Positions 1 through 64,000 of a stretch of DNA of 64,000 bases are shown here, in pieces. Each line of letters opens with the position of its first letter. Positions within the stretch are counted from its first letter, which is position 1. The stretch spans positions 129,758 through 193,757 of the forward strand of contig CAVURA010000014.1 of the NCBI GenBank assembly GCA_963743775.1, read 5' to 3'. This DNA is from an uncultured Bacteroidales bacterium (lineage in GTDB: Bacteria; Bacteroidota; Bacteroidia; Bacteroidales; VadinHA17). The notes below the pieces were generated by a model. It was not told where the DNA came from, ran no database searches, and was given only the letters and a program-made list of their open reading frames with translations. Made by a program: the position numbers and the translations under genes.

Positions 1-1
1 C

Positions 2-871
2 CCCTTTGTGGCAAAGATTCTTTCAGGAGGGGAGCTGTCTGATAAGATATCATACTATTTTTATTTTCTGATGAATGAGACTGGCACAGTCGTCGGTCTG
101 GAGGATGCGTTCATGATTTATCATGATCTTCTTGGTTCCGGCATGAACCTGTACATTGGACAGTTCTCCGTCTCAGATCCTATTTTCAAGAATGAATTGC
201 GGCTCACGCTTGAACCATATCAGATTTATGGCGTCAAGCCGGAAGGTTCATCAATTAATCTTAAGTATGACCGTGGAATAATGTTTGACAAGTCCTTCAA
301 AACAGGAACAACACTGGTTGGAGAAATAGTGAACGGCAGCGGCCTGGATCCGGCATGGGGAGAATTCCTGTTCGATAAAGACAAATACAAGAATTTCATG
401 CTGAGGATCAACCAGTCGATCGGCAAGAATATTACAGTCGGATTCTACGGTTATACCGGGAAAGAAGACATCACCAGTACTGGAACACCTTACACCAGTG
501 AGGTAAAAATGTACGGACCAGATGTGGCAATTAACTTCAAACAGAAGCTGTTTGTTAATGTACAGTATATGTGGAGGACAGATTCAGAGGTTTACGATTT
601 GGCTGCAGAAGAAATGATGACCGATATGACCACCCGGGGAGGGTTTGCTGAAATTATCTATGCACCCAAAGCAGATATGAGCAAGTGGTACATGGCAGGG
701 CTGATCAACCTTGTTGATTCACAGATTGATGATCTTGATTATCAGTCGGCCACGCTGCACTTCGGGTATCTTCTGCGCCGTAACGTAAGGGTTGTGGCTG
801 AAGGAACATACATCTTCTCAGGCGCCGATCCGTACGCAAAAGCCAGCGCAGGATTTGTCTCGGCATTTTAG
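2..871 (+). CDS. Outer-membrane beta-barrel (porin-like) protein, 5'-truncated by the window edge
   Basis: The frame is open from nt 2 with no upstream stop, so the GTG at nt 8 is only the ORF-caller start. Alternating amphipathic strands rich in Y/G/D/N. The C-terminus ...SAGFVSAF ends in Phe, as in an OMP beta-signal. A hairpin plus T8 terminator follows. Confidence 0.6.
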   Translation, partial: PFVAKILSGGELSDKISYYFYFLMNETGTVVGLEDAFMIYHDLLGSGMNLYIGQFSVSDPIFKNELRLTLEPYQIYGVKPEGSSINLKYDRGIMFDKSFKTGTTLVGEIVNGSGLDPAWGEFLFDKDKYKNFMLRINQSIGKNITVGFYGYTGKEDITSTGTPYTSEVKMYGPDVAINFKQKLFVNVQYMWRTDSEVYDLAAEEMMTDMTTRGGFAEIIYAPKADMSKWYMAGLINLVDSQIDDLDYQSATLHFGYLLRRNVRVVAEGTYIFSGADPYAKASAGFVSAF

Positions 872-906
872 ATGTTCCTGGTTTAGTGTTCCGGGTTAAA
901 ATAAGG

Positions 907-938
907 CCGGTGGTTATAGCATATCACCGGTTTTTTTT
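907..938 (+). terminator. Intrinsic terminator after the OMP gene, overlapping the last hydF codons on the other strand
   Basis: CCGGTG (907-912) pairs with CACCGG (925-930) around a 12-nt loop, followed by T8 (931-938). Confidence 0.55.
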
Positions 939-2149
939 GCCTTACCGGTGAACGGCTCTGTGGCCCGGTCGAATATACCGTGAACATAAGCAATGGCCAT
1001 TCCGTAGTTAGTGACCGGAATATTATGCTTCTTCGGTTCGCGCAGCCGGTTCACCAGCTGGCGGTGTGTCACCATGCATCCGCCGCACTGAATTACAAGG
1101 GCATAATCTTCTATTGGCCGGGGGATTGCATCCAGCCCTGCCACGTTGTCAAATTCCAGATTTTTTCCAGTGAAATTTGTCAGCCATCTTGGGATCTTCA
1201 CCCTGCCAATGTCGTCGCATGATACATTATGAGTGCACGATTCAAGAAGCAAAATCCTGTCACCGTCCCTCAGCTCACTGATTTTCGGAGTTCCTTTCAG
1301 GTACTCTTCAAAATCGCCTTTTTGCCTGGCCAGCAAGATGCTAAAGCTGGTAAGCGGTATATCCTTCGGGATAGAGGCATCGGCTTTGAGGAATGCCTGG
1401 CTGTCAGTTACCACCAGTTTAGGTTTTATGCCGGTATGGCGTAAGAAAGCGTCAACCTCCCTCTCCTTGAGAACAATAGCTGCGCAGTCATTATCAAGAA
1501 TGTCACGTATTACCTGTACCTGCGGAAGGATGAGCCTGCCCTCCGGCGCTTCGACATCCACCGGGGTTATCAGCATGACAATGTCTCCCTGGCTTACCAG
1601 GTCACCTATCAGACCCTGGCTTTTCATGGCCGACGGAGGAAGTGTCTGTTTCAGCGCTTTCAGGAGCCCCGCATTGTATTTATCCGGATAAAGAGCCGAA
1701 TAGACGGTGATCTCCATACCGGTACGGTTTTTTACCAGCTGTCTGAAGGTATCTGTCACAGGGACAATATCATTTTTGTTGTGAACGAGGATGTACGGTA
1801 TATCAAGCAGGCCGAACTCTTTCGTGAGGTCCGCCTCGTATGTTCCGAATTCATTGCCGGCAAGGACCAGGATGGCCAGATCAATCAGCTTAAGGGCTGC
1901 CATCGACTTCCCGATGCGCAGTTTACCAAGGTCGCCGCTGTCATCTATACCTGCAGTGTCGATGAAAATAACCGGACCGATACCATGCAGTTCAATGCTT
2001 TTTTTTACCGGGTCAGTGGTTGTTCCGGCAATTTCTGACACAATTGCAATGTCCTGCCCGGTAAGTGCATTTATAATTGAGCTCTTGCCAACGTTCCGGC
2101 GGCCAAATATGCCTATGTGGGCTTTTGCTTCTTTTCCCTTTGCAGTCAT
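914..2149 (-). CDS. hydF: [FeFe]-hydrogenase maturation GTPase HydF
   Basis: N-terminal GTPase with P-loop GRRNVGKSS, DTAG and NKND. One GTPase domain only, so it is not Der/EngA. The C-terminal cluster motif is C305-T-H307 ... Q354-C355-G-G-C358 with 50-residue spacing, matching the HydF CxH...HCxxC pattern with Gln in place of the second His. Confidence 0.85.
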   Translation of the reverse strand: MTAKGKEAKAHIGIFGRRNVGKSSIINALTGQDIAIVSEIAGTTTDPVKKSIELHGIGPVIFIDTAGIDDSGDLGKLRIGKSMAALKLIDLAILVLAGNEFGTYEADLTKEFGLLDIPYILVHNKNDIVPVTDTFRQLVKNRTGMEITVYSALYPDKYNAGLLKALKQTLPPSAMKSQGLIGDLVSQGDIVMLITPVDVEAPEGRLILPQVQVIRDILDNDCAAIVLKEREVDAFLRHTGIKPKLVVTDSQAFLKADASIPKDIPLTSFSILLARQKGDFEEYLKGTPKISELRDGDRILLLESCTHNVSCDDIGRVKIPRWLTNFTGKNLEFDNVAGLDAIPRPIEDYALVIQCGGCMVTHRQLVNRLREPKKHNIPVTNYGMAIAYVHGIFDRATEPFTGKAKKTGDML

Positions 2150-2155
2150 ATTATG

Positions 2156-3598
2156 CTATTCTTCAAGATCCTTCAGGCTGTAGCCACCCTGCACAAGATT
2201 CCCCGGTTTGAGAATCTCCTTCAGTTTTTCTTCCTTTAAGAACCCAAGCCTGGTGTTGGCCTCAATCACGGAAAGGCCTGATTCCTTCATTAAGGCAGCC
2301 ATTTCTGCAGCTTTCTTATAGCCTATAAATGGCACCAGTGCGGTTGTGATGGCAGGACTTGAAAGCACTTTTGCTTCAGAAATGCCGGATTCTATTTCCA
2401 GGCCGTGAAGGAGGTTTATTGCTGCGCTGTCGTCTGCTGATATCAGCAGCTTAAGGCTCTCAAGCATGGCATGGCCTATAACGGGCAGGTAAGCATTCAA
2501 TTCGAGACATCCCTGAGCGGACAGCTGAGCTATAAGCTGATCATTACTGTAGACCCGGTGAGCACAGCTGATGACATATTCAGGTATCACCGGATTAACC
2601 TTTCCAGGCATGATTGAGCTACCAACCTGCTTCCCGGATATTCTTAATGAATGCACTCCGTGTATATCCGAAGCAAGCAGACGGAGATCACCGACCATTT
2701 TTTCAAGATTGACTGCATGAGCCTTCAATATGCCATGAACCTCAACAAAAGGATCAAGATTACTTGTGGCCTCCGAGAGGTTCTCTCCTCTTGTTACGGG
2801 GAGACTGCTCAGGTGCTGCAGCCTGGCCACCACTTCATTCACAAAGTATTTTGGAACAGCAACTGATGTTCCGATGGCCGTTCCACCAAGGTTTACAACT
2901 TTAATTCGCTCAAGGCACTTGGAAACCCGCCACCAGTCGCGCGACAGGGCGTCACTGTAGCTGCTGAAAAGCCTGCCAAAGGTGGAAGGAACTGCTTCCT
3001 GCATCTGAGTATAGGCAATACGGAGTGTGTCTCTGTACTTCCTCTCAAGGTTCTCTGATGCCGCCCGCAGATCATTGATCGACTTTTCAAGTGTCAGCAG
3101 CAATTGCATTGCAGCTATACGCAGAGCAGTCGGAACAACATCGTTGGTCGACTGAAAAATGTTGGCATCCTCAATGGGATCAATGACGGAATATTCGCCC
3201 GGCTTAAATCCCAGTTTCTGAAGCGCACGGTTAGCCAGTATCTCATTCATATTCATATTGATACTGGTGCCGGCACCCCCTGAGAAAGCCGGTACTATAA
3301 AATGCTCAAAGTGATTGCCTTCTTCACATTCAACAGCACTTTCCACGAGGGCATCAAGGCAGTCATTTCTGACCGTCCTTATATGCATTTTGTTCAAATC
3401 ATATTTCCGGGAAGCTTCTGAAAAGAACTCACCAGCAACAAGGTAACATGACCTCTTGGTCAATGCCATGGCTTTGTACCATTCAATAGGAAAAGGTGTT
3501 TTATCAGGGAAATTATCACGTGCCCTTACCGATTGAAGGCCGTACAGAGCATTGTCATCCAGCTCCATCTCTCCTATAAAGTCTTTTTCCCTTCGCAT
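2156..3598 (-). CDS. Aspartate ammonia-lyase (aspartase/fumarase superfamily) homolog, divergent N-terminus
   Basis: SS-loop signature GSSIMPGKVNPV. Also QSTNDVVPT and NMNMNEILAN motifs. 480 aa. Only 7 nt upstream of hydF. Confidence 0.8.
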   Translation of the reverse strand: MRREKDFIGEMELDDNALYGLQSVRARDNFPDKTPFPIEWYKAMALTKRSCYLVAGEFFSEASRKYDLNKMHIRTVRNDCLDALVESAVECEEGNHFEHFIVPAFSGGAGTSINMNMNEILANRALQKLGFKPGEYSVIDPIEDANIFQSTNDVVPTALRIAAMQLLLTLEKSINDLRAASENLERKYRDTLRIAYTQMQEAVPSTFGRLFSSYSDALSRDWWRVSKCLERIKVVNLGGTAIGTSVAVPKYFVNEVVARLQHLSSLPVTRGENLSEATSNLDPFVEVHGILKAHAVNLEKMVGDLRLLASDIHGVHSLRISGKQVGSSIMPGKVNPVIPEYVISCAHRVYSNDQLIAQLSAQGCLELNAYLPVIGHAMLESLKLLISADDSAAINLLHGLEIESGISEAKVLSSPAITTALVPFIGYKKAAEMAALMKESGLSVIEANTRLGFLKEEKLKEILKPGNLVQGGYSLKDLEE

Positions 3599-3599
3599 A

Positions 3600-4796
3600 T
3601 CAGAGCAATGAATTCTCTTCGGATTCGGGCGGAGTGAGTTTTCTTATTTCTGTTTCGGTGTTTATCTCCTGACTTTTCTTTTGCAGCTCATCAATAGATA
3701 TGATCTTTGCCCGCTTTTCGGTCGGTGGGTTCAGCTTCTCCGATTTTTCAAATTCAATGACCTGCTTCTGAAGATCCTCCGGCAGGTCTTTCTGGCTCTT
3801 CAGCACAATATCAATGAATTCATTGGAGAAGTACTGATCGACTTGTATCCTTCGCTTTGCGGTATGGGCAAATTTGCCGATGATGCGGCAGATGCTGTCG
3901 CGGTCTCCGGGGCTGAGTTTGTCGGCAAGATCATATTCTTCGATCTTCTTAAGTGACAGGATCACCGGCTCAAGCGAATCCCTCGTGATGACAAAGACAT
4001 CATAATCGCCCATTTTATATGTAAGCTGTTTCAGAACCTGGATTGTGTTCGTGGGCACAACCAGGAAAATTGATTTCTTCACATTTTCCTGGCTTGCATA
4101 CTTTTTCACGCTTTCCGTCTGGCTTTTTATGTAGAGTGGAAAGTTTGTAAGGTCATCATTGGCAGGGCTCTTGGCATCGAAGATTATATATTCGCCGCTG
4201 ATTTCGATGGTGTTGTCGGGGCTGCCCTTGAACGGCACCGTATCAACATAATTTACATGGTTGGTATCACAGATCCTGATGACGGTGTTTTTAACATCAG
4301 TTTCGTGCTCTGACCATTGCCTCTTCATATTTTCAAGACGCTCGGCTGCCTCCCTGACCCTGTCGTCATTAAGCCTCTTGCGTTCCGCCTCGAAGCTTTC
4401 CTTGGTCTGGTTAAGGCGTGCTATATTTTCGTTGTAGTTTTTAACATTGTCCTCCTTGGAGGCTTCGAATGAAGCATTCTTTTTTGTAAGCTCATTAATG
4501 GTTCCGGAGTGCTCCCTGATCCGGGCGCTGAGTTCTTCAACCTGCGCATCCTTCCTGGCAGACAGCAACTCAATATCCCTTATCTTCTGATTAATGCTAT
4601 CGTTTCTGGTGGATATTTCGGTGATACGGTTCCTGAGTTTTTCAATGTTTCCCCTGTTGGCCTCCATCTCTCTTGACAGAGCCCTGAATTCCTCATAGGC
4701 ATCGAAGCTGAGGTTTCTGATCTTCCTCCAGCGGAAGAGCCTCTGCCACCAGCTCAGGTCTTTTATCTGTGCAAAAAAGAGATTGAGTTTTTCCAT
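3600..4796 (-). CDS. Coiled-coil protein with RmuC-like PD-(D/E)xK C-terminal domain
   Basis: About 170 aa of heptad-rich E/K/R/N sequence. This is followed by SPDNTIEISGEYIIFDAKSP ... SIFLVVPTN, resembling the RmuC PD...DAK...(I/V)P(x)E core. Its stop is 2 nt from the aspartase-like start. Confidence 0.45.
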   Translation of the reverse strand: MEKLNLFFAQIKDLSWWQRLFRWRKIRNLSFDAYEEFRALSREMEANRGNIEKLRNRITEISTRNDSINQKIRDIELLSARKDAQVEELSARIREHSGTINELTKKNASFEASKEDNVKNYNENIARLNQTKESFEAERKRLNDDRVREAAERLENMKRQWSEHETDVKNTVIRICDTNHVNYVDTVPFKGSPDNTIEISGEYIIFDAKSPANDDLTNFPLYIKSQTESVKKYASQENVKKSIFLVVPTNTIQVLKQLTYKMGDYDVFVITRDSLEPVILSLKKIEEYDLADKLSPGDRDSICRIIGKFAHTAKRRIQVDQYFSNEFIDIVLKSQKDLPEDLQKQVIEFEKSEKLNPPTEKRAKIISIDELQKKSQEINTETEIRKLTPPESEENSLL

Positions 4797-4838
4797 GGAT
4801 GTAATGCCGGGGTAAAATTAGGAATAATAGGCCAAAGA

Positions 4839-4846
4839 CAAAAGTA
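4839..4846 (-). promoter_or_regulatory. Candidate Bacteroidota -7 box (TACTTTTG)
   Basis: Exact TAnnTTTG on the minus strand, 43 nt upstream of the ATG at 4796. The motif is short and could occur by chance. Confidence 0.3.
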
Positions 4847-4882
4847 TGCTTATTATTCTCCTTATTTATCTGTTGACGATGG

Positions 4883-7111
4883 TCAGAATATGAATGTATA
4901 TGTATACTTCAGCAACAAAGTCCTGCCTGATGAGAACGGCAACCTGGGAGTTTCCCTTTCCAGATCGGAATTCATCCCCTCGTCATAGACTATGTAGAAA
5001 TCGTTGCCTTCACGCGGATTATACCTGAAGCGAATATTTGTAACCACTTTATCTACTGCTGTATTATACTGAATATAAGCCGATATGGAGGTCTTTGTGG
5101 TCATTGTAAGCAATCCCCTGATCCCCATTATATGGTTGATAAAGCTTGTGCTGGAAGGGAGATTTACATAATCGAGATAATAAGAAAGCCCAAGATCAAA
5201 ACCGGCGCCGATGCTCAGTTTCGGATTTGCAGAGAAAGAAATTTTCCATCCGTCGTAAAAGGTTCCGGCATCAGCAGTTAACTCGTAAGAGAGGGCATGA
5301 GCCCCCGATGAGCCGTACGAGGTACTGAGACAGGCAAATGAATATCTTCCGGGCAGAACTGATGCCTGATTGTTGCCAAGAATAAGCGTATCGGCAATAT
5401 CTTCCAGAAACCAATTGGCTGAAATGTTTCCGTAGAATCCTTTCTTTGCCTCGAAATGCCATTTAAATATTCCATTAGTAGTTTCATGTAAGCCGGTTAA
5501 AGTATTCCAGAAATCATATGCCGTTAGCGAGATCGAATGATACCTGAGAAAAGTCTCTCTCTGTGGCAGCCACCCATATTGCAAGATTGCTCTTACTCCC
5601 TGGTAATTATCTTTTGTTTCAAATCCAACCCCGGGATTAAAACTTTTGCCTGACCATGTATAGACAAAGTCATACCCAAAGCCTTTTATTTTTCTCCGCT
5701 GCCATTCAAACAAGAACCTGGAAGGTGCGAAATCGAATATTTTATTAATGGAATCCCGCTCAAACGTCTGAGCCCATTTGACGGTCAGAAATTCGTCGCC
5801 AACAACCCTGAACTGTCCATCCAGTCCGTAAGCAATATTATAATTACCGTTCATGCCTAATCTGCTTGTGAACATTCCGCCGACATATGAATTCGGGTTG
5901 AAGACGCCTCGTTTTGTTCTGAAGATTCCGAAGTTTTCCGATGGATTTTCTTCAAAAGAAGCCGTCTGCATGTCGAGGATGCCGATATCCCATTTATTAA
6001 TCCTTCCTGTCATTCTGACACCACCGTAGATCCTTACAGGATTGCCGTCATAGAGGCCTATTCTGCGGCTGTAGAATAAGTTGTTGCCGCCAAGAAAAGA
6101 GAAATCAAAAACGTCGGCTTTTTCCTGGAAGAAGACTCTCTTTTCAGGAAAGTAAAGAGAGTATCTTGTAAGGTTGATTTTCTGATCATCTGCTTCGACC
6201 TGTGCAAAATCAGTGTTGACAGTAAGATCAACGGTCAGGTTATTTGTTATGCTGTACTTTGCATCGAATCCGGCATCGAACTTGAATTTCGAAGTCATCT
6301 CATATTCGGTTTCGGCATCATTTAGCTCATTTACCTGGCCGATGCCGCCGGTCACGTAGGGAGTAAAGTAAACAGGGTTTTCCGGCTTCAGGCCTGTGAA
6401 TTCCATCACTGAGCTCATTGATGGTTTCCATATGGCATTTGCAACATCCGGAGGAATCGCCGGAAAACTTATCCACTCAGATTTTACAGGGCGATAATTA
6501 ACAACTGTTATCCCCATACTGGTTTTGTTCTCATTCACCTGGAACCTGAGGCTTGAAAACGGAATTCTGATCTCGGCTGACCATCCATGGTCATTAATCT
6601 TTGACATTGCATCCCAGAAAGTGTTCCAGCTGAAATTCATGTCAGTATTTTGATCTACTATATCATTCTGGGTAGTTCCTTCGGTCCTTACTCCGTTGGG
6701 GTTGGTCCAGAACATTACAGAATTCTGCCTGTCATTGAAAGTATCAATTAGCAAGCCTAACCAGTCGCATTTACCGACGTTGTAATCCCGTTTCTTGCTG
6801 AAAGCCCTTAAATCCTCCGGATTTTTATAGTCAAAAACACCGGAAACATATAAATATTCATCATCATATGCGATCTTAATCACAGAGAGTTCTGTAGGCT
6901 CTTTGCCAAATATAGGGGTATACATAACCAACGGCAAGGCCGGAATTGCCATCCAGGAATCTTCATCAGGCACACCGTCGAAATCAATTGCACCTGACAA
7001 TCTTGGTACGGCCATCGGATCCTGAGACCAAAGGTTCAGCGATATCAGCAAAAGAAAACAAGGTAGGAATATATGCAGGCAGTCTGAACCTTTTCTGGAG
7101 CTTTTCTTCAT
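4883..7111 (-). CDS. Secreted or outer-membrane DUF5916-type protein with N-terminal CBM9-like domain
   Basis: Signal peptide. The N-terminal region IDFDGVPDEDSW...IAYDDEYLYV resembles the CBM9/DOMON-like module. It is followed by about 500 aa of beta-rich sequence ending ...YTYTFIF. Confidence 0.6.
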   Translation of the reverse strand: MKKSSRKGSDCLHIFLPCFLLLISLNLWSQDPMAVPRLSGAIDFDGVPDEDSWMAIPALPLVMYTPIFGKEPTELSVIKIAYDDEYLYVSGVFDYKNPEDLRAFSKKRDYNVGKCDWLGLLIDTFNDRQNSVMFWTNPNGVRTEGTTQNDIVDQNTDMNFSWNTFWDAMSKINDHGWSAEIRIPFSSLRFQVNENKTSMGITVVNYRPVKSEWISFPAIPPDVANAIWKPSMSSVMEFTGLKPENPVYFTPYVTGGIGQVNELNDAETEYEMTSKFKFDAGFDAKYSITNNLTVDLTVNTDFAQVEADDQKINLTRYSLYFPEKRVFFQEKADVFDFSFLGGNNLFYSRRIGLYDGNPVRIYGGVRMTGRINKWDIGILDMQTASFEENPSENFGIFRTKRGVFNPNSYVGGMFTSRLGMNGNYNIAYGLDGQFRVVGDEFLTVKWAQTFERDSINKIFDFAPSRFLFEWQRRKIKGFGYDFVYTWSGKSFNPGVGFETKDNYQGVRAILQYGWLPQRETFLRYHSISLTAYDFWNTLTGLHETTNGIFKWHFEAKKGFYGNISANWFLEDIADTLILGNNQASVLPGRYSFACLSTSYGSSGAHALSYELTADAGTFYDGWKISFSANPKLSIGAGFDLGLSYYLDYVNLPSSTSFINHIMGIRGLLTMTTKTSISAYIQYNTAVDKVVTNIRFRYNPREGNDFYIVYDEGMNSDLERETPRLPFSSGRTLLLKYTYTFIF

Positions 7112-7369
7112 TGGCTTTACCTCACGGGTATAGGCGTTCCGGCAGTCAGTTTCTTAGTTTAAAATGGAAGGAGAGTAAATTTAAATTAAAATGAAACAGG
7201 AGTCAAGTTTTTTATTTTTAATAATTTTCCTGGTTCTTAATCGCCTGTTGCCCATTGTTTGTTGCTTTCCCTGTAGTCTGACAGCTCCCTGTCCCGACAT
7301 ACGATGTCGGGACTATACGGTCGCTTCTCTGCTGCCTATTGCCTGTGGCCTTTTTATTATATTCACATC

Positions 7370-8062
7370 ATGAAGAAACTTGTAATACTGACAGGTGCCG
7401 GCATGAGTGCCGAGAGTGGCATTAAAACATTCCGCGACAGCGGCGGACTGTGGGAACAGTACAAAGTAGAGGAGGTAGCATCCATTGAGGCCTGGTACAG
7501 AAACCCTGACCTGGTACAGCGATTTTACAACGAGCGCCGCCGACAGCTGGAGAGTGCTGAGCCAAACATTGGGCATACTGGACTGGTTCAGCTGGAAAGC
7601 GATTTTGATGTGCACATAATAACCCAGAATGTCGATAACCTTCACGAAAGGGCAGGCAGCACGAAAATACTCCACCTTCATGGGATGCTGACACAGGCCC
7701 GCAGCAGTAAAGATCCAAATCTGATTATCGACATTGGTTATCGCGATATCCTGCCGGGAGAGAAGGCTGCCGACGGATCTCCGCTACGGCCGAACATAGT
7801 GTGGTTCGGAGAGGCTGTCCCGGCCATGGAGGAAGCTGCTGATGTTGCCTCATATGCAGATATTTTTGCAGTAATTGGATCATCCCTTAATGTATATCCT
7901 GCCGCGGGACTGATCCATTATGTTCCGTTGCTGACACCGGTCTTTCTGATTGACCCGAAGCCGGTGCAGGTTCCTTCAGCTCACGAGGTTCAGGTAATCA
8001 TGGAAGGAGCATCGAAGGGAGTGGCGATTCTGGTTGAAAGGTGTAGAGAGGTGATAGGTTGA
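7370..8062 (+). CDS. cobB: NAD-dependent protein deacylase (Sir2/CobB family), lacking zinc-ribbon cysteines
   Basis: GAGMSAESGIKTFR, TQNVDNLHERAG, HLHG and RPNIVWFGE motifs. I start it at the ATG at 7370 (MKKLVILTGAG) rather than the ORF-track start at 7304. Confidence 0.85.
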   Translation: MKKLVILTGAGMSAESGIKTFRDSGGLWEQYKVEEVASIEAWYRNPDLVQRFYNERRRQLESAEPNIGHTGLVQLESDFDVHIITQNVDNLHERAGSTKILHLHGMLTQARSSKDPNLIIDIGYRDILPGEKAADGSPLRPNIVWFGEAVPAMEEAADVASYADIFAVIGSSLNVYPAAGLIHYVPLLTPVFLIDPKPVQVPSAHEVQVIMEGASKGVAILVERCREVIG

Positions 8063-8100
8063 TGGGTTGAGAGGGTTGAAAAGTTGAAGGGCTGAGGAAG
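8031..8100 (+). repeat. Degenerate GGTTGA-unit short tandem repeat (locus A)
   Basis: tGGTTGAaagGTGTAGAgagGTGATAgGTTGAtgGGTTGAgagGGTTGAaaaGTTGAagGGCTGAgg. It covers the last roughly 10 codons of cobB and the spacer to the next gene. Confidence 0.7.
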
Positions 8101-8108
8101 TTTAAGAG

Positions 8109-8543
8109 TTAGATTTGTGTTTCTGAGGCACTGAGTTTAATAATCCTGTCACGGATGTTGGTCATTTTATCGAGCCGGTCCATCGAGAGAGTTTTCTGTT
8201 TAATGTCGATGAACTCGAACAACAGCAGCGCCTTTTCCGAATACTCAAGACAACCATGCGGGTTACCCTGCGCAAAGGCAAGCTCAGCCTCAGCGTTGAA
8301 CAGCTCTGCCAATATCTCAAGATGACCGTTTGTGTAGTTATGCTCATCGAGAAGCTTATGTGTCAGATCCTCTTTGGGTATTGACCTGAAGAAAGCGGCA
8401 TCCTCCTTTAGCATATCATAATAAATACGTTCAAGATTCTCAGTGGCCTGCTGAAACTCCCCTTTCCTTGCGAGCCCTAAAACTGCGGCGATCAGATCGC
8501 CCAGCATCTCGATCATGCGAAGGATGTAGTCTTTCTGGTACAT
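8109..8543 (-). CDS. Hypothetical all-helical (TPR-like) cytoplasmic protein
   Basis: 144-aa ORF with plausible composition and no signal peptide. No motif I recognise. Flanked on both sides by GGTTGA-type repeats. Confidence 0.5.
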   Translation of the reverse strand: MYQKDYILRMIEMLGDLIAAVLGLARKGEFQQATENLERIYYDMLKEDAAFFRSIPKEDLTHKLLDEHNYTNGHLEILAELFNAEAELAFAQGNPHGCLEYSEKALLLFEFIDIKQKTLSMDRLDKMTNIRDRIIKLSASETQI

Positions 8544-8555
8544 GGTATAAAGATA

Positions 8556-8597
8556 ATTGAATGATTGAATGGTTGAGAGAGTTGAGAGGTTGAATGG
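8556..8597 (+). repeat. Degenerate (A/G)TTGA-unit short tandem repeat (locus B)
   Basis: ATTGAatgATTGAatgGTTGAgagaGTTGAgagGTTGAatg, in the same orientation as locus A. Confidence 0.7.
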
Positions 8598-8673
8598 TAC
8601 AGCAAAACACGATCCGGGGTTGGAAATTTCCGGTCATTTTAATTAGCTTGCAGCTCTTAAAAATAAGTACACA

Positions 8674-10236
8674 ATGAAAAGAATCCTTCTTCCCGTTTTC
8701 ATGTTTTTAATCGCAGCCGGAGTATCAGCCCAGCACAACAAGGTTGTTGACCGCATCATTGAGTTGGGTCAGACTGATAACCACACGATGCAGCATCTTG
8801 ATGTCCTCACAAACCGTTTCGGCGGAAGGCTGGTTGGGTCCGATGCCTACGACAATGCCGCTGAGTGGTGTGCATCAGAGTTTAAAAAATGGGGTATGGA
8901 AGTGATTATGGATGAAGCCGGAACTGTTCCTGTAGGTTTCAATCGCGGTCCATGGTTCGGAAGGATGCTTTCAGACAACGGAATGATACTGCATTTTGCT
9001 ACCCCGTCATATACATCCGGAACCAAAGGTGTTCAACGTGGTCCTGTGCTGATCGAGCCTAAAAGCAAGGAGGAGTTTAGCAAAATGAAGGGAGCGCTTA
9101 AGGGTGCCTGGGTACTGATAGGAGGTAAAAGCAACGGATGGCCCATCGACAGGTCTCTTAAGGCTGATTCCGCCAGGGTAAGAATCATTGCAGAGAATGA
9201 CTCCATCTCAAAACTGAACCGCGAGATCATGAGAGAAAACTACACCAATCGTGATAAACCCCCGAAAGATCTGATCCCAATGCATGAAGAACCTGCGCTC
9301 TTTTACCGCGAGATGCGCGATGCAGGTATACTTGGTATCATTCAAAAAGCCTCCGTGCCAATTACGGCTCTCTATGACCGCAAGAACCTTGATAGTTTGA
9401 CTTTTGAAACTCTGCCGACAGTATGTGATATCAAGCTCGATGAGAAGCAGTATGCAGTCATTGAGGAGATGGCAAAGGAGAGACAGTATTTTCTGCTGGA
9501 ATTTGACATTCGCAATCACTTTAAACCCGGCCCTGTCAAATATCACAATGTCATAGGAGTTATCCGCGGCACCAGGTACCCTGATGAATATGTGATGATG
9601 GGCGGCCACCTCGATGCCTTTGATGTTGCCACAGGCGGCGTTGATGACGGCTCAGGAGCCACACCTATGATGGAGGCGGCACGACTGATAATGGCGGCGG
9701 GAGGGAAGCCTGAACGTACAATTATGGTATGCTTATGGGCCGGTGAAGAGTTTGGGCTTATCGGATCAAAACATTGGGTGGAGAGTAATATGGAAAAGTT
9801 GCCGGGGATCTCAGACTATGTCAATCGTGACGGAGGACCCACTCCAATCACAGGAATCACAGTCCCCGAGGCTATGTACGATGATTTTGAAAAGGTGTGC
9901 AAGCCACTCAACAGTATTAATCCCGATTTCCCCTTCACTCTGAAGAAAAGAACAGAGCCGGCACGACCAAGACCTGTCAATGCGGGAGGATCAGATCACG
10001 CCTATTTCGCAAAGAATGGTGTTCCTGCCCTGCGGTTTGACGAACCTGACATCAAGGGGTACAACTTCGATTACGGTGAAATATGGCATTCAGAACGTGA
10101 TACCTATGATAAAAGCATCACTGAATACCAGGAGCATGCCGCAGTTGTCACCGCCGTGATAGTATACGGACTTGCAAACCTTGATCATCTGCTCTCGAGA
10201 GACAATCTCTACGCTGACGAGAATCATTTGAAGTAA
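8674..10236 (+). CDS. M28-family aminopeptidase (secreted)
   Basis: Signal peptide. Metal-site motifs GGHLDAFDVATGGVDDGSG and WAGEEFGLIGSKHW, plus a later DH/H region. Confidence 0.8.
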   Translation: MKRILLPVFMFLIAAGVSAQHNKVVDRIIELGQTDNHTMQHLDVLTNRFGGRLVGSDAYDNAAEWCASEFKKWGMEVIMDEAGTVPVGFNRGPWFGRMLSDNGMILHFATPSYTSGTKGVQRGPVLIEPKSKEEFSKMKGALKGAWVLIGGKSNGWPIDRSLKADSARVRIIAENDSISKLNREIMRENYTNRDKPPKDLIPMHEEPALFYREMRDAGILGIIQKASVPITALYDRKNLDSLTFETLPTVCDIKLDEKQYAVIEEMAKERQYFLLEFDIRNHFKPGPVKYHNVIGVIRGTRYPDEYVMMGGHLDAFDVATGGVDDGSGATPMMEAARLIMAAGGKPERTIMVCLWAGEEFGLIGSKHWVESNMEKLPGISDYVNRDGGPTPITGITVPEAMYDDFEKVCKPLNSINPDFPFTLKKRTEPARPRPVNAGGSDHAYFAKNGVPALRFDEPDIKGYNFDYGEIWHSERDTYDKSITEYQEHAAVVTAVIVYGLANLDHLLSRDNLYADENHLK

Positions 10237-10291
10237 TTCACTTCAGAGCCTGAAAAGGAGTTCTTAATATTTTATTTATGGCAAAGGAGTC

Positions 10292-10315
10292 GGTTTTATA
10301 CTTATTTATAAAACC
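10292..10315. terminator. AT-rich hairpin between convergent genes
   Basis: GGTTTTATA (10292-10300) pairs with TATAAAACC (10307-10315) around a 6-nt loop. It overlaps the stop of the minus-strand gene. Confidence 0.3.
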
Positions 10316-11931
10316 AGGAATTTGATTGTCTGACTCTTCGTGCCATCTTCTACTCTTATGAAATATAGACCAGAGCATAATTGCAATTTGCATGCATTAA
10401 AAGTCATTGAGTAGTTTGTGGCCTCTGTTTCCATGATCCTTTCGCCTGAAATATTATAGAGGGATATTACAGCCGGAAGGCTAAACAAATCAGGTATCTC
10501 AACAATGAAATAATCATTGACAGGATTAGGGTATAGTAATGTCTGTGGATCTTCCAGGCAGATGTCTTTTGCTGATGTGCTTCCTGAAACTGTCATCTTC
10601 CACAGCTCAGTTCCGTGTGTAACATCACTGGCAGAGAACACGAAAGTTTTATTAATTCTTCTCAATTCCGGTCCCCAGGCTCCTCCCCCGGGAATGTTGG
10701 TAAATTTTTCCGGCTGGCCGTCAGGATTGATCAGTCTCCACAGTTCTCCTCCCATTCCGTCATCGGCGGAAAAGTATAATGTGTCTCCGATTATTACAGG
10801 ACTTATAACTCCGGAGCCTGACGGTCCGGGATAAATATCTTTTATCATTTTGGTACCTGGTCCGGTACCGTCGGACACCCAGAGTTCCTGTCCCGAATCA
10901 GGAACATAGGCCGAAAAAACAAGTCTCCCCTTGAATTCAGTAAAAAAAGCGTCTGTCAGACTGGAATGTCCTTCAGGATTGATATCCCTGGCCATATATG
11001 TCACCCCGGGTTTGTCGTACTGTTCACCTGCATAAAAACATAACTCCACGCCAAAAGGAAATACATCTCCGGCGAAAAATAACTTATCTCCAACTTTAGT
11101 CAAAAAAGCAGGATCAAGATCAACGTTATTGTTGAAACTTTCTGATAATCTTAAAACATAACCATCGGTAAGTACTTTCCATAATTGTACTCCAAAGTCA
11201 TTAACTGGTTCGGGATTAGCTTTGCTGGCGCGAAAATAGACTGAACAGTTATAGTCAGCAAAATAAGGGTCATCAGCCGGCCCGGGCTTCACTACATCAG
11301 TATAGCGGGTCGTTGTTCCCGTTAAAGGGTCATGGTAATACAAGAAGCGGTCGTCCCGACCGACAAAATATAATTTGCCAGACGCCGGATATAACCACCC
11401 CGGTTTTGTTGAAGCAGTTCCTTCAGTAATATCATAAATACTGATCACAGACTGACCATCGGTCACATGTAATACGCAGAGCTCCTCTCCGTAATCGGGG
11501 TGGGTTCCGCTAAAATAAAGAGCATCATTAAAGACAGTCAACTCTCCGGGTCTGCTTCCGTAGCTTCCGGGAAAGATATCTTTTACTATTACAGTGCCTT
11601 CAGAAGTTCCGTCGGTTTTCCAGAGTTCTAAACCGGTGGTCCCGTCATCGCCACTGAAATAGACCTCATTTTTAAAAACAACCATTGGCCCGGAGTAGCT
11701 GTCCAGTTTTTTTAGCATATATGTCCCTTCGGAAGTCCCGTCAGTAACCCAGGGTCCGTTGTCCGATCCGGTGACAGTAGTCTGAAAGATAACTTTATCA
11801 CCCAGTTGGGTCATATAGTTTATATAAGAACTGCCGGGACCGGGATTGATATCCTTGAGCAGCTCAGCCTGCTGAGCTCCTGCAGTCAAACAGGCAGTTG
11901 CAAGGACAAATAATGACAAAGCTTTTTTCAT
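10306..11931 (-). CDS. ELWxxDGT-repeat protein with T9SS type-A C-terminal sorting domain
   Basis: Signal peptide. Repeated (E)LW(K/V)(T/S)DGT(S/G)(E/P)GT units occur at least five times. The C-terminal approximately 80 aa, LYPNPVNDYFIVEI...GLYFIRVEDGTKSQTIKFLVL, matches the Por secretion tail pattern. Confidence 0.8.
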   Translation of the reverse strand: MKKALSLFVLATACLTAGAQQAELLKDINPGPGSSYINYMTQLGDKVIFQTTVTGSDNGPWVTDGTSEGTYMLKKLDSYSGPMVVFKNEVYFSGDDGTTGLELWKTDGTSEGTVIVKDIFPGSYGSRPGELTVFNDALYFSGTHPDYGEELCVLHVTDGQSVISIYDITEGTASTKPGWLYPASGKLYFVGRDDRFLYYHDPLTGTTTRYTDVVKPGPADDPYFADYNCSVYFRASKANPEPVNDFGVQLWKVLTDGYVLRLSESFNNNVDLDPAFLTKVGDKLFFAGDVFPFGVELCFYAGEQYDKPGVTYMARDINPEGHSSLTDAFFTEFKGRLVFSAYVPDSGQELWVSDGTGPGTKMIKDIYPGPSGSGVISPVIIGDTLYFSADDGMGGELWRLINPDGQPEKFTNIPGGGAWGPELRRINKTFVFSASDVTHGTELWKMTVSGSTSAKDICLEDPQTLLYPNPVNDYFIVEIPDLFSLPAVISLYNISGERIMETEATNYSMTFNACKLQLCSGLYFIRVEDGTKSQTIKFLVL

Positions 11932-11943
11932 AGCTGTTTTGAT

Positions 11944-12543
11944 TTAAAAACCGGGCATTTCGGAGAAGGTGATATTCTTCGGAATGATGAAATATTTTGC
12001 TTCAACGGTAACGTTTGCCTTTATTGATGTGGCTTTCTGGCCTGAAGAATACCCTCCCATCTTGAATTCCATCATCATCATGATGCCGTTCCATATAAGT
12101 ACTTTTCCCATGTCACCTTTAATGACATCGCATTCTTTGCCAAGCAAGGTTTCCTTCCCGCTTTTTACCATCCCCATTTTCTTATATGTTTCTTCAGTAA
12201 AAGATTCATAGTCACTGTTTGAAGCTTCATTGATCCAGGAGAGGAGCGGATTTCTCATCTTCATTCCGTTGTCAGGCTGATCCGGATCCCACATATACTG
12301 GTCGTCGCCGAAAGCGACCACCCATCCCATGCTTTCTTCACCTTCAGTTACGGTCTCCATGTACATTGCACTCTTCATACCGTAGTCGTCAAAGTACAGG
12401 GTTCCCGTACCTGTTTTGTCACCAGAGTAGGTGTATTCAATAATAGCTGATTTGATGCCGTAAGGTTTCAGGACGGCTTCCTGCGGAAATGCTGCCGGCA
12501 GCATGTATAGCAGGCAAATCGAAAATGCGAAAATCTGCTTCAT
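11944..12543 (-). CDS. Hypothetical secreted protein
   Basis: Starts at the ATG at 12543 (MKQIFAFSICLLYMLPAAFPQ signal). No recognisable motif. Lies 12 nt upstream of the T9SS gene. Confidence 0.5.
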   Translation of the reverse strand: MKQIFAFSICLLYMLPAAFPQEAVLKPYGIKSAIIEYTYSGDKTGTGTLYFDDYGMKSAMYMETVTEGEESMGWVVAFGDDQYMWDPDQPDNGMKMRNPLLSWINEASNSDYESFTEETYKKMGMVKSGKETLLGKECDVIKGDMGKVLIWNGIMMMMEFKMGGYSSGQKATSIKANVTVEAKYFIIPKNITFSEMPGF

Positions 12544-12582
12544 TTTAGTACTATTTATTGTCAATGTTCAGTTGTATTTAAG

Positions 12583-14301
12583 TTACAGTGCTTTCAAATT
12601 CCAGGTGATTGTATATTTAAAATCAGCACCATTTTGTTCAGGATCAAAAGGTTTCTGATCGTATATGGCTTCAGTCATGTCTGTTGCACTGATAACTGTG
12701 GTCCCTCTTGATGAGCTCCATGGAACTCTGCCCTGAAGGAGATAAAGATCTTTAAGTTTAAAGCGTATGTCTGCTCCAGTGAGATTGGTGGTAGAAGTAG
12801 AATTCTCCCATTGGCAGCCACCATCCTCCTTATATGATTTTGTTCTGTTTTCTGTTTTTACATTTTCTGTAGGTGTGGTAATATCATACCAGTTTTCCAT
12901 GCCGAACTGTGCCATCTGATCAGCTACCTGCTTGTTACCGGTTGGCCACACATTTGTTGTAATGATAAGGCCATCCATTGTTTCAGAAGACATGCTGCCT
13001 GAACCGTACTCCTCGTAAACAAGTCCGTTGCATTCGCCACAACCACTGCCCTCACAATATCTTTGTTCATTATGTTTCCAGGATCCTTGTGCAGGGCTGG
13101 CTCCGAGCATTCTTATTGGCTGACCCTCCATCCCTTCCATTTGGGGGATAGGTTTAAAAATACCGGTATAGGTAATAGATTGATTTCCGATGAAAGTCTC
13201 AGTATAGTCATCATGATTCTTTTTGTAATCCCAGCTCTTTGTGACGGTGATTGTGCCGGAATAACCTTCATTAATTATTACTATATCAACTGCACCGATT
13301 TCCTCCTGGACTTCAATCATTGACATAGCGACCATGTCAGGGCTTTTAATTATACAACCATTAAAAACAGTTATGTGGTCCAGGGTAGCTATATGAGGAT
13401 CCGGAGCTTTATATTCAATTGTGGCCTGACCTTCCTCGCACATGAATGAATAGAATTTCACATCCTCACCCGTTTCACAACAAGGTGTTCCATTGGTTAG
13501 CGAGCCAAAATCAACCTTTACCGCAAGTCTTTGCCACTTCTTTGGTTTCTCTCCATTTGCATCAGTCACTTTGAAGGTGATTCTTTTTGTGGTTTCCAAA
13601 TTGACTTTTATAATTTCGCTATTGAATTCAGCTTTTTTGGGTGCTTTTTCGTATTCAAGAATTATCTCTTTAAGATTGGCAAAATGCTGAGTATAAAGAG
13701 CTCTATGAATTTCGTCATAATCCCCGATACCCTCATATATAAGAGTAGAGGCTTCCTTTACCACTTCATTCCAGAATGGATTATAGAGCTGAATTGTAAA
13801 ACGCCACTTCCCGAGGGCATTACCCGGTTCATAGCGTTTAGTACCAGGTTTTGTATCCTCATCAATGTATGCATCTTCCCATTCTCCCGGAACGATTTTA
13901 TCAACTGAGAGTAGTTCAAGTTTACCTTTCCAGATGTAGTCAGCCCCCTTTCTTGACTCTTCATCGGACAGGAATGTGGGCTTAGTTTTCAGTACGGCAG
14001 CTGCCATTCTTGCGGTCATGCTATCAACTTCCAGGTTCCCTTCCCATGACCGGAGTTCAAGCGGTATTGGACATTTACCTAACTCATGAGCTCCATTTTT
14101 AAGGATCATACTATTCCAGAGTATTGAAATACCCAGTGAGAGATCACGTTCCTGTCCTTCTGGCATCGGGAATGAAGGAAACATTAATATTCTCCTACAA
14201 CAATATTCCTCCTGTGCTGATAGGTATAGTGAGAAACTCGTCAGGAGAATGATCAGCCAGCCTTTTAATGCATTAAAAAAGGTGTCATTTTTCATGATCA
14301 A
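12583..14301 (-). CDS. Hypothetical secreted 572-aa protein (Ig-like middle region, Cys-containing C-terminal region)
   Basis: Signal peptide. The ITFKVTDANGEKP segment resembles a bacterial Ig-like domain. Contains a CEGSGCGECNG cluster. Overlaps the upstream gene by 17 nt. Confidence 0.5.
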   Translation of the reverse strand: MIMKNDTFFNALKGWLIILLTSFSLYLSAQEEYCCRRILMFPSFPMPEGQERDLSLGISILWNSMILKNGAHELGKCPIPLELRSWEGNLEVDSMTARMAAAVLKTKPTFLSDEESRKGADYIWKGKLELLSVDKIVPGEWEDAYIDEDTKPGTKRYEPGNALGKWRFTIQLYNPFWNEVVKEASTLIYEGIGDYDEIHRALYTQHFANLKEIILEYEKAPKKAEFNSEIIKVNLETTKRITFKVTDANGEKPKKWQRLAVKVDFGSLTNGTPCCETGEDVKFYSFMCEEGQATIEYKAPDPHIATLDHITVFNGCIIKSPDMVAMSMIEVQEEIGAVDIVIINEGYSGTITVTKSWDYKKNHDDYTETFIGNQSITYTGIFKPIPQMEGMEGQPIRMLGASPAQGSWKHNEQRYCEGSGCGECNGLVYEEYGSGSMSSETMDGLIITTNVWPTGNKQVADQMAQFGMENWYDITTPTENVKTENRTKSYKEDGGCQWENSTSTTNLTGADIRFKLKDLYLLQGRVPWSSSRGTTVISATDMTEAIYDQKPFDPEQNGADFKYTITWNLKAL

Positions 14302-15400
14302 TCCTTCTTCTCAGGTTCCACGAAACAAGCATAGATTGTGCCCCGCCCAGATCCTCAAGGAATTCTCTGAATTCCTCCGGGACATCCTTGAAAAGGTCTT
14401 TGGTACCCATGAGCTCTTCAGGCAGATCACCGGGCCTGACAGTTGTGAAAGTCCCTGATATCCCAATTTCTTCATCAATTCCTGTCGTACCTTCTGCCTC
14501 TTCATCAATCTCTGTGTTGATGGGTTTGACCTTTATATCAACCTCATCGGTTCCTTTTATCTCAATTCCCTCAACATGAATCTCACCTTTGACCCAATAT
14601 TTGCCGCTCACGGTATCTATAATAAGCCGGAGGTCACACTCAGCGACTGAAAGAGATCTCCCGTTGGCCTCTGCCGTTTCCCTTGCCCGGCCTTCAATGC
14701 GCCTGCCTTCCCGTTCCATTCTGAACATAGTCTGGGCATACTCATCAGAGAAGCTTATGAGAGTTGCTCTTTCAACCTTATAGTTGAGGAGCTTTGAAGT
14801 TTTATCCACAGGCTTGAAGGAAAGGCCGATTATCCAGTTCTTTGAAATGTTATATTCACCCCCGGGAGTCAGAGCCGCAAGAAGCGACTGATCTTCTCCG
14901 GCTCCCATGGTTTCATACAAGGATATAGATCCCTCCCAACTATTAGATAAGTAGTCAGATAGAGCATCTGTTCCACCTGGTTGTCCGGTTCCACCTGTAC
15001 CGGATTGGTCACCGGATGTACCGGAATTACCCTGGTTACCTGTCCCGCCTGTATCCCCCGATTGCCCGGTATTCCCTGGTTGTCCGGTTCCGCCTGTACC
15101 AGATTGGTCACCGGATGTACCGGAATTACCCTGGTTACCTGTCCCGCCAGTATCCCCTGTTCCTCCTGCTTTATTACTCCTTTTTTTTCGCGTAGTATCC
15201 TGATCAATTAGATTTCGGTCAGATAGGATTTTATCGCCGGCATTATCTACTATTAACTTCTCTGGCCAGGAACAATATTTTTTGATTTTACCAGAGGATT
15301 CGATGAAAGCTTTACCATAACTCAGAGATCCAGATTGAAAGAACAACCAGAAGAACATGATGCTAGCAAGCCGTAGCATTATTTTATAACTCATTATCAT
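14285..15400 (-). CDS. Secreted protein with a collagen-like G-X-Y tract (22 triplets) and a unique C-terminal domain
   Basis: Signal peptide. The tract (GGT)(GDT)(GGT)(GNQ)(GNS)(GTS)(GDQ)(SGT)(GGT)(GQP)(GNT)(GQS) is repeated almost twice and is encoded by a 99-nt tandem duplication. Confidence 0.6.
   Translation of the reverse strand: MIMSYKIMLRLASIMFFWLFFQSGSLSYGKAFIESSGKIKKYCSWPEKLIVDNAGDKILSDRNLIDQDTTRKKRSNKAGGTGDTGGTGNQGNSGTSGDQSGTGGTGQPGNTGQSGDTGGTGNQGNSGTSGDQSGTGGTGQPGGTDALSDYLSNSWEGSISLYETMGAGEDQSLLAALTPGGEYNISKNWIIGLSFKPVDKTSKLLNYKVERATLISFSDEYAQTMFRMEREGRRIEGRARETAEANGRSLSVAECDLRLIIDTVSGKYWVKGEIHVEGIEIKGTDEVDIKVKPINTEIDEEAEGTTGIDEEIGISGTFTTVRPGDLPEELMGTKDLFKDVPEEFREFLEDLGGAQSMLVSWNLRRRIDHEK
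14976..15173 (-). repeat. 99-nt tandem duplication encoding the G-X-Y tract
   Basis: The copy starting at 14976 (cctggttgtccggttccacctgtaccggattggtcaccgg...) recurs at 15075 with a few substitutions. The period is 99 nt, or 33 codons. Confidence 0.8.
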
Positions 15401-15420
15401 GATTTTACCTGTAATTAAGT

Positions 15421-16479
15421 TTAGTTTTTCACAAATTCAACTCTTCTGTTGGCAGCCTTGCCTTCAGAGGTATTGTTCGGACCGACAGGTTTGCTCTCGC
15501 CCCAGCCACGACTGATAAGCCGTGAACCGTCTATGCCCATTTTAACCAGTTGGTCAACTACCTCTTGTGCCCTTTGTTCAGAGAGTGTCTGGTTGGAAGC
15601 TTCATCCCCGTCACTGTCGGTGTGCCCCTCAACGCTCATCTTCAGTTCGGGGTGCTCCCTGAGAAGATAGTAAATTGAATTTACAACACCCATCGATTCC
15701 GGTTTGATTGTAGCCCTGTTCACGTCAAAGCGGATACCATTGGCTATGATTTTCCCGTCCTGCATCAGTTTGTCATATAGCTTGACAGCCCCTTCAGCAA
15801 TCCTTACATTCTTAATGAGCCTGTTGACACCTTGCGTACCTGCCGAGTTCATGCGGTCACAACAGATCGTGAGGCCCTCAGGATTGACTCCAAGATTTGG
15901 AATATTGACAACGCGCGCATCATCAAGATATACCTTCAGTGCCCTCACATTGAATGAAATGGCTACATGACGCCAGAACCCTTCGGTTATTTCACCCTTT
16001 TCTTCCTGACCCGGATAGAACCCTTCCCCGACATCATTTATACCGGCATGATTAGCGTTTATGATCAGGGCATCTATGTCTATCGTGCTTTCGCTCTGAT
16101 TTTTATGATCCCAGAAGTCAACAAGATACTGACAGTATTCATCCGGTTCAAACCAGCAATCGAACTCGATCGTGAAAAGGTCAGGGAGATTATCTTTTTC
16201 CGGTTCCTTAAAGAAGGGAATAATACATGACTCGGCTTCTTTGAAATAAATTACATTAAAGTTACCGAAAGCAGCGTTTTCAACGCTTCCTCCGCCGGCA
16301 AGATCCCACCTGGAAGGGAATTCTCCGTTAACTTCACCTTCCTGATTATCCTCAAAAATTATCTTTTCTCCGGGAACGAAGTCATACTTGTTCCATTGAA
16401 GTGCAGTCTGAGCCTGCACGGATGCGGCAGACAAGATCAGGATGTAAATAACCGCAGTAAAAGAAATGAGATATTTCAT
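15421..16479 (-). CDS. OmpA-family protein with N-terminal jelly-roll (LamG-like) domain
   Basis: Signal peptide. C-terminal OmpA domain: GHTDSDGDEASNQTLSEQRAQEV...ANRRVEFV. Confidence 0.8.
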   Translation of the reverse strand: MKYLISFTAVIYILILSAASVQAQTALQWNKYDFVPGEKIIFEDNQEGEVNGEFPSRWDLAGGGSVENAAFGNFNVIYFKEAESCIIPFFKEPEKDNLPDLFTIEFDCWFEPDEYCQYLVDFWDHKNQSESTIDIDALIINANHAGINDVGEGFYPGQEEKGEITEGFWRHVAISFNVRALKVYLDDARVVNIPNLGVNPEGLTICCDRMNSAGTQGVNRLIKNVRIAEGAVKLYDKLMQDGKIIANGIRFDVNRATIKPESMGVVNSIYYLLREHPELKMSVEGHTDSDGDEASNQTLSEQRAQEVVDQLVKMGIDGSRLISRGWGESKPVGPNNTSEGKAANRRVEFVKN

Positions 16480-16584
16480 GGCATTATGGTTTTTAATCCA
16501 AGTTAAACCATGCTATACCATGAAGCAAGAGCAAATGAGCAAAGAGGGGGTTTGAATTAGCATTCGGGGTTTTTGGTCCTGCAG

Positions 16585-16616
16585 CCTTGCCGTCCTGCGG
16601 CCTTGCCGTCCTGCGG
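16585..16616. repeat. Perfect 16-nt tandem direct repeat (x2, plus a partial third unit)
   Basis: CCTTGCCGTCCTGCGG occurs at 16585-16600 and again at 16601-16616, preceded by the related tcctgcag. It lies between the response-regulator stop and the OmpA-like start. Confidence 0.8.
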
Positions 16617-16628
16617 TCAGGCGTTTCC

Positions 16629-17381
16629 CTATTCGTACAAATGATCGCTGATAGCCTTGAGGACCTTTTGTTTGAGGTTGGGGGAGACGGGGATGGAGGA
16701 GCCGTCCCTGAGCTGAAGATAACCGCCGTCGCGCTTGACGAATTTGTCTACAAAATTCAGATTGACAAGATGCGACTGGTGAACGCGGATCAGGCCTGTA
16801 CCTGCAAGCATGGCTTCATATTCTTTCATTGTGCGTGAGACCATCACGTGCTTTCCGCCTGTGAGATGGAAGTGAGTATAATTACTGTCGGCCTCAGCCC
16901 TGATGATATCACTCACCGCTATAAGCTGCAGTGCATCGGCTGTTCGAAGAATGATGCGCTTAAGGACTTTTTTACCCTGCAGGTTCTCGCTGAGAGCCAG
17001 CAGTTTCAGCTGCTCTTCTTCATGATTAAACATCTCCCTTGCTTTATTGATCGCTTCCCTGAGCTCATCCTTGTCTATCGGTTTCAGGATATAATCAAGA
17101 GCGCTGACCTTAATTGCATCAAGAGCATATTCCTGGTGTCCGGTGATAAATATTACCCTGAATTTTACAGGAGAGATCTTTCTTATCAGGTCGAAACCGA
17201 GACCATCAGGCAGCTCAATATCCAGGAAAAGAAGATCAGGCTGATGTTCCATGATTGCAGCATAACCATCATTTATTGTCCCAACGGAGGCGCTGATAAT
17301 TATGTCAGGAAAACTCTCGTGTAGCAGGGCTGCAATGGTCTTCCTCACTGCTGATTCATCATCTACCACAATGGCTTTCAT
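16629..17381 (-). CDS. LytTR-family response regulator
   Basis: Receiver domain (IVVDDE...DLLFLDIELPD...K) followed by a LytTR DNA-binding domain (RIHQSHLVNL-type: RVHQSHLVNLNFV). Confidence 0.9.
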   Translation of the reverse strand: MKAIVVDDESAVRKTIAALLHESFPDIIISASVGTINDGYAAIMEHQPDLLFLDIELPDGLGFDLIRKISPVKFRVIFITGHQEYALDAIKVSALDYILKPIDKDELREAINKAREMFNHEEEQLKLLALSENLQGKKVLKRIILRTADALQLIAVSDIIRAEADSNYTHFHLTGGKHVMVSRTMKEYEAMLAGTGLIRVHQSHLVNLNFVDKFVKRDGGYLQLRDGSSIPVSPNLKQKVLKAISDHLYE

Positions 17382-17399
17382 TTATCAATCATGTTTGTT

Positions 17400-19547
17400 T
17401 CAAGCGTATATCTTCTTAAACGGAAGCATCATCACCACTTTTGTACCTGCAGCTTCATCTCCCTCATAGAGATCAATGATCTCATAACTTATCTGTTTCT
17501 CTTTCAGTATCTTTCTGAAGTGCTCCAACCTCTTCTCTGTCAGCTTGGTTGAGATTGACTGTTTCTTCATACCAGTGGTCATCTCCGATGCTTTATCCCT
17601 TCCGACACCATTGTCCGTCACCTCAAGCATCAGCAGTCCGTCCCTCAGCGAGTAACTGACGCTGACCCGGCCATTTTCCTTACCAGGTAGCAGCCCATGC
17701 TCAATGGAATTCTCAACACACGGCTGAGCCAGCATAGGGGGTACGGAGATGTTCTCCTGATCGATAGTCTGATCAACGCTGATATCATACTCAAATCCCT
17801 TTTCAAATCTCAGCTGCTGCACTTCGAGGTAAAGTCTCAGGGTCTCAATTTCTTTGTCAAGCGCTATATATTCCTCCCGGGAGTTCTCAAGTATGTTCCG
17901 CATCAGTCTGGATACCTTCGTCAGGAATGTGTTGGCCTTCTGGGGTTTGTCAGCCATGATAAGATCCTGGACAGCGCAAAGCGAATTAAAAATGAAATGT
18001 GGATTCATCTGCGTTCGTAGCAGCCTCTGTTCAAGATCAATGCGGGCATACTGAGCCCTGAGCTGATTGTGACGTATATAAAGCAAAGAGAACAAGGCCA
18101 GTAAGAGAAGCAGTATGAGGAGTCCTCTGAGATAAAGTCCCTGCTGCTGGATCTTACTCTCCTGTATCACTCTTTCCTGTTCGCGTGCAAATTCTGCTGT
18201 TTTTTCCTTCTTGTCAAAATCGTATTGTATCTCCATCCGTGTGACCTGCTTCAGGAATTCATCACTACTGATACTGTCTTTAAGCTGCATGTGCTCCCTG
18301 AGATACCTGTACGCCAGATCCTCCCTGCTTGTTTTACTGTAAATGTCGCTGAGAAGCAAAGATGCGTCAGAAACAACCAGTGGCATTTCTTTTTCCCTGC
18401 CTAGTGAATATGCCCTGAGGCCGTTTTCAGCTGCCAGCCGGTAGTTGCCAAGCGTTTGCTGTACGTTGCCTAATGTTATATAATATTCAGGAGGTATTGT
18501 CTGGTCAGTTCCGGATGCTATATCCATCGCACGTCTGATATACCAGTAAGCTGAATCAGGCTGCAACAGATGAAGCAATGTAGAGGCAATATTAAAACAG
18601 GCATTGGATTCTCCCGACGGATAGTTCATCTGTCTGTTCAATCCCAGACTTCGACGCTGGTAGATAAGGGCACTGTCATTGATGTTCCTTGAATTATATA
18701 TCTGCGCTATGGTATTGCATATCTTGCTTATCTCCCAGAGATCTCCTCGTTTTTCAGAGAGCGAGAGATGTTTCATGCTGTATTCAAGAGCCTTTTCATA
18801 GTCCTTCTGATAGTAATAAGCTAATCCTATGCTTCCGTAAGCGATTGACATACCACTGGAATCGCCTTTTAATTCCCAGAGACGAAGTGCCTCAAAATAG
18901 GTATCGATTGCCTGGCTGAACAGAGCCATCTCCTTGTAGATGTTACCAAGGTCATTTGTGGCATCAGCAAGCGGAAGGGTGTCTTTTACATCTTTTGCGG
19001 TCGCGATTGCTCTTTCTACATATGTCTTTGCCAGTTCGAGGTCCTGTTGTTTTCTGGCAAGATAAGAAAGAGCGTTCAGGCTGTTTATCATACCGCGGTG
19101 GTCACTTGCATCTTCAAAATAATCAAGTGCCAGGGTACTGTATTTTTTTGAGGTGGGATAATCGCTTTTAAAGCTGTAAACATATGCCAGTCCGTAACAT
19201 GCACGGGCCTTACCAATAATATCACCGGTCTCTTCATAGATCGAAAGTGCCTGTTCATTGTAAAAACGGGCGCTGTCGCCATTATTATATTTTGCCAGGT
19301 ACGCCATTCCCAGAGCCAGGGAGGCATCGGCAATGCCTTTCCGGAAGTTGACCGGGCGGGAGGTGCTCAAAGCCTGATGAGCGAGTAATATTGACACATC
19401 AGGATTACGTCTTGCTTCCTGGTAAGCAGTCTTAGTCTGTTTATTGATTTCTGCAGTATCAGGTTTTTCCTGCAATGCTCCGGCTGCTTCTGTCAGTGGA
19501 AGAAGTAAAAAAGTAATAATCACCAGAGAAACACTCGCAGCAGTCAT
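17400..19547 (-). CDS. TPR-repeat sensor histidine kinase (LytS/His_kinase type)
   Basis: Signal or anchor, then about 400 aa of TPR repeats, one TM helix, the NPHFIFNSL His-kinase box and a HATPase domain. It sits 18 nt upstream of the LytTR regulator. Confidence 0.85.
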   Translation of the reverse strand: MTAASVSLVIITFLLLPLTEAAGALQEKPDTAEINKQTKTAYQEARRNPDVSILLAHQALSTSRPVNFRKGIADASLALGMAYLAKYNNGDSARFYNEQALSIYEETGDIIGKARACYGLAYVYSFKSDYPTSKKYSTLALDYFEDASDHRGMINSLNALSYLARKQQDLELAKTYVERAIATAKDVKDTLPLADATNDLGNIYKEMALFSQAIDTYFEALRLWELKGDSSGMSIAYGSIGLAYYYQKDYEKALEYSMKHLSLSEKRGDLWEISKICNTIAQIYNSRNINDSALIYQRRSLGLNRQMNYPSGESNACFNIASTLLHLLQPDSAYWYIRRAMDIASGTDQTIPPEYYITLGNVQQTLGNYRLAAENGLRAYSLGREKEMPLVVSDASLLLSDIYSKTSREDLAYRYLREHMQLKDSISSDEFLKQVTRMEIQYDFDKKEKTAEFAREQERVIQESKIQQQGLYLRGLLILLLLLALFSLLYIRHNQLRAQYARIDLEQRLLRTQMNPHFIFNSLCAVQDLIMADKPQKANTFLTKVSRLMRNILENSREEYIALDKEIETLRLYLEVQQLRFEKGFEYDISVDQTIDQENISVPPMLAQPCVENSIEHGLLPGKENGRVSVSYSLRDGLLMLEVTDNGVGRDKASEMTTGMKKQSISTKLTEKRLEHFRKILKEKQISYEIIDLYEGDEAAGTKVVMMLPFKKIYA

Positions 19548-19616
19548 CGTTGCAGATGTTGTTAAGGATCAGAAAACTAATTTAAATAAAAAAGCTGTTC
19601 AGGGCAAATAAAAGAT

Positions 19617-20336
19617 TCAGAAGGAGATAAACTCAGCTCTTAATCTCAGGGCGTCTATCTGGAGGAGGCGACCGGCGAGGATATCGCCTGCACCTGTGAT
19701 GATCTTGATTACCTCGCATGCCTGTACGGAACCTATAATGCCTGGCAGCGCTCCTATGACGCCAGGAGGATTGGCCTGGTTGTCGCCTGACAGGTGCATC
19801 TCTTCGGGGAAGAGATCCTTGTATGATAGTCCTCCATTATAATTGAACACCGAAGCCTGTCCCATGAACTGATAAACAGCTCCATACACCATTGGAATGC
19901 CTGCTTCGTTAGTGGCGTCGCTGAGCAGATAACGTGTTGCGAAGTTGTCGCTGCAATCGACAGCAATGTCATAGCCGGCCAGAATATCCGGTGCGTTTTC
20001 CACAGTAAGTCTTATCGGGTATGAAATTACCCTGATCAGGGGGTTAAGTAGGGAGATCCTTTCGGCAGCTGCATCAGCCTTCACCCTCCCTATGTCTCCG
20101 GTGACGTAAAGTACCTGCCTTTGCAGATTGCTTATGCTGACCGTATCAGAGTCTATGATGCCAATTGTACCAACTCCGGCGGCCGCCAGGTACATCAGGA
20201 CTGGCGAACCTAGTCCGCCGGCACCGGTAATAACAACCCGGGCCTGCTTAAGCTTTTCCTGTCCTGCCTCACCCACGGCAGGAATGATAAGCTGTCGCTG
20301 ATAGCGGTCTTGTTCATCTTTTGTAAGGGCGGTCAT
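19617..20336 (-). CDS. ThiF/MoeB/HesA-family E1-like adenylyltransferase
   Basis: RYQRQLIIP, GAGGLGSP nucleotide loop, and the DxD/R pattern. It lacks the CxxC zinc pairs, reading GGLSYKDLFPE where MoeB has PCYRCLFPE. Confidence 0.8.
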   Translation of the reverse strand: MTALTKDEQDRYQRQLIIPAVGEAGQEKLKQARVVITGAGGLGSPVLMYLAAAGVGTIGIIDSDTVSISNLQRQVLYVTGDIGRVKADAAAERISLLNPLIRVISYPIRLTVENAPDILAGYDIAVDCSDNFATRYLLSDATNEAGIPMVYGAVYQFMGQASVFNYNGGLSYKDLFPEEMHLSGDNQANPPGVIGALPGIIGSVQACEVIKIITGAGDILAGRLLQIDALRLRAEFISF

Positions 20337-20480
20337 TGTTTCTCCTGATTACAACTGCTAACTTAAAAAAATAAAACGGAATAAGGCAGATTAATGACAC
20401 AGAAGACGATCAGGAGTGGTAACGATTAAAAAATGGTACAGTATTTGTGCCATTTCACTGCCAACTAACCCTTTTAAGTC

Positions 20481-21731
20481 ATGAAAAACACCATGTTTAG
20501 CCTTATATTAATAATGATTTCAGGCTTATTCGGATCAATGACTTCATGTGAAAAAACAAAGCTGAGTGCACCTCCCGGCGACCCGGTTCCTATAGAACTG
20601 TCGCTCAAGCAGAAGGAGGTGATTGTTTCGGCTAACAAGTTTGCCTTCGATCTCTTTGTACCCATAATAACTGAGAAAAAAGGAGCGGAGAATATCATGA
20701 TCTCACCCTTCAGCATCACCAGTGCACTTTCAATGACCCTCAACGGAGCGGGAGGAGAGACGTTTGACGCTATGAAATCCGGTCTGCGCTATGACGGCCA
20801 GACCATTGAGGAGATCAATGATACATATCTTAAGCTCATAAAAGATATGGTGCCGGTCGATTCGAGGGTAATTATGGAAATAGCCAACTCGGTATGGGTT
20901 GAGAAGAAGCTTACTGTCAAGCAGCCGTTCATGACTGCTCTTGAGACATACTATCTTGCCGAAGCCAGAAGCTTTGATGTTACGGACAACGGTGCAGTCA
21001 ATGTTATCAATGGCTGGATAGAGGATAAAACACATGACAAGATTCAGAAAATGCTTGAGACGCTGGATCCGGACCTTGCCATGCTTCTGATCAATGCTGT
21101 TTACTTCAACGGCAAATGGAGAAATCAGTTTGACAAGGATGATACACATGACTTGCCGTTCTATGTAACCCCTGATGCGCCGGCACAGGTTCCAATGATG
21201 TATCAGAAAGAGAAATTTGCTATAGCGGGTACGGAGAAGGCTACACTTGTTGAGCTGCCGTACGGACAGGGCAACTATTCAATGGTGGTCATGCTGCCTG
21301 ATGAAGGTGTATCACTCGAAGAAGTGGCTGGCGAACTCAATCCGGAGAACTGGGTGCAGTGGATGGAATACCTTTCTAACGGAACCACAGAGGTGGAGCT
21401 CAGTCTGCCAAAATTTAAATATGAATTCAAGCGGAAGCTGAATGACGACCTGAAGAACCTCGGTATGGGAATTGCATTTGAACCTTTCGTTGCTGATTTC
21501 AGCAACATAAGTGACCAGGGCCTTTTCATCTCATACGTGCTGCACCAGACATTCATCGAAACGAATGAAGAGGGGACGGAAGCCGCCGCCGCAACCGTAG
21601 TAGGTATAAGCCTGACCTCAATGCCTCCGCAGCCGCAGATCATAAATATCAATCGCCCGTTTCTTTATTTTATAAGGGAAACGACTACCGGAACGATTGT
21701 GTTTATGGGTCAGGTGGTGGATCCGAGATAA
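20481..21731 (+). CDS. Serpin (lipoprotein-type signal), inhibitory-type hinge
   Basis: Lipobox ...GSMTSC. Serpin core with hinge EEGTEAAAATVV and NRPFLYFIRE...GQVVDP. Confidence 0.85.
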   Translation: MKNTMFSLILIMISGLFGSMTSCEKTKLSAPPGDPVPIELSLKQKEVIVSANKFAFDLFVPIITEKKGAENIMISPFSITSALSMTLNGAGGETFDAMKSGLRYDGQTIEEINDTYLKLIKDMVPVDSRVIMEIANSVWVEKKLTVKQPFMTALETYYLAEARSFDVTDNGAVNVINGWIEDKTHDKIQKMLETLDPDLAMLLINAVYFNGKWRNQFDKDDTHDLPFYVTPDAPAQVPMMYQKEKFAIAGTEKATLVELPYGQGNYSMVVMLPDEGVSLEEVAGELNPENWVQWMEYLSNGTTEVELSLPKFKYEFKRKLNDDLKNLGMGIAFEPFVADFSNISDQGLFISYVLHQTFIETNEEGTEAAAATVVGISLTSMPPQPQIININRPFLYFIRETTTGTIVFMGQVVDPR

Positions 21732-21734
21732 TTG

Positions 21735-22802
21735 TTATTTACTACCCTGGTATTCTTTCAGGAGTGACTGGAAGACTTCTTTAACAGAATATATTCTTGT
21801 CGACCTGAATGCATTTGCACCGGCAAAAGCAAAACCATGTTCAAAATTTCCTTTTAAGGCGTTCATCAGAGCAACGATGATGCAATAAGGGCTTTTTGAA
21901 ATGTCACAGGTCTTAATGCACTTGAACGGACATTTCGCAGGTTGTTTCTTCCCGGCCTTTACCTTTTCGATAAAACTGCTCAGGATTGCACGCCCAGGCA
22001 TTCCTACCGGGCTCTTTATAATCTCAATGTCTTTTTCCTCTGCGTCTATATAGGTCTGCTTGAAGGCGGCGGAGGCATCACATTCATCGGTTGTGACAAA
22101 CCTTGTTCCCATCTGCACACCTGACGCCCCAAGCTCCATAATATCATGGATGTCCTGCCCGGTATAAATCCCGCCTGCGGCAATGAGGGGGATCTTCTGA
22201 TTGTACTTGTCTTCAAATGTCTTTAACTCAGCCACAATATCCGGTACGAGCATCTCGAGTGTGAAGTTGTTGTCAGCTATTTGTTCTTCCTTAAAGCCGA
22301 GGTGACCCCCTGCCTTAGGACCTTCAACAATAACAGCATCGGGCAGGTAGTCGTAGTTTGATTTCCACTTCTCGCAAATTATTTTCGCAGCCCTGGCAGA
22401 TGAGACGATGGGGACGAGCTTTGTAGTGCTGTCCTTTTTCAGGAACGAGGGCATATCGAGCGGCAGTCCCGCCCCTGCGATAAGAATGTCGATTTTTTCC
22501 GCAATGGCTGTCTTTACCATATCGGCAAAATTTGTCATGGCTACCATTACATTGACACCAATAATGCCTTTGGTCTTTTCTCTCGCTCTTCTGATCTCCT
22601 CCTTTAGCCCCTCCATACTTGCTTCCAGAAAATTCCCTGAAAGATCCTTGTATAGCAGGCCGAGGCCTGCACTTGAAATGACTCCTACGCCACCTTCATT
22701 GGCAACAGCAGCAGCCAGTCCCGACAGTGAAATACCCACACCCATGCCACCCTGTATTACCGGAATAGCAATCACAAGGTTCCCGATTTTCAATGATTTC
22801 AC
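21735..22802 (-). CDS. NAD(P)H-dependent flavin oxidoreductase, nitronate monooxygenase/FabK family
   Basis: PVIQGGMGVG, GGHLG and AAGGI motifs of the NMO/FabK TIM-barrel family. Confidence 0.75.
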   Translation of the reverse strand: MKSLKIGNLVIAIPVIQGGMGVGISLSGLAAAVANEGGVGVISSAGLGLLYKDLSGNFLEASMEGLKEEIRRAREKTKGIIGVNVMVAMTNFADMVKTAIAEKIDILIAGAGLPLDMPSFLKKDSTTKLVPIVSSARAAKIICEKWKSNYDYLPDAVIVEGPKAGGHLGFKEEQIADNNFTLEMLVPDIVAELKTFEDKYNQKIPLIAAGGIYTGQDIHDIMELGASGVQMGTRFVTTDECDASAAFKQTYIDAEEKDIEIIKSPVGMPGRAILSSFIEKVKAGKKQPAKCPFKCIKTCDISKSPYCIIVALMNALKGNFEHGFAFAGANAFRSTRIYSVKEVFQSLLKEYQGSK

Positions 22803-22949
22803 GTTATAATTTATTGATTAGGTGGCTAATGTATTGTTTAAATGTCACAGTCAGCGGTTATACCGATAATTATCATAAGATTATGATGCAGATATAACTA
22901 ATTTTAACCATGTGAATGAATATCCGGCGGTTTAAGTTACTTTACACCT

Positions 22950-23846
22950 ATGAACCTGACCTATATCGATTTACTTGTGAGCGGTGTGCTGGCCACAATC
23001 ATGTTTGGCGTGGGGCTTTCAATAAACCTGAAGGACCTCAGAAATATTCTGCACTCACCCAGACCTTTCTGGCTGGGTCTCTTTGCCCAGATGATCCTTC
23101 TCCCCGTCATTGCATTCGCGGTAATTTATTTTACCGATATGCCGCCTGCATTAAAGGTCGGGTTTATTATCCTCGCCGCCTGCCCGGGAGGCACAACATC
23201 AGGATTTATCACGGTTCTTTACAGGGGTAATGTCGCGCTTTCGGTTGCACTCACAACCATTAACAGTCTACTTACACTTTTCACCATACCCTTGCTTGTA
23301 AATCTTGCACTTACAATATATCTTGGCAGACACTCACCTTTTAATCTTCCATTCCTGGAAACATTCCTGCAGATCTTTCTTGTTACATTACTGCCGGCGG
23401 CAACAGGAGTTTTTTTAAGACACAGATATGACCGGCTGGCAGACAAAATCCAGAAGCCGGTAAAAACAGCCATGATAATTTTATTTGCAGGAGTGTACTC
23501 ACTTATCGCTTTTGCCGACGAATCAAAAGGAGGCTCAGGTATCAGGCTGGCGGAAGCCATAGAGATATTTCCCTACGCACTGTTGATCAATCTCCTTGGA
23601 TTCATTGCAGGACTGGGGATGGGAGTGATGTGGAGAACAGGCTTACGGTCGTCATTCACAATGGGCATTGAAGTAGCATTGCAGAACACAACACTGGCTC
23701 TTCTTGTTGCCGGAACAATACTGCAGAGCAATGAGATGGTAAAACCTGCGTTGGTCTATGCCCTCTTCTCATTCTGGACTGCTCTGATTTATGGGATTGT
23801 TGTCAAGAAGTATAATAAAGCGAAGCTGTTCGGTGAGTTCAGGTGA
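22950..23846 (+). CDS. Bile acid:sodium symporter (BASS) family transporter
   Basis: About 9-10 TM helices. ACPGGTTS and (E)xALQN signature segments. Confidence 0.75.
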   Translation: MNLTYIDLLVSGVLATIMFGVGLSINLKDLRNILHSPRPFWLGLFAQMILLPVIAFAVIYFTDMPPALKVGFIILAACPGGTTSGFITVLYRGNVALSVALTTINSLLTLFTIPLLVNLALTIYLGRHSPFNLPFLETFLQIFLVTLLPAATGVFLRHRYDRLADKIQKPVKTAMIILFAGVYSLIAFADESKGGSGIRLAEAIEIFPYALLINLLGFIAGLGMGVMWRTGLRSSFTMGIEVALQNTTLALLVAGTILQSNEMVKPALVYALFSFWTALIYGIVVKKYNKAKLFGEFR

Positions 23847-23850
23847 GGAC

Positions 23851-24277
23851 TTAGTGCCCTGTACTCTTTGAGTAGTTCAATCCCATCAGGTCAAACCGCT
23901 CCGTCAACCCTGGGAGCCTGGTATTGAAATTCTCCCAGTTTCTGCTCTCCGGTACTGACCACAGCACTTCCGACAAGGCAGTCAGGCGGGGATATTTTTT
24001 AATTTCAATCCGCCATCCCTGGTCATCAACAAGATGCCAGTGAAAGACATTCATCTTATGCATGGCGAGGATATCGATATATCTTTTTATGAAGTCTACA
24101 TCAAAAAAGTGCCGGCTGACATCGAGGTGCATGCCTCTCCAGGCAAACCTCGGGTAGTCTGTCACTGCATGCGTGGAAGAAAACGCTCAATGCCAGAATG
24201 GGAAGAATTGGATTTGTCTTCATAGATCTTAAATCGGTATTCCTTGTCCTTAAAATCAAGCCTATTGGTGCAGAAGC
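23851..24277 (-). pseudogene. Remnant of a GH20 beta-N-acetylhexosaminidase
   Basis: The 104-aa ORF has the start of the GH20 catalytic barrel (PRFAWRGMHLDVSRHFF...FHWHLVDDQGWRIEIKKYPRLT). It then joins directly to a C-terminal ALSEVLWS segment, so the roughly 250-aa core with the catalytic D-E is missing. Upstream sequence (24170-24277) carries GH20b-like residues in another frame and is closed by a stop. Confidence 0.7.
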
Positions 24278-25615
24278 TCAATTAATCACCTCAATATCAA
24301 ATATTTCGTGCCTATCGAACTGCAGCCAGTATTTTATTGAATTCTGCCTGACAAGCTCCCAGTAAATGTCAGAGTCAAGACCGTTGACGAAGTTGATCTC
24401 TTTCAGCTCGGAAGAGACTTTCTCTGCAAGTTCTTTTTTCAGGGTGATGCGGATTGTTTTGCCCTTGTGTGTAAAATCAGCTGCGGGGAAGAAAGGTGTT
24501 TCAGTGCTGACAGTAAGCAGTCCGTGACCGGGTGTGGCTCCGGTACTTACCTGTACGCCATCGTTCATGCAGCTGAGGGGCGGGACGCTGCCGGCATGGG
24601 AGGTCACGCTCATCTCATCAACGCCGGTGCAGAAATATTCACGGGCACGGATACCCATCTTTACGCCTATGATGGCAAAGACACCGAGGTGCCTGTGAAG
24701 CTCATTGGCAATAACTCCGGAAGTCCACTCATCTTCACCGTATTTGTTGCGAATCTCCGTCACATTTCGCTGCAGGTCAGTCATATAAAAGGATGTGTCT
24801 GCCGGCATGGTTTTTATTACCTGCATCTTCCTGATTGTCTCGCCTTTTAGGATCGTTACGGTTGCCTGTCTCAATTCAGAGAGGTCAGCCGGGTACCAGT
24901 AACTGTTTTTACCGTCTGCCGGTGAGGCGGTGAACAGTGAAGGAAAGTGCAGCAGTAAAGGCACCATATCATCATAGGCAGTGAAGACAAATGAGTGTGC
25001 AGTCCTGGCTTTGATAAGACTGTACACTGTTTGGGCATACGGTGTTTTTATCTCACTTATTTCACCGAGAAGAGCATCATCATAAAATGCTTCACCTCCC
25101 CTTCCTGTAACGCTCACGGGCAGGGGTCCATTAAGTACTTCCTCAACAGCCTCGGGAGCTGTCTTGAAGTTAAACCCCTCTTCACCGGGGAGGCTCTCAT
25201 TACTCCAGATTATCCGTTTTACTTTTGTTGTGAACGACGGAACTCCCTCCATTGCTTCTGCTGCCGTTTTCAGCGACCCCAGGGCAATAAACGTCACCGG
25301 TGATGTCTCTCCGTTAAGGCGCTCTTCGATGAGACTTATAGCTTCTGGGCCGTATGCCATGGGAAGTCCCTCATGCCAAAGGCTGTCGAGCATGGTCCTG
25401 ACCATTTTGTATGCCTCGGGTGATTTATGAAATCCGTCAGACACTGTGATTGCAAGTATCCTTACATCGGGTGAGGCCAGCAGCAGACAAATCGCTTTCC
25501 GGTCATCAACCCCTCCGTCGGTGTCAATGATGACATAATGTCTTGGTTTCCACGGATGTGCGGAAAGGGATGCAAGTATAAACAAAAGTATAAAAGCAAA
25601 TGTTGCTCTTTTCAT
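24278..25615 (-). CDS. Secreted fusion: nucleoside hydrolase (IUNH)-like domain plus FmdE-like domain
   Basis: Starts at the ATG at 25615 (MKRATFAFILLFILASLSA signal). IIDTDGGVDD matches the IUNH DxDxxxDD motif. The C-terminal SCMNDGVQVSTGATPGHGLL matches the FmdE CxxD(A/G)xQxxTGxTxGxGNL pattern. Confidence 0.6.
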   Translation of the reverse strand: MKRATFAFILLFILASLSAHPWKPRHYVIIDTDGGVDDRKAICLLLASPDVRILAITVSDGFHKSPEAYKMVRTMLDSLWHEGLPMAYGPEAISLIEERLNGETSPVTFIALGSLKTAAEAMEGVPSFTTKVKRIIWSNESLPGEEGFNFKTAPEAVEEVLNGPLPVSVTGRGGEAFYDDALLGEISEIKTPYAQTVYSLIKARTAHSFVFTAYDDMVPLLLHFPSLFTASPADGKNSYWYPADLSELRQATVTILKGETIRKMQVIKTMPADTSFYMTDLQRNVTEIRNKYGEDEWTSGVIANELHRHLGVFAIIGVKMGIRAREYFCTGVDEMSVTSHAGSVPPLSCMNDGVQVSTGATPGHGLLTVSTETPFFPAADFTHKGKTIRITLKKELAEKVSSELKEINFVNGLDSDIYWELVRQNSIKYWLQFDRHEIFDIEVIN

Positions 25616-25629
25616 CTGATACGTTTTTC

Positions 25630-25637
25630 CAAATGTA
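25630..25637 (-). promoter_or_regulatory. Candidate -7 box (TACATTTG)
   Basis: Exact TAnnTTTG 15 nt upstream of the ATG at 25615. This supports the shorter start. Confidence 0.35.
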
Positions 25638-25748
25638 ATAATTAAACTGTTTCCGGAGACTGAAAGGCATATTACATGCCGCAATCCGACCTGAAGAGAG
25701 ATTTCATCAATCTTTTTTTATTATCTTGACCACAGCAATTTTTAATAT

Positions 25749-27203
25749 GTGAAGAAAAGGATTTGGTTGTGTTTTATAGCCGGTCTGGCTGCCGGTGCTA
25801 TAATTTTACTTGGCATGGGGAAGGCAGTGGAAGCCACATCAACAAATGATTATTGTGCGTCATGTCACGTTCACCCGCAGGCTACAACAAGCTGGAAGCA
25901 GGGGGTTCACTATGCCACGAAGTCAGGCTACAGGGTCTCTTGTACCGAATGCCACCTTCCGCCAAAAGGTGAGGGTTATCTTATTGAAAAAGCGAAGACG
26001 GGTTCACGCGATATATGGAGCCACTGGACTAAAGACTCAACGGAGTACGACTGGGAAGCCGCCTCGACACTCGAGAGGGCTTCGAAACACGTTTATAATT
26101 CAACTTGTTTAAAATGCCACGAGAACCTTTTCCCGGCTGCCCTGACGCGTGAGGGGTCAGATGCCCATCTCTATTACAAGCAGATGACAGAAAAAGGAGA
26201 AGATATGCAGTGTATCAGCTGTCATCTGAATGCGGGTCACTACCTCAAGGATTACGTGCACGGCAGCAATAAGGGTTTCGGGCTGGCGCAAAAGCAGGCA
26301 GATACAATTTATACCCTTCCCGCCACCGTCACCTCATTCACTGATTTTACAGAGCAGGTGCCCGGGTCGGGTGTGACATTCCGCATGATCGCCCTGCCCG
26401 GAGGTGCCTTTACCATGGGAAGTCCTGAGAGCGAACCGTTGCGTAACCCTGATGAGGCTCAGCGCAATGTCACCATAGACTCATTCTTCATCGCCGAAGT
26501 TGAAGTGACATGGGATGAGTACATGGAGTTCTACAGGCAGACAGCATCTGAAGGGAGGTCGACGGATACTGAGGGATCGCGTCTTAAGAAGGAGGATGTT
26601 GATGCCGTCACCGGGGCTACTCCGCCGTACGGCAAGCCTGACCAGAACTGGGGAATGGGACAGAGACCGGCTATATCGATGAGCTATCATGCAGCTGAAA
26701 CATATTGCCGGTGGCTAAGCCTGGTTACAGGCAGGCGATACCGCCTTCCTACAGAAGCTGAGTGGGAGTATGCATGCAGGGCAGGCACAGAGACACCTTA
26801 TTTCTTTGAAGGTGACCCCTCGAGGTTCGAGAAAAAGGGTTTATTTGGAAACAAAGCCGATACTGCAGTCATAAGCACTTATGTCATCTACAGGGGCAAC
26901 AGCCAGTCAAGGACACAGGAGCCGGAAGCCGTGCAAGCCAATCCGTGGGGACTGAAAAATATGAGTGGCAATGTCGCTGAGTTCTGCTCTGACATATATG
27001 AGGGAACAACAGAACATGTCATCAGGGGAGGGTCATACCGTGACGGCGCTGCAGGTGTCAGAAGCGCTGCCCGTGACCGTACGCGCAGTGAAGCCTGGCT
27101 GAAGACTGATCCCCAGATGCCGAAGAGCGTCTGGTGGTATTCTGATTGTTTTTATGTGGGGTTCAGGGTAGTAATGGATAATGAATTAAAAATTAAGAAT
27201 TAA
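25749..27203 (+). CDS. Membrane-anchored NapC/NirT-type tetraheme cytochrome c fused to an FGE/SUMF1-fold domain
   Basis: GTG start. N-terminal TM helix. Four CxxCH motifs (CASCH, CTECH, CLKCH, CISCH) within residues 36-159. Residues from about 205 to 480 have SUMF1-family motifs (MIALPGGAFTMGS, WEYACRAG, NPWGLKNMSGNVAEF, IRGGSY, GFRVV). Confidence 0.8.
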   Translation: MKKRIWLCFIAGLAAGAIILLGMGKAVEATSTNDYCASCHVHPQATTSWKQGVHYATKSGYRVSCTECHLPPKGEGYLIEKAKTGSRDIWSHWTKDSTEYDWEAASTLERASKHVYNSTCLKCHENLFPAALTREGSDAHLYYKQMTEKGEDMQCISCHLNAGHYLKDYVHGSNKGFGLAQKQADTIYTLPATVTSFTDFTEQVPGSGVTFRMIALPGGAFTMGSPESEPLRNPDEAQRNVTIDSFFIAEVEVTWDEYMEFYRQTASEGRSTDTEGSRLKKEDVDAVTGATPPYGKPDQNWGMGQRPAISMSYHAAETYCRWLSLVTGRRYRLPTEAEWEYACRAGTETPYFFEGDPSRFEKKGLFGNKADTAVISTYVIYRGNSQSRTQEPEAVQANPWGLKNMSGNVAEFCSDIYEGTTEHVIRGGSYRDGAAGVRSAARDRTRSEAWLKTDPQMPKSVWWYSDCFYVGFRVVMDNELKIKN

Positions 27204-27225
27204 GAATTTGACTGACAGCATATTA

Positions 27226-27300
27226 CACCTTTCAACCTATCAACCCTTCAACCTATTGACCCTCAGACATCAGACCCTCAGACCAAACAACAGACAACAG
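27226..27300 (-). repeat. GGTTGA-unit repeat, inverted orientation (locus C)
   Basis: The plus strand reads caccttTCAACCtaTCAACCctTCAACCtatTGACCcTCAGACaTCAGACCcTCAGACC... The reverse complement shares the 14-mer ggttgaaaggtgta with locus A. Confidence 0.7.
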
Positions 27301-27314
27301 ATAATATAAAATTA

Positions 27315-27322
27315 TAACTTTG
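27315..27322 (+). promoter_or_regulatory. Candidate -7 box (TAACTTTG)
   Basis: Exact TAnnTTTG 20 nt upstream of the ATG at 27342. Confidence 0.35.
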
Positions 27323-27341
27323 ACACATACATAAACTAACC

Positions 27342-28667
27342 ATGAAAAAATCCGGTATTTCAAGAAGAAGTTTTCTGGGCACCGCTGCCGCTGCAGGTGC
27401 AGCTGGCATTGTTGTTCCCACACTACTCACATCATGCGCACCTAAACACAAGAATGTCGTACTCCCCGTCATGCTGGAAAAAGCACCTGACGGGCCGCTG
27501 CTTAAAGCAGGACTAATTGGCTGCGGCGGCAGGGGGACAGGCGCTGCGATTAATTTCATTCATGCCGGTCCGAACCTGACAATATCAGCACTGGGTGATG
27601 TGTTTACCGACAGGATTACCTCATGCCGTGAGCGCCTGGCAGAGGACGGCGTGCAGATAGCAGATGAGAATTGCTTTACGGGATTCGACGCATACCAGAA
27701 GGTCATTGAATCGGGTGTCGATATAATCATTCTCGCCACCCCTCCTGTGTTCCGGCCTGAACACGTCGAGGCTGCGGTGTCAGCCGGGAAACATGTCTTC
27801 ATGGAAAAGCCTGTCGCCGTTGATCCTGTCGGCGCAAGACAGATACTGGCTTCAGGTGAGAAGGCTAAGGGGATGGAGCTTTCAATTGTTACAGGCACCC
27901 AGAGACATCACCAGCATGATTACGTGGCTACCTGGGGCAAGATTCAGGAGGGAATGATCGGCGATATCGTATCAGCTAACTGCTACTGGAACCAGGGACA
28001 GCTCTGGTACCGTGAGCCAAACCCGTCATGGACGGAGATGGAATATATGATCCGCGACTGGGTCAACTGGAGCTGGCTTTCAGGTGATCATATCGTTGAG
28101 CAGCATGTTCATAATATTGACGTCATAAGCTGGTTCACCGGCAAGAGACCGGTCTCGGCAGTGTCATTCGGATCGCGCCAGCGCAGGCCCACCGGTGATC
28201 AGTACGACTTTTTCAGTACAGACTTTGTCTATGAGGGAGGCATCCATGTTCACAGCATGTGCCGCCAGATCAACGGCTGTGAAAGCAATGTGTCGGAATG
28301 GATTCAGGGGACTAAAGGCACCAGTAACTGCCAGAATACGGTATGGGACAAAGCGGGAACGCAGCTGTGGAAGTATGACGGTTACAAGCTTGACGAAGCG
28401 GGTAAGATGACAGAAGACCTGGCAATCAGTCCTTATGACCAGGAACATATAGATTTTGTTACCGCAATACGCACAGGCAAACCTCTCAACGAGGCAGAAT
28501 TTGTTGCCTACTCAACGATGGCGGGCATAATGGGCCGAGTCTCGGCATATACAGGCAAGCTGGTCACATGGGATGAGATGATGAACTCCGAACTGAAGCT
28601 TGGTCCGAAAGTGTATGCCATGGGCCCGGTGGATGTACCAAAAACAGTCCCGGTACCCGGCGAATAA
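27342..28667 (+). CDS. TAT-exported Gfo/Idh/MocA-family oxidoreductase
   Basis: Twin-arginine signal SRRSFLGTAAAAGAAG. Rossmann motif GLIGCGGRG. EKP motif (FMEKPVA). Confidence 0.85.
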   Translation: MKKSGISRRSFLGTAAAAGAAGIVVPTLLTSCAPKHKNVVLPVMLEKAPDGPLLKAGLIGCGGRGTGAAINFIHAGPNLTISALGDVFTDRITSCRERLAEDGVQIADENCFTGFDAYQKVIESGVDIIILATPPVFRPEHVEAAVSAGKHVFMEKPVAVDPVGARQILASGEKAKGMELSIVTGTQRHHQHDYVATWGKIQEGMIGDIVSANCYWNQGQLWYREPNPSWTEMEYMIRDWVNWSWLSGDHIVEQHVHNIDVISWFTGKRPVSAVSFGSRQRRPTGDQYDFFSTDFVYEGGIHVHSMCRQINGCESNVSEWIQGTKGTSNCQNTVWDKAGTQLWKYDGYKLDEAGKMTEDLAISPYDQEHIDFVTAIRTGKPLNEAEFVAYSTMAGIMGRVSAYTGKLVTWDEMMNSELKLGPKVYAMGPVDVPKTVPVPGE

Positions 28668-28682
28668 CATATAACAGTCATT

Positions 28683-29624
28683 ATGGAAAATAAACGATCA
28701 CGCCGCAGTTTTCTGACGGGCGCTGCTGCAACGGGTGCAGCACTCTTTGCTGCTCCTGCTCTTCTAAGGGGAAGCAGTATTGTATCCCGGGTGCCGGATC
28801 CGGATAAACCATTTACCCTTGGATATGCTCCTTCAATCGGCATGTTCCGCGAGCTGTGCGGCAGCGATGATGCAATCGACAATATTAAATTCATACACGA
28901 CAGGGGATTCCGGGCCGTCTTTGACAACGGCCTCCCGGGCCGCCCTCCGGCTGAGCAGGAGCGTATAGCCGCTGAATTGCAGCGACTGGGAATGATGATG
29001 GGACCATGGGTTCTCTATGCCGATTTTTCAAAGACCTCCTTCGTTCTTGATACTCAGGAAGTACGTGATTTCCTGAAGGCAAAGATGCAGGAGGGAGTTG
29101 ATATTGTACGTCGCACAGGTTTTAAAATGGCGCTCGTGGTGCCGGGACGGTATGATGAGAGGTTGCATCCTGACTACCAGCGGTCGAATGTGATTGACAA
29201 CCTTAAGTACTGCGCTGAGTTTGCCGAACCGGGGGGTATGACCATCGTCATTGAACCGCTGAACACGCTCAGTGATCATCCGGGTCTCTGGCTCACGCAG
29301 ATGCCACAGGCTTATCAGGTATGTGATGCTGTTAACAGTACTTCAGTCAAGATCGTGGAGGATCTGTACCACCAGCAAATCACCGAGGGAAACCTGATCC
29401 CGAACATCGAGGCATGCTGGGACCAGATAGCTGCTTTCCATGTGGGAGATAATCCCGGCCGCAATGAGCCTACAACAGGCGAGATCAATTTTAAGAACAT
29501 ATTCAAGTATCTCTATTCGCGTGATTATAAGGGTGTGATCTGTATGGAGCACGGCAGAAGTATCGAGGGTCCGGAAGGTATTAAGAGAGTGATAGAGGCA
29601 TACAGGGAATGCGATCCGTTCTGA
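28683..29624 (+). CDS. TAT-exported xylose-isomerase-like TIM-barrel protein (hydroxypyruvate-isomerase family)
   Basis: Twin-arginine signal SRRSFLTGAAATGAA. IEPLN, DLYHQQITEGNL, HVGDNPGRNEPTTGEINF and CMEHG motifs. Confidence 0.8.
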   Translation: MENKRSRRSFLTGAAATGAALFAAPALLRGSSIVSRVPDPDKPFTLGYAPSIGMFRELCGSDDAIDNIKFIHDRGFRAVFDNGLPGRPPAEQERIAAELQRLGMMMGPWVLYADFSKTSFVLDTQEVRDFLKAKMQEGVDIVRRTGFKMALVVPGRYDERLHPDYQRSNVIDNLKYCAEFAEPGGMTIVIEPLNTLSDHPGLWLTQMPQAYQVCDAVNSTSVKIVEDLYHQQITEGNLIPNIEACWDQIAAFHVGDNPGRNEPTTGEINFKNIFKYLYSRDYKGVICMEHGRSIEGPEGIKRVIEAYRECDPF

Positions 29625-31339
29625 CTGAACGTGGCAACACCATAAGCGATAAATGGATTAAGGCATCCATTATCGGAACGATATGGGCAGCTGCCGAGAT
29701 TGTTCTCGGCAGCTTTTTGCATAATCTCCGTGTTCCATTCAGCGGTAATGTTCTGACCGCCATCGCTCTTGTGATACTTATTTCTGTCAGTCATAAATGG
29801 CGCGAGCACGGGCTCTACTGGCGGGCCGGATTAATCTGCGCACTGATGAAAGCCATGTCGCCCAGCGCCATCATTTTCGGACCGATGATCGCCATCATTG
29901 CAGAATCATTGCTGCTTGAAGCCTCAGTGAGACTGTTCGGCAGAACATTCATCGGCTTCATCATCGGATCGATGCTGGCAATGTCATGGAACCTTTTCCA
30001 GAAAATCCTTAACCTGGTCATTTTTTACGGAGGCAAGCTCGTCGACCTGTATTCGAGCCTGACCGATTATGTTGCACGTGAGCTGAATCTTAGGTTTGAT
30101 GCTTTCTGGGCACCGCTGATTCTGCTGGTGACGCTTTATGCAGTGTTCGGCGCAGCGGCAGCCATTGTCGGCATCAGAACAGGACGCAGGATCGTTTCCC
30201 GTCCTGCCGGGGCAGTATTGCAGGAAAAGCCCGCAGCGCCGCCCTCCGGGGCACGTTTAGAAAAGCCGTTTAATTATTCGGTTATCTGGCTTGCAATTGA
30301 TATTCTGCTTGTAGCCGGTGCACTGGTGATTGTCAGCCAGGCTAAATGGATTTACTGGATCATAACGGTGATCCCTGTGACAACATTACTGGCTGTGCGC
30401 TACAAGCGTGCCATGAGACAGCTTGGCAAACCCGGATTCTGGATCACGTTCGTTGTCATTACAATGCTGTCAGCTATGGCGTTTACCGCGTTCCAGCCGG
30501 GAAGCAATAATATTGCCAATGGAGTACTGATAGGCGTGCAGATGAATTTCCGCGCATTGATCATCATCGTCGGTTTCTCCGCCCTCGGTACAGAATTGTA
30601 CAATCCTGTGATCCGCGAACTGTTCAGCAAAACACATTTCAGACAACTGCCCCTGGCGCTTGAACTCTCTGCCGAAAGCCTTCCCTCAATGATTGCGGCG
30701 ATGCCTGACCTAAAGACCGCCATTAAAGACCCGGCATCGATACTCAGCAGCATGATAGCGCAGGTTGAGAGACGGCTGAGCGAGGCCAGGGCCGAACAGA
30801 AGACAATGCAGAAGGTTTACATACTTACCGGTGAGGCAGGCGAAGGCAAAACGAGCTTACTGCAGAAACTGACGGTAGTATTGAAAGAAAAAGGGATCAT
30901 GGCGGGAGGCATCCTTGCGCCGCGGATTATGGAAGGGGAGATGACCACGGGCTATGACGTACTCGATATTATTTCTGGTATAAGAGCTCCGTTTCTCCGG
31001 CTGACAAATGCGGAAATCAGGGGGGTGGAGAGGTTCACCCGGATAGAGGCAGGGTATCAGGCAGGACTTAAAGCTCTTGACCCTGACAATAACAGAGACA
31101 GTCACGTGATTGTAATTGACGAGGCGGGTCCGCTGGAGCTCAGGGGTGAAGGCTGGGCCGGACGGATAAGCGAAATATTGAAAACAAATGAATGGCAGAT
31201 TATTCTTGTCGTCAGAAAAAGTCTTGTCACCGAGGTTATCCGAAAATTCGGCATAAAGGATCCTGCGATTTACGTGGTCGGCCCGGGTGATTACAACAAA
31301 CTATTAAATGAGGTCATTAAAACAGGCGGAAATGGATGA
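29609..31339 (+). CDS. Fusion of a multi-TM membrane domain with a C-terminal P-loop NTPase (THEP1/DUF2478-like)
   Basis: About 8 predicted TM helices in residues 1-390. Then Walker A GEAGEGKTS and Walker B VIVIDEAGPLE. Overlaps the upstream gene by 16 nt and the downstream gene by 8 nt. Confidence 0.55.
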   Translation: MRSVLTERGNTISDKWIKASIIGTIWAAAEIVLGSFLHNLRVPFSGNVLTAIALVILISVSHKWREHGLYWRAGLICALMKAMSPSAIIFGPMIAIIAESLLLEASVRLFGRTFIGFIIGSMLAMSWNLFQKILNLVIFYGGKLVDLYSSLTDYVARELNLRFDAFWAPLILLVTLYAVFGAAAAIVGIRTGRRIVSRPAGAVLQEKPAAPPSGARLEKPFNYSVIWLAIDILLVAGALVIVSQAKWIYWIITVIPVTTLLAVRYKRAMRQLGKPGFWITFVVITMLSAMAFTAFQPGSNNIANGVLIGVQMNFRALIIIVGFSALGTELYNPVIRELFSKTHFRQLPLALELSAESLPSMIAAMPDLKTAIKDPASILSSMIAQVERRLSEARAEQKTMQKVYILTGEAGEGKTSLLQKLTVVLKEKGIMAGGILAPRIMEGEMTTGYDVLDIISGIRAPFLRLTNAEIRGVERFTRIEAGYQAGLKALDPDNNRDSHVIVIDEAGPLELRGEGWAGRISEILKTNEWQIILVVRKSLVTEVIRKFGIKDPAIYVVGPGDYNKLLNEVIKTGGNG

Positions 31340-32042
31340 GGTAATCAGAAAAGTCAGGCAGGAGCTGATGGATGCTTCGGATGAAAAGACAAGGAAGTCA
31401 GGAATGAGGTTTTTCAAAGAGGAGGTCACCCTCTACGGTGTGAAGTCAAAGACTGTGGGACAGATTGCGAAGGAAAATTTTGCTGCAATTAAAAACAAGC
31501 CCAAGTCAGAGATTTTTAAATATTGTGATGCCCTGTGGCAGTCAGGTTATCTTGAAGAATCGTTCATTGCTTGTGAGTGGTCACACAAACTGAATAAGCA
31601 ATACACGCCGGAAGATTTTCGCGTCTTCGAAAAATGGGTTCACAGATACCTGAATAACTGGGCCTCATGCGACACTCTGTGCAATCACACTGTCGGAGAT
31701 TGTGTTCAGATGTATCCCGACCACCTCTCTGACCTGAAGAAGTGGGCTTTATCAGATAACAGATGGGTACGGCGTGCATCTGCAGTGTCGCTGATTGTGC
31801 CTGCCCGTCACGGAAAATTCCTGCCGGATATTTTTGAGATTGCAGAGATACTCTTACTTGATACGGATGATATGGTGCAGAAGGGTTACGGCTGGATGTT
31901 AAAGGAAGCCAGCAAACCGTATCAGAAGGAGGTGTTTGATTTTGTCATGAAGAATAAAGCAGTCATGCCGCGAACGGCTCTGAGATATGCCATCGAGAAA
32001 ATGCCGCCCGAGCTGAAAATCAGGGCAATGGATAGAAAATAG
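31332..32042 (+). CDS. DNA alkylation repair protein (AlkD-like HEAT-repeat family)
   Basis: The ATG at 31332 overlaps the upstream stop (ATGGATGA). The helical repeat pattern with W..S.....W.RR...V and the GYGWMLKE segment are typical of this family. Confidence 0.65.
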   Translation: MDEVIRKVRQELMDASDEKTRKSGMRFFKEEVTLYGVKSKTVGQIAKENFAAIKNKPKSEIFKYCDALWQSGYLEESFIACEWSHKLNKQYTPEDFRVFEKWVHRYLNNWASCDTLCNHTVGDCVQMYPDHLSDLKKWALSDNRWVRRASAVSLIVPARHGKFLPDIFEIAEILLLDTDDMVQKGYGWMLKEASKPYQKEVFDFVMKNKAVMPRTALRYAIEKMPPELKIRAMDRK

Positions 32043-32053
32043 CATGCTGGCGA

Positions 32054-32090
32054 TCCCGCGGAGCGGGAGAGGCAGTCCCGCAAAGCGGGA
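32054..32090. repeat. Two copies of a 15-nt GC hairpin (TCCCGC-nnn-GCGGGA)
   Basis: TCCCGCggaGCGGGA at 32054-32068 and TCCCGCaaaGCGGGA at 32076-32090, between convergent genes. Confidence 0.75.
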
Positions 32091-32136
32091 TGGCATGGAA
32101 CATGGGGGAAGGCATTTATCACTTTCCGATCATTGT

Positions 32137-33675
32137 TTACCGGATATCCTTTGTTCTTTCCTCCCAAAAGTTGTTGAAGCTTGTAACAGGCTCTTCACAA
32201 AGAAATACCCCTGTGCCGTATTCCCGGGCGTCGGGGTCGGATATTCTTCCGACCAGGGTGATTTTGGCAAACAGCTCCTTCATATCTTCTCCGGGCTCAC
32301 CGTTTATATAGACCAGTGACTTAATCTCAACCGGAAACTCATGCGGGAACCAGTAACTGAAGCTCTCATTGAAGCTTACTGCCTCGGGCAATCCGTACTT
32401 TTTACCGATTATTGTTATTGCTCCTGCCTGTCCGTAATTTTCACAGTATATAAATGAAGCTTCTTTTTCTCCGATCATCTGGTATGCACTGTCGGCAAGG
32501 GCCGTGAGCTCTTCCCATCCGATCATATCAGCATAATCCTGCGGCAGTGAGTGAATGGTGCCATCCTCAAATCTTCTTCCCAGGTCAATCCCGTATTTTT
32601 CGTCAAGTACCTTAAAATAGACTTTCAGGCCCTCTTTATCCCATACAGGCAATCCGAATGGCACATTGGGAATTGTTATCAGAATCATGAAAAATGGCAG
32701 GACAATCCGTGTTATCCGGCTCCTGAGCCATGTATCAAACGCCGCACCTCCTGCGGCGATCATCATGGGGTAGATACCGAGTGTATAATAACCCTTCCCC
32801 TTCATGAATAAAAGGGCGGCAACGATTAAGATTGAAAGGAACCCAAGGAATCTGAGATTCTTCATCTTTGGGGAAAAGAGAAGGAAGATAAGACCTCCGA
32901 TTACCAATATTGACCCGGCAAAGGGACTGATTATCTGTTCAGTGAGGAAGGTGACGGCATCCATATGTACAAGTTGAGTATCATACAGCTCCGACATATG
33001 GTTAAAGACGGGGAAGCCCTTTGCTGCCTGCCAGAGCAGGTTCGGGAGAAAAATTAATCCTCCTGCAATTATGCCGAACCAAAAAGATCTGTTTCTGAAG
33101 ATATTCCGGTATTTTGTAAAGGGAATAACAACCAACAGCCCTGTAAATAAAAGTCCCGAGAGGTATTTGTTAAGCAGGGCGAATCCGGCAACTATTCCAA
33201 GAAAAATAAGAAACCTGTCCTTTCCGGTATTTATGAACTTAAGAATCAGCCATATGCAGAGAGTCCATAAGAATACTTCAATATGTACAGGCATAAACAG
33301 AAAATAAGTTCTCATGAAAAAGATGCTTACTGACAGGCCTGTCGCAGCGAGTATGGAGCTGTATCTTGTTCCTCCCAGTTCTCTGGCCATGGAAGCAACG
33401 ATGAAAATCATTACACCCCCGAGCAGGGCAGGAAAGAGTCTTACGGCAAAGAGGTTATTCCCAAAGATGTTCTGCATCAGCCAGCTTATCCATCCTATAA
33501 GCGGAGGAACACTGGCATAACCGAAAGCAGGATGATGACCAAGTGAAAAGTAAAGCAGTTCGTCGCGGTGGTATTCAAGGTTATCATATACAAGCAACCG
33601 CGCTGCTATGTTCAGCAGGGCTATTGCCAGAATAACAGGGTCAATCCTTTCAAAAATCTTTGTTTTTTGTTCCAT
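32137..33675 (-). CDS. ArnT/PMT-like (GT39/GT83) membrane glycosyltransferase
   Basis: More than 10 TM helices. N-terminal loop YHRDELLYFSLG... with the DE motif typical of GT-C enzymes. I prefer the ATG at 33675 to the GTG at 33681. Confidence 0.7.
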   Translation of the reverse strand: MEQKTKIFERIDPVILAIALLNIAARLLVYDNLEYHRDELLYFSLGHHPAFGYASVPPLIGWISWLMQNIFGNNLFAVRLFPALLGGVMIFIVASMARELGGTRYSSILAATGLSVSIFFMRTYFLFMPVHIEVFLWTLCIWLILKFINTGKDRFLIFLGIVAGFALLNKYLSGLLFTGLLVVIPFTKYRNIFRNRSFWFGIIAGGLIFLPNLLWQAAKGFPVFNHMSELYDTQLVHMDAVTFLTEQIISPFAGSILVIGGLIFLLFSPKMKNLRFLGFLSILIVAALLFMKGKGYYTLGIYPMMIAAGGAAFDTWLRSRITRIVLPFFMILITIPNVPFGLPVWDKEGLKVYFKVLDEKYGIDLGRRFEDGTIHSLPQDYADMIGWEELTALADSAYQMIGEKEASFIYCENYGQAGAITIIGKKYGLPEAVSFNESFSYWFPHEFPVEIKSLVYINGEPGEDMKELFAKITLVGRISDPDAREYGTGVFLCEEPVTSFNNFWEERTKDIR

Positions 33676-33680
33676 GCCCA

Positions 33681-34253
33681 CTATTGCCTTTCTATCCAGT
33701 CCTCAACAGAAATCACAGATGCATAACTCTTCATCGCAGCCAGGGTTGAGGCATGCACGTCAGCCGCGGTCACCTCGCGGTCACCGAATTTCAGGTTTCG
33801 TGACGCGCAGGCATCATGGAGCAGAAAAACATAATAGCCAAGATCACTGGCGGCACGCACTGCAGCCTCAACACACATCTGCGTCTGCATCCCGCAGATA
33901 ACAAGTGTGTCGACACCAAGACTCTGAATATGTTCAGCCAGTCCCGTGCCCAGAAAACTGTTGACCTCTTCCTTGACGAATATTGCTTCGCCCGGTGCGG
34001 GTTTGACCAGGTCATTTATTTCCATTCCTGCCGCCGACTTATGCTGGATGAAAATGACAGGGTTATTTTCTGTCCGGGCATGAGCTATCGCTATGGCAGC
34101 TTTTTCGGCTGCCTGAACCGGTTCCACAAGCTCAGACCGGCCCCCCGGAAAGTAAAAGTTTTGAATATCTATCACCAGCATTGCATAGTTCTTCTGTGCT
34201 TCCATCACAACGACTGTGCATATAAGAGCGATGAAGAGGATAATCTTTTTCAT
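33681..34253 (-). CDS. Isochorismatase-family cysteine hydrolase (with signal peptide)
   Basis: LVIDIQNFY, IQH and TLVICGMQTQMCVE (catalytic Cys) motifs. Confidence 0.8.
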   Translation of the reverse strand: MKKIILFIALICTVVVMEAQKNYAMLVIDIQNFYFPGGRSELVEPVQAAEKAAIAIAHARTENNPVIFIQHKSAAGMEINDLVKPAPGEAIFVKEEVNSFLGTGLAEHIQSLGVDTLVICGMQTQMCVEAAVRAASDLGYYVFLLHDACASRNLKFGDREVTAADVHASTLAAMKSYASVISVEDWIERQ

Positions 34254-34275
34254 TTTCTGTTACCTGTTTATGATT

Positions 34276-34283
34276 CAAAAGTA
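34276..34283 (-). promoter_or_regulatory. Candidate -7 box (TACTTTTG)
   Basis: Exact TAnnTTTG 23 nt upstream of the ATG at 34253. Confidence 0.35.
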
Positions 34284-34366
34284 GAGGTTAATTCTGTATT
34301 GCGCAGGAACATCTGCCATTAAAAATTGTTATACTTTTCAGAGGTGAAAATCCTTAACAAGTCCTG

Positions 34367-35584
34367 ATGAAATATTTCATTTATTTAATCACCGCAATCC
34401 TTTCAGTTCTGTCAATTACAGGATGCAGCAGTGTCAGAAGTGACAGGGAAACGCCCTATGTGGTCATGGTCTCTCTTGATGCGTTCAGATGGGATTACGA
34501 TTCGATATACGGCACTCCTGTGCTCGATGATATCGCAGATAAGGGGGTGATGGCAGTGAGACTGATCCCTTCCTTTCCAACAAAAACATTCCCGAACCAC
34601 TATTCAATAGCAACCGGATTGTACCCTGATCATCACGGGCTTGTGAACAACAGTTTTTATGCTCCTGACCTTGATCTTGTTTACAGGATAGGAGACAGGG
34701 CCATGGTTTCAAACGGTGCTTTTTACGGCGGTGAACCTGTCTGGATCACTGCCCGCAAGGCCGGCCTGAAGACGGCATCGTTCTACTGGGTAGGTTCCGA
34801 GGCACCGATAATGGGCATGCAGCCTGATTTCTGGAAGCCTTTTGATGAGGAGGTGCCTTTCAGCGACCGCGTTGACACAGTGCTTGCCTGGCTTTCCCTG
34901 CCTGAGCGGAAAAGGCCTCACCTGGTGACCCTCTATTTTGAAGAACCTGACGCTGTCAGCCATGTGTACGGCCCCCTGTCACCTGAGACAGGCGATGTGG
35001 TAAGAAGCCTCGACAGTCTCATGGGCAAGCTGCGCGAGGGGATCAGCAGGCTGCCTCAGGCAAAAAAAGTAAACCTGATAGTTCTCTCTGACCATGGCAT
35101 GACTGAGATTGATACTTCACGTTACAATTATATATTTGACACTCTTCCCCAGACAATGGTAAAACGAATTTATGGCGGATCTCCTGTCTGGGCTGTCGAG
35201 CCTGTGGAAGGAATGACTGACAGTGTCCTGTACTATCTTAATATTCAGAAAGGTATGAAAGCCTACCGGAGGGAAGAGCTGCCTGGTCACCTGCATTACG
35301 GGACCCATCCGCGAATACCGGCAGTGGTTCTCATTGCGGACCCGGGATGGGTAGCGGGAGTACGCCTGAAGCCTTCAGGTTACAACAGGGGCGATCATGG
35401 ATATGATTGGAAATTCCGCGATATGCACTCAATATTCTATGCAGAAGGCCCAGCCTTCAAAAAGGGCTTTGCGGTTGATACGCTGTACAACGTAGATGTT
35501 TATAATGTTATCTCGAAGATACTGAACCTCACCCCTGCGCCAAACGACGGCAACAGGGAGAGGATCTCACCTCTTTTCAGGTGA
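34367..35584 (+). CDS. Ectonucleotide pyrophosphatase/phosphodiesterase (alkaline-phosphatase superfamily) lipoprotein
   Basis: Lipobox LSITGC. SLDAFRWDY, FPTKTFPNHYSIATGLYP (nucleophile Thr), SDHGM and GDHGYD motifs. Confidence 0.85.
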   Translation: MKYFIYLITAILSVLSITGCSSVRSDRETPYVVMVSLDAFRWDYDSIYGTPVLDDIADKGVMAVRLIPSFPTKTFPNHYSIATGLYPDHHGLVNNSFYAPDLDLVYRIGDRAMVSNGAFYGGEPVWITARKAGLKTASFYWVGSEAPIMGMQPDFWKPFDEEVPFSDRVDTVLAWLSLPERKRPHLVTLYFEEPDAVSHVYGPLSPETGDVVRSLDSLMGKLREGISRLPQAKKVNLIVLSDHGMTEIDTSRYNYIFDTLPQTMVKRIYGGSPVWAVEPVEGMTDSVLYYLNIQKGMKAYRREELPGHLHYGTHPRIPAVVLIADPGWVAGVRLKPSGYNRGDHGYDWKFRDMHSIFYAEGPAFKKGFAVDTLYNVDVYNVISKILNLTPAPNDGNRERISPLFR

Positions 35585-36520
35585 CCCCGGGTTGGCAAAG
35601 TCGATATTCCTTTTGATCATCTTAAAGCCGGTACGCTTTATCGGCGATGACTTGAACAGTCTTTTAAAATCATCCGGTGTCATTGCCTGCCACTCCTTTC
35701 GGGTCAGCTGGGTGACAGGGTATTCAGGGACGAGCTCCCTGTCTGTGTAATGCACCGCTTTTTTGTTCCACGGACATACTTCCTGGCAGCGGTCACAGCC
35801 GAAAATTATATTTTCAGTTTTGCCTCTTAATTCTTCCGGCAAATCCCCTTCATACTCGATCGTCAGGTAGGATATGCACCGGCGTGCATCGATCGTACGG
35901 TTATCGCAAATGGCACCTGTGGGACATGCTTTTATGCAGAGGTCACAGTCACCGCAGCGGTCACGTGACGAAGCGTTTTCATATAAAAATTCTGCCGAAG
36001 TGACAATCTCACCCAGAAAGATGAATGAACCCAGCTCTTTGTTTATGACAAGGCTGTTGCGTCCGCGCCATCCAAGTCCTGCACGTATGGCCCATGCCTT
36101 TTCAGTCACCGGTCCGGCATCACAGAAAGCCCGGCATGCGGCGCCCGGCACGTCTTTCTTAATCACCTTAATGACGCGCTCAAGCTTTTCTTCGACTACC
36201 ACGTGATAGTCCTTTACCCTCGAGTAGCGGCTTACGAAATAATTATCTCTTCCGGCAGAGGGGTCGTTGCTGTAGTAACGCAGGCCCGCCACAATCACCG
36301 ATTTTGCGCCCTCAACCAGTGAGGTTATATCACCGCGTTTATCGAGGTTCCTTTCCAGGAATTTCATGGTGCCGTTCTTCCCAGCAGCGATCCATTCACT
36401 TATATGCTGACTGTCTTCATGATGCGAAGAGGCCGGTGCGATGCCGATAATATCAAAGCCTTCAGAACGAAGCGCTTCGTGAACCTTCCATGTAAGGGCT
36501 ATTTTACGGGCATCGGTCAT
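35567..36520 (-). CDS. queG: tRNA epoxyqueuosine(34) reductase
   Basis: Two ferredoxin-type clusters (CGDCDLCIKACPTGAI and GCDRCQEVCPWN). CISYLTIE motif. Confidence 0.85.
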   Translation of the reverse strand: MTDARKIALTWKVHEALRSEGFDIIGIAPASSHHEDSQHISEWIAAGKNGTMKFLERNLDKRGDITSLVEGAKSVIVAGLRYYSNDPSAGRDNYFVSRYSRVKDYHVVVEEKLERVIKVIKKDVPGAACRAFCDAGPVTEKAWAIRAGLGWRGRNSLVINKELGSFIFLGEIVTSAEFLYENASSRDRCGDCDLCIKACPTGAICDNRTIDARRCISYLTIEYEGDLPEELRGKTENIIFGCDRCQEVCPWNKKAVHYTDRELVPEYPVTQLTRKEWQAMTPDDFKRLFKSSPIKRTGFKMIKRNIDFANPGSPEKR

Positions 36521-36530
36521 AGTTCAGATC

Positions 36531-36851
36531 TTAAAGAAATCCCAGTTCAAGTTTTGCTTCATCAGTAAGCATGCTGCGGTCCCATGGGGGATTGAAAGTA
36601 AGGGTCAGGTCACACTCTGTAACCCCTTTTGTACCTGCCACTTTATATTTGACCTCCTCCACGAGATCCTCAGCCATAGGACAATTCGGTGCGGTAAGCG
36701 TCATTGTAATATGTGCCTTCTGCTCCTCATCGACCCTGACTTCGTAGATCAGGCCGAGATCATAAATATTCACCGGAATCTCGGGATCAAAAATGCTTTT
36801 CAGCACTCCCACTATCCTTGCTTCGGTCTCCTGTATCTCCTGGGTGTTCAT
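36531..36851 (-). CDS. sufT: SUF-associated DUF59 (SufT-like) Fe-S assembly protein
   Basis: DPEIPVNIYDLGLIY and TLTAPNCP motifs. Overlaps sufE by 4 nt. Confidence 0.8.
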   Translation of the reverse strand: MNTQEIQETEARIVGVLKSIFDPEIPVNIYDLGLIYEVRVDEEQKAHITMTLTAPNCPMAEDLVEEVKYKVAGTKGVTECDLTLTFNPPWDRSMLTDEAKLELGFL

Positions 36852-37282
36852 GAGTGTTCCTGTTTTGATTTGTATGCCAGCGCATAGAGCCTCATCTGTT
36901 TCATCATTGAAAGCAGCCCGTTGGAACGGGTGGGCGAAAGGTTTTGTTTAAGCCCTATCCGGTCGATGAAATAAATGTCGGCGCTGATAATTTCATCCGG
37001 CGTGCGCCCTGAAAAGACCCTGACAAGCAATGCCACTATCCCACGGGTGATCAGTGCATCACTGTCGGCTGTAAATGTTATCACACCATTGTCGAGTGAA
37101 GGATAGAGCCACACCTTGCTCTGACAGCCTTCTATAAGGAAGTCAGGGACCTTGTGAGCTACATCGAAGGGAGGAAGTGTCCTTCCCATATCGATGAGAA
37201 ACTCATACCTCTCCATCCAGTCGGCAAAGGCTGAAAATTCATCAATGATCTGATCCTGTATTTCGTTTATTGTCATACTCAT
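36848..37282 (-). CDS. sufE: SufE-family sulfur acceptor
   Basis: Size and position between sufS and sufT. IEGCQSKVW motif with the persulfide Cys. Confidence 0.8.
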   Translation of the reverse strand: MSMTINEIQDQIIDEFSAFADWMERYEFLIDMGRTLPPFDVAHKVPDFLIEGCQSKVWLYPSLDNGVITFTADSDALITRGIVALLVRVFSGRTPDEIISADIYFIDRIGLKQNLSPTRSNGLLSMMKQMRLYALAYKSKQEHS

Positions 37283-37286
37283 ACTT

Positions 37287-38513
37287 TCAGGCGAACATCT
37301 CCGTCACTTTTATCACTCCTTTTACCAGTTTTTCTATCTCTTCGCCGGTATTGTAGAATGCTATAGAAGCCCTTATTGTGCCTGTGATGCCGTAGCGGGT
37401 CATCACCGGCTGGGCGCAGTGCGTTCCGGTTCTTACCGCAATACCCATCTTGTCAAGAATCATGCCGGCATCATACGGATGTATTGTTCCCGGGAGGAAC
37501 GATACCACAGAGACTTTCTGAGGGGCGGTACCGTAGATACGAACGCCACCTACTGATAATAGACCGCTTGTTGCTTCAGCCAGGAGAGCCTGCTCCCTTT
37601 CGGCTATCGCCTCACGGCCAAGCTCCGAGACATAATCGAGCGCTGTCGCGAGACCTATCGCCCCGGTGAAATTAGTCGTTCCTGCTTCGAACTTAAAGGG
37701 CAGCTCATTGTAAGTTGTCTTTTCAAAGGTGACATTGGCGACCATGTCACCACCACCCTGGTATGGAGGTATCTCGTTGAGCCATTTCTCCTTGCCGTAA
37801 AGCACCCCGATGCCATTGGGTCCGTAGATCTTGTGTCCTGAAAAAACGAAAAAATCACAATCCATGTCGGCCACATCGACAATGCCGTGCTGAATGATCT
37901 GGGCACCGTCGATCAGAACAGGCACCTCATGACGGTGTGCTTCCGCGATGATCTCCTTAACAGGGTTTACCGTACCAAGTACGTTTGAGGCATATGTGAC
38001 GGCAACAATACGTGTCCGTTCAGTAAACATGCCGCGGTAGGCATCCATATCGAGCACCCCCTGATCCGAAAAGGGGATGACCCTCAGCTTTGCACTCTTC
38101 CTTTCGCACAGCATCTGCCATGGGACAATATTGGCATGATGTTCCATGCCGCTGATGATTATCTCATCATCCTTATGAACGAATCTTTCACCGAAGGAAA
38201 AAGCTACTGCATTAATTGCGGATGTAGTGCCGGCAGTGAATATTACCTCCTCTTTTTTTGGTGCACTGATGAATGCTCTTACAGTCTCACGGGCGGCCTC
38301 GTAGCGATCAGAGACAAGATCAGAGAGGTAATGCACTCCGCGGTGTACGTTGGCGTTGGCTGTCCGGTACAGCTCATCCATCATCCTCAGGACCTGAACC
38401 GGCTTCTGGGTGGTGGCGCCGTTATCGAGGTAAACCAGCGGCTTACCGTTGGCTTTTACCGACAGAATCGGGAACTCCGAACGTATCTCATCTATGCTTC
38501 GCGGGAGCTTCAT
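37287..38513 (-). CDS. sufS: Cysteine desulfurase SufS (group II)
   Basis: YLDNGATTQKP, HANIVPW, SGHKIYGPNGIGVLYG (PLP Lys) and RTGTHCAQP (catalytic Cys) motifs. Confidence 0.9.
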   Translation of the reverse strand: MKLPRSIDEIRSEFPILSVKANGKPLVYLDNGATTQKPVQVLRMMDELYRTANANVHRGVHYLSDLVSDRYEAARETVRAFISAPKKEEVIFTAGTTSAINAVAFSFGERFVHKDDEIIISGMEHHANIVPWQMLCERKSAKLRVIPFSDQGVLDMDAYRGMFTERTRIVAVTYASNVLGTVNPVKEIIAEAHRHEVPVLIDGAQIIQHGIVDVADMDCDFFVFSGHKIYGPNGIGVLYGKEKWLNEIPPYQGGGDMVANVTFEKTTYNELPFKFEAGTTNFTGAIGLATALDYVSELGREAIAEREQALLAEATSGLLSVGGVRIYGTAPQKVSVVSFLPGTIHPYDAGMILDKMGIAVRTGTHCAQPVMTRYGITGTIRASIAFYNTGEEIEKLVKGVIKVTEMFA

Positions 38514-38521
38514 GTTACCGG

Positions 38522-39880
38522 TCAGTTACACTGTATGGCGCAGGAGGCGCAGCGCGAAAGTTCACCGCGAAGTCGCTGCAGGACAAGATTGTCAATGCGG
38601 TCACGCAAAGCTTCCAGGGGAATATTCTGTATCACCTCGTGGGCGAAGCCAAACATAAGCATCAGTCTTGCCTCACGCGCATCTATGCCCCGTGAACGCA
38701 GGTAGAACAGGGCATTCTCATCAAGCTGGCCTACCGTTGCCCCGTGACTGCATTTCACATCATCGGCAAAGATCTCAAGCTGAGGCTTGGTGTCCATTTT
38801 GGCGCTGTCTGACATAATGATGTTGTTGTTGCGCTGAAATGCATTGGTTCCCTGAGCAGTCTTATGCACCATGATGCGGCCGTTGAATGCTCCTGTCGAG
38901 TTGTCATCAAGCACACCCTTGAAGAGCTGCGTGCTGTTACAGTTTGGGGCCACATGGTCCACGTTGACAAAATTGCCAACATGCTGATGCTTGTCGGCCA
39001 GGAAGAGGCCGTAGGAGTGTGTCTCCCCGTTCTCACCTGCCAGGTAGTGCCAGGTGGCATTGCGTACCAGGCCGCCATGAAGGGTGATGTTGTTTGATGA
39101 TGCATAGCTGTCACGCTCCTGGTGAATAAAGGTATGCGTGATCTTACCCGAGTTGTTGTGCTGGTTCTGCACCCTTACGATATCAAAGCGTGCATTGCAT
39201 CCTACATAAACTTCCGTGATGGTGTTCGTGAGGAAATGCTGTGGGGAGATGGCATGATCGCAAACAAGCAGTGAGAGCTGTGCGCCGTCCTCCACAACTA
39301 CCAGGTTACGGTCCTGAACAAAGATATCCTTGTCGGAGTGAAGCAGGTTGACTATCTGTATGGGTTTCGTATAGACTGTGTGCTTCGGTGCGTAAATAAA
39401 CAGCCCGTCGGAGGCCAGGGCAGTGTTCAGTGGCACCAGTCCGTCTTTTGCGTTATCGACATATTTGTTGTAATGCTTTTCCACAAGTGCCGGGAACTGT
39501 CTGACGGCAGACTTCATGCTGCCGACCCATATACCTCCGGGAAGCATAACCAGACCCTTTTCGCTGTTCGGGAAGAAACCGTTTAGCAGGACCATGTTCC
39601 ATACGTCCAGATCCTCCACTTCGCAGTGGAACTTCTCGGCTTCAGTGAAGTCGGCAGGCACGGGAGAATAGTAATCCTGGTAATTGTAACCGAGAAAGGT
39701 TTCGAGATTGGTATATTTATATGCCTCGTTCTTCCTGTCAGGAATGCCAAGACGTTTGAACTCCTCAAAGGCATCCTCGCGGTATCTGTTGAACAGCTCC
39801 GGGGAATCTTTCAGGAAGCTCTCCAGGCTGTCAGCATACAGCGCTGACATTTTACTTATCACTTCCGGTCTGTAGTCCAT
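38522..39880 (-). CDS. sufD: Fe-S cluster assembly protein SufD
   Basis: Beta-helix family member. C-terminal KCSHGATVGQLDE...LFYLRSRGI motif. The start could be the downstream ATG at 39850. Confidence 0.85.
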   Translation of the reverse strand: MDYRPEVISKMSALYADSLESFLKDSPELFNRYREDAFEEFKRLGIPDRKNEAYKYTNLETFLGYNYQDYYSPVPADFTEAEKFHCEVEDLDVWNMVLLNGFFPNSEKGLVMLPGGIWVGSMKSAVRQFPALVEKHYNKYVDNAKDGLVPLNTALASDGLFIYAPKHTVYTKPIQIVNLLHSDKDIFVQDRNLVVVEDGAQLSLLVCDHAISPQHFLTNTITEVYVGCNARFDIVRVQNQHNNSGKITHTFIHQERDSYASSNNITLHGGLVRNATWHYLAGENGETHSYGLFLADKHQHVGNFVNVDHVAPNCNSTQLFKGVLDDNSTGAFNGRIMVHKTAQGTNAFQRNNNIIMSDSAKMDTKPQLEIFADDVKCSHGATVGQLDENALFYLRSRGIDAREARLMLMFGFAHEVIQNIPLEALRDRIDNLVLQRLRGELSRCASCAIQCN

Positions 39881-40656
39881 GACTCTTCGCTTACATCAGC
39901 TTCTTTTCTTATCCAGTCATATCCCCGCTCTTCAAGCTCGAGGGCAAGTTCAGGTCCGGCTGATTTGACAATGCGCCCGTCATACATCACATGAACAAAA
40001 TCAGGCACAATATAGTCAAGCAGTCTCTGGTAATGTGTTATCACGATAACCGAGGTGTCAGGCCTCCGTATCTTGTTCACACCGTTGGCGACGATGCGCA
40101 GTGCGTCGATGTCGAGTCCCGAGTCCGTCTCATCAAGGAGAGCCAGTCGGGGCTCAAGCATTGCCATCTGGAAGATCTCATTCTTCTTTTTCTCCCCACC
40201 TGAAAACCCTTCATTGACACTTCTGTTGGTGAGGGCTGAGTCTATCTCCACCAGCTCTTTCTTTTCGCGCATAAGACGCAGAAAATCAGAGGCTGACAGG
40301 GGCTCAAGGCCGTTGTGTTTACGTTGTTCATTGACGGCTGTCTTCATGAAGTTAACCATGCTTACGCCGGGGATTTCAATAGGATACTGAAACGAAAGGA
40401 AGATGCCATCGCGGGCTCTCTCCTCAGGAGACATTTCCAGAAGGTTATGCCCGTCGTAAGTGACCGAGCCATGAGTAACAGTTGCTATCTCACGTCCTGT
40501 CAGTACGTTGGCCAGCGTGCTCTTGCCGCTGCCGTTGGGACCCATGATGGCATGTATCTCGCCGGGCCCGACCTCAAGGTTCAGACCTTTGAGGATTTCC
40601 TTTGTATCAATAGAGGCTCTGAGTTCTTTTATCTCCAGTAAAAAGTTGTTTTTCAT
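39859..40656 (-). CDS. sufC: Fe-S cluster assembly ATPase SufC
   Basis: Walker A GPNGSGKST, ABC signature FSGGEKK, Walker B LALLDETDSGLD. Confidence 0.9.
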   Translation of the reverse strand: MKNNFLLEIKELRASIDTKEILKGLNLEVGPGEIHAIMGPNGSGKSTLANVLTGREIATVTHGSVTYDGHNLLEMSPEERARDGIFLSFQYPIEIPGVSMVNFMKTAVNEQRKHNGLEPLSASDFLRLMREKKELVEIDSALTNRSVNEGFSGGEKKKNEIFQMAMLEPRLALLDETDSGLDIDALRIVANGVNKIRRPDTSVIVITHYQRLLDYIVPDFVHVMYDGRIVKSAGPELALELEERGYDWIRKEADVSEESWTTDRK

Positions 40657-40679
40657 ATTATCTGTAATGTAAATTCATT

Positions 40680-42128
40680 TTAACCGACGCTGCCTTCAAG
40701 GCTTATCTGCAGGAGCTTCTGTGCCTCCACGGCAAATTCCATGGGCAGCTTGTTCAGCACCTCGCGGGCATAACCGTTGACAATAAGTCCGATAGCATCT
40801 TCGGTGGATATGCCACGCTGGTTGCAGTAAAAGATCTGATCTTCACCTATGCGTGAGGTGGTTGCTTCATGTTCGACTATCGCTGTAGGGTTGTCAACCT
40901 CGATATAAGGAAAGGTGTGTGCTCCGCAATTTTGGCCAAGGAGCAGGGAATCGCACTGTGAAAAATTGCGTGCACCTTCTGCCTTGCCCAGTACCTTGAC
41001 CAGTCCACGGTAACTGTTCTGCCCGAAGCCCGCTGAGATGCCTTTAGAAACGATTGTACTCCTTGTATTTTTCCCTATATGCATCATCTTGGTACCGGTG
41101 TCAGCCTGCTGGTGATTATTGGTCACGGCAACCGAGTAAAATTCACCTACACTGTTATCTCCACGCAGTATGCATGAAGGGTATTTCCAGGTTATGGCTG
41201 AACCTGTCTCAACCTGTGTCCACGATATTTTGGAATCATCTCCCTTGCACATACCCCTTTTTGTCACGAAGTTCAGAATGCCGCCTTTCCCATCCTTGTC
41301 GCCAGGGTACCAGTTCTGCACCGTACTGTATTTGACTTCGGCGCCACGTTCGGCAACTATCTCCACCACGGCGGCATGAAGCTGGTTCTCATCGCGCATA
41401 GGAGCCGTGCAGCCCTCGAGGTAACTCACATAAGCCTCCTCGTCAGCTATGAGCAATGTACGCTCGAACTGTCCGGTGTTGGAGGCATTGATGCGGAAGT
41501 AGGTCGACAGCTCCATAGGACACCTGACGCCTTTGGGTATATAACAGAATGAACCGTCAGAGAAAACGGCCGAGTTGAGTGTTGCGAAGAAGTTGTCAGT
41601 ATAGGGAACCACCGATGCGAGGTATTTCTGCACAAGCGACGGGTGTTCTTTCACGGCTTCCGAAAAAGAGCAGAAGATGATTCCCATCTCTGCCAGTGTC
41701 TCGCGGAAGGTGGTCTTCACTGAGATGGAGTCCATCACTGCATCGACGGCAACGCCTGTCAGATGCTTCTGTTCTTCAAGCGGGATGCCAAGCTTGTTGA
41801 AGGTCTTGATAAGTTCAGGATCAACGTCACTGAGACTTGAAGGAGCAATTTTCTGCCTCGGGGCAGCATAGAAGCTGATCTCCTGGTATTTTATTTCGGG
41901 TATCTTCAGGTTTGCCCATGCCGGCATCTTCATCGTCAGCCAGTGCCGGTAAGCCTTAAGGCGGAACTCGAGAAGCCATTCCGGCTCCTCTTTTTTAGAC
42001 GAAATGAGCCTTACCACATCCTCACTGAGACCTACGGGAATAACATCTGTCTCGATATCGGTTACAAACCCGAATTTGTATTCGCCCGATGTTACATCAC
42101 TTAGTAGTTTGTCCTGGTCGTTTTCCAT
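40680..42128 (-). CDS. sufB: Fe-S cluster assembly scaffold SufB
   Basis: Highly conserved SufB sequence ([32 protein letters not shown]...HEATTS...FYC). Confidence 0.9.
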
Positions 42129-42162
42129 AAAATATGTTCTTCAACATGCATAAACATTCAAC

Positions 42163-42176
42163 AAGCATGCATGCTT
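42163..42176. promoter_or_regulatory. Perfect 14-nt palindrome in the sufB leader
   Basis: AAGCATGCATGCTT lies 35 nt upstream of the sufB ATG. Related caacATGCAt and GCAATTGC elements flank it. Confidence 0.35.
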
Positions 42177-42205
42177 AAAGTTCTATGCAATTGCTGCAAA
42201 TCGAA

Positions 42206-42213
42206 CAAAATTA
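42206..42213 (-). promoter_or_regulatory. Candidate -7 box (TAATTTTG) for the suf operon
   Basis: Exact TAnnTTTG 78 nt upstream of sufB. A second overlapping match, TATTTTTG, lies at 42216-42223. Confidence 0.3.
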
Positions 42214-42232
42214 CACAAAAATAGGGGAATAA

Positions 42233-42805
42233 TCAGGAGGGTCTGGCAGTAACAAAGTATTGCCATGGATTGAGCATGCCGTTTGTTTCAATTTTGAACC
42301 CTGCGGAAGCGATGTTGTTCATTGCTTCATTCAGACTTATGCGGTGTTCAACAGGAGGCCCCATAGGAGAATCGATATCTGCCCAATCGATGATAACCAG
42401 TGTGCCGTCAGGTTTGGTAATCCGTTTGAGTTCAGCCAGGTAGTTCTGACGTTTATCAAGCTCATGGAAAACAAAAGCCATGAAGGTCATATCTGCAGTG
42501 TGGTCCGGAAGTGGCAGGCTGTCAGGAGGCGTTAGCAATACCTCCAGGGTTGTGCCGGTTTCTTCGGCCTTAACGGCCAGGTGATCAAGCATCTCCTCGG
42601 AAATGTCGGTTGCAATGACCTGGCCGGAAGGGCCTGTGATAGAGGCTGCAGGAATGGAAAAATACCCGGCGCCTGCGCCTATATCGACCAATACCTGTCC
42701 CGGCTTCAGTCCAAGTTCGATAAGGGTTTCATACGGAGGAACAAGCTTTCTGCGCTCTGGATTATCAAGGCGTTGCAGATGTTGGGGATCGAAAATGTGC
42801 GGCAT
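42233..42805 (-). CDS. Class I SAM-dependent methyltransferase
   Basis: Starts at the ATG at 42805 (MPHIFDP...). Motif I is VLVDIGAGAGYF. The ORF-track N-terminal extension to 43027 is Cys/Arg/His-rich and overlaps a better small gene. Confidence 0.8.
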   Translation of the reverse strand: MPHIFDPQHLQRLDNPERRKLVPPYETLIELGLKPGQVLVDIGAGAGYFSIPAASITGPSGQVIATDISEEMLDHLAVKAEETGTTLEVLLTPPDSLPLPDHTADMTFMAFVFHELDKRQNYLAELKRITKPDGTLVIIDWADIDSPMGPPVEHRISLNEAMNNIASAGFKIETNGMLNPWQYFVTARPS

Positions 42806-42882
42806 TTTTATACTGTATTGAAATGATTCATTGGTCAGGGCAGGTCTCAGACCTGCCTCTGACATGATATAAACCACGAAAT

Positions 42883-43032
42883 CTACTTTTTGTTTATAAT
42901 CAATGCACCAATCACACCCGGCACCCATCCGCAAAGAGTGAGAAGGAACACGATAAGAACCGACCCGCATCCTTTGTCGATGACGGCAAGAGGAGGACAG
43001 ATGATGCAGACAAGTACGCGGAAGCAACCCAT
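42883..43032 (-). CDS. Pmp3/YqaE (UPF0057) family small membrane proteolipid, 49 aa, absent from the ORF track
   Basis: My translation is MGCFRVLVCIICPPLAVIDKGCGSVLIVFLLTLCGWVPGVIGALIINKK*. It has two TM helices and the family pattern PPLAV...G.....(L/I)N..LT(L/I).G(Y/W)(I/V)PG(I/V)I(H/G)A. Confidence 0.75.
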   Translation of the reverse strand: MGCFRVLVCIICPPLAVIDKGCGSVLIVFLLTLCGWVPGVIGALIINKK

Positions 43033-43130
43033 GGCTATTTGCGATTTGCGAATGTCGATTTTCGAGTCACTAATATACGAAATTTCACTATTGTTTATTT
43101 ATGCCCTCCCTTCAGTCTGACTGCGTCGTT

Positions 43131-43153
43131 AAAATGATCCACGGGATCATTTT
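43131..43153 (-). terminator. Hairpin at the 3' end of the M1 peptidase gene
   Basis: AAAATGATCC (43131-43140) pairs with GGATCATTTT (43144-43153) around a 3-nt loop, with A/T runs on both sides. It overlaps the stop codon. Confidence 0.45.
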
Positions 43154-45726
43154 TTAACACTCGCCCCTCTGAACAATTGATCAGCCGCCTGCAGTATCTT
43201 CAGCTTCAGATCCGGCGGATAGTCCGGGTGGTCATCAAGGAATTTCCCGACGGTAATTCTTGCCTCTTCCGAATGATGACCTGCCAGGGTGGTGGTGATC
43301 CAGCTCCCCGGGAAGAAAATATCACCGGTGCTTTTTATCTCCTCAAGCATCTCCAGCGACGGAAGGATGTATTTTTCCGATCTCTTTGCCACCATCGGGT
43401 GGTGAAGGTATCCCAGCGCTTCGATTACCCACTGTTCATGCTCACGGTTCACCGGATCACTGAGACTGCCGAAGAAAGCATCCCGGACCGCCTGGTCTTG
43501 TGAGACGGAGGGCACCACGAAATCAAACCGGAGCAACCGGTCATTTTCGGTAATTCTGTCGCGCTGACCGGCGATGATCTCTTCCGCGTTGCTATAACCT
43601 TTGGCCGCCATGGTCAGTGTGAGTGTACACAGATCATCCTCGCTCAGTTTAAGACCGCCTGGCAACATGGTACTTTCCCAGGTTTTCAGTAGATTCATCA
43701 TTCCGTCTTCCGTTACGGCTATATTGCGGTAAAGGCTGAACCAGGTTCGCTGAACAGCGGGGTCAGTGGTCTGCAATACCTTATTCCACACCATCGTCCC
43801 GGCATCTGCTGCTACGGAATCGCGCTCAGCCGCTGAAAGAAAATCCCAGAAGACCGATGAAAATCTCCCGGCAAGATAGTTGCGCAACTGGAGATCACTC
43901 TCCGATTCAAGTGCAGTGAAGATGGTGTTATAAAAGGTGGCAGGAGCCATATTCCCATTGACAAGATTCTCATACATGTTGATCCACAGAACACCCCTCA
44001 GCAGCGGATCGGCAAACTCATTTACATGCAGTGTCAGGTGATCCGCAGTGATGCTGTCAAAAATAAAAGTACCGTAAGCCCTGCCTGAGATATCTGGTAT
44101 AATGCACAAAGGTTCATCTTCTGTCATGATGAACGATTTACTGTCTTCAGGCATCACTTCTCCGGTCACCGTATCAGTCCTGGTAATGACCATCGTATTC
44201 AGTGTCTGTGGCCAGTGCCTGATTGTTCCCGCAGGATCATCTTCCCTGAAGGTGACTTTGTAACCGTCCTGCTGCCTGGTGACAACCGGGGTCATAACAG
44301 GCATGCCCGCTTCCCTGACCCACATCCTGCTCCACTCTTCCAGAGGTTTACGGGTCACCTTTTCAAGTATTGAGATGAGGTCATCCCATCTGGCATTACC
44401 CCACGAATAATTCTTCAGATAGATCTGAAGTCCTTTCCGGAAATCTTCCTCTCCGGTCAGTTTTTCAAGATGTTGCATTACTATCGGCGCCTTATTGTAG
44501 ATGATTGCCCCATACAGTGAGCCGGCATCTTTCATATTGTCGAGGTATTGTATTACCGGGTTGGTGCCGCGGGTACGGTCGACAGCATAGGCGGCAGGGT
44601 AACGCGAGAGCAGAAAACGAAGCTCATGGTTGATGTCCGGGAAGTCAGGGCTGACAATCTTGTCTGACATGTACCCGGCAAATACTTCTTTGAGCCAGAC
44701 ATCATCAAACCATTTCATTGTGACAAGATCGCCGAACCAGATATGCGATGTCTCATGTGCAATGAGCGAAGCACGCGAGAGTCTTTCATTCAGGGTGGGC
44801 GATTCATCAAGAAGTAGTGAATTTGCCCGGTAATATATCGATCCGGGGTGCTCCATACCGCTGTACTGGAATGAAGGGATAAGGACGAACCCGAATTTTT
44901 CAAACGGATAGGGTATTTGGGTATAATCTTCAAGCCACTTCAGCGAATTGTAATGAAGTTTAAAGATTTCATCGGCATTATTTTCAATATAACCGGGGCG
45001 CGTCTCGCGGTGCAGCATCTCCATTTTCACGCCGTTAATTTCCTTTTCCACCAGGTCAAATTTGCCGGCGGCGAATGCAAAGAGGTAGGTGCTTATAGGT
45101 TTTGTCTCAGCGAAACGCACTGTGACATTATTGTCAGTTGTGTCTGTGGCAACGGCCGGACTGTTGGACATAGCCCTGTACCCGGACGGCATTTCAAGAG
45201 TGAGCTTGAAGCGGGCTTTTATATCCGGCTGGTCGAAACATGGGAATGCCGTTGAGGCACGGTCAGGGACAAACAGGGTATAAAGAAAATCATCATTGCG
45301 GTTGAGGGACAGGTCTCCTGCACGGAATGAGAGTTCAATCCTGTTGAAGCTTTTTGTCAGGTTTTTTTCATCAATAATGATATGTCCATTGAAAACTGAC
45401 GGATCAGTTACCTTACCGTTGACAAGCAGCGAATGAATGTATTCCTGTGGTACACGGAAATCGATGACCACCGGTTCACGTTTCGATGTCAGGGAGAAGT
45501 CTATAACGGCCTCACCGGCTATCGGCGCTTCTTTTCCTTCAGGGATGCTGAATGAGAGCTCATAGCTTACATCTTTTACGGTGGCATTACGGTATGTTGC
45601 CAGAAACTTCGAGACACCCTCCTCAAAATATTTTTCCTTGTCAACAGGGTGACACGATGTGACCAGCAGAAAGGGAGTGACTATCAGCAGGGTCCGGGCA
45701 GATGGCATGAACCACATATCTAACAC
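43147..45726 (-). CDS. M1-family zinc aminopeptidase (aminopeptidase N-like), probable lipoprotein
   Basis: GMEHPG exopeptidase motif. HETSHIWFGD plus WLKEVFA, which is the HExxH-x18-E pattern. Lipobox LVTSC. The start may be the internal ATG at 45708. Confidence 0.85.
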   Translation of the reverse strand: MLDMWFMPSARTLLIVTPFLLVTSCHPVDKEKYFEEGVSKFLATYRNATVKDVSYELSFSIPEGKEAPIAGEAVIDFSLTSKREPVVIDFRVPQEYIHSLLVNGKVTDPSVFNGHIIIDEKNLTKSFNRIELSFRAGDLSLNRNDDFLYTLFVPDRASTAFPCFDQPDIKARFKLTLEMPSGYRAMSNSPAVATDTTDNNVTVRFAETKPISTYLFAFAAGKFDLVEKEINGVKMEMLHRETRPGYIENNADEIFKLHYNSLKWLEDYTQIPYPFEKFGFVLIPSFQYSGMEHPGSIYYRANSLLLDESPTLNERLSRASLIAHETSHIWFGDLVTMKWFDDVWLKEVFAGYMSDKIVSPDFPDINHELRFLLSRYPAAYAVDRTRGTNPVIQYLDNMKDAGSLYGAIIYNKAPIVMQHLEKLTGEEDFRKGLQIYLKNYSWGNARWDDLISILEKVTRKPLEEWSRMWVREAGMPVMTPVVTRQQDGYKVTFREDDPAGTIRHWPQTLNTMVITRTDTVTGEVMPEDSKSFIMTEDEPLCIIPDISGRAYGTFIFDSITADHLTLHVNEFADPLLRGVLWINMYENLVNGNMAPATFYNTIFTALESESDLQLRNYLAGRFSSVFWDFLSAAERDSVAADAGTMVWNKVLQTTDPAVQRTWFSLYRNIAVTEDGMMNLLKTWESTMLPGGLKLSEDDLCTLTLTMAAKGYSNAEEIIAGQRDRITENDRLLRFDFVVPSVSQDQAVRDAFFGSLSDPVNREHEQWVIEALGYLHHPMVAKRSEKYILPSLEMLEEIKSTGDIFFPGSWITTTLAGHHSEEARITVGKFLDDHPDYPPDLKLKILQAADQLFRGASVKK

Positions 45727-46088
45727 AGCTCCTGGAACGCCTGCCTGAATGCCATGGGTCTGGCGATGTTGTGGAAGGTCTCCTTTGTGCCGCCGGTGCC
45801 AATAATTGTAATTGAACCGTAATTGAAGATTCGACCCATCACAGTCTGGTCGACATTGACAGTTTCGATCTTGGAGAGGTTCATCTCAAAAGTTCTACGG
45901 GCAATGAAGCCTTCTTTGATAACAATGCGCCGGTTGGTAATTACGAATTCCGACAGCCACCTTTTCATCCAGGCATAAATAGTAAGCGTAAATATTGATT
46001 TCAGTGAAAAGAAGATGACCCAGTGTAGTTTGGTTTCGTAGGCCACTGTCTCATCCTTGATAAGATGTTTTTCGACGTAGCTGCCCAT
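45720..46088 (-). CDS. Bacterial PH-domain (bPH_2/YdbT-like) membrane protein
   Basis: A two-TM hairpin followed by ITNRRIVIKEG...TFE...I..V...Q...GRIFNYG.I.I, typical of DUF304/bPH_2. Confidence 0.65.
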   Translation of the reverse strand: MGSYVEKHLIKDETVAYETKLHWVIFFSLKSIFTLTIYAWMKRWLSEFVITNRRIVIKEGFIARRTFEMNLSKIETVNVDQTVMGRIFNYGSITIIGTGGTKETFHNIARPMAFRQAFQELC

Positions 46089-46116
46089 ATTGCTTTATGT
46101 TAATTCATTATTCTGA

Positions 46117-46503
46117 TCAGTCAGTGACTTTCACGGCCTTGTCCTCGCTCTGCCACAATCCGTGTTTGGTACAAACAGCCATGGCGCTGAGGTTCATTGA
46201 CACTTCCGGGGCGACGATGAAAAAATCGACCTCAAAGTGCGTAGGTTTATGACCGTTGACGCCGGCAGTATACCTTGCCTCGGCAAGCAGTGTCTCCCGG
46301 TTCCAGAGTTGCATAAGGCCTATGAAATGGTCAGGGTCATCGGGATGGAGATATTCCTCGCCGAGTCGTACCTTGACCATGAATTTTTCTCCCCGTTTAA
46401 CGGAGTCGGGACAAATTACATGCGGCATGTGGCGGTCAAGGTAATCGCGCATTACCTCTTTGTCTTCCTTCTCTACCTCAAGGGCTTTGAATACTCGTGG
46501 CAT
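46117..46503 (-). CDS. Superoxide reductase-like protein (desulfoferrodoxin ferrous-iron domain, neelaredoxin type)
   Basis: Aligns by eye to 1Fe-SOR. DRHMPHVI matches EKHVPVI, LHPDDPDHFI matches PHPxxxxHHI, and VCTKHGLWQSE matches YCNIHGLWENE. All four His and the Cys ligands are present. Confidence 0.7.
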   Translation of the reverse strand: MPRVFKALEVEKEDKEVMRDYLDRHMPHVICPDSVKRGEKFMVKVRLGEEYLHPDDPDHFIGLMQLWNRETLLAEARYTAGVNGHKPTHFEVDFFIVAPEVSMNLSAMAVCTKHGLWQSEDKAVKVTD

Positions 46504-46621
46504 AGTTTATTTCTTAAAGTGGTTATTGTAAGATTTTCATTCAGATCATCTCTCTGATCAGCATGTAAATTTAGTAAAATTCTGTATCTTCCCTGGCATT
46601 TTTCAACCTTTGGCCCGGACG

Positions 46622-47059
46622 TTATTCTTTCCTGTCAGGTGCTTCAACATACTTTTTGAAATTATTCAGGATCGCCTGCCACCCTTCCTTCTGAAGTTCA
46701 ATAGAATTTTCCTGTTCAGCTTCGAAGGCTTCCGTGAATGCTGTCACATCTCCCCTTGGAAAGAACAGTACCTGCATGTTTCTTCCGTCGTCGAGGGTGG
46801 TTTCTATTTGTTTGTGCTGTTCCACCCTGGTGTGTTTACCTGAAAAGTCGAAGCCGAACCGTCCATCCTTCGACTCCATGCGGGAAAGAAACCTGCCTTC
46901 TGTTCTCAGGTCGTTTTCTGCCTTTGTGGTGTGCCAGTCGTCTGATGCATGGTTCCAGTGAATTATATGCCTCGGATCTGTCCAGAGCTTCCAGACAGTT
47001 TCAACCGGTGCCTGTATTGTTGCTTCGACGATGATGATTGTTTTTTCCGGTGTTTTCAT
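46622..47059 (-). CDS. SRPBCC/AHSA1-family protein
   Basis: Starts at the ATG at 47059 (MKTPEKTIIIVEATIQAPVETVWKLWTDP...). Shows the typical Aha1/START-like pattern. Confidence 0.7.
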   Translation of the reverse strand: MKTPEKTIIIVEATIQAPVETVWKLWTDPRHIIHWNHASDDWHTTKAENDLRTEGRFLSRMESKDGRFGFDFSGKHTRVEQHKQIETTLDDGRNMQVLFFPRGDVTAFTEAFEAEQENSIELQKEGWQAILNNFKKYVEAPDRKE

Positions 47060-47212
47060 GACGGTTCCTCCCCCCCCCTTACATTTCATGAATAGAAACA
47101 ATCCGGAGGTATATTATGTTTATCTTTTAGGAGCCATATCAGTCCCTGATATTTGAAAATCTGAAAACATTTCGGTTTTTAATGTAAATTGGCTGGCCCA
47201 ATTCTGACACAC

Positions 47213-48736
47213 ATGAAAAAAATTATTTACTTCTTATTTCCTGCCTTAATATTTGTTTTAAGCACACATTTTTCGGTCTGCAATGCACAGGGCCTGACTG
47301 AAACGAAAGACTCAATCTACTCTGACATTCTACAGGAACAGCGGACGTTAAGAGTCTTTGTTCCCGATACATGGAAACCCGGTTCGGAGGAGAAATATGA
47401 GGTTATCTATCTGACAGATGGGGAATGGGTCTCTGAAATATTCCCGTTTATATACAGGTTCAACAGGAATGAGAATTATATTCCGCAGCTAATCCTTGTT
47501 GCCATTCCCAACACCTACATTGACAAGGTAAACCAGCGCGACAGGGATTTTTTACCTGTTCATGTGAATGATACTGCTTTATCAGGAGGTGCGGACAAGT
47601 TTCTCTCCTTTCTTAAAAACGAGCTTATCCCGTACATAAATAAAACCTATCCGTCCAACGGGACAAACTCTTTGTACGGACACTCATATGGCGGATTGTT
47701 TTCAATGTATGCATTCCTTGCCGAACCGGAATTATTCGAATGCTGTTTTGCCACCGATCCTTCCTTCTGGTGGAACAAAGATTTTGCAGTAAAGCTGGCT
47801 GCCGAAAAACTTGGAGATATCAAAACAGAAAGGCATTTATGGATTGCCGGGATAGAATCAACCTATAAGGGTATGGGAATCGGTCGCATGGATTCGGTTC
47901 TGAAACTAAAGGCCCCCGAAAATATATACTGGAAAATAGGCTTGTTCCCAAACGAAAGTCATAATTCCGTAAGGCTTAAAGCAATATATGACGGCCTTAA
48001 ATTTTCATATGCAGGTTATCCCGGAACCCCGGCCCAGTTTCATCCGATGAACGGTATTCTTCTGAAGGACAAACCAACTATGATCTTCATTGCCGGTTCT
48101 TATCCAGACCTCAGGTATACGGTGGATGGTACGGAGCCAACCAGCACATCACCTCAGGCTGAGCAGATGTTTACTATAACAGGACCAGCACTGTTAAGCA
48201 TAAAGTCGTTTATCCCGGGAGCCAAATACGGTGCAACGGCAAAAGGAAATTTTGAGCTTGGAGAAGTGATGCCGTCACTGCCGAAGATAAAAAAGGCTGC
48301 CCCCGGAGGATTAAAGTATTCATATTATGAAGGAAGCTGGGACAGCCTGCCGGATTTCAGCAAATTAAAACCTGTCGCAACAGGCGTTTTTGATACCACA
48401 TTTAACTTTCAGAAGCTCTCCCGCAATGTCAATTTTGCATGCCTGTTCGAAGGGTATCTGGAAGTTGTGAAAGATGGGTATTACATTTTTGGAATAAATT
48501 CAGATGACGGCGCAAAACTTTATCTCGGCGACAAGCTTATTTTAAATAATGACGGACTTCACGACGATTCTGGTACAAAGTCGTTTGTACTGCCATTGCA
48601 GAAAGGATTTTATCCCGTCAGGCTTGAATATTTCCAAAAGGAGGGAGGCTCTGCTATTAAGCTTGTTTATCTGGTTCCGGAAACAACACCTGTGAATCCG
48701 ATTATGATACCTTTTAAGTTACTGTATCATAAATAG
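47213..48736 (+). CDS. Secreted esterase (alpha/beta hydrolase, 'putative esterase' family) with C-terminal PA14 domain
   Basis: Signal peptide from the ATG at 47213. GHSYGG nucleophile elbow. YTVDGTEPT segment, as in the chitobiase C-terminal-like module. PA14 pattern YYIFGINSDDGAKLYLGDKLILNNDG...YPVRLEYFQ. Confidence 0.7.
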   Translation: MKKIIYFLFPALIFVLSTHFSVCNAQGLTETKDSIYSDILQEQRTLRVFVPDTWKPGSEEKYEVIYLTDGEWVSEIFPFIYRFNRNENYIPQLILVAIPNTYIDKVNQRDRDFLPVHVNDTALSGGADKFLSFLKNELIPYINKTYPSNGTNSLYGHSYGGLFSMYAFLAEPELFECCFATDPSFWWNKDFAVKLAAEKLGDIKTERHLWIAGIESTYKGMGIGRMDSVLKLKAPENIYWKIGLFPNESHNSVRLKAIYDGLKFSYAGYPGTPAQFHPMNGILLKDKPTMIFIAGSYPDLRYTVDGTEPTSTSPQAEQMFTITGPALLSIKSFIPGAKYGATAKGNFELGEVMPSLPKIKKAAPGGLKYSYYEGSWDSLPDFSKLKPVATGVFDTTFNFQKLSRNVNFACLFEGYLEVVKDGYYIFGINSDDGAKLYLGDKLILNNDGLHDDSGTKSFVLPLQKGFYPVRLEYFQKEGGSAIKLVYLVPETTPVNPIMIPFKLLYHK

Positions 48737-48791
48737 GGCCTGACAGGTTCGACAATAATAACTTCTACTGTCGTAAAAAGTATTGGCAGTT

Positions 48792-48828
48792 TCTGAGATG
48801 AGTTGAGAGGCAGTTGACCCTGAATGAA
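48792..48828 (+). repeat. Weak GTTGA-unit repeat (locus D)
   Basis: tCTGAgatgaGTTGAgaggcaGTTGAcccTGAatg. The segment gagttgagagg also occurs in locus B. Confidence 0.4.
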
Positions 48829-48923
48829 TTTATCCTTAACGAACTAAATAAGATCATAGGGGATTTTATCATTATTATCTTGATAAAAGTGTAATAATAT
48901 ACAATTTATTCATGATAAAAGTG

Positions 48924-48931
48924 TATATTTG
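48924..48931 (+). promoter_or_regulatory. Candidate -7 box (TATATTTG)
   Basis: Exact TAnnTTTG 24 nt upstream of the ATG at 48955. It is embedded in the second copy of a 13-nt direct repeat. Confidence 0.35.
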
Positions 48932-48954
48932 TCTCAAAGAACACAAACAATTTT

Positions 48955-50235
48955 ATGAAAAGGGACAAGTTGGCCGAGCTTATCCGGTGGAAAGAAAGCG
49001 CTGGCCGTAAGCCATTAGTATTGCGAGGCGCTCGTCAGACAGGCAAAACATGGCTGCTCAAGGAGTTTGGGACAACTCAGTTCCGACAACTTGTCTATGT
49101 AAATTTTGAAGAGACTCCGGGCTTGCAGGCATTATTTAGCAGTGATTTCGATATACTCCGCATTATCACAACTTTGCAGATTCACTCCAGGACGGTTATT
49201 ACGCCTGAAGACACATTAATTGTGCTGGATGAAATACAAGCTGCTGAAAGAGGATTAACATCCCTCAAATATTTTTATGAGAATGCACCTCAGTATTACC
49301 TGATTGCAGCCGGTTCCCTGCTGGGGATGGGTCTGCACACAGGTGACTCGTTTCCTGTAGGAAAGGTTGAATTTCTTGACTTACGTCCAATGTCTTTCAC
49401 TGAATTCCTTGATGCATTAAACGAAACTAATTTATCGGAACTATTAAAGAGGAAAGACTGGGAGACCATATCAGTATTCCACAATAAACTGACAGAATAT
49501 CTTAAGTACTTTCTCTTTGTTGGTGGTATGCCCGAGGCGGTCAGTGTTTTCTCTGAAAAAAAGGACTGGGATCAGGTACGTAAAATACAGCATCAGATAC
49601 TTAATTCATATGCGGGAGATTTCTCGAAACATGCCCCTTATGAGGTAGTCCCGAGGATAAATATGGTATGGCAGAGTATTCCCTCTCAGTTAGCAAAGGA
49701 AAATAAGAAGTTCATTTACGGTGTCATCCGCCAAGGGGCCAGGGCTAAAGATTTTGAAATTGCAATTCAATGGCTTGTAGATTGCGGACTGCTCCATAAA
49801 ATAAACAGGGTTACGAAGCCAGCCGTACCGCTGATCGCTTACCAGGACTTATCTGTATTTAAGCTGTTTCTGCTGGACGTGGGGCTACTTGGGGCAATGG
49901 CGGGCATTAGTATCCGCACATTAATAGAAGGAAATTCCTTATTTACAGAATTTAAGGGAGCTCTTACCGAGCAATATGTCATGCAGCAAATCAGGATTGA
50001 GGGTAACCGCTATATAGGTTACTGGACAAATGAGCGGAGCACTTCGGAGGTGGATTTTGTTATTCAGGAGGAGGGTGAAGTCATTCCGGTTGAAGTAAAA
50101 TCCGGAGAAAATCTCCATTCAAAAAGTTTCAGGCTTTTCTGTGAGAAATTTAAACCAGGAAGAGCAATAAGAACTTCAATGACTTCTTATAAAAAAGAGG
50201 ACTGGATGTCGAATATTCCTTTATATGGAATATAG
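48955..50235 (+). CDS. AAA-family ATPase with DUF4143-type C-terminal domain
   Basis: Walker A GARQTGKT and Walker B LIVLDEIQ. The C-terminal EVDFVI...PVEVKSG segment is PD-(D/E)xK-like and typical of this family. Confidence 0.75.
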   Translation: MKRDKLAELIRWKESAGRKPLVLRGARQTGKTWLLKEFGTTQFRQLVYVNFEETPGLQALFSSDFDILRIITTLQIHSRTVITPEDTLIVLDEIQAAERGLTSLKYFYENAPQYYLIAAGSLLGMGLHTGDSFPVGKVEFLDLRPMSFTEFLDALNETNLSELLKRKDWETISVFHNKLTEYLKYFLFVGGMPEAVSVFSEKKDWDQVRKIQHQILNSYAGDFSKHAPYEVVPRINMVWQSIPSQLAKENKKFIYGVIRQGARAKDFEIAIQWLVDCGLLHKINRVTKPAVPLIAYQDLSVFKLFLLDVGLLGAMAGISIRTLIEGNSLFTEFKGALTEQYVMQQIRIEGNRYIGYWTNERSTSEVDFVIQEEGEVIPVEVKSGENLHSKSFRLFCEKFKPGRAIRTSMTSYKKEDWMSNIPLYGI

Positions 50236-50319
50236 ATTTAGCATAAACCTTGGATCAAATCCGGTCGAAAGGTTCAGAATCACAATTAGAAGGATCGGTA
50301 ATATATTTATCATAGCATT

Positions 50320-51522
50320 ATGACACAGGTAAACCGGACAAAAGTAGATCAACAAAAAATAATCGGTGTTGCCTGGGCGGCACATAAGGGAGCCGATACG
50401 GATACGGTCAGCATCGCTGAAAAATTCATGCAGCAACTTCTTCCTCAGGGTACTTTCATGATGACTGATCAGCAACCGGATATTATCCTTTTCATGAGCG
50501 GCGGTTCGGAAAGGAAGGCTATTTCGATGATACAACACGGACATCCGGTGCTGCTGCTTAGCATAAAGGGGAATAATGCCTATGCTGCAGCTACTGAGGT
50601 AATGGCGTGGGCAGTGAACAACCACCAGTACGCTATGCTGTCCGATGCTGCTGAGGCTTCTGAATCAGGATTGATTGAGAAATGGTGTCAGGCTTTAAGG
50701 GCGTGGAACAGCCTTAAGGGGCAGAAGGCGGGACTGATAGGCTCCGTCTCAGAATGGCTCGTAGCTTCAGATGTGCCGGCTGAAATTTTTCAGAATCTGT
50801 TTGGCGTCACACTCGAGGTGATACCGTGGAATACTCTTCAGGATTACAGTACATATAAGCCGGATGCTGCTTTGCTGACCCGCTTTAATCGCGATAACCC
50901 GGCTGGACTGATCGAAGCTGCCAGGGTGCTTACTCTTTTACGCAGACTGGTTGAGAAAAATGACCTGAATGCGATTGCGGTTGAGTGTTTCAGCCTCGTG
51001 CAGCAACGGAAGGTTACCGCGTGCCTTGCCCTGGCCCAGCTCAACAACGAAGGTATGGTGGCGGCATGCGAAGGAGACCTTGCTTCAATGGCCGGGATGA
51101 TGCTGCTGAAGGCAGCAACGGGTTCAGTGCCATGGATGGCCAATACCACCGCAACAATCAACAACAGACTTCTTCTGTCACATTGTACAATTGCCTTTGA
51201 CCTCGTCAGTGACATAAAGTTAGCCACTCATTTTGAAACTGATTTTTCGCTGGCAGTAAACGGGAAAATTGATGCGTATGACGTTACTGTCTTCAGGCTT
51301 TCAGACACTCTCGACAGAGCCTTCATAGCGGAAGGCAAAGTGATGGGCCACCCTGACTTTACAAACGCCTGCCGCACCCAGGTTGAAATTGAATTACCGC
51401 CACAATCACTGGCTTTGTTGCGTACCAAGCCTCTGGGAAACCACCTTTTAATGGCACCGGGAAGGCACGCTGAATTTCTTCACCTGGCCTGTGCTTACAA
51501 AGGAATCAGGGTCATTGATTAA
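50320..51522 (+). CDS. L-fucose/L-arabinose-isomerase-like family protein (function uncertain)
   Basis: 400 aa, cytoplasmic. The AACEGDL segment and overall layout resemble sugar isomerases of that fold. The assignment is weak. Confidence 0.4.
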   Translation: MTQVNRTKVDQQKIIGVAWAAHKGADTDTVSIAEKFMQQLLPQGTFMMTDQQPDIILFMSGGSERKAISMIQHGHPVLLLSIKGNNAYAAATEVMAWAVNNHQYAMLSDAAEASESGLIEKWCQALRAWNSLKGQKAGLIGSVSEWLVASDVPAEIFQNLFGVTLEVIPWNTLQDYSTYKPDAALLTRFNRDNPAGLIEAARVLTLLRRLVEKNDLNAIAVECFSLVQQRKVTACLALAQLNNEGMVAACEGDLASMAGMMLLKAATGSVPWMANTTATINNRLLLSHCTIAFDLVSDIKLATHFETDFSLAVNGKIDAYDVTVFRLSDTLDRAFIAEGKVMGHPDFTNACRTQVEIELPPQSLALLRTKPLGNHLLMAPGRHAEFLHLACAYKGIRVID

Positions 51523-53344
51523 CCCCGTCCTGAATCACCGGCAACTTGCCCTGCCATGCCTTTACCCATTTCGGAATGGCATCTGAAAGAATAATAAACA
51601 CACAAATGACGATGACGATGGTAAGGATCATGTTAATAATGCCGGTGACCCTGGTTTCTGCATCGATGGCCTGAGGCAGGTAAATATTCCTGATATTCTG
51701 CCATCCGGCCGTCAGTGTTGTCAATCCGACAAAAATCATCGGGAGTACAGTAATCCATGCGTATTTTATCTTACCCCGGTTTATTATATAACTCGTTCCT
51801 ATTGCAAGTGCGATGGTTGCCAGCAGCTGGTTTGCACTCCCGAACATTGGCCAGATAGTTGCAACCGTTCCTGAATAAATAAAATATGCCCAGGCAAACA
51901 CAACCAGGCCGCTTGCCAGCAGGTTTCCGGGAAGCCAGTTGGTCCGGCTGAAAGGCTTATATACCTTGCCCGCTGCTTCCTGTAAAACGAAGCGTGCAAT
52001 GCGGGTTCCTGCATCAATGGTGGTAAGGATGAACAGAGCCTCAAACATAATGGCAAAATGATACCAGTAGGACATCAGTTTATCCATTCCCGGGATGGAA
52101 GAAAATATCTGTGCCATGCCCACAGCCAGCGATACTGCACCACCGGTACGGCCAATGATCTTTTCACCCACCTCCTGTGACAGAACCTGGATGTTGGAAT
52201 CAGTAAAGCCCATGGCATGAAGCTGCGGTAAAATATGCTGAAGCTTTTCGGGGGAAACGTTTATCATGAAATAATCGAGCGGTAAAAGACTGGCCGCGGC
52301 AATAAGCGCAAGAATGCTCACCAGGCCTTCGATAAGCATTGATCCGACTGCAATGAATTTTATGTCTTTTTCGTTCATCAGCATTTTTGGAGTTGTTCCC
52401 GAACTCACCAGCGAGTGAAAACCCGAAATGGCACCGCAGGCAATTGTTATGAACAGATAAGGGAACAGTGTTCCGGGAATGATCGGGCCTCCGCCATGGG
52501 CAAATACAGTTACAGCAGGCATTTTGAGATCCGGTGCAACAACAATTACCCCTACGGCAAGCATGGCAACAACGGAAATCTTCATAATTGCACTGAGGTA
52601 ATCGCGTGGTGCAAGCAAAAGCCAGACCGGCAACACAGAAGCCAGAAAACCGTATAGCGCAAGAATAATTGTCAGCGAATGATGATCGAAAGTGAACCAC
52701 GAGGCCATTGCAGACCCTGGGATATATCGCCCGTAAATGACCGCCAGAACAAGCATGATCACCCCGAAGATCGTTGCTTCTGCGGTTTTTCCTTTTCTGA
52801 ATTTCGTCATCCAGACACCCATTGTAAGGGCAATGGGGATGGTAGCTGCAATAGTGAAAGTTCCCCATGAGCTCTCGGACAGGGAGTTCACAACTACCAG
52901 TCCTAATCCGGCAAGGGCGACAATAATTATAATGATCACTGCCACCGAAGTGGTTATGCCACTTAACTTGCTGATTTCGCAACGGGCAATTTCGGCAATC
53001 GATTTTCCGTCGTGTCTTACCGAGGCTGTTAAAAGTACGATGTCGTGCACAGCTCCTGCCATCACAGCGCCGACCAGCATCCACAGGAAACCCGGAAAAT
53101 AACCGAACTGTACAGCCAGCACCGGCCCGACAAGAGGTCCCGCACCTGCAATGGCAGCAAAGTGATGTCCGAAAAGAATCCATTTATTGGTAGGATAATA
53201 ATTCTGACCGTCATACAAACGGTGGGCGGGTGTGACTCTTGATGGATTAATGGTCAGCACCTTGGCACAAATGAAACTGAAATAGAACCGGTATGCCAGT
53301 GCGAAGATCACCAGAGCGCATATCACCAGATACATTGCATTCAT
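51512..53344 (-). CDS. cstA: Carbon starvation protein A (peptide/pyruvate transporter family)
   Basis: YPTNKWILFGHHFAAIAGAGPLVGPVLA and other CstA-typical segments. About 16 TM helices. I prefer the ATG at 53344 because of a TAnnTTTG box at 53366-53373. Confidence 0.9.
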   Translation of the reverse strand: MNAMYLVICALVIFALAYRFYFSFICAKVLTINPSRVTPAHRLYDGQNYYPTNKWILFGHHFAAIAGAGPLVGPVLAVQFGYFPGFLWMLVGAVMAGAVHDIVLLTASVRHDGKSIAEIARCEISKLSGITTSVAVIIIIIVALAGLGLVVVNSLSESSWGTFTIAATIPIALTMGVWMTKFRKGKTAEATIFGVIMLVLAVIYGRYIPGSAMASWFTFDHHSLTIILALYGFLASVLPVWLLLAPRDYLSAIMKISVVAMLAVGVIVVAPDLKMPAVTVFAHGGGPIIPGTLFPYLFITIACGAISGFHSLVSSGTTPKMLMNEKDIKFIAVGSMLIEGLVSILALIAAASLLPLDYFMINVSPEKLQHILPQLHAMGFTDSNIQVLSQEVGEKIIGRTGGAVSLAVGMAQIFSSIPGMDKLMSYWYHFAIMFEALFILTTIDAGTRIARFVLQEAAGKVYKPFSRTNWLPGNLLASGLVVFAWAYFIYSGTVATIWPMFGSANQLLATIALAIGTSYIINRGKIKYAWITVLPMIFVGLTTLTAGWQNIRNIYLPQAIDAETRVTGIINMILTIVIVICVFIILSDAIPKWVKAWQGKLPVIQDGVNQ

Positions 53345-53365
53345 TAATGTCGCAATTTTGAAAAT

Positions 53366-53373
53366 CAAAAATA
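53366..53373 (-). promoter_or_regulatory. Candidate -7 box (TATTTTTG) for cstA
   Basis: Exact TAnnTTTG 22 nt upstream of the ATG at 53344. Confidence 0.35.
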
Positions 53374-53602
53374 TGTGGAAACGGCATTAAAAAAGAATAC
53401 TTCCGGAATATTTTGAGACAATTCTTAAGACGATTGTCAGGATTACGTGGAAAAACTGCTAACACCGGGCAAAATGTCTTGGTACAGTATGAACTGTTGT
53501 TATCTTTGCCGGAAGAATATTTAATTTGCAGTTCTTTTTAATCAAAAGGATAACAGATTATTTGAAATCAGAACTATTAATCAAACCAATAAAATCAATA
53601 AT

Positions 53603-54670
53603 ATGAAATTGAGAAACACAGCATTGCTCCTTGGTATGGCAGCATTGATAATTGCAATTATGCCGTCCTGTAACCAGGCACCGGCAAAGAAAAGTACAAA
53701 TTCCGGAATCGTTTATTACAGGAGCCTCCTGTTCAGCGAGACACCATACGACCTTGAAAGGGGTGTACGCGAGCTGACAGCTGAAGAGGCTTCAGACATC
53801 AACAGCTATAAGTTCGTTTATGACGATACGGGCAAACTGCTGTCAGTGGAGTTTGTAAGAGGTGAAGAACCACTTGGGTATTCCTCGATGGATGGGGCCG
53901 CAAAAATAACCTACGAATACCTGGACAATAAACAGATCAAACACTTCTTTGATGAGAATGGTCAGCAGATTGAGTCGGGAGGCGCTTATACATATGAGTA
54001 TACCCTTGATGAGAAAGGAAACAGGACAGGTCTTAAGTTTTTCGACAAAGACGGACAGCCGGTTGAGAACAGGAATAAGATCCATTCATGGGTATGGACA
54101 ATCCTGGATAACGGAATGGTGCAGGAAAAAAGATACAACCTCGCGAATGAAGAGACTATCATGAATCAGTTCTGTCCTTTCTATGAGCTGAGATTCTCTT
54201 ATAACGATAAGGGTTATGTCACCAGGATGGCCAATTATATGGGAGATACTCTCTATAACTGTACAGCTGAAAACTGCGGCGATATCGGTGTTTCTTACTT
54301 TGAGTTTGAACCGAATGAATTCGGTGACAACCAGAGCTTCTCGGTATACAATGCCACCGGCCAGATGTCAAATCTGTACTGGGGCTGGTCAAGAAGAGTG
54401 AGTAAATATGATGAGAACGGGTATGTTATGGAAACTGCAGTTTTTGACCAGGACAATGAATATGTTGGCGGCAAAAGTGTACCTGTAACCCAATATACCT
54501 TTGATAGCCACGGTGCGCTGATCGAAACCAGGAATATGGACAAGGACAGGAATATTATCAATAGTCCTGAAAATGGTGTTGCCATTACTGAGTTCAAATA
54601 TGATGAGAAAGGCAACCGCACTGAGACCCTCAGATATGACAAGGACAGGGTTGCTGTTGTAGCCGAGTAG
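53603..54670 (+). CDS. Lipoprotein built from YD/RHS-like repeats
   Basis: Lipobox IMPSC. At least 6 units of the form (Y/F)xYDxxG(N/Y)...(x)FDxDG, for example YEYTLDEKGNRTGLKFFDKDGQP and FKYDEKGNRTETLRYDKD. Confidence 0.55.
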   Translation: MKLRNTALLLGMAALIIAIMPSCNQAPAKKSTNSGIVYYRSLLFSETPYDLERGVRELTAEEASDINSYKFVYDDTGKLLSVEFVRGEEPLGYSSMDGAAKITYEYLDNKQIKHFFDENGQQIESGGAYTYEYTLDEKGNRTGLKFFDKDGQPVENRNKIHSWVWTILDNGMVQEKRYNLANEETIMNQFCPFYELRFSYNDKGYVTRMANYMGDTLYNCTAENCGDIGVSYFEFEPNEFGDNQSFSVYNATGQMSNLYWGWSRRVSKYDENGYVMETAVFDQDNEYVGGKSVPVTQYTFDSHGALIETRNMDKDRNIINSPENGVAITEFKYDEKGNRTETLRYDKDRVAVVAE

Positions 54671-54688
54671 ACGAGATCCGGATTGATC

Positions 54689-55723
54689 ATGGCCAATAAA
54701 TTAAAATATTTTGCTTTTTTCCTTTCACTGGTCGCAGTAATTGCGGCAGGGTGCACCGGAAAGAAAAGCGAAAAGAAACAGGAAGCAGTTAAGGAAGTGG
54801 CTGTCGCACCTGTCATTGGGCAGGAGACTCTGCTTCTGCTAAAGGATCTTGAAGAAAACGGTGATTATGTTAACAGCCAGTATTTCCCAAGTCTTATAAA
54901 AGCGTCAGTTGTAAATGATGAGCTTGGGAAAAATGACCTGATAGTTGATCTGAGGTCACCGGAGCTATTTTCCAAAGGCCATATAAAAGGTGCTGTAAAT
55001 ATAAACTTTAGCAAGCTTCCGGAATATTTTGAGACCGGCATCAAACCTTTCGAGTTCGATAAGATTATCATGGTTTGCGAAGACGGACAGGTATCAAGTT
55101 ATACCACGTCACTGCTCAGGATGATGGGATACGGCAATGTCTTTGCCATGCGATGGGGAATGTGCGGGTGGAACAGGAGTTTTGCAGAAGAGGGCTGGCT
55201 CAAAGGCGCATCCGGCAAATATGAGGATCGCCTGGAGACCGCCACCAATGAGACTCCGGAACCTGTTGGAATGCCTGAGCTTAATACGGGCTTCTCAACG
55301 GGAAAGGAGATCGGAGATGAAAGATTCAAAAAGCTCTTTGCAGCCGGCACGGGTGATATCCTGATAACTGCTGATGATGTCTTCAGTGATCCCGGGAAAT
55401 ATTTTGTAATTAACCTTGAACGGAAAGACAAATATGATGCCGGGCATATTCCGGGAGCCGTAAGGTACAAACCTGAATCAACCCTGGGCTTCACTGACAT
55501 GATGGCAACAATCCCTTCTGACAAAATAGTTGTAATCTACTGCGGAACTGGCCATAACTCGGGATTTGCAACTGCATTCCTGAGGCTTTTCGGTTATGAT
55601 GCCAGAACCCTGAAGTACGGCAACAACAGCTTTATGTACGATAAGATGGTAAAGGAAAAGAGCGCCCTGTCATGGCTGCCCTTTACACTTGCCGAATCGA
55701 ACGATTTCCAGGTAGTAAAATAA
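54689..55723 (+). CDS. Tandem-rhodanese lipoprotein (both domains keep the catalytic Cys)
   Basis: ATG at 54689. Lipobox IAAGC. Active-site loops are IIMVCEDGQVSS and VVIYCGTGHNSG. Confidence 0.8.
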   Translation: MANKLKYFAFFLSLVAVIAAGCTGKKSEKKQEAVKEVAVAPVIGQETLLLLKDLEENGDYVNSQYFPSLIKASVVNDELGKNDLIVDLRSPELFSKGHIKGAVNINFSKLPEYFETGIKPFEFDKIIMVCEDGQVSSYTTSLLRMMGYGNVFAMRWGMCGWNRSFAEEGWLKGASGKYEDRLETATNETPEPVGMPELNTGFSTGKEIGDERFKKLFAAGTGDILITADDVFSDPGKYFVINLERKDKYDAGHIPGAVRYKPESTLGFTDMMATIPSDKIVVIYCGTGHNSGFATAFLRLFGYDARTLKYGNNSFMYDKMVKEKSALSWLPFTLAESNDFQVVK

Positions 55724-55745
55724 TCAGGGGGTTATCATGCCCTAT

Positions 55746-55783
55746 AAATTCCGGTTTGCAGGATTTGCAGACCGGAATTTTTT
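55746..55783. terminator. Bidirectional hairpin terminator between convergent genes
   Basis: AAATTCCGGT (55746-55755) pairs with ACCGGAATTT (55771-55780) around a 15-nt loop. T-run on the plus strand and A-run on the other. Confidence 0.55.
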
Positions 55784-56204
55784 ATTGCAGTTCATTCTTA
55801 CTTGTATCCTGAATGATTAAGATATTTTTTATGCCCATCTCGCTGAGCACCATCCATACCCTGGCAGACACGGAGTTATCGTCAGAATAAAGGACGACGG
55901 GGCCCCTGTTCTTACTGATGAGTGAGAGGTTGGTTTTTTCGAGTATCGATTCGGGGTTCAAAATCAGGATCTTATCCTTTGGCAGCTCTATCCGCGGAGC
56001 TTCATTTCCCAGTACGACCAGCAGCATATCACTGCCCATGGTGCGAATCTGATCTGCAGTAACGATGTTTGAACGGAGAGCTGAAGGACCGGCCCACCTG
56101 GCGGCATCATATCTGAAATTATGACTGTAGGTCCTGATCAATACCAGGATAATCGCCAGAAGAGTTATTGAAAGAACGAGCCAATATCGTCTGAAGAATT
56201 TCAT
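55782..56204 (-). CDS. Membrane-anchored rhodanese-homology protein, catalytic Cys replaced (inactive type)
   Basis: N-terminal TM helix. The loop PVVLYSDDNSVSARV has Ser where the Cys is expected. Confidence 0.6.
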   Translation of the reverse strand: MKFFRRYWLVLSITLLAIILVLIRTYSHNFRYDAARWAGPSALRSNIVTADQIRTMGSDMLLVVLGNEAPRIELPKDKILILNPESILEKTNLSLISKNRGPVVLYSDDNSVSARVWMVLSEMGIKNILIIQDTSKNELQ

Positions 56205-56228
56205 CTGTTTATCCGTTTGGTTAATTTA

Positions 56229-56840
56229 TTATTCGCATCCGCCGTCAAGCTTTTTTGCAGAGAATTTTCTTGACTCCAGGAATTGTGTTTTAAGACTGTC
56301 AGGGAGGCTGTTCAGTTGGGTGAACATCTCTCCGGCGCGTCTTCTTGTTTCGAACAGGGCATTTTCCCTTGCCGTTATCCTGTCACCTGCAAATTTCGTC
56401 TCCATCACTGTCGTGATCCATTCAGTGATACCGCCTTCCATGACATAGCTGTTTTCATATCCCAGGCCTCTGGCATATACCAGTGCATAGTCCGCTTCGG
56501 TATCTTCCGCGGTATAGAAGATATTCCTGATCTTTTTATTGCCGAGCCAGGCTTCCGGATCTTTCCCGATGAACTCGGGATAGGGTATATTTACAGCTCC
56601 GGGGATTGCCTGTTTCCTGAATTCTTCCGGTGATCTGAGGTCTATCAGCTGAACCGTGTTGTCTTCCCTTACAATAAATTCCGCGACCTGATCAACGGTG
56701 AATGAGACATCCTCATTAAGGACCTCCGGAAGAAGCTGTCCGGGCTTTGCGGTAAAAGAGCGGTTGGCCGTGAGTGGCAGCAATGCCAGGATCAGGCTGA
56801 GGAGCAGGAGGAGGGCGGAAAATTCTTTTCTGATTTTCAT
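56229..56840 (-). CDS. Secreted rhodanese-homology protein, catalytic Cys replaced (inactive type)
   Basis: Signal peptide. LIDLRSPEEF...GAVNIP and EGGITEW motifs. The loop NIFYTAEDTEAD has Thr110 at the Cys position. The only Cys is the penultimate residue (..DGGCE). Confidence 0.65.
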   Translation of the reverse strand: MKIRKEFSALLLLLSLILALLPLTANRSFTAKPGQLLPEVLNEDVSFTVDQVAEFIVREDNTVQLIDLRSPEEFRKQAIPGAVNIPYPEFIGKDPEAWLGNKKIRNIFYTAEDTEADYALVYARGLGYENSYVMEGGITEWITTVMETKFAGDRITARENALFETRRRAGEMFTQLNSLPDSLKTQFLESRKFSAKKLDGGCE

Positions 56841-56849
56841 ACCTGTTAG

Positions 56850-57452
56850 TTATAAGTCGTTTGTTATTTCAGGCCGTGCGAATCTTTTTTCGGCCAGCTC
56901 GGCTATCCAGAACATGGCAACTGCTGCGGCTACCAACAAAAGAGTGAAGAGCCCCGGAGAGAGGCCCAGCGTCTCGTTGATCTTCACCGGTCCTTTATAC
57001 TGTGCATTAGCCAGCCCTTCAATCATCGGGTAAGATTCAGTGAAGAGAAATGCACCGGTAAATCCTCCCGCAACAAAGACCATGGCGTCGATCTTGCCGA
57101 TTGACATGGCACAAAGGCCTGTGCCGGGGCAAAACCCGCCCATGATGAAGCCGGCTCCCATTATTACTCCTCCAACTATGGATGCGGTGACATAAAACTC
57201 GTTTACGTATACCTGATTTAGGTTCAGCAGTCCCAGATAACTGAGGAACTGTGATCCGATAAGAGCAACTATTGCAGCTGTAAAAAATACTTTTATTACG
57301 GTGGCATCATATCCGTAAAACATGCCTGCCAGTTTCCTGCTCGAAGAGAATCCTGCCTGTTCAAGGGCAAACCCGAAGCCTGTCCCGATAAGCAATGCGG
57401 TCAGCATATTGAGCCATTCCGGGAAAGCAAAGTATGATGATAGTGGAGCCAT
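56850..57452 (-). CDS. YeeE/YedE-family sulfur-compound transporter half
   Basis: About 5 TM helices. Contains the conserved GGFCPGTG segment. Confidence 0.75.
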   Translation of the reverse strand: MAPLSSYFAFPEWLNMLTALLIGTGFGFALEQAGFSSSRKLAGMFYGYDATVIKVFFTAAIVALIGSQFLSYLGLLNLNQVYVNEFYVTASIVGGVIMGAGFIMGGFCPGTGLCAMSIGKIDAMVFVAGGFTGAFLFTESYPMIEGLANAQYKGPVKINETLGLSPGLFTLLLVAAAVAMFWIAELAEKRFARPEITNDL

Positions 57453-57508
57453 TTCGATTGAGTTGTGTGTTTTACTTTAACCTTTATCCTTAAACCATTA
57501 ACCTTCTC

Positions 57509-58018
57509 TCAGATCCAGTTTTTCCTGAAGAACCATGCAAAGGCAAATGCAGAGCCGAAGATGGCGATCATTGTCACGAACCCTGCCGTAGAGAGGACAG
57601 CCATGCCTGACAGTGCCGCACCGCTTGTACATCCCCTTGCCAGCTGACCGCCGTAGACAAACAGCACGCCTCCGAGAAATGCAAAAATCAGTCTCCGTGT
57701 GACAGATATCTTCGGCGATTTTTCCACTTTGAGTTTCAGTCTTCCCGAGACAGCACCGGAGATAAGACCTCCGGCAACCACCCCGAATATCTCAAGTGTC
57801 AGCCAGTTTGTAAGCGGCTTTTTGCCGTTCTCAAAATACTTTGAATAGTATGCTGAATTTTCCACATGCGGAGGATTGACGGCCCCGACTATCGATACGA
57901 CGCAGTATTTTATACCTCCGCTGGCACCGAGGCCGCGGCCTGAAACGACCATTGCCAGGAGGAGGACTATGCCAAGCAGAGTTCCTGCCAGGTAGGGATT
58001 CATGTAACTTCGTTTCAT
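57509..58018 (-). CDS. YeeE/YedE-family sulfur-compound transporter half
   Basis: Starts at the ATG at 58018 (MKRSYMNPYLAG...). Contains the conserved LARGCTSG segment. Confidence 0.75.
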   Translation of the reverse strand: MKRSYMNPYLAGTLLGIVLLLAMVVSGRGLGASGGIKYCVVSIVGAVNPPHVENSAYYSKYFENGKKPLTNWLTLEIFGVVAGGLISGAVSGRLKLKVEKSPKISVTRRLIFAFLGGVLFVYGGQLARGCTSGAALSGMAVLSTAGFVTMIAIFGSAFAFAWFFRKNWI

Positions 58019-58131
58019 AGTTGAAAGTTCTGGTGGTGAGTGTTCTTCAGATGACAAAAATAACAACTATCCATAGCTGGACAGATATATGGAAAGGAAA
58101 TATTTTACAGAGTTGTACTGTCAGATGGTTA

Positions 58132-59208
58132 TCAGGCCTTTCGGTTTTTGCTTTTATCAAAAGCTTCCAGACTTTTCGATACCTGAGCCTGACGCCTCAT
58201 CACAATCTTGTTTTCGATAATTGAATATAAAATCGATATTGCCAGCGTTGCCAGGATAACGGTGAATGAGAACCATGAATGATTTGAGAAAAACATACTG
58301 ACGGATTCAATGGCGCAGAGTATCATTTTTGCTCCTACAAAGAACAGGATAAAGCATATCCCGGTTTTCAGGTATTTGAATATTTTCAAAATCCCGTTCA
58401 GGGCGAAGAAAAGCGAAACAAGTCCCATGCAGGCAAACACATTGGATGTTATGGCCAGGAAGTTGCTTTCATTCAAAGTCAGGACCTGATTGCCTTCCTG
58501 AATTACCCCGATGACGGCAGGAACAGAATCGACTGCAAACATCACGTCGGTCGATCCAATCAGTAAAAATGTCAGCAGGAACGGCGTAATTGCAAATTTC
58601 CCGGCAATGCGTGAATGAAGTACAGGATTATGGTTGCCTGTGTCAACTGTGAATATTTTTTTGGCTGCCCGGATTAATAAATTTTTTTCCGGATCGATAG
58701 ATTCTTCATCATCCCCATCTTTGATCATCTTTACAGCCATGACTATCAGGAAAGCCCCGAAGAGGTAAATCAACCATTCAAACCTGTTAATCAGGCTCAT
58801 TCCAACCAGGATGAACAGGGTGCGGAATATGATGGAAAGCAAAATACCGAACTTCAGCAGTATCGGCTGAACATCCTCCCTTACTTTCATCATGGTAAAT
58901 ATCATAATGAAAACAAATAAGTTGTCAATAGACAGCATGTATTCAGTCAGATAGCCTGAAAAGAATTTCATTCCCATCATGCCCCTGGTAGTCAGGCCGG
59001 AATTTTCATTCTGCGGATAAAAGAAAGTAATGGCCAGGCCAAACATCAAAGCAACGCTGATCCATACGCCGGTCCATTTAAGCGCTGTCGCAATACTTAC
59101 TTCAGTATGCCTGTGCTTTGCAGCCTGCAGATCGATAATAAAACCAATGAAAAAAATTGCAATAAAAGCAATCCAAAATAAGAATTCCAGGTTCATAGCA
59201 AAGTACAT
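58132..59208 (-). CDS. TerC-family integral membrane protein
   Basis: YLTEYMLSIDNLFVF and a second (A)VDSVPAV half-repeat. About 9 TM helices. Confidence 0.85.
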   Translation of the reverse strand: MYFAMNLEFLFWIAFIAIFFIGFIIDLQAAKHRHTEVSIATALKWTGVWISVALMFGLAITFFYPQNENSGLTTRGMMGMKFFSGYLTEYMLSIDNLFVFIMIFTMMKVREDVQPILLKFGILLSIIFRTLFILVGMSLINRFEWLIYLFGAFLIVMAVKMIKDGDDEESIDPEKNLLIRAAKKIFTVDTGNHNPVLHSRIAGKFAITPFLLTFLLIGSTDVMFAVDSVPAVIGVIQEGNQVLTLNESNFLAITSNVFACMGLVSLFFALNGILKIFKYLKTGICFILFFVGAKMILCAIESVSMFFSNHSWFSFTVILATLAISILYSIIENKIVMRRQAQVSKSLEAFDKSKNRKA

Positions 59209-59331
59209 GATTGGAGGCCGCTAAAATAAACAACTGATCCATAAAAACAAGCTGCATTTGTCATGGTTACAATGATGTCTGCAGGGTCATACTGCCCTGG
59301 TCTGGCTTCCTCAAAAATTACAATTCAGGGT

Positions 59332-59339
59332 CAAAGATA
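59332..59339 (-). promoter_or_regulatory. Candidate -7 box (TATCTTTG) for terC
   Basis: Exact TAnnTTTG about 124 nt upstream of the terC ATG. This would imply a long leader. Confidence 0.25.
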
Positions 59340-59447
59340 TTCCGAAAGCAGTCAGAAAATGATTGATGATTAAGCATCAGTAGTACCTGCCGGAGGTCAA
59401 TCGTACTTTTTTCTTAAAGGTAATTTTATGGGAATTCCTGGAGAGAT

Positions 59448-59476
59448 GAAATAATAACAAAATCTGTTATTATTTC
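59448..59476. promoter_or_regulatory. Perfect 12-5-12 inverted repeat, candidate Rrf2 operator
   Basis: GAAATAATAACA (59448-59459), aaatc, then TGTTATTATTTC (59465-59476). It lies 39 nt upstream of the Rrf2 ATG in the terC/rrf2 divergent region. Confidence 0.5.
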
Positions 59477-59514
59477 AGAATTTATTTTTAAATTGCCATA
59501 CCGAGGTATCATTT

Positions 59515-59919
59515 ATGAATTTTGCAAAGACAACATCTTATTCACTAAATGTTTTAAGCTATCTGGCGAAACATGGGAACATCATAATGTCAGCCAGTTA
59601 CCTTCATAAGAAGCTTGGCATCCCGTACTCATATTTACGTCAGGTCCTCAGCGAACTTTCAAAGAAGGGATTTATTGACAGTACCAGAGGAAGCAGGGGA
59701 GGCTTTATCATAAGCAGGGACATATCCACCATTTACCTCTCTGACATAATTGAAGCTACCGAGGGAATGGATAGCTTTAACAGGTGTATCATGGGATTCA
59801 GTAAATGTCCATTCAATTACGGGTGTTCCATCCATCCGGTATGGGTGGAAATGAGAATGAATATTATTAACGTTCTTAAAAAAACATCATTAGCAGATTT
59901 AATAAAGATCAGGAAGTAA
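59515..59919 (+). CDS. Rrf2-family transcriptional regulator with three-Cys (Fe-S type) motif
   Basis: N-terminal wHTH (YSLNVLSYLA...SELSKKGFIDSTRGSRGGF). C91-x6-C98-x5-C104 sits at almost the same positions as the IscR/NsrR cluster ligands. Confidence 0.85.
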   Translation: MNFAKTTSYSLNVLSYLAKHGNIIMSASYLHKKLGIPYSYLRQVLSELSKKGFIDSTRGSRGGFIISRDISTIYLSDIIEATEGMDSFNRCIMGFSKCPFNYGCSIHPVWVEMRMNIINVLKKTSLADLIKIRK

Positions 59920-59959
59920 TAATATAAATCAAATTAAATAATTTTAAAAAAGAGATCAT

Positions 59960-60523
59960 ATGGTTGATTCCGAAATGGTTCTTACAGGGCAGGCAATTGC
60001 ATATACAATTTATTGTATTGTAATTATTCTGGTTGTTGCCTGGTTTGCATGGAAAATAACAGGCAACGGTAATGGCAAAGGGGTTAAACCGGCATTGTTT
60101 TATACTTTCGTCGGTTTTCTTACAGTCCTGGGTGTTTCATTGCATATCATAACGCTTAACACTATTCCCTGGACAAAAATGGATCTTAACAGGTCTGATT
60201 ATACACCTGACAAGTCATTTAACATCACAGTCAGAAACCATCAGTTCATTCTCCCCGAAGAAAAGATGGTGGTAAACGTCGATGACAAGGTACTCTTCGA
60301 TGTAACCTCAGACGACCTGACTTATGGCTTTGGTCTTTTCAGGGAAGACAACAGTATGTTGTTTCAGATGCAGGTTGTACCTGGACACCGGAATGACATT
60401 ATCTGGCACTTTGACCGGCCCGGCGTGTATACAATCAGGTCAACTGAATACTCCGGCCCCAAAGGAGCAGCAATGATAGTGAAAGGTGCGGTACAGGTAG
60501 TCCCGGGCAATGCTGCTAACTAA
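59960..60523 (+). CDS. Heme-copper oxidoreductase subunit II homolog (2 TM plus cupredoxin) with no CuA ligands
   Basis: Two N-terminal TM helices. The cupredoxin segment DVTSDDL aligns with DV(I)HSF. STEYSGPKGAAM aligns with the CuA loop CSE(I/L)CGxxHxxM, with both Cys changed to Ser and the His changed to Gly. Confidence 0.7.
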   Translation: MVDSEMVLTGQAIAYTIYCIVIILVVAWFAWKITGNGNGKGVKPALFYTFVGFLTVLGVSLHIITLNTIPWTKMDLNRSDYTPDKSFNITVRNHQFILPEEKMVVNVDDKVLFDVTSDDLTYGFGLFREDNSMLFQMQVVPGHRNDIIWHFDRPGVYTIRSTEYSGPKGAAMIVKGAVQVVPGNAAN

Positions 60524-60554
60524 GACGTTTAAAAATCTTTAAAACATTACGGAT

Positions 60555-62174
60555 ATGAGTTTTACAAAAACATTTATATATGGTGAGGAAGGACTTTTCA
60601 AGTCTGAAACCCTAACCCCGATGCAAAAGCTGACACTGCGTTTTGTCGTTGTAGGGCTTATCTATTTCGGCTTTGTCGTGATAGAAGGAATGCTCATGAG
60701 GCTCTATGAGGTCAAACCTCTGCCGTTTATCACTGAACCCCAGTTTTTTGCAATCCTTACAGCACATCCTTTGGTTGGCATATTCGGATCCACATATTCT
60801 ATTGTCTGTGGAGCATTCCTGTTCCTGGTACCCTTCCTGATGAAGAAACCTCTATGGAGCATCAAGCTCGGCAACTGGAATTTCATTCTTATTGCCGTCG
60901 GGACATTTGTCTTCTGGTTTTCAGGTTTTGTAAGTCATTATGCTCCTCTGTATACACTTTACTGGCCTCTTCCTGCTGACTTCTCCCAGTTCAGTGTCTG
61001 GGGAGGAACGTTCTTTATAATCGGGATCGCTATTGTCATGGTTGGGACAGCCCTTTTCATCATCAATATTTTTAAAACAATTACCTATACTCCTGACGGA
61101 TGGGAGAAACAGCGTTCAGGCGCTCTGCTGTCGTCTGCCCTCGGAATAACCGGGTTCAATAATCTTTTCAGGAAAAACAAAAAGGAACATCTTGTTCCTC
61201 TGCCCGTGGCTGCTGTTGCCCGGGGAAGCGTTGACATGGCGTTAAATACAATCACCATTCTGTTCACAGGTGTCCTCATTCTTGTGTATATGATTGGTTC
61301 AATCCTGGGGTACGATCTGAAGGAGACGGCAATTGATGCCCTGCTGTACAAGAACTGGTTCTGGTGGGGACTCGATCTGATTGCTGACGGACTTGTTCTG
61401 ATCTTTGTTGCCGGTACCTGGTATCTGCTTGCAATGATGATCACAGGGAAGCCCCTCTTCATGCAGAATATTGCACGTGCGGCACTGCTTGTTGAACTGG
61501 TCGTTTCATGGACAGTCTGGTCTCATCACCTGCTTTCAGATCAGGCACAACCAGCTATACTGAAAGTTGTCTCCGGCGAAATGGTAACTGCATTTGAACT
61601 TATTACCCAGGGACTTGCATTCTTTATCACATTGGCTACCCTGTGGAGTGCAAGACCTCTGAAAATGACAAATCCGTTGAAATTCCTTCTGGGTGGTTTA
61701 CTTGGATTTGCCCTGGCAGTTCCAGCCGGAATTATGCAGGCGGATGTGGGCCTGAACAGGATTCTCCACAATACACAGTGGGTTGTGGGTCCGCATGTAC
61801 ATGTGGCAATTCTCATCGGGCTGACAATGACACTGTATTCAGCTATTTATCTTCTCTTCCCGATTCTCACCAACGGAGCTAAGATATACAGCCAGAAGCT
61901 TGCAAACGTTCATTTCTGGTGCCATCTGATCGGAGGAATTGGCATGGGTGCATTCATGGGTATGGCCGGATTGGGCGGTATGCTCAGGCGGTCTATCTAT
62001 GTAAACGGGGAATTTAATTTGTTCATGATACTGGCAGCTGTATCCGGAACTTTAATACTTATCGGATTTCTGGCATTCTTCTATAATATAGTTATGAGTG
62101 TCGGGCTGAAAGGAGTACTGGGTATTTTTACACCTGCAAAGGTTAATACCAAAGATCTGGTGCCCCAGGGTTAG
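60555..62174 (+). CDS. Heme-copper oxidoreductase subunit I homolog, divergent (Asp at the helix-VI metal-ligand position)
   Basis: About 12 TM helices. H71 (LTAHPLVGIFG), W-F-W-W-G-L-D274-L-I-A-D278-G, H324-H325 (WSHHLL), and H413/H415 (GPHVHV). The spacing between these sites matches canonical enzymes. Confidence 0.75.
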   Translation: MSFTKTFIYGEEGLFKSETLTPMQKLTLRFVVVGLIYFGFVVIEGMLMRLYEVKPLPFITEPQFFAILTAHPLVGIFGSTYSIVCGAFLFLVPFLMKKPLWSIKLGNWNFILIAVGTFVFWFSGFVSHYAPLYTLYWPLPADFSQFSVWGGTFFIIGIAIVMVGTALFIINIFKTITYTPDGWEKQRSGALLSSALGITGFNNLFRKNKKEHLVPLPVAAVARGSVDMALNTITILFTGVLILVYMIGSILGYDLKETAIDALLYKNWFWWGLDLIADGLVLIFVAGTWYLLAMMITGKPLFMQNIARAALLVELVVSWTVWSHHLLSDQAQPAILKVVSGEMVTAFELITQGLAFFITLATLWSARPLKMTNPLKFLLGGLLGFALAVPAGIMQADVGLNRILHNTQWVVGPHVHVAILIGLTMTLYSAIYLLFPILTNGAKIYSQKLANVHFWCHLIGGIGMGAFMGMAGLGGMLRRSIYVNGEFNLFMILAAVSGTLILIGFLAFFYNIVMSVGLKGVLGIFTPAKVNTKDLVPQG

Positions 62175-62307
62175 TCGGTTTAAATATATTTCTTTAAACT
62201 TTGTGTACTGATATTTGTCTTACATACGGATTTTTATTGAAGAGTATGAAAGAAAAAAAACTTTTGACTCTATGCACCGATTGCTAAAACAGTCAAAAAT
62301 TGAAAAT

Positions 62308-62646
62308 ATGATTACAAGAAATTACAAAACAGAAGAAGCTAAAGAAAATCCGCATAAAGTGGATGTACGGCAACTTTACAATGATCCCTCGGCCCAGATC
62401 ATGCATATCACACTGCAACCGGGTGAAAGCCTGAAACCCCATAAAACTCCTGTCGATGTGGTATTTTATATACTGGAAGGCACCCCGGTAGTTCACATAG
62501 ACGAAGAATCGAAGGTTGTTGAAAAAGATACCCTTGTTGAGAGCCCGGCAGATGTTGTACATTTTATAAGCAACGAAAGCCACAATAATGTACGTGTACT
62601 TGTCATCAAGGCACCGAGACCGGAAAAGATCACAAAATTACTATAG
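62308..62646 (+). CDS. Small single-domain cupin
   Basis: Starts at the ATG at 62308. 112 aa with the cupin pattern ...HITLQPGESLKPHKTP.D..FYILEG............PADVVHFISN. Confidence 0.65.
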   Translation: MITRNYKTEEAKENPHKVDVRQLYNDPSAQIMHITLQPGESLKPHKTPVDVVFYILEGTPVVHIDEESKVVEKDTLVESPADVVHFISNESHNNVRVLVIKAPRPEKITKLL

Positions 62647-62664
62647 TCATAAACGGTCATCCAA

Positions 62665-63930
62665 ATGAGTGAATTAATCAATAATTCAAAATACAGGAAA
62701 GAAAAGCTGAAGGAGCTTATCCTGAAGTTGCACCACGGCGGGGATCCACAGCAGGTCCGTACTGAGCTGATAAGCACATTGCAGCAGATACCGTACGGTG
62801 AGGTTGTGGAGGTAGAGCAGGAACTGATAAAGGAAGGATTGCCTCAGACGGAAGTGCTGAAACTTTGTGATGTTCACGGTGAAGTACTTGACGGGCATAT
62901 AGACCAGAGCGGGGCACAGCCCATTCCGGAAGGACATCCGGTGGATGTATTTAAACGGGAGAATAAAGAACTGGTAAAAGTTGTGGAAAAAACCCAGGTG
63001 CTGATTGCTTCATTATATACTGTCAGCGATAATGATTTTAAGAACTATTCGCAAAAAATCCTGTCGTGCTTCAATGACCTGATGGATGTTGACAAACACT
63101 ATAAGCGCAAGGAATATCTTGTATTTCCGTATCTCGAGAAGAAAGACATCACAGGACCTCCCATGGTGATGTGGGGAAAGCACGATGAAATACGCGAACA
63201 GCTTAAGGGCTGTATCGAAATACTGCGTACAGAGGGACTGAAGAAATCGGATCTTGAGGATGCTGAGGAAATACTGTTTTCACCTGTACTGAAGGCAGTG
63301 GCTGATATGACCAAAAAAGAGGAGGATATACTTTTCCCCATGTGTATGGACATGCTCACAACCGATGACTGGTGGCAGATACACAAACAGACACTCGATT
63401 TTGGTTTTACCCTTTACGATCCGCAGATCGACTGGAAACCAGAAGGCATTTCCTTTTCCAATGAGAATGAAAGCAAGGGAGCTCTGGGCGAAAATGGCAC
63501 AGTGCATTTACCCTCAGGCAGTTTCACAGCAAAAGAGGTACAGGCGATATTAAACACCGTGCCGTTCGATATGACTTTTGTTGACAAAGACGATAAGGTA
63601 AAATACTTTACCCAGGGGAAGGAAAGAATATTTGCCCGCAGCCGTTCAATTATCAACCGTGATGTCAGGTTATGCCATCCTCCCGGAAGTGTCCATATTA
63701 TTGAAAAGATACTGGAGGATTTTAAATCGGGCGCGGCATCCCATGCACCTTTCTGGATACAGATGCAGGGCAAGTTTATCTACATAGAATATTTTGCACT
63801 CCGGGGTGAAAAGGGAGAATATCTTGGAACCCTGGAAGTCTCGCAGGACCTGTCAAATGCAAGAAGCCTTGAGGGTGAGCAGCGAATTTTATCATACACC
63901 GGCAAAAAAAATAAACAATGGCCAGCCTGA
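62665..63930 (+). CDS. DUF438 / hemerythrin-like / PAS-domain protein
   Basis: N-terminal DUF438-type segment (KEKLKELILKLHHGGDP...). Central H/E-rich hemerythrin-like helices (HYKRKEYLVFPYLEK...MWGKHDEIRE). C-terminal PAS_10-like segment (FVDKDDKVKYF...RDVRLCHPP...). Confidence 0.7.
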   Translation: MSELINNSKYRKEKLKELILKLHHGGDPQQVRTELISTLQQIPYGEVVEVEQELIKEGLPQTEVLKLCDVHGEVLDGHIDQSGAQPIPEGHPVDVFKRENKELVKVVEKTQVLIASLYTVSDNDFKNYSQKILSCFNDLMDVDKHYKRKEYLVFPYLEKKDITGPPMVMWGKHDEIREQLKGCIEILRTEGLKKSDLEDAEEILFSPVLKAVADMTKKEEDILFPMCMDMLTTDDWWQIHKQTLDFGFTLYDPQIDWKPEGISFSNENESKGALGENGTVHLPSGSFTAKEVQAILNTVPFDMTFVDKDDKVKYFTQGKERIFARSRSIINRDVRLCHPPGSVHIIEKILEDFKSGAASHAPFWIQMQGKFIYIEYFALRGEKGEYLGTLEVSQDLSNARSLEGEQRILSYTGKKNKQWPA

Positions 63931-64000
63931 TCATTACGCCAAAAACAAAGATATACGACCTTCTGCAGGCGTATCCCGACCTGGAAGATATTCTTATTAG
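63918..64000 (+). CDS. DUF1858-domain protein, 3'-truncated by the window edge
   Basis: My translation of the ATG at 63918 is MASLIITPKTKIYDLLQAYPDLEDILI..., the typical DUF1858 N-terminus. Overlaps the upstream stop by 13 nt. Confidence 0.55.
   Translation, partial: MASLIITPKTKIYDLLQAYPDLEDILI

Follow-up and report, generated by a model that had tools for sequence, protein, structure and literature searches.

A predicted Tat-exported Gfo/Idh/MocA dehydrogenase and a tetrahaem cytochrome fused to an FGE-like domain are the conserved core of a candidate periplasmic oxidation module in an uncultured Bacteroidales bacterium

GFOR of Zymomonas mobilis and the aldose-aldose oxidoreductase of Caulobacter share the Gfo/Idh/MocA fold, are exported through the Tat pathway with a bound nicotinamide cofactor and convert periplasmic sugars by a ping-pong mechanism; in GFOR the cofactor is re-oxidised by a second sugar and no redox partner protein takes part. 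The BT2156-BT2159 system of Bacteroides thetaiotaomicron, the levoglucosan route LgdA/B/C and the C-glycoside route DgpA/B/C combine a Gfo/Idh/MocA enzyme bearing a Tat signal with a xylose-isomerase-like TIM barrel in an oxidation/elimination chemistry (PMC8121099). These routes are redox-neutral overall and have no cytochrome, and the B. thetaiotaomicron study postulated an unidentified second sugar for cofactor recycling (PMC8121099). Periplasmic glycosides are also converted to 3-keto-glycosides, in a cytochrome c-dependent manner, by ThuAB and LacABC, the latter with a cytochrome c subunit (PMC8121099), but LacA is a FAD enzyme of another fold and neither system has a NapC/NirT or FGE-like component. 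The module described here bears on the way in which exported enzymes that depend on NAD(P) regenerate a cofactor which they are unable to exchange.

The window, i.e. the whole stretch of DNA that was analysed (64,000 nucleotides), contains two intact open reading frames on the + strand that encode P0002 (27342-28667, 441 aa) and P0003 (28683-29624, 313 aa), and the 15 nt that separate them (28668-28682) agree with the spacing given in an earlier note on this DNA. P0002 is a Gfo/Idh/MocA NAD(P)-dependent dehydrogenase, matching PF01408 with 49 bits (cut-off 24) and the GFO C-terminal domains (41 bits for PF22725, cut-off 27), with the Rossmann GxGxxG and EKP motifs and the catalytic Asp/His of the C-terminal domain; R8, R9, F11, G60, G62, R64, G67, E155, K156, P157, D249 and H257 are invariant across 47 orthologues. 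Its AF2 model (pLDDT 90.6, residues 1-32 disordered) has a fold that agrees with the structures of the family. The searches of solved structures returned generic family members only, both by sequence (at most 47 bits, with DgpA1, 9m3d, as a weak match at 44 bits) and by Foldseek (identity of 20% or less, with 1h6d, 1evj and 5a02, the entries for the comparison with GFOR and the aldose-aldose oxidoreductase, at 14-16%), and allowed no inference about the substrate. Membership of the families named in the earlier note is not supported for either enzyme. P0002 scored far below the curated cut-offs of BT_2158_fam (NF058561, equivalog; 29 bits against 750), BT_2159_fam (18.7 against 650), levoglucosan dehydrogenase (NF052479; 34.9 against 650) and inositol 2-dehydrogenase IolG (TIGR04380; 65.1 against 355), and P0003 did not reach that of Hyi, as detailed below. 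A DUF1080 hydrolase or reductase is also missing here.

Both enzymes carry predicted twin-arginine signals, and in this respect the earlier note was right. We defined a Tat signal as an N-terminal [ST]-R-R-x-F-L followed by a hydrophobic stretch, a pattern found in P0002 and P0003 (SRRSFLG and SRRSFLT, respectively), and TIGR01409 scores above its cut-off of 16.7 bits on both (20.7 and 18.2 bits, respectively), with PF10518 slightly below its own on P0002 (21.7 bits, cut-off 22.7). The RRxF[LI] motif is kept in 33/33 Gfo orthologues and in 21/22 TIM-barrel relatives (13/14 of the P0003 type and 8/8 of a second type), and such conservation across orthologues is therefore no chance match. The signal of P0002 (residues 1-32) ends at a lipobox cysteine, C32 (LTSC), that had been missed in the earlier note. 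Since this cysteine is conserved in orthologues, P0002 is probably a Tat-exported lipoprotein, to judge from its sequence, and the lipobox sets it apart from GFOR.

Upstream, on the same + strand, a gene (25749-27203, 484 aa) encodes the NapC/NirT-type tetrahaem cytochrome that had been reported there (PF03264, 99.1 bits, cut-off 24.1). In the structure model its N-terminal helix spans residues 2-29, and four CxxCH motifs, the putative haem sites, stand at residues 36, 65, 120 and 155; all four are present in 24/26 orthologues, the remaining two being cut by contig ends. The scores for the narrower equivalog/subfamily models are below the cut-offs for napC_nirT (61 bits against 311) and NrfH (70 against 134), and NrfH (2j7a) is a weak structure match. 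One N-terminal helix and four CxxCH within about 165-170 residues are shared with NrfH, NapC, TorC, CymA and cytochrome cM552; however, none of these is known to be fused to an FGE fold or to have an NAD(P)-dependent dehydrogenase as its partner. What the earlier finding did not include is the fusion of this membrane-anchored cytochrome to an FGE-sulfatase-fold domain (PF03781, 128 bits). This domain is cysteine-less and is not a true FGE: the copper-binding Cys pair, which we take to follow the GGS[YF] strand in human FGE, is absent after the RGGSY segment in 26/26 orthologues. Between the fusion gene and that of P0002 lies a spacer of 138 nt (27204-27341), rich in TCAACC/TCAGACC repeats, with no terminator-like hairpin and no stable fold (z +1.2). 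It contains TAACTTTG at 27315, a Bacteroidetes -7-like word (TAnnTTTG) located 20 nt before the Gfo start codon; this word occurs in the window no more often than expected by chance, and in promoter and terminator scans shuffled sequence yielded at least as many sites as the region 24000-32500.

In order to evaluate whether the cytochrome and the dehydrogenase co-occur in other genomes, we surveyed 150 order-level genomes. The same 19, all of different families, encode both the fusion and the Gfo enzyme, and none of the 150 encodes only one of the two. The fusion is directly upstream on the same strand in 23/32 Gfo loci and within 4 kb in three more, and 8/9 further fusion loci adjoin a Gfo gene, KSB1 and Acidobacteriota included. 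A scan of genome contigs places the fusion mainly in Bacteroidales, Prolixibacteraceae, KSB1 and similar groups; a phylum-level sample of 300 genomes, mostly of other classes, added one further genome. Split FGE-only genes upstream of Gfo at two loci were rejected as a distinct arrangement, both being cut by contig ends. Where the FGE-like protein lacks haems or carries PSCyt1 haem domains, in other phyla too, its Gfo partner stays the same (Pedobacter, Eudoraea, Chitinophagia, Planctomycetota, Verrucomicrobiota, Acidobacteriota and Gemmatimonadota), and cytochromes were therefore added to the pair more than once. The true partner of the Gfo enzyme is thus the FGE-like domain, and the conserved core is the cytochrome-FGE-like fusion with the Gfo enzyme rather than the Gfo enzyme with the TIM barrel. 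Unlike GFOR, the dehydrogenase has a haem protein as an obligate genomic partner. The link to the cytochrome suggested in the earlier note is upheld as a functional tie, with the two genes adjacent nearly everywhere, but the direct step from NAD(P)H to haem that it implied is chemically awkward. We found no published description of such a system in the literature on NapC with Gfo/Idh/MocA, NapC with FGE-sulfatase or ApbE with MocA, where the spelling of family names hampers matching, and this agrees with the novelty claimed earlier. Cultured carriers of the pair include Pedobacter sp. Hv1, Eudoraea adriatica DSM 19308 and Tautonia sociabilis.

The third part, the TIM barrel, is interchangeable and more loosely associated. 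P0003 is a xylose-isomerase-like TIM barrel of a Hyi/OtnI/YcjR-like branch (PF01261, 97.9 bits, cut-off 31.1), and its metal ligands E191, D227, H230 and E289 do not vary among 27 sequences from both TIM-barrel subfamilies. Its best NCBIfam match is Hyi (TIGR03234), as the earlier note had supposed, but at 120.3 bits against a cut-off of 353.45 this closeness does not extend to membership; 2-oxo-tetronate isomerase OtnI (NF043033) gave 103 bits against 325, and the best solved-structure matches are 3ngf, 6wn6 and 1k77 (66, 44 and 43 bits, respectively). The fold and the Glu-Asp-His-Glu metal site are shared with Hyi, OtnI and YcjR, a 3-keto-D-glucoside 4-epimerase. These are cytoplasmic, whereas P0003, which falls below all curated cut-offs, has a Tat signal and is predicted to be periplasmic. 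In the 150-genome sample its relatives are confined to genomes that have the module, where they occur in 11/19, and the gene is sometimes convergent in relatives' loci. Elsewhere it is replaced by a second TIM-barrel subfamily or, in five sister operons, by a second Gfo with ThuA. The Gfo and TIM-barrel pair put forward in the earlier note is thus present here, but it is not the unit that is conserved. The neighbours that vary from locus to locus also point to sugars, and comprise TIM barrels, ThuA, a second Gfo, a lactonase and an MFS transporter. In this genome, the homologues of the lactonase and of the Nuc_H_symport transporter that occur in the nearest relatives are all distant and unlinked. 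Downstream, a membrane-NTPase gene (29609-31339) overlaps the TIM-barrel gene; it was rejected as a module member since none of the 31 other loci has a counterpart. No ThuA (PF06283) is encoded in the window, and its presence in sister operons only does not make this a ThuAB system. With regard to the 3-keto-glycoside elimination that had been proposed, ThuA in the sister operons speaks for such a chemistry, but the lactonase genes of the nearest relatives point towards C1 oxidation and thus count against it.

The ApbE-flavinylated extracytosolic electron-transfer proteins NqrC, RnfG, NosR, PplA, DUF2271 and DUF3570 carry a seven-residue motif ending in Thr in an exposed loop, and the role that the fusion would have in common with them is conversion between two-electron and one-electron carriers outside the cytoplasm (PMC8238504, PMC12052999). 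Residues 285-291 of the fusion (26601-26621, + strand) read DAVTGAT, an exact match to the ApbE consensus D-x-x-[ST]-G-A-[ST], at the end of a low-confidence loop (residues 267-288, pLDDT <50), and T291 is the candidate FMN-carrying residue. No such site is found in any of the 47 Gfo sequences. ApbE genes occur in 13 loci of this FGE-like subfamily compared with 0/40 control loci of generic FGE-sulfatase proteins; at three of the loci ApbE directly follows Gfo, and in ApbE loci D-A-[IV]-[ST]-x-P-[ST] is conserved on the FGE-like protein alone. This clustering, together with the motif, suggests a flavin intermediate between the bound NAD(P)H and the haems. However, in 26 orthologues the aligned motif reads D-[AG]-[IV]-x-G-[AP]-T-P-P, and the canonical [ST]GA[ST] is found in only 8/26 order-level orthologues, SGPT being found in 16 and two having no Ser/Thr at position 4; the ApbE-linked relatives have [ST]-[RHQ]-P-[ST]. 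Compared with the known flavinylated proteins, most relatives thus have Pro for Ala, or Arg/His/Gln for Gly. Since the motif is non-canonical in most orthologues and in the ApbE-linked relatives, the site could merely resemble an ApbE motif, and could be a structural or catalytic element of the subfamily that is ApbE-like only in some members. No Bacteroidales fusion locus has an ApbE gene, and the sole ApbE of this genome sits on another contig and would be needed anyway for NQR/RNF. The consensus does tolerate substitution, G-to-A and A-to-V variants of a model protein still being about 50% flavinylated (PMC12052999). The FGE-sulfatase fold is missing from surveys of ApbE substrates (PMC8238504, PMC12052999).

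The reading that we favour, with moderate confidence, is a three-gene periplasmic oxidation module in which electrons would pass from the Gfo enzyme to FMN on the FGE-like domain, then to the haems and to menaquinone. The Gfo enzyme would fold in the cytoplasm around NAD(P), leave through the Tat pathway, become lipid-anchored and oxidise a sugar-like substrate in the periplasm. Since free NAD(P) is unavailable there, the reduced cofactor would have to be re-oxidised in place. The FGE-like domain of the upstream protein may dock on the dehydrogenase and offer it an FMN that ApbE would have linked covalently to T291 of the flexible loop. To our knowledge, the FGE fold has not been known to carry a flavin. 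This FMN would be the second substrate of a ping-pong cycle, accepting a hydride and passing on electrons one at a time, which would reach the menaquinone pool by way of the four haems of the NapC/NirT module. Such a transfer is energetically favourable, NAD(P)H lying at about -320 mV and menaquinone at about -75 mV, and cytochrome cM552 is a precedent for electrons entering the quinone pool. The TIM barrel, with its Glu-Asp-His-Glu metal site, may isomerise, epimerise or beta-eliminate the keto-sugar made by the dehydrogenase. Against this reading, relatives that lack haems show the pair to be able to function with no cytochrome fused to it, the attachment motif is mostly non-canonical with no ApbE in the Bacteroidales fusion loci, and neither enzyme reaches a curated family cut-off.

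An alternative that we regard as unlikely is that the FGE-like domain is itself catalytic or substrate-handling. It would act like PvdO, oxidising an enediol-type product of the Gfo enzyme and the TIM barrel, with the haems serving this reaction and the cofactor of the Gfo enzyme turning over between two sugars in a redox-neutral ping-pong. Among solved structures the closest relative of the domain is PvdO (5hha, 68 bits), a protein required for a two-electron oxidation of dihydropyoverdine, and the corresponding NCBIfam match is named dihydropyoverdine dehydrogenase. Many residues outside the motif are invariant, e.g. a WLKTDPQxPKSxWWYSD block, haem-less versions of the protein exist, and GFOR and BT2158 are held to cycle a bound cofactor between two sugars (PMC8121099). 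However, this explanation accounts neither for the clustering of ApbE with the pair nor for the tie of the FGE-like protein to Gfo, which is far tighter than that to any TIM barrel.

It is similarly improbable that the Gfo enzyme cleaves glycosides or acts as an isomerase in a redox-neutral, NAD-dependent way, in the style of GH109, GH4 or BT2158, and that the fusion only rescues or poises its bound cofactor when intermediates escape, with no net respiratory flux. Tat-exported Gfo/Idh/MocA enzymes with a permanently bound cofactor are indeed known, GFOR being an example (PMC8121099), and partners such as TIM barrels and ThuA are typical of 3-keto-glycoside routes. Yet a dedicated tetrahaem quinone-pool protein in 19/19 genomes and varied haem modules across phyla would be a heavy cost for repair, no GH109 structure is among the sequence or fold matches listed for P0002, and the BT_2158_fam score is low.

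More doubtful still is a flow in the opposite direction, from menaquinol through haems and flavin to the bound NAD(P), in which the Gfo enzyme would serve anaerobic respiration as the terminal reductase of a keto compound in the periplasm. Most characterised NapC/NirT proteins (NrfH, NapC, TorC and CymA) are quinol dehydrogenases and the groups that mainly carry the fusion would suit such a role, but menaquinol would have to reduce NAD(P) against a potential difference of about 250 mV, and Pedobacter and Eudoraea, which belong to aerobic groups, keep the pair without a quinol dehydrogenase module. Finally, that the cytochrome gene is a mere neighbour of a separate operon, in which the two Tat enzymes have their own promoter, is scarcely credible: the TAnnTTTG word in the spacer would fit this, but it is at chance frequency, the spacer has no terminator, and the two genes have an identical phyletic distribution, with adjacency in 23/32 loci that spans many families and several phyla.

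Returning to the favoured oxidation module, it may, more tentatively, exemplify a new class of respiratory periplasmic dehydrogenase present in at least six phyla, in which a Tat-exported Gfo enzyme with permanently bound NAD(P) would be re-oxidised by FMN on an FGE fold and would feed the quinone pool through interchangeable haem modules. In that broader reading the NapC/NirT tetrahaem domain would fill this place in the present genome, PSCyt1 would do so in Verrucomicrobiota and Acidobacteriota, and aerobic Bacteroidota would use separate carriers. If true, such a protein wire to the quinone pool would be a new means of conserving energy from sugars without importing them, and the widespread FGE-sulfatase fold would acquire a flavin-carrying function. 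In Bacteroidota, Planctomycetota, Verrucomicrobiota and Acidobacteriota, new annotations would then be due for thousands of genes that at present bear the names "formylglycine-generating enzyme family protein" or "inositol 2-dehydrogenase".

A run of five genes, all on one strand, occupies positions 25749-32042 and opens with the 484-aa fusion of a NapC/NirT tetrahaem cytochrome with an FGE-sulfatase-fold (FGE-like) domain (25749-27203, + strand; PF03264 at 99 bits, PF03781 at 128 bits), which has a helix at its N-terminus and four CxxCH motifs, at residues 36, 65, 120 and 155. By ORF calls and Pfam, the 441-aa Gfo/Idh/MocA protein (27342-28667, +) and the 313-aa xylose-isomerase-like TIM barrel (28683-29624, +) follow, with the coordinates and the 15-nt gap that the earlier note had given them. 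The 138-nt spacer directly 3′ of the fusion gene (27204-27341) is made of short TCAACC/TCAGACC-like repeats, and a terminator scan and folding found neither a terminator-like hairpin nor a stable fold in it; from a reading of the sequence alone, such repeats also occur elsewhere in the window. The gene at 29609-31339 (+), which shares 16 nt with the TIM-barrel gene, encodes a polytopic membrane domain joined to a THEP1-like P-loop domain of the NTPase_1 family (PF03266, 76 bits); as none of the 31 other loci has a counterpart, it probably does not belong to the module. Divergent from the cytochrome fusion lies an IU_nuc_hydro (nucleoside-hydrolase-like)-FmdE fusion (24278-25684, − strand), also found at the 81%-identical relative L005 and absent from more distant loci, and a PMT_2-type glycosyltransferase is encoded at 32137-33681 on the strand opposite to the module.

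The same 150 genomes, an even sample of the order in which nearly each represents a different family, were searched with the proteins one at a time; 19 of them have the full-length fusion (50-64% identity), and the identical 19 have a Gfo orthologue (E at most 1e-60). Locus ORFs were called with a simple script, some start sites being approximate, and were clustered. Among the 32 Gfo loci (31 collected plus the window, one of them, L031, with two Gfo genes), the fusion is the gene immediately before Gfo, in the same orientation, in 23 and lies within 4 kb in three more; the remaining six, which lack it, are extra copies in genomes with a linked copy, or L004, where an IS1595 transposase is close upstream. 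We give the pairing as counts and not as a p-value because related genomes are not independent, and the pattern is as strict as data of such kind allow. The co-occurrence of three genes that the earlier note had envisaged holds for the fusion and the Gfo gene; relatives of the TIM barrel are confined to 11 of those 19 and absent from the 131 others.

One genome per species was scanned with an alignment of the fusion, and two groups were recovered. The first, the full NapC fusions, is found in Bacteroidales, Prolixibacteraceae, Draconibacterium, candidate division KSB1 and Acidobacteriota, and a Gfo gene adjoins its members in eight of nine loci, the ninth ending at a contig edge. The second group comprises close relatives of the FGE-like domain only (35-44% identity), from Pedobacter sp. 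Hv1, Eudoraea adriatica, Chitinophagia, Saprospiraceae, Cytophagales, Planctomycetota, Verrucomicrobiota, Acidobacteriota and Gemmatimonadota; they carry Sec signals and have either no haems or one or two fused PSCyt1 haem domains. Seventeen of their 29 loci have an adjoining Tat-Gfo homologue (38-47% identity), and TIM barrels of the window's type (45-48% identity) are adjacent in four. Generic, more distant FGE-sulfatase proteins from the same scan, an internal control, had a Gfo neighbour in 0 of 40 loci. The partner of the Gfo enzyme is the FGE-like domain, and different haem modules have been acquired repeatedly.

The FGE-like domain lacks the cysteine pair of true FGE. Residues 285-291 of the fusion, DAVTGAT, fit exactly the consensus D-x-x-[ST]-G-A-[ST] for flavin attachment by the transferase ApbE (PMC12052999), and stand at the end of a loop (267-288) with pLDDT below 50 in the AlphaFold model. 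Across 26 order-level orthologues D285, G289 and T291-P-P are near-invariant, and the motif reads [ST]GA[ST] in eight, SGPT in 16 and has no Ser/Thr at position 4 in two; the haem-less and PSCyt1 relatives have D-A-[IV]-[ST]-[RHQ]-P-[ST]. Since flavinylation remained about half-maximal after Gly-to-Ala and Ala-to-Val changes of the motif (PMC12052999), the deviant forms may, by analogy, still be candidate sites. ApbE (PF02424, 239-259 bits) comes next after the FGE-like and Gfo genes in Pedobacter sp. Hv1, a Verrucomicrobiota MAG and a Bryobacteraceae MAG, and is present overall in 13 loci of the FGE-like subfamily and one Acidobacteriota NapC-fusion locus, as against none of the 40 control loci. 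These neighbourhoods independently support a flavin intermediate; in the ApbE-holding loci no protein other than the FGE-like one has a conserved candidate site, and none of 47 Gfo proteins has one. At L046, an Acidobacteriota MAG locus, ApbE, a NapC-FGE fusion and Gfo stand in a row, with the ApbE and Gfo frames split into several ORFs and only three CxxCH seen, likely through assembly errors. The one other match to the consensus in the window, DDGSGAT at 9643 (+) in a 520-aa ORF (8674-10236), was taken as a chance match.

Both enzymes begin with S-R-R-S-F-L and pass the TIGR01409 cut-off, which bears out the twin-arginine signals that had been claimed for them, and the Gfo protein has in addition a lipobox (LTSC, cysteine C32) that had gone unremarked. 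The RR motif is found in 33/33 Gfo orthologues, each with a lipobox cysteine after it, in 13 of 14 TIM barrels of the window's type, in all eight of a second subfamily and in 4/4 accessory Gfo proteins. Over 47 Gfo orthologues R8, R9, F11, the Rossmann glycines, E155-K156-P157, D249 and H257 are invariant, as are the TIM-barrel metal ligands E191, D227, H230 and E289 in 27 sequences, and the Gfo model (pLDDT 90.6) is confident except for the signal peptide; judged by these residues, both enzymes look active. The Gfo protein is a bona fide member of its family and scores below the cut-off of every curated equivalog, namely BT_2158_fam (29 vs 750), BT_2159_fam (19 vs 650), levoglucosan dehydrogenase (35 vs 650) and IolG (65 vs 355), and its solved-structure relatives, by sequence and fold searches, are generic. 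For the TIM barrel Hyi is the best hit, as had been proposed, below cut-off (120 vs 353), as is OtnI (103 vs 325), and the closest solved structures are the Hyi-like protein 3ngf and the 3-keto-glucoside 4-epimerase YcjR. By its Pfam match the fusion resembles NapC/NirT proteins, but it scores below the cut-offs of the NapC, NrfH and TorC models. Full-text searches found no paper tying NapC/NirT or ApbE to Gfo/Idh/MocA or FGE-sulfatase proteins, in agreement with the earlier view of an undescribed respiratory link, and two surveys of flavinylation-associated systems mention neither fold. Each component is of a known kind, and the combination is undescribed.

The third gene is variable. In seven loci a relative of the window's TIM barrel comes after the Gfo gene in the same orientation, in four it is convergent with that gene and in two it lies elsewhere; in eight loci its place is taken by another AP_endonuc_2 subfamily, whose members likewise carry a Tat signal. 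ThuA follows the Gfo gene in four loci, three of them with a second Tat-Gfo enzyme before it, and a GT2 and a TPR protein come next in three of the four. In the ThuA-type and Prolixibacteraceae-type operons L023, L025, L030, L043 and L044, a GT2 and a 650-690-aa protein follow the module, that of L023, the one scanned against Pfam, being a TPR protein. L031 (G105:C33) is a composite cluster: within 14 kb, ThuA and two accessory Gfo genes stand together with the fusion, a TIM barrel and two core Gfo genes, one of which is inverted. In a maximum-likelihood tree the Gfo proteins group by partner type, the window's protein falling in the clade of its own TIM-barrel type, and therefore the third gene probably tracks the substrate or product. 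In the nearest relatives of the window a beta-propeller lactonase is added, at times along with an MFS transporter of the Nuc_H_symport type. These lactonases point to C1 oxidation; the ThuA and TIM-barrel partners point, by analogy with ThuAB, BT2156-2159 and the levoglucosan route (PMC8121099), to 3-keto chemistry.

All of these results are comparative or predictive. The strict pairing of the Gfo gene with the fusion, the repeated gain of different haem modules and the association with ApbE are observed; docking, a covalent flavin, the direction of electron flow and the substrate are inferred. In the most likely mechanism as a whole, the Gfo enzyme would use its bound cofactor to oxidise a sugar in the periplasm and pass the hydride to an FMN tethered on the FGE-like domain, from which single electrons would travel through the four haems to menaquinone, while the keto product would be processed by the TIM barrel.

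Follow-up and report, generated by a model that had tools for sequence, protein, structure and literature searches.

The 64-kb stretch of Bacteroidales DNA analysed here (hereafter referred to as the window) carries, close to its end, a pair of genes for subunits II and I of a heme-copper oxidoreductase (HCO). The features of the encoded proteins support assignment of this pair to the already described gNOR family, on the basis of the published defining features of that family. The locus is a further gNOR member and not a new kind of system, and it leaves the current picture of the family unchanged. We consider it probable, although far from certain, that the pair constitutes a gNOR-type NO reductase, most likely driven by menaquinol, under the control of an Fe-S Rrf2 regulator. 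The candidate atypical NO-reductase module proposed in an earlier, sequence-only reading was therefore supported in its central point: the pair has the gNOR-defining features, and the function assigned to it is a proposed one.

Six co-directional genes follow a perfect palindrome with arms of 13+13 nt, and ORF calling and domain profiles recovered all of them where they had been proposed from the sequence. On the forward strand, they encode an Rrf2-family transcription regulator of 134 aa (59515..59919; Pfam Rrf2, 9e-30), a CuA-less HCO subunit II homologue of 187 aa (59960..60523; TIGR CoxB, 1e-9; COX2, 21 bits, just under the cutoff), a gNOR-type HCO subunit I of 539 aa (60555..62174; Pfam COX1, 6.6e-57), a small cupin (62308..62646; Cupin_2, 7e-13), a protein of 421 aa with DUF438, hemerythrin (HHE) and PAS_10 domains (62665..63930) and a DUF1858-DUF2249 protein (63921..64000), of which only the N-terminal 26 aa (DUF1858) precede the end of the window. 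Searches with COX1, COX2, Rrf2, hemerythrin, DUF438 and DUF1858 profiles matched these domains to the genes named in the sequence-only reading. The mechanical ORF for the cupin extends from a TTG codon at 62215 to 62646, and a comparison with 112-aa orthologues indicated that the ATG codon at 62308 is the likely true start. The last gene encodes a DUF1858-DUF2249 protein of 172 aa in relatives whose subunit I is 97-99% identical, and a convergent D-Ala-D-Ala ligase gene follows it in the 97% relative. The DUF1858-DUF2249 protein has the same domain types as DrpB of Thermus; DrpA and DrpB function in nitrate sensing in that genus, a role of DUF1858/DUF2249 proteins there (PMC6282519). The DUF438/hemerythrin/PAS_10 protein is, from its domains, a candidate di-iron sensor or repair protein. 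Neither oxidase-accessory nor denitrification genes were found in the 12 kb upstream, or within 10 kb on either side of the pair in the 97% relative; the absence of such genes, originally claimed for the whole window, held for the 12 kb upstream, the span checked within it.

The metal site of subunit I is altered by a His-to-Asp change, exactly as had been noticed from the sequence. The FWWGLDLIAD segment aligned with FWWTGHPIVY of Thermus thermophilus ba3 subunit I, with Asp274 replacing His233, the helix VI metal ligand, and Asp278 occupying the position of the cross-link Tyr237. The residues of the non-heme metal site are D274, H324 and H325. The heme ligands H71, H414 and H416 aligned with the histidines of the helix II and H-x-H motifs of ba3, which we take to be H72, H384 and H386. 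D274, D278, H324, H325, H414 and H71 were each invariant in the 246 full-length relatives (40-96% identity), all of which contained the motif WGLD[LM]IAD, and H416 was kept in 245 of them. The nearest sequences without the Asp were at most 30-32% identical. The predicted structure (AF2 pLDDT 79, pTM 0.83) matched HCO subunit I structures with TM values of 0.70-0.77 in a fold search, and the model thus confirmed a standard HCO fold. The fold search gave no separation between A-family and B-family affinity: A-family oxidases ranked slightly above those of the B-family. In a family profile search of the PDB, A-family bo3/COX1 likewise scored slightly above ba3, and the best matches in a single-sequence PDB search were to ba3. 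No cNOR or qNOR structure was present among the PDB profile matches of the subunit I family. In helix I, the invariant residues E44 and R49 aligned with D and R in the bo3 segment RGFADAIMMR, the Asp of the RGFAD motif being a quinol-site residue of cytochrome bo3; the equivalents of bo3 His98 and Gln101 were not conserved.

Subunit II reads as two N-terminal hydrophobic, probably transmembrane, stretches followed by a cupredoxin domain. In an alignment with the CuA domain of ba3, four of the five aligned ligands were replaced (His114 by Tyr122, Cys149 by Ser161, Cys153 by Ser165 and His157 by Gly169), with only Met160 kept, as Met172. The Tyr/Ser/Ser/Gly replacements were found in all 72 subunit II orthologues examined and also in archaeal and Chloroflexi members, and the family signature TYGFG...RSTEYSGP was present too in members from Thermoprotei and Anaerolineae. 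The lack of CuA and of a cytochrome c domain suggested by the sequence-only reading was therefore confirmed, profiles having detected no cytochrome c domain.

Features of this kind were reportedly described for gNOR by Hemp and Gennis in 2008, and the family is said to have been treated also by Sievert and coworkers in the same year. We take the gNORs of Sulfurimonas, Persephonella and Ca. Methylomirabilis (Damo_1118-1119) as the reference members. The passages on gNOR in PMC11214002 (Murali et al., PNAS 2024) describe the replacement of an active-site His by Asp as unique among HCO families, present the family as probably a quinol-dependent NO reductase, no member of which has ever been purified or assayed, and place it next to the B-family oxidases in a tree; the entry for gNOR in a table of PMC8756737 has Asp at the position of the cross-link Tyr. 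The scarcity of biochemical data presumed in the sequence-only reading agrees with these passages. Asp for His, Asp in place of the Tyr and a CuA-less cupredoxin subunit II are all common to gNOR and the window pair, so that the link drawn from the His-to-Asp change in the sequence-only reading proved apt; both also resemble the oxygen reductases more than they do cNOR or qNOR, and nothing in the window pair was found to contradict the family definition. A His-to-Glu change in a heme ligand has been claimed for gNOR only in a preprint (10.1101/592808), outside the published family definition, and is absent here, all three heme His being kept. An Rrf2 head gene, a dyad operator and a cupin/DUF438/DUF1858 tail are not mentioned in the passages on the family in the gNOR papers.

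The window enzyme shares with qNOR the proposed conversion of NO to N2O, a proposed quinol donor and the lack of a CuA/cytochrome c relay. Nevertheless, qNOR, a member of the C-family/cNOR lineage, consists of one fused polypeptide that includes a NorC-like domain, whereas the window enzyme has two subunits, and the Fe(B) site of qNOR and cNOR consists of three His and a Glu, rather than two His and an Asp. Membership of the cNOR/qNOR group was rejected on the basis of this site and of the absence of a cytochrome c or NorC-like domain. The subunit I fold and heme ligands are common to bo3 (A-family), ba3 (B-family) and the window enzyme, and bo3 resembles it further in having a CuA-less cupredoxin subunit II; the quinol-site Asp of bo3 aligns with E44. 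However, the A- and B-family oxygen reductases have a CuB ligated by three His, together with a His-Tyr cross-link; as the metal His and the Tyr are both Asp here and the CuA ligands are absent, an A- or B-family oxygen reductase function was also rejected.

The enzyme would contain a bis-His low-spin heme (H71 and H416) and a His-ligated high-spin heme (H414), beside which a non-heme metal would be held by H324, H325 and the carboxylate of D274. A second carboxylate, D278, would follow at a distance of one helix turn, in the position taken by the cross-linked Tyr of O2 reductases. A two-His/carboxylate site devoid of the His-Tyr cofactor would offer no fourth electron for O2 and resembles the Fe(B) of NO reductases, making NO reduction the most likely reaction (2 NO + 2 e- + 2 H+ -> N2O + H2O). 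Likewise, a membrane-anchored cupredoxin without CuA suggests that cytochrome c is not the donor, and the electrons would most likely be supplied by menaquinol, cytochrome bo3 and qNOR likewise being fed by a quinol. If N2O were indeed produced from NO in sulfidic, anoxic habitats, this enzyme would be an unaccounted source of N2O in presumed fermenters.

The Rrf2 regulator carries the arrangement C91-x6-C98-x5-C104-x2-H107, and these four residues were conserved in 42-43 of the 43 Rrf2 orthologues. The ligand set aligned with that of Escherichia coli IscR (Cys92/Cys98/Cys104/His107), and the closest solved structures were those of IscR; the winged-helix Rrf2 fold is common to IscR, NsrR and the window protein, which differs in cysteine spacing (C-x6-C-x5-C versus C-x5-C-x5-C in the IscR/NsrR comparison set). 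The protein matched the superfamily model only and fell below the IscR, NsrR, SUF and RirA equivalog cutoffs, with 65 bits for TIGR02010 (IscR; cutoff 207.55) and 42 bits for NF008240 (NsrR; cutoff 182). In NsrR, three Cys and Asp8 ligate a [4Fe-4S] cluster; the window protein has Ser at this position, and none of the 43 orthologues has Asp there, the residues being Ser, Glu, Lys, Gln or Arg. Given this position, the presence of His107 instead and the bit scores, NsrR identity was rejected: of the NsrR/IscR Fe-S architecture proposed in the sequence-only reading, the IscR-type ligands were present and the Asp8 of NsrR was absent. The Cys3-His ligands should hold an Fe-S cluster, and we infer NO sensing from Fe-S chemistry rather than from orthology with NsrR. 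The regulator would most likely repress its own promoter and leave the DNA once NO or another oxidant damages the cluster.

The putative target of this repression is a conserved dyad, ATG[AC]TA[CT]-N6-[GA]TA[GT]CAT, located 16 nt downstream from the palindrome and abutting the Rrf2 start codon. The window copy, TTGCCATACCGAGGTATCAT (59493..59512), has two mismatches to the consensus and ends 2 nt short of the Rrf2 ATG. The dyad was detected at 38 of the 43 loci that have Rrf2 versus 1 of the 26 that lack it (Fisher 8e-13), as counted in the same loci from which the motif was derived, and its density was 18-fold above that in the rest of the loci. A second copy lay upstream of the subunit II gene in about 16 loci; no convincing copy was detected upstream of the cupin, DUF438 or DUF1858 genes or elsewhere in the window. 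Its ATG..CAT half-sites resemble those of the NsrR box (gATGyAT-N5-ATrCATc; PMC1274295) and both are palindromic, but the spacing is ATG-N14-CAT in the dyad and ATG-N11-CAT in the NsrR consensus. We regard the dyad as a candidate Rrf2 operator. The gNORs of this Bacteroidales group thus come with their own Fe-S regulator and a definable candidate operator, providing experimenters with a compact three-gene expression unit and a testable regulatory switch.

The palindrome itself (59447..59477; TGAAATAATAACA-aaatc-TGTTATTATTTCA), located within the divergent TerC/Rrf2 promoter region, is perfect, as first noticed, and non-random: among perfect inverted repeats with a short spacer it is the longest in the window, and 13-nt arms occurred in none of 20 block shuffles. 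It was rejected as a conserved operator, since only the window and one 99% relative have it. The left arm shows homology to a Crp/Fnr-like box (TGTGAAATAATTAACA) of relatives, and this box keeps a constant spacing to the dyad in 19 of 41 loci. The palindrome may be a lineage-specific site for a dimeric DNA-binding protein. Searches of the TerC/Rrf2 intergenic region for riboswitches and known RNAs yielded only sub-threshold hairpin matches.

Relatives were found in at least 541 GTDB species genomes: gNOR has a wide distribution among anaerobic Bacteroidales and in neighbouring phyla, and its sequence is very well conserved. A 47%-identical relative used as a query retrieved Thermoprotei, Methanomethylicia, Chloroflexi and Actinobacteria, and no Sulfurimonas or Methylomirabilis names were among its matches. 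The best 80 loci from the genome scan were all at least 76% identical, and gene neighbourhoods were compared in close loci. The subunit II and subunit I genes were the only universal part. Rrf2 lay directly upstream from the pair in about 45 of 79 close loci (about 60%), whereas adjacency of the cupin, DUF438 and DUF1858 genes was limited to the nearest relatives, four further loci having them within 8 kb. A cupin gene was found close to the pair in 8 of 82 loci, in some of them divergently upstream from Rrf2, and the DUF438/hemerythrin/PAS_10 gene in 9 of 82. Conservation of the proposed six-gene module was accordingly complete for the pair, partial for Rrf2 and restricted to the nearest relatives for the other three genes, whose cupin, hemerythrin/PAS and DrpB-like products would have been added downstream as accessories in the window lineage.

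Several features of the context point to NO: the Fe-S Rrf2 regulator upstream, the DUF1858/DUF2249 protein, a hemerythrin at position -2 in one locus (L043) and, in two others (L020 and L035), a qNOR and an RIC/YtfE-like hemerythrin adjoining the pair, that qNOR providing the only NorB_cytochrome_c-like domain found. Against NO stand the IscR-like regulator, the unconserved accessory genes and the lack of nir, nos or nrf genes beside the pair among 137 neighbour proteins scanned and in two distant loci; no recurring denitrification partner emerged from these 137 proteins, the commonest families being represented by five or fewer. A regulator nearer to IscR than to NsrR and without Asp8 may respond to a signal other than NO. 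The nature of the regulator and the lack of denitrification genes would suit a gNOR-type enzyme with another substrate (trace O2, H2O2, N2O, nitrite or hydroxylamine), in which the IscR-like Rrf2, with IscR as its best solved relatives, reports general Fe-S or redox damage and the operon helps an anaerobe to respond to oxidative or iron stress in general. NO reduction by gNOR is itself presented as a proposal in the passages on the family in PMC11214002. We nonetheless consider this explanation rather unlikely: the same passages reason against O2 reduction from the missing His-Tyr cofactor and cite a synthetic mimic of the site that reduces NO, and the qNOR and RIC-like neighbours favour NO reduction.

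A block of two YeeE/YedE genes and a rhodanese gene lies directly downstream from subunit I in 12-17 Bacteroidales loci and is found inverted, upstream from the pair, in the window (53603-58066). This linkage would be explained by a sulfur- or sulfide-linked role, either as a sulfide-insensitive NO reductase tied to thiosulfate/persulfide handling or in the conversion of S-N species. A broader conjecture, which we hold to be improbable, is that the gNORs of Bacteroidales and the FCB group are sulfide-proof enzymes with a two-His/two-Asp site, working at the NO/sulfide interface or in some other new HCO reaction, under a new IscR-like Rrf2 sensor acting through the dyad and genetically tied to YeeE/rhodanese sulfur-transfer genes. 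The sulfur-linked role as such seems to us more doubtful still. We know of no HCO acting on sulfur compounds; moreover, the linkage occurs only among closely related Bacteroidales, with no counterpart in the loci of Ignavibacteria, Gemmatimonadota, Chloroflexi or archaea, and may be inherited synteny. The description of gNORs as coming mainly from sulfidic habitats, in the passages of PMC11214002 on the family, would nevertheless fit such a role. Finally, decay of an oxygen reductase into a protein with no enzymatic role, as the replacement of most CuA ligands (four of five), of a metal-site His and of the catalytic Tyr might suggest, is extremely improbable and was rejected, because these changes are invariant in 246 subunit I and 72 subunit II sequences from both bacteria and archaea, every heme ligand is retained, MAGs placed in different phyla have subunit I sequences about 80% identical, and none of the 82 loci has a disrupted reading frame.

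Six tightly packed, co-directional genes had been described at the end of the window in the sequence-only reading, and ORF and domain searches confirmed this arrangement on the plus strand, from 59515 to the window end. The genes encode an Rrf2 regulator (59515–59919), a subunit II-like protein of 187 aa (59960–60523), a heme-copper subunit I of 539 aa (60555–62174), a small cupin (ORF 62215–62646, with a likely start at 62308 on comparison with 112-aa orthologues), a protein with DUF438, hemerythrin and PAS_10 domains (62665–63930) and, at the window end, the first 26 residues of a DUF1858 protein (63921–64000). The intergenic gaps are mostly 18–40 nt; the cupin gene is separated from the subunit I gene by 40 nt if counted to the mechanical TTG start and by 133 nt if counted to the preferred ATG (62308), and the final two genes share 10 nt. 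The single plus-strand terminator-like match lies within the subunit I gene, and the number of such matches equals the shuffle expectation. No cytochrome c domain was found across the whole cluster. The entire cluster is also present on the 818-kb contig of a relative with 97% identity (L001), in which the last gene encodes a 172-aa DUF1858-DUF2249 protein and a convergent gene for a D-Ala-D-Ala ligase comes next.

In an alignment with subunit I of the Thermus thermophilus B-family ba3 oxidase, the helix-VI sequence FWWTGHPIVY corresponded to FWWGLDLIAD in the window protein; the CuB ligand His233 is therefore replaced by Asp274, and the cross-link Tyr237 by Asp278. The helix-VII His pair (H324/H325), the helix-X H-x-H (H414 and H416) and the helix-II H71 are retained. 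Among 246 full-length subunit I relatives with 40–96% identity to the window protein, D274, D278, H324, H325, H414 and H71 were invariant, and H416 was conserved in 245. The closest sequences without the Asp residues were no more than 30–32% identical to the window protein and consisted of B-family-like (GHPVVY) and His/Asn types, together with one Arg/Gln oddity. The AlphaFold model of subunit I (pLDDT 79, pTM 0.83) has the fold of heme-copper oxidoreductase (HCO) subunit I, with TM-scores of 0.70–0.77 against aa3, bo3 and aa3-600 oxidases. The family profile matched structures of A-family and B-family oxidases at 1e-20 to 1e-16 and cbb3 at about 1e-9, with no match to cNOR or qNOR structures. 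In subunit II, alignment with the CuA domain of ba3 revealed replacement of His114 by Tyr, of Cys149 and Cys153 by Ser and of His157 by Gly, with Met160 kept. These replacements are common to all 72 subunit II orthologues, and the TYGFG...RSTEYSGP signature also occurs in one Thermoprotei and one Anaerolineae member. In the Arg/Gln sequence (P0261, a 462-aa HCO homologue from outside the window with 30% identity to the query), the helix-VI His is replaced by Arg and the Tyr by Gln (WVALRFYLQ), and HWQH stands in place of HH, a further unusual active site that we do not assign to any named family.

Murali, Hemp, Gennis and colleagues (PNAS 2024; PMC11214002) describe gNOR as a relative of the B family with a cupredoxin subunit II lacking the CuA residues and with candidate quinol-binding residues, found in Bacteria and Archaea, chiefly in sulfidic environments; NO reduction is put forward there as a proposal only. 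A table in PMC8756737 assigns ‘D’ to gNOR where other families have the Tyr and names Sulfurimonas, Sulfurovum and Persephonella as carriers, and the gNOR of Ca. Methylomirabilis oxyfera is Damo_1118-1119. All the sequence features of the gNOR definition that could be checked were found in the window pair. Membership is the natural reading because, according to PMC11214002, the active-site His has been lost in no other HCO family, and the pair very probably belongs to gNOR. The earlier proposal of an atypical NO-reductase-like, CuA-less pair with a His-to-Asp change was right in substance. A preprint (10.1101/592808) reports a His-to-Glu heme-ligand substitution in gNOR; no such substitution was found at H71 or H414 in the 246 members, or at H416 in 245 of them, and the statement either concerns another subclade or is not general. 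As a very probable gNOR member, the pair falls within an already published family, the function of which is still only proposed. We add the invariance of both Asp residues throughout the family, the extent of gNOR-type presence across Bacteroidales and neighbouring phyla, an Rrf2 gene with IscR-type ligands at the head of the locus, a candidate operator that has statistical support and is distinct from the palindrome noted previously, and recurring sulfur-transfer neighbour genes. The locus, unsurprising for a specialist, offers a good starting point for experiments on an uncharacterised enzyme family.

In the 82 loci of relatives compared (numbered with the prefix L), the subunit II gene lies immediately 5' of the subunit I gene wherever the contig permits (80 of 82), and an Rrf2 gene lies immediately 5' of subunit II in about 45 of 79. 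Adjacency of the cupin, DUF438/hemerythrin/PAS and DUF1858-DUF2249 genes is limited to the nearest relatives (L001/L004, the L002 fragment, L003 and L006); such genes lie within 8 kb of the pair in L005, L014, L020 and L035. When 137 flanking proteins from the other loci were scanned with Pfam, neither a recurrent partner nor any nir, nos or nrf gene was found. L020 (4908–7728) and L035 (9747–12564) contain a genuine qNOR, with NorB_cytochrome_c-like and COX1 domains, and a RIC/YtfE-like hemerythrin, convergent to the gNOR pair; these two genomes therefore hold two different types of heme-copper NOR next to each other. A hemerythrin occupies the Rrf2 position in L043. Recurrence in the archaeal and Anaerolineae loci is limited to the two enzyme genes, which makes the enzyme pair the conserved unit. 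The regulator was added to it in the Bacteroidota/FCB clade, and the six-gene arrangement is a local elaboration: the proposed module holds for the window and its nearest relatives, and what is conserved elsewhere is the pair, often headed by Rrf2. Loci L083 (Thermoprotei) and L084/L085 (Anaerolineae), about 45% identical, retain the RSTEYSGP signature in a subunit II-like and subunit I pair, flanked by a divergent HTH_10 regulator in the archaeon and by unrelated genes in L084/L085, with no Rrf2 gene at any of the three.

The regulator carries the motif C91-x6-C98-x5-C104-x2-H107, the residues of which align with the E. coli IscR ligands Cys92/98/104/His107; all 43 orthologues carry the three Cys residues, and 42 carry H107. 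It differs from NsrR in lacking the Asp ligand at position 8, which never occurs among these orthologues. It shares the Cys3-His ligand set with IscR, but scores at the superfamily level only (65 bits against a cutoff of 207.55 for IscR, and 42 against 182 for NsrR).

The palindrome noted in the sequence-only reading (59447–59477) is real and far above chance. Among the relatives' loci, it occurs only in L003, and it was rejected as the regulator-linked element; a different dyad, ATG[AC]TA[CT]-N6-[GA]TA[GT]CAT, tracks Rrf2. This candidate operator (TTGCCATACCGAGGTATCAT, 59493–59512 in the window) ends 2–3 nt ahead of the Rrf2 ATG, and a second copy lies 45–60 nt 5' of subunit II in about 16 loci. 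The dyad was found in 38 of 43 Rrf2 loci versus one of 26 Rrf2-less loci (Fisher 8e-13), at a density 18-fold above the remainder of the loci, both values being obtained with a motif derived from these same, related loci. Its half-sites are like those of the NsrR box gATGyAT-N5-ATrCATc (PMC1274295), but are spaced 3 nt further apart. A Bacteroidetes -7-like element lies just 5' of the dyad (TAnnTTTG in relatives, TATTTTTA at 59483–59490 in the window), and a bound dimer would therefore cover the transcription start. The left arm of the palindrome is homologous to a Crp/Fnr-like box, TGTGAAATAATTAACA (TGTGA-N6-T[AC]ACA), located 55–59 nt 5' of the dyad in 17 of 41 loci and 41–50 nt 5' in two more. 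The window palindrome appears to be derived from this box by a one-base deletion, and the nearly fixed distance of the box from the Rrf2 promoter suggests a second, activator-type input. The box, 50–59 nt 5' of the dyad, is borne by L013, L014, L017–L020, L022, L024, L026–L028, L032–L035, L037 and L080, with a perfect TGTGA-N6-TCACA in L037. Elsewhere in the window, the second-longest perfect short-spacer inverted repeat (11-nt arms, 4-nt spacer) lies at 29689–29714.

Electrons would pass from menaquinol through a low-spin heme b to a high-spin heme and a non-heme metal, most likely iron, bound by D274, H324 and H325 with D278 nearby, where two NO molecules would be coupled and reduced to N2O. 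Entry from cytochrome c would be precluded because subunit II lacks CuA, and four-electron O2 reduction is not expected because there is no His-Tyr cofactor (reasoning of PMC11214002). An Fe-S Rrf2 dimer on the dyad would keep transcription off, with repression lifted on nitrosylation or oxidation of its cluster. The hemerythrin/PAS and DrpB-like DUF1858-DUF2249 proteins could plausibly serve as accessories for sensing or repair; in Thermus, DrpA/DrpB function in nitrate sensing (PMC6282519). No role can be assigned to the cupin. We lean towards NO reduction as the physiological reaction of the enzyme. It is unlikely that the substrate is another small oxidant, with the regulator responding to an IscR-like general Fe-S stress signal. 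A sulfur-linked role for the pair, suggested by a YeeE/YedE-rhodanese block adjoining it in Bacteroidales loci, is more doubtful still. This block lies immediately 3' of subunit I, on the same strand, in 12–17 other Bacteroidales loci. The window carries it in inverted orientation upstream of the cluster (53603–58066, minus strand; an RHS-like lipoprotein, a two-domain rhodanese, a small ORF, a rhodanese and two YeeE/YedE (Sulf_transp) half-proteins), behind a TerC gene (58132–59208) that separates it from the Rrf2 cluster; its linkage to the gNOR pair survives rearrangement. That the pair is a decayed oxidase is barely credible, being contradicted by the invariance of the residues across bacteria and archaea.

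A scan of one genome per GTDB species identified subunit I relatives in at least 541 genomes. The best 80 of these were 76–99% identical to the window protein and mostly from Bacteroidales, with some MAGs labelled Ignavibacteria, Gemmatimonadota, Acidobacteriota, Aminicenantes and Chlorobiaceae. The Bacteroidales MAG carrying L003 was 99% identical, with full synteny with the window cluster. A second clade, about 45% identical, keeps both Asp residues and the His ligands, with members from Thermoprotei, Methanomethylicia, Anaerolineae, Dehalococcoidia and Actinobacteria. In a 50%-identity representative library, the family forms a small, well-separated group. Subunit I is 79–83% identical between Bacteroidales-labelled MAGs and those bearing the five other labels (L043, L051, L053, L063, L065, L069, L072–L076, L078, L079 and L081), a cross-phylum similarity reflecting either recent horizontal transfer or binning errors.
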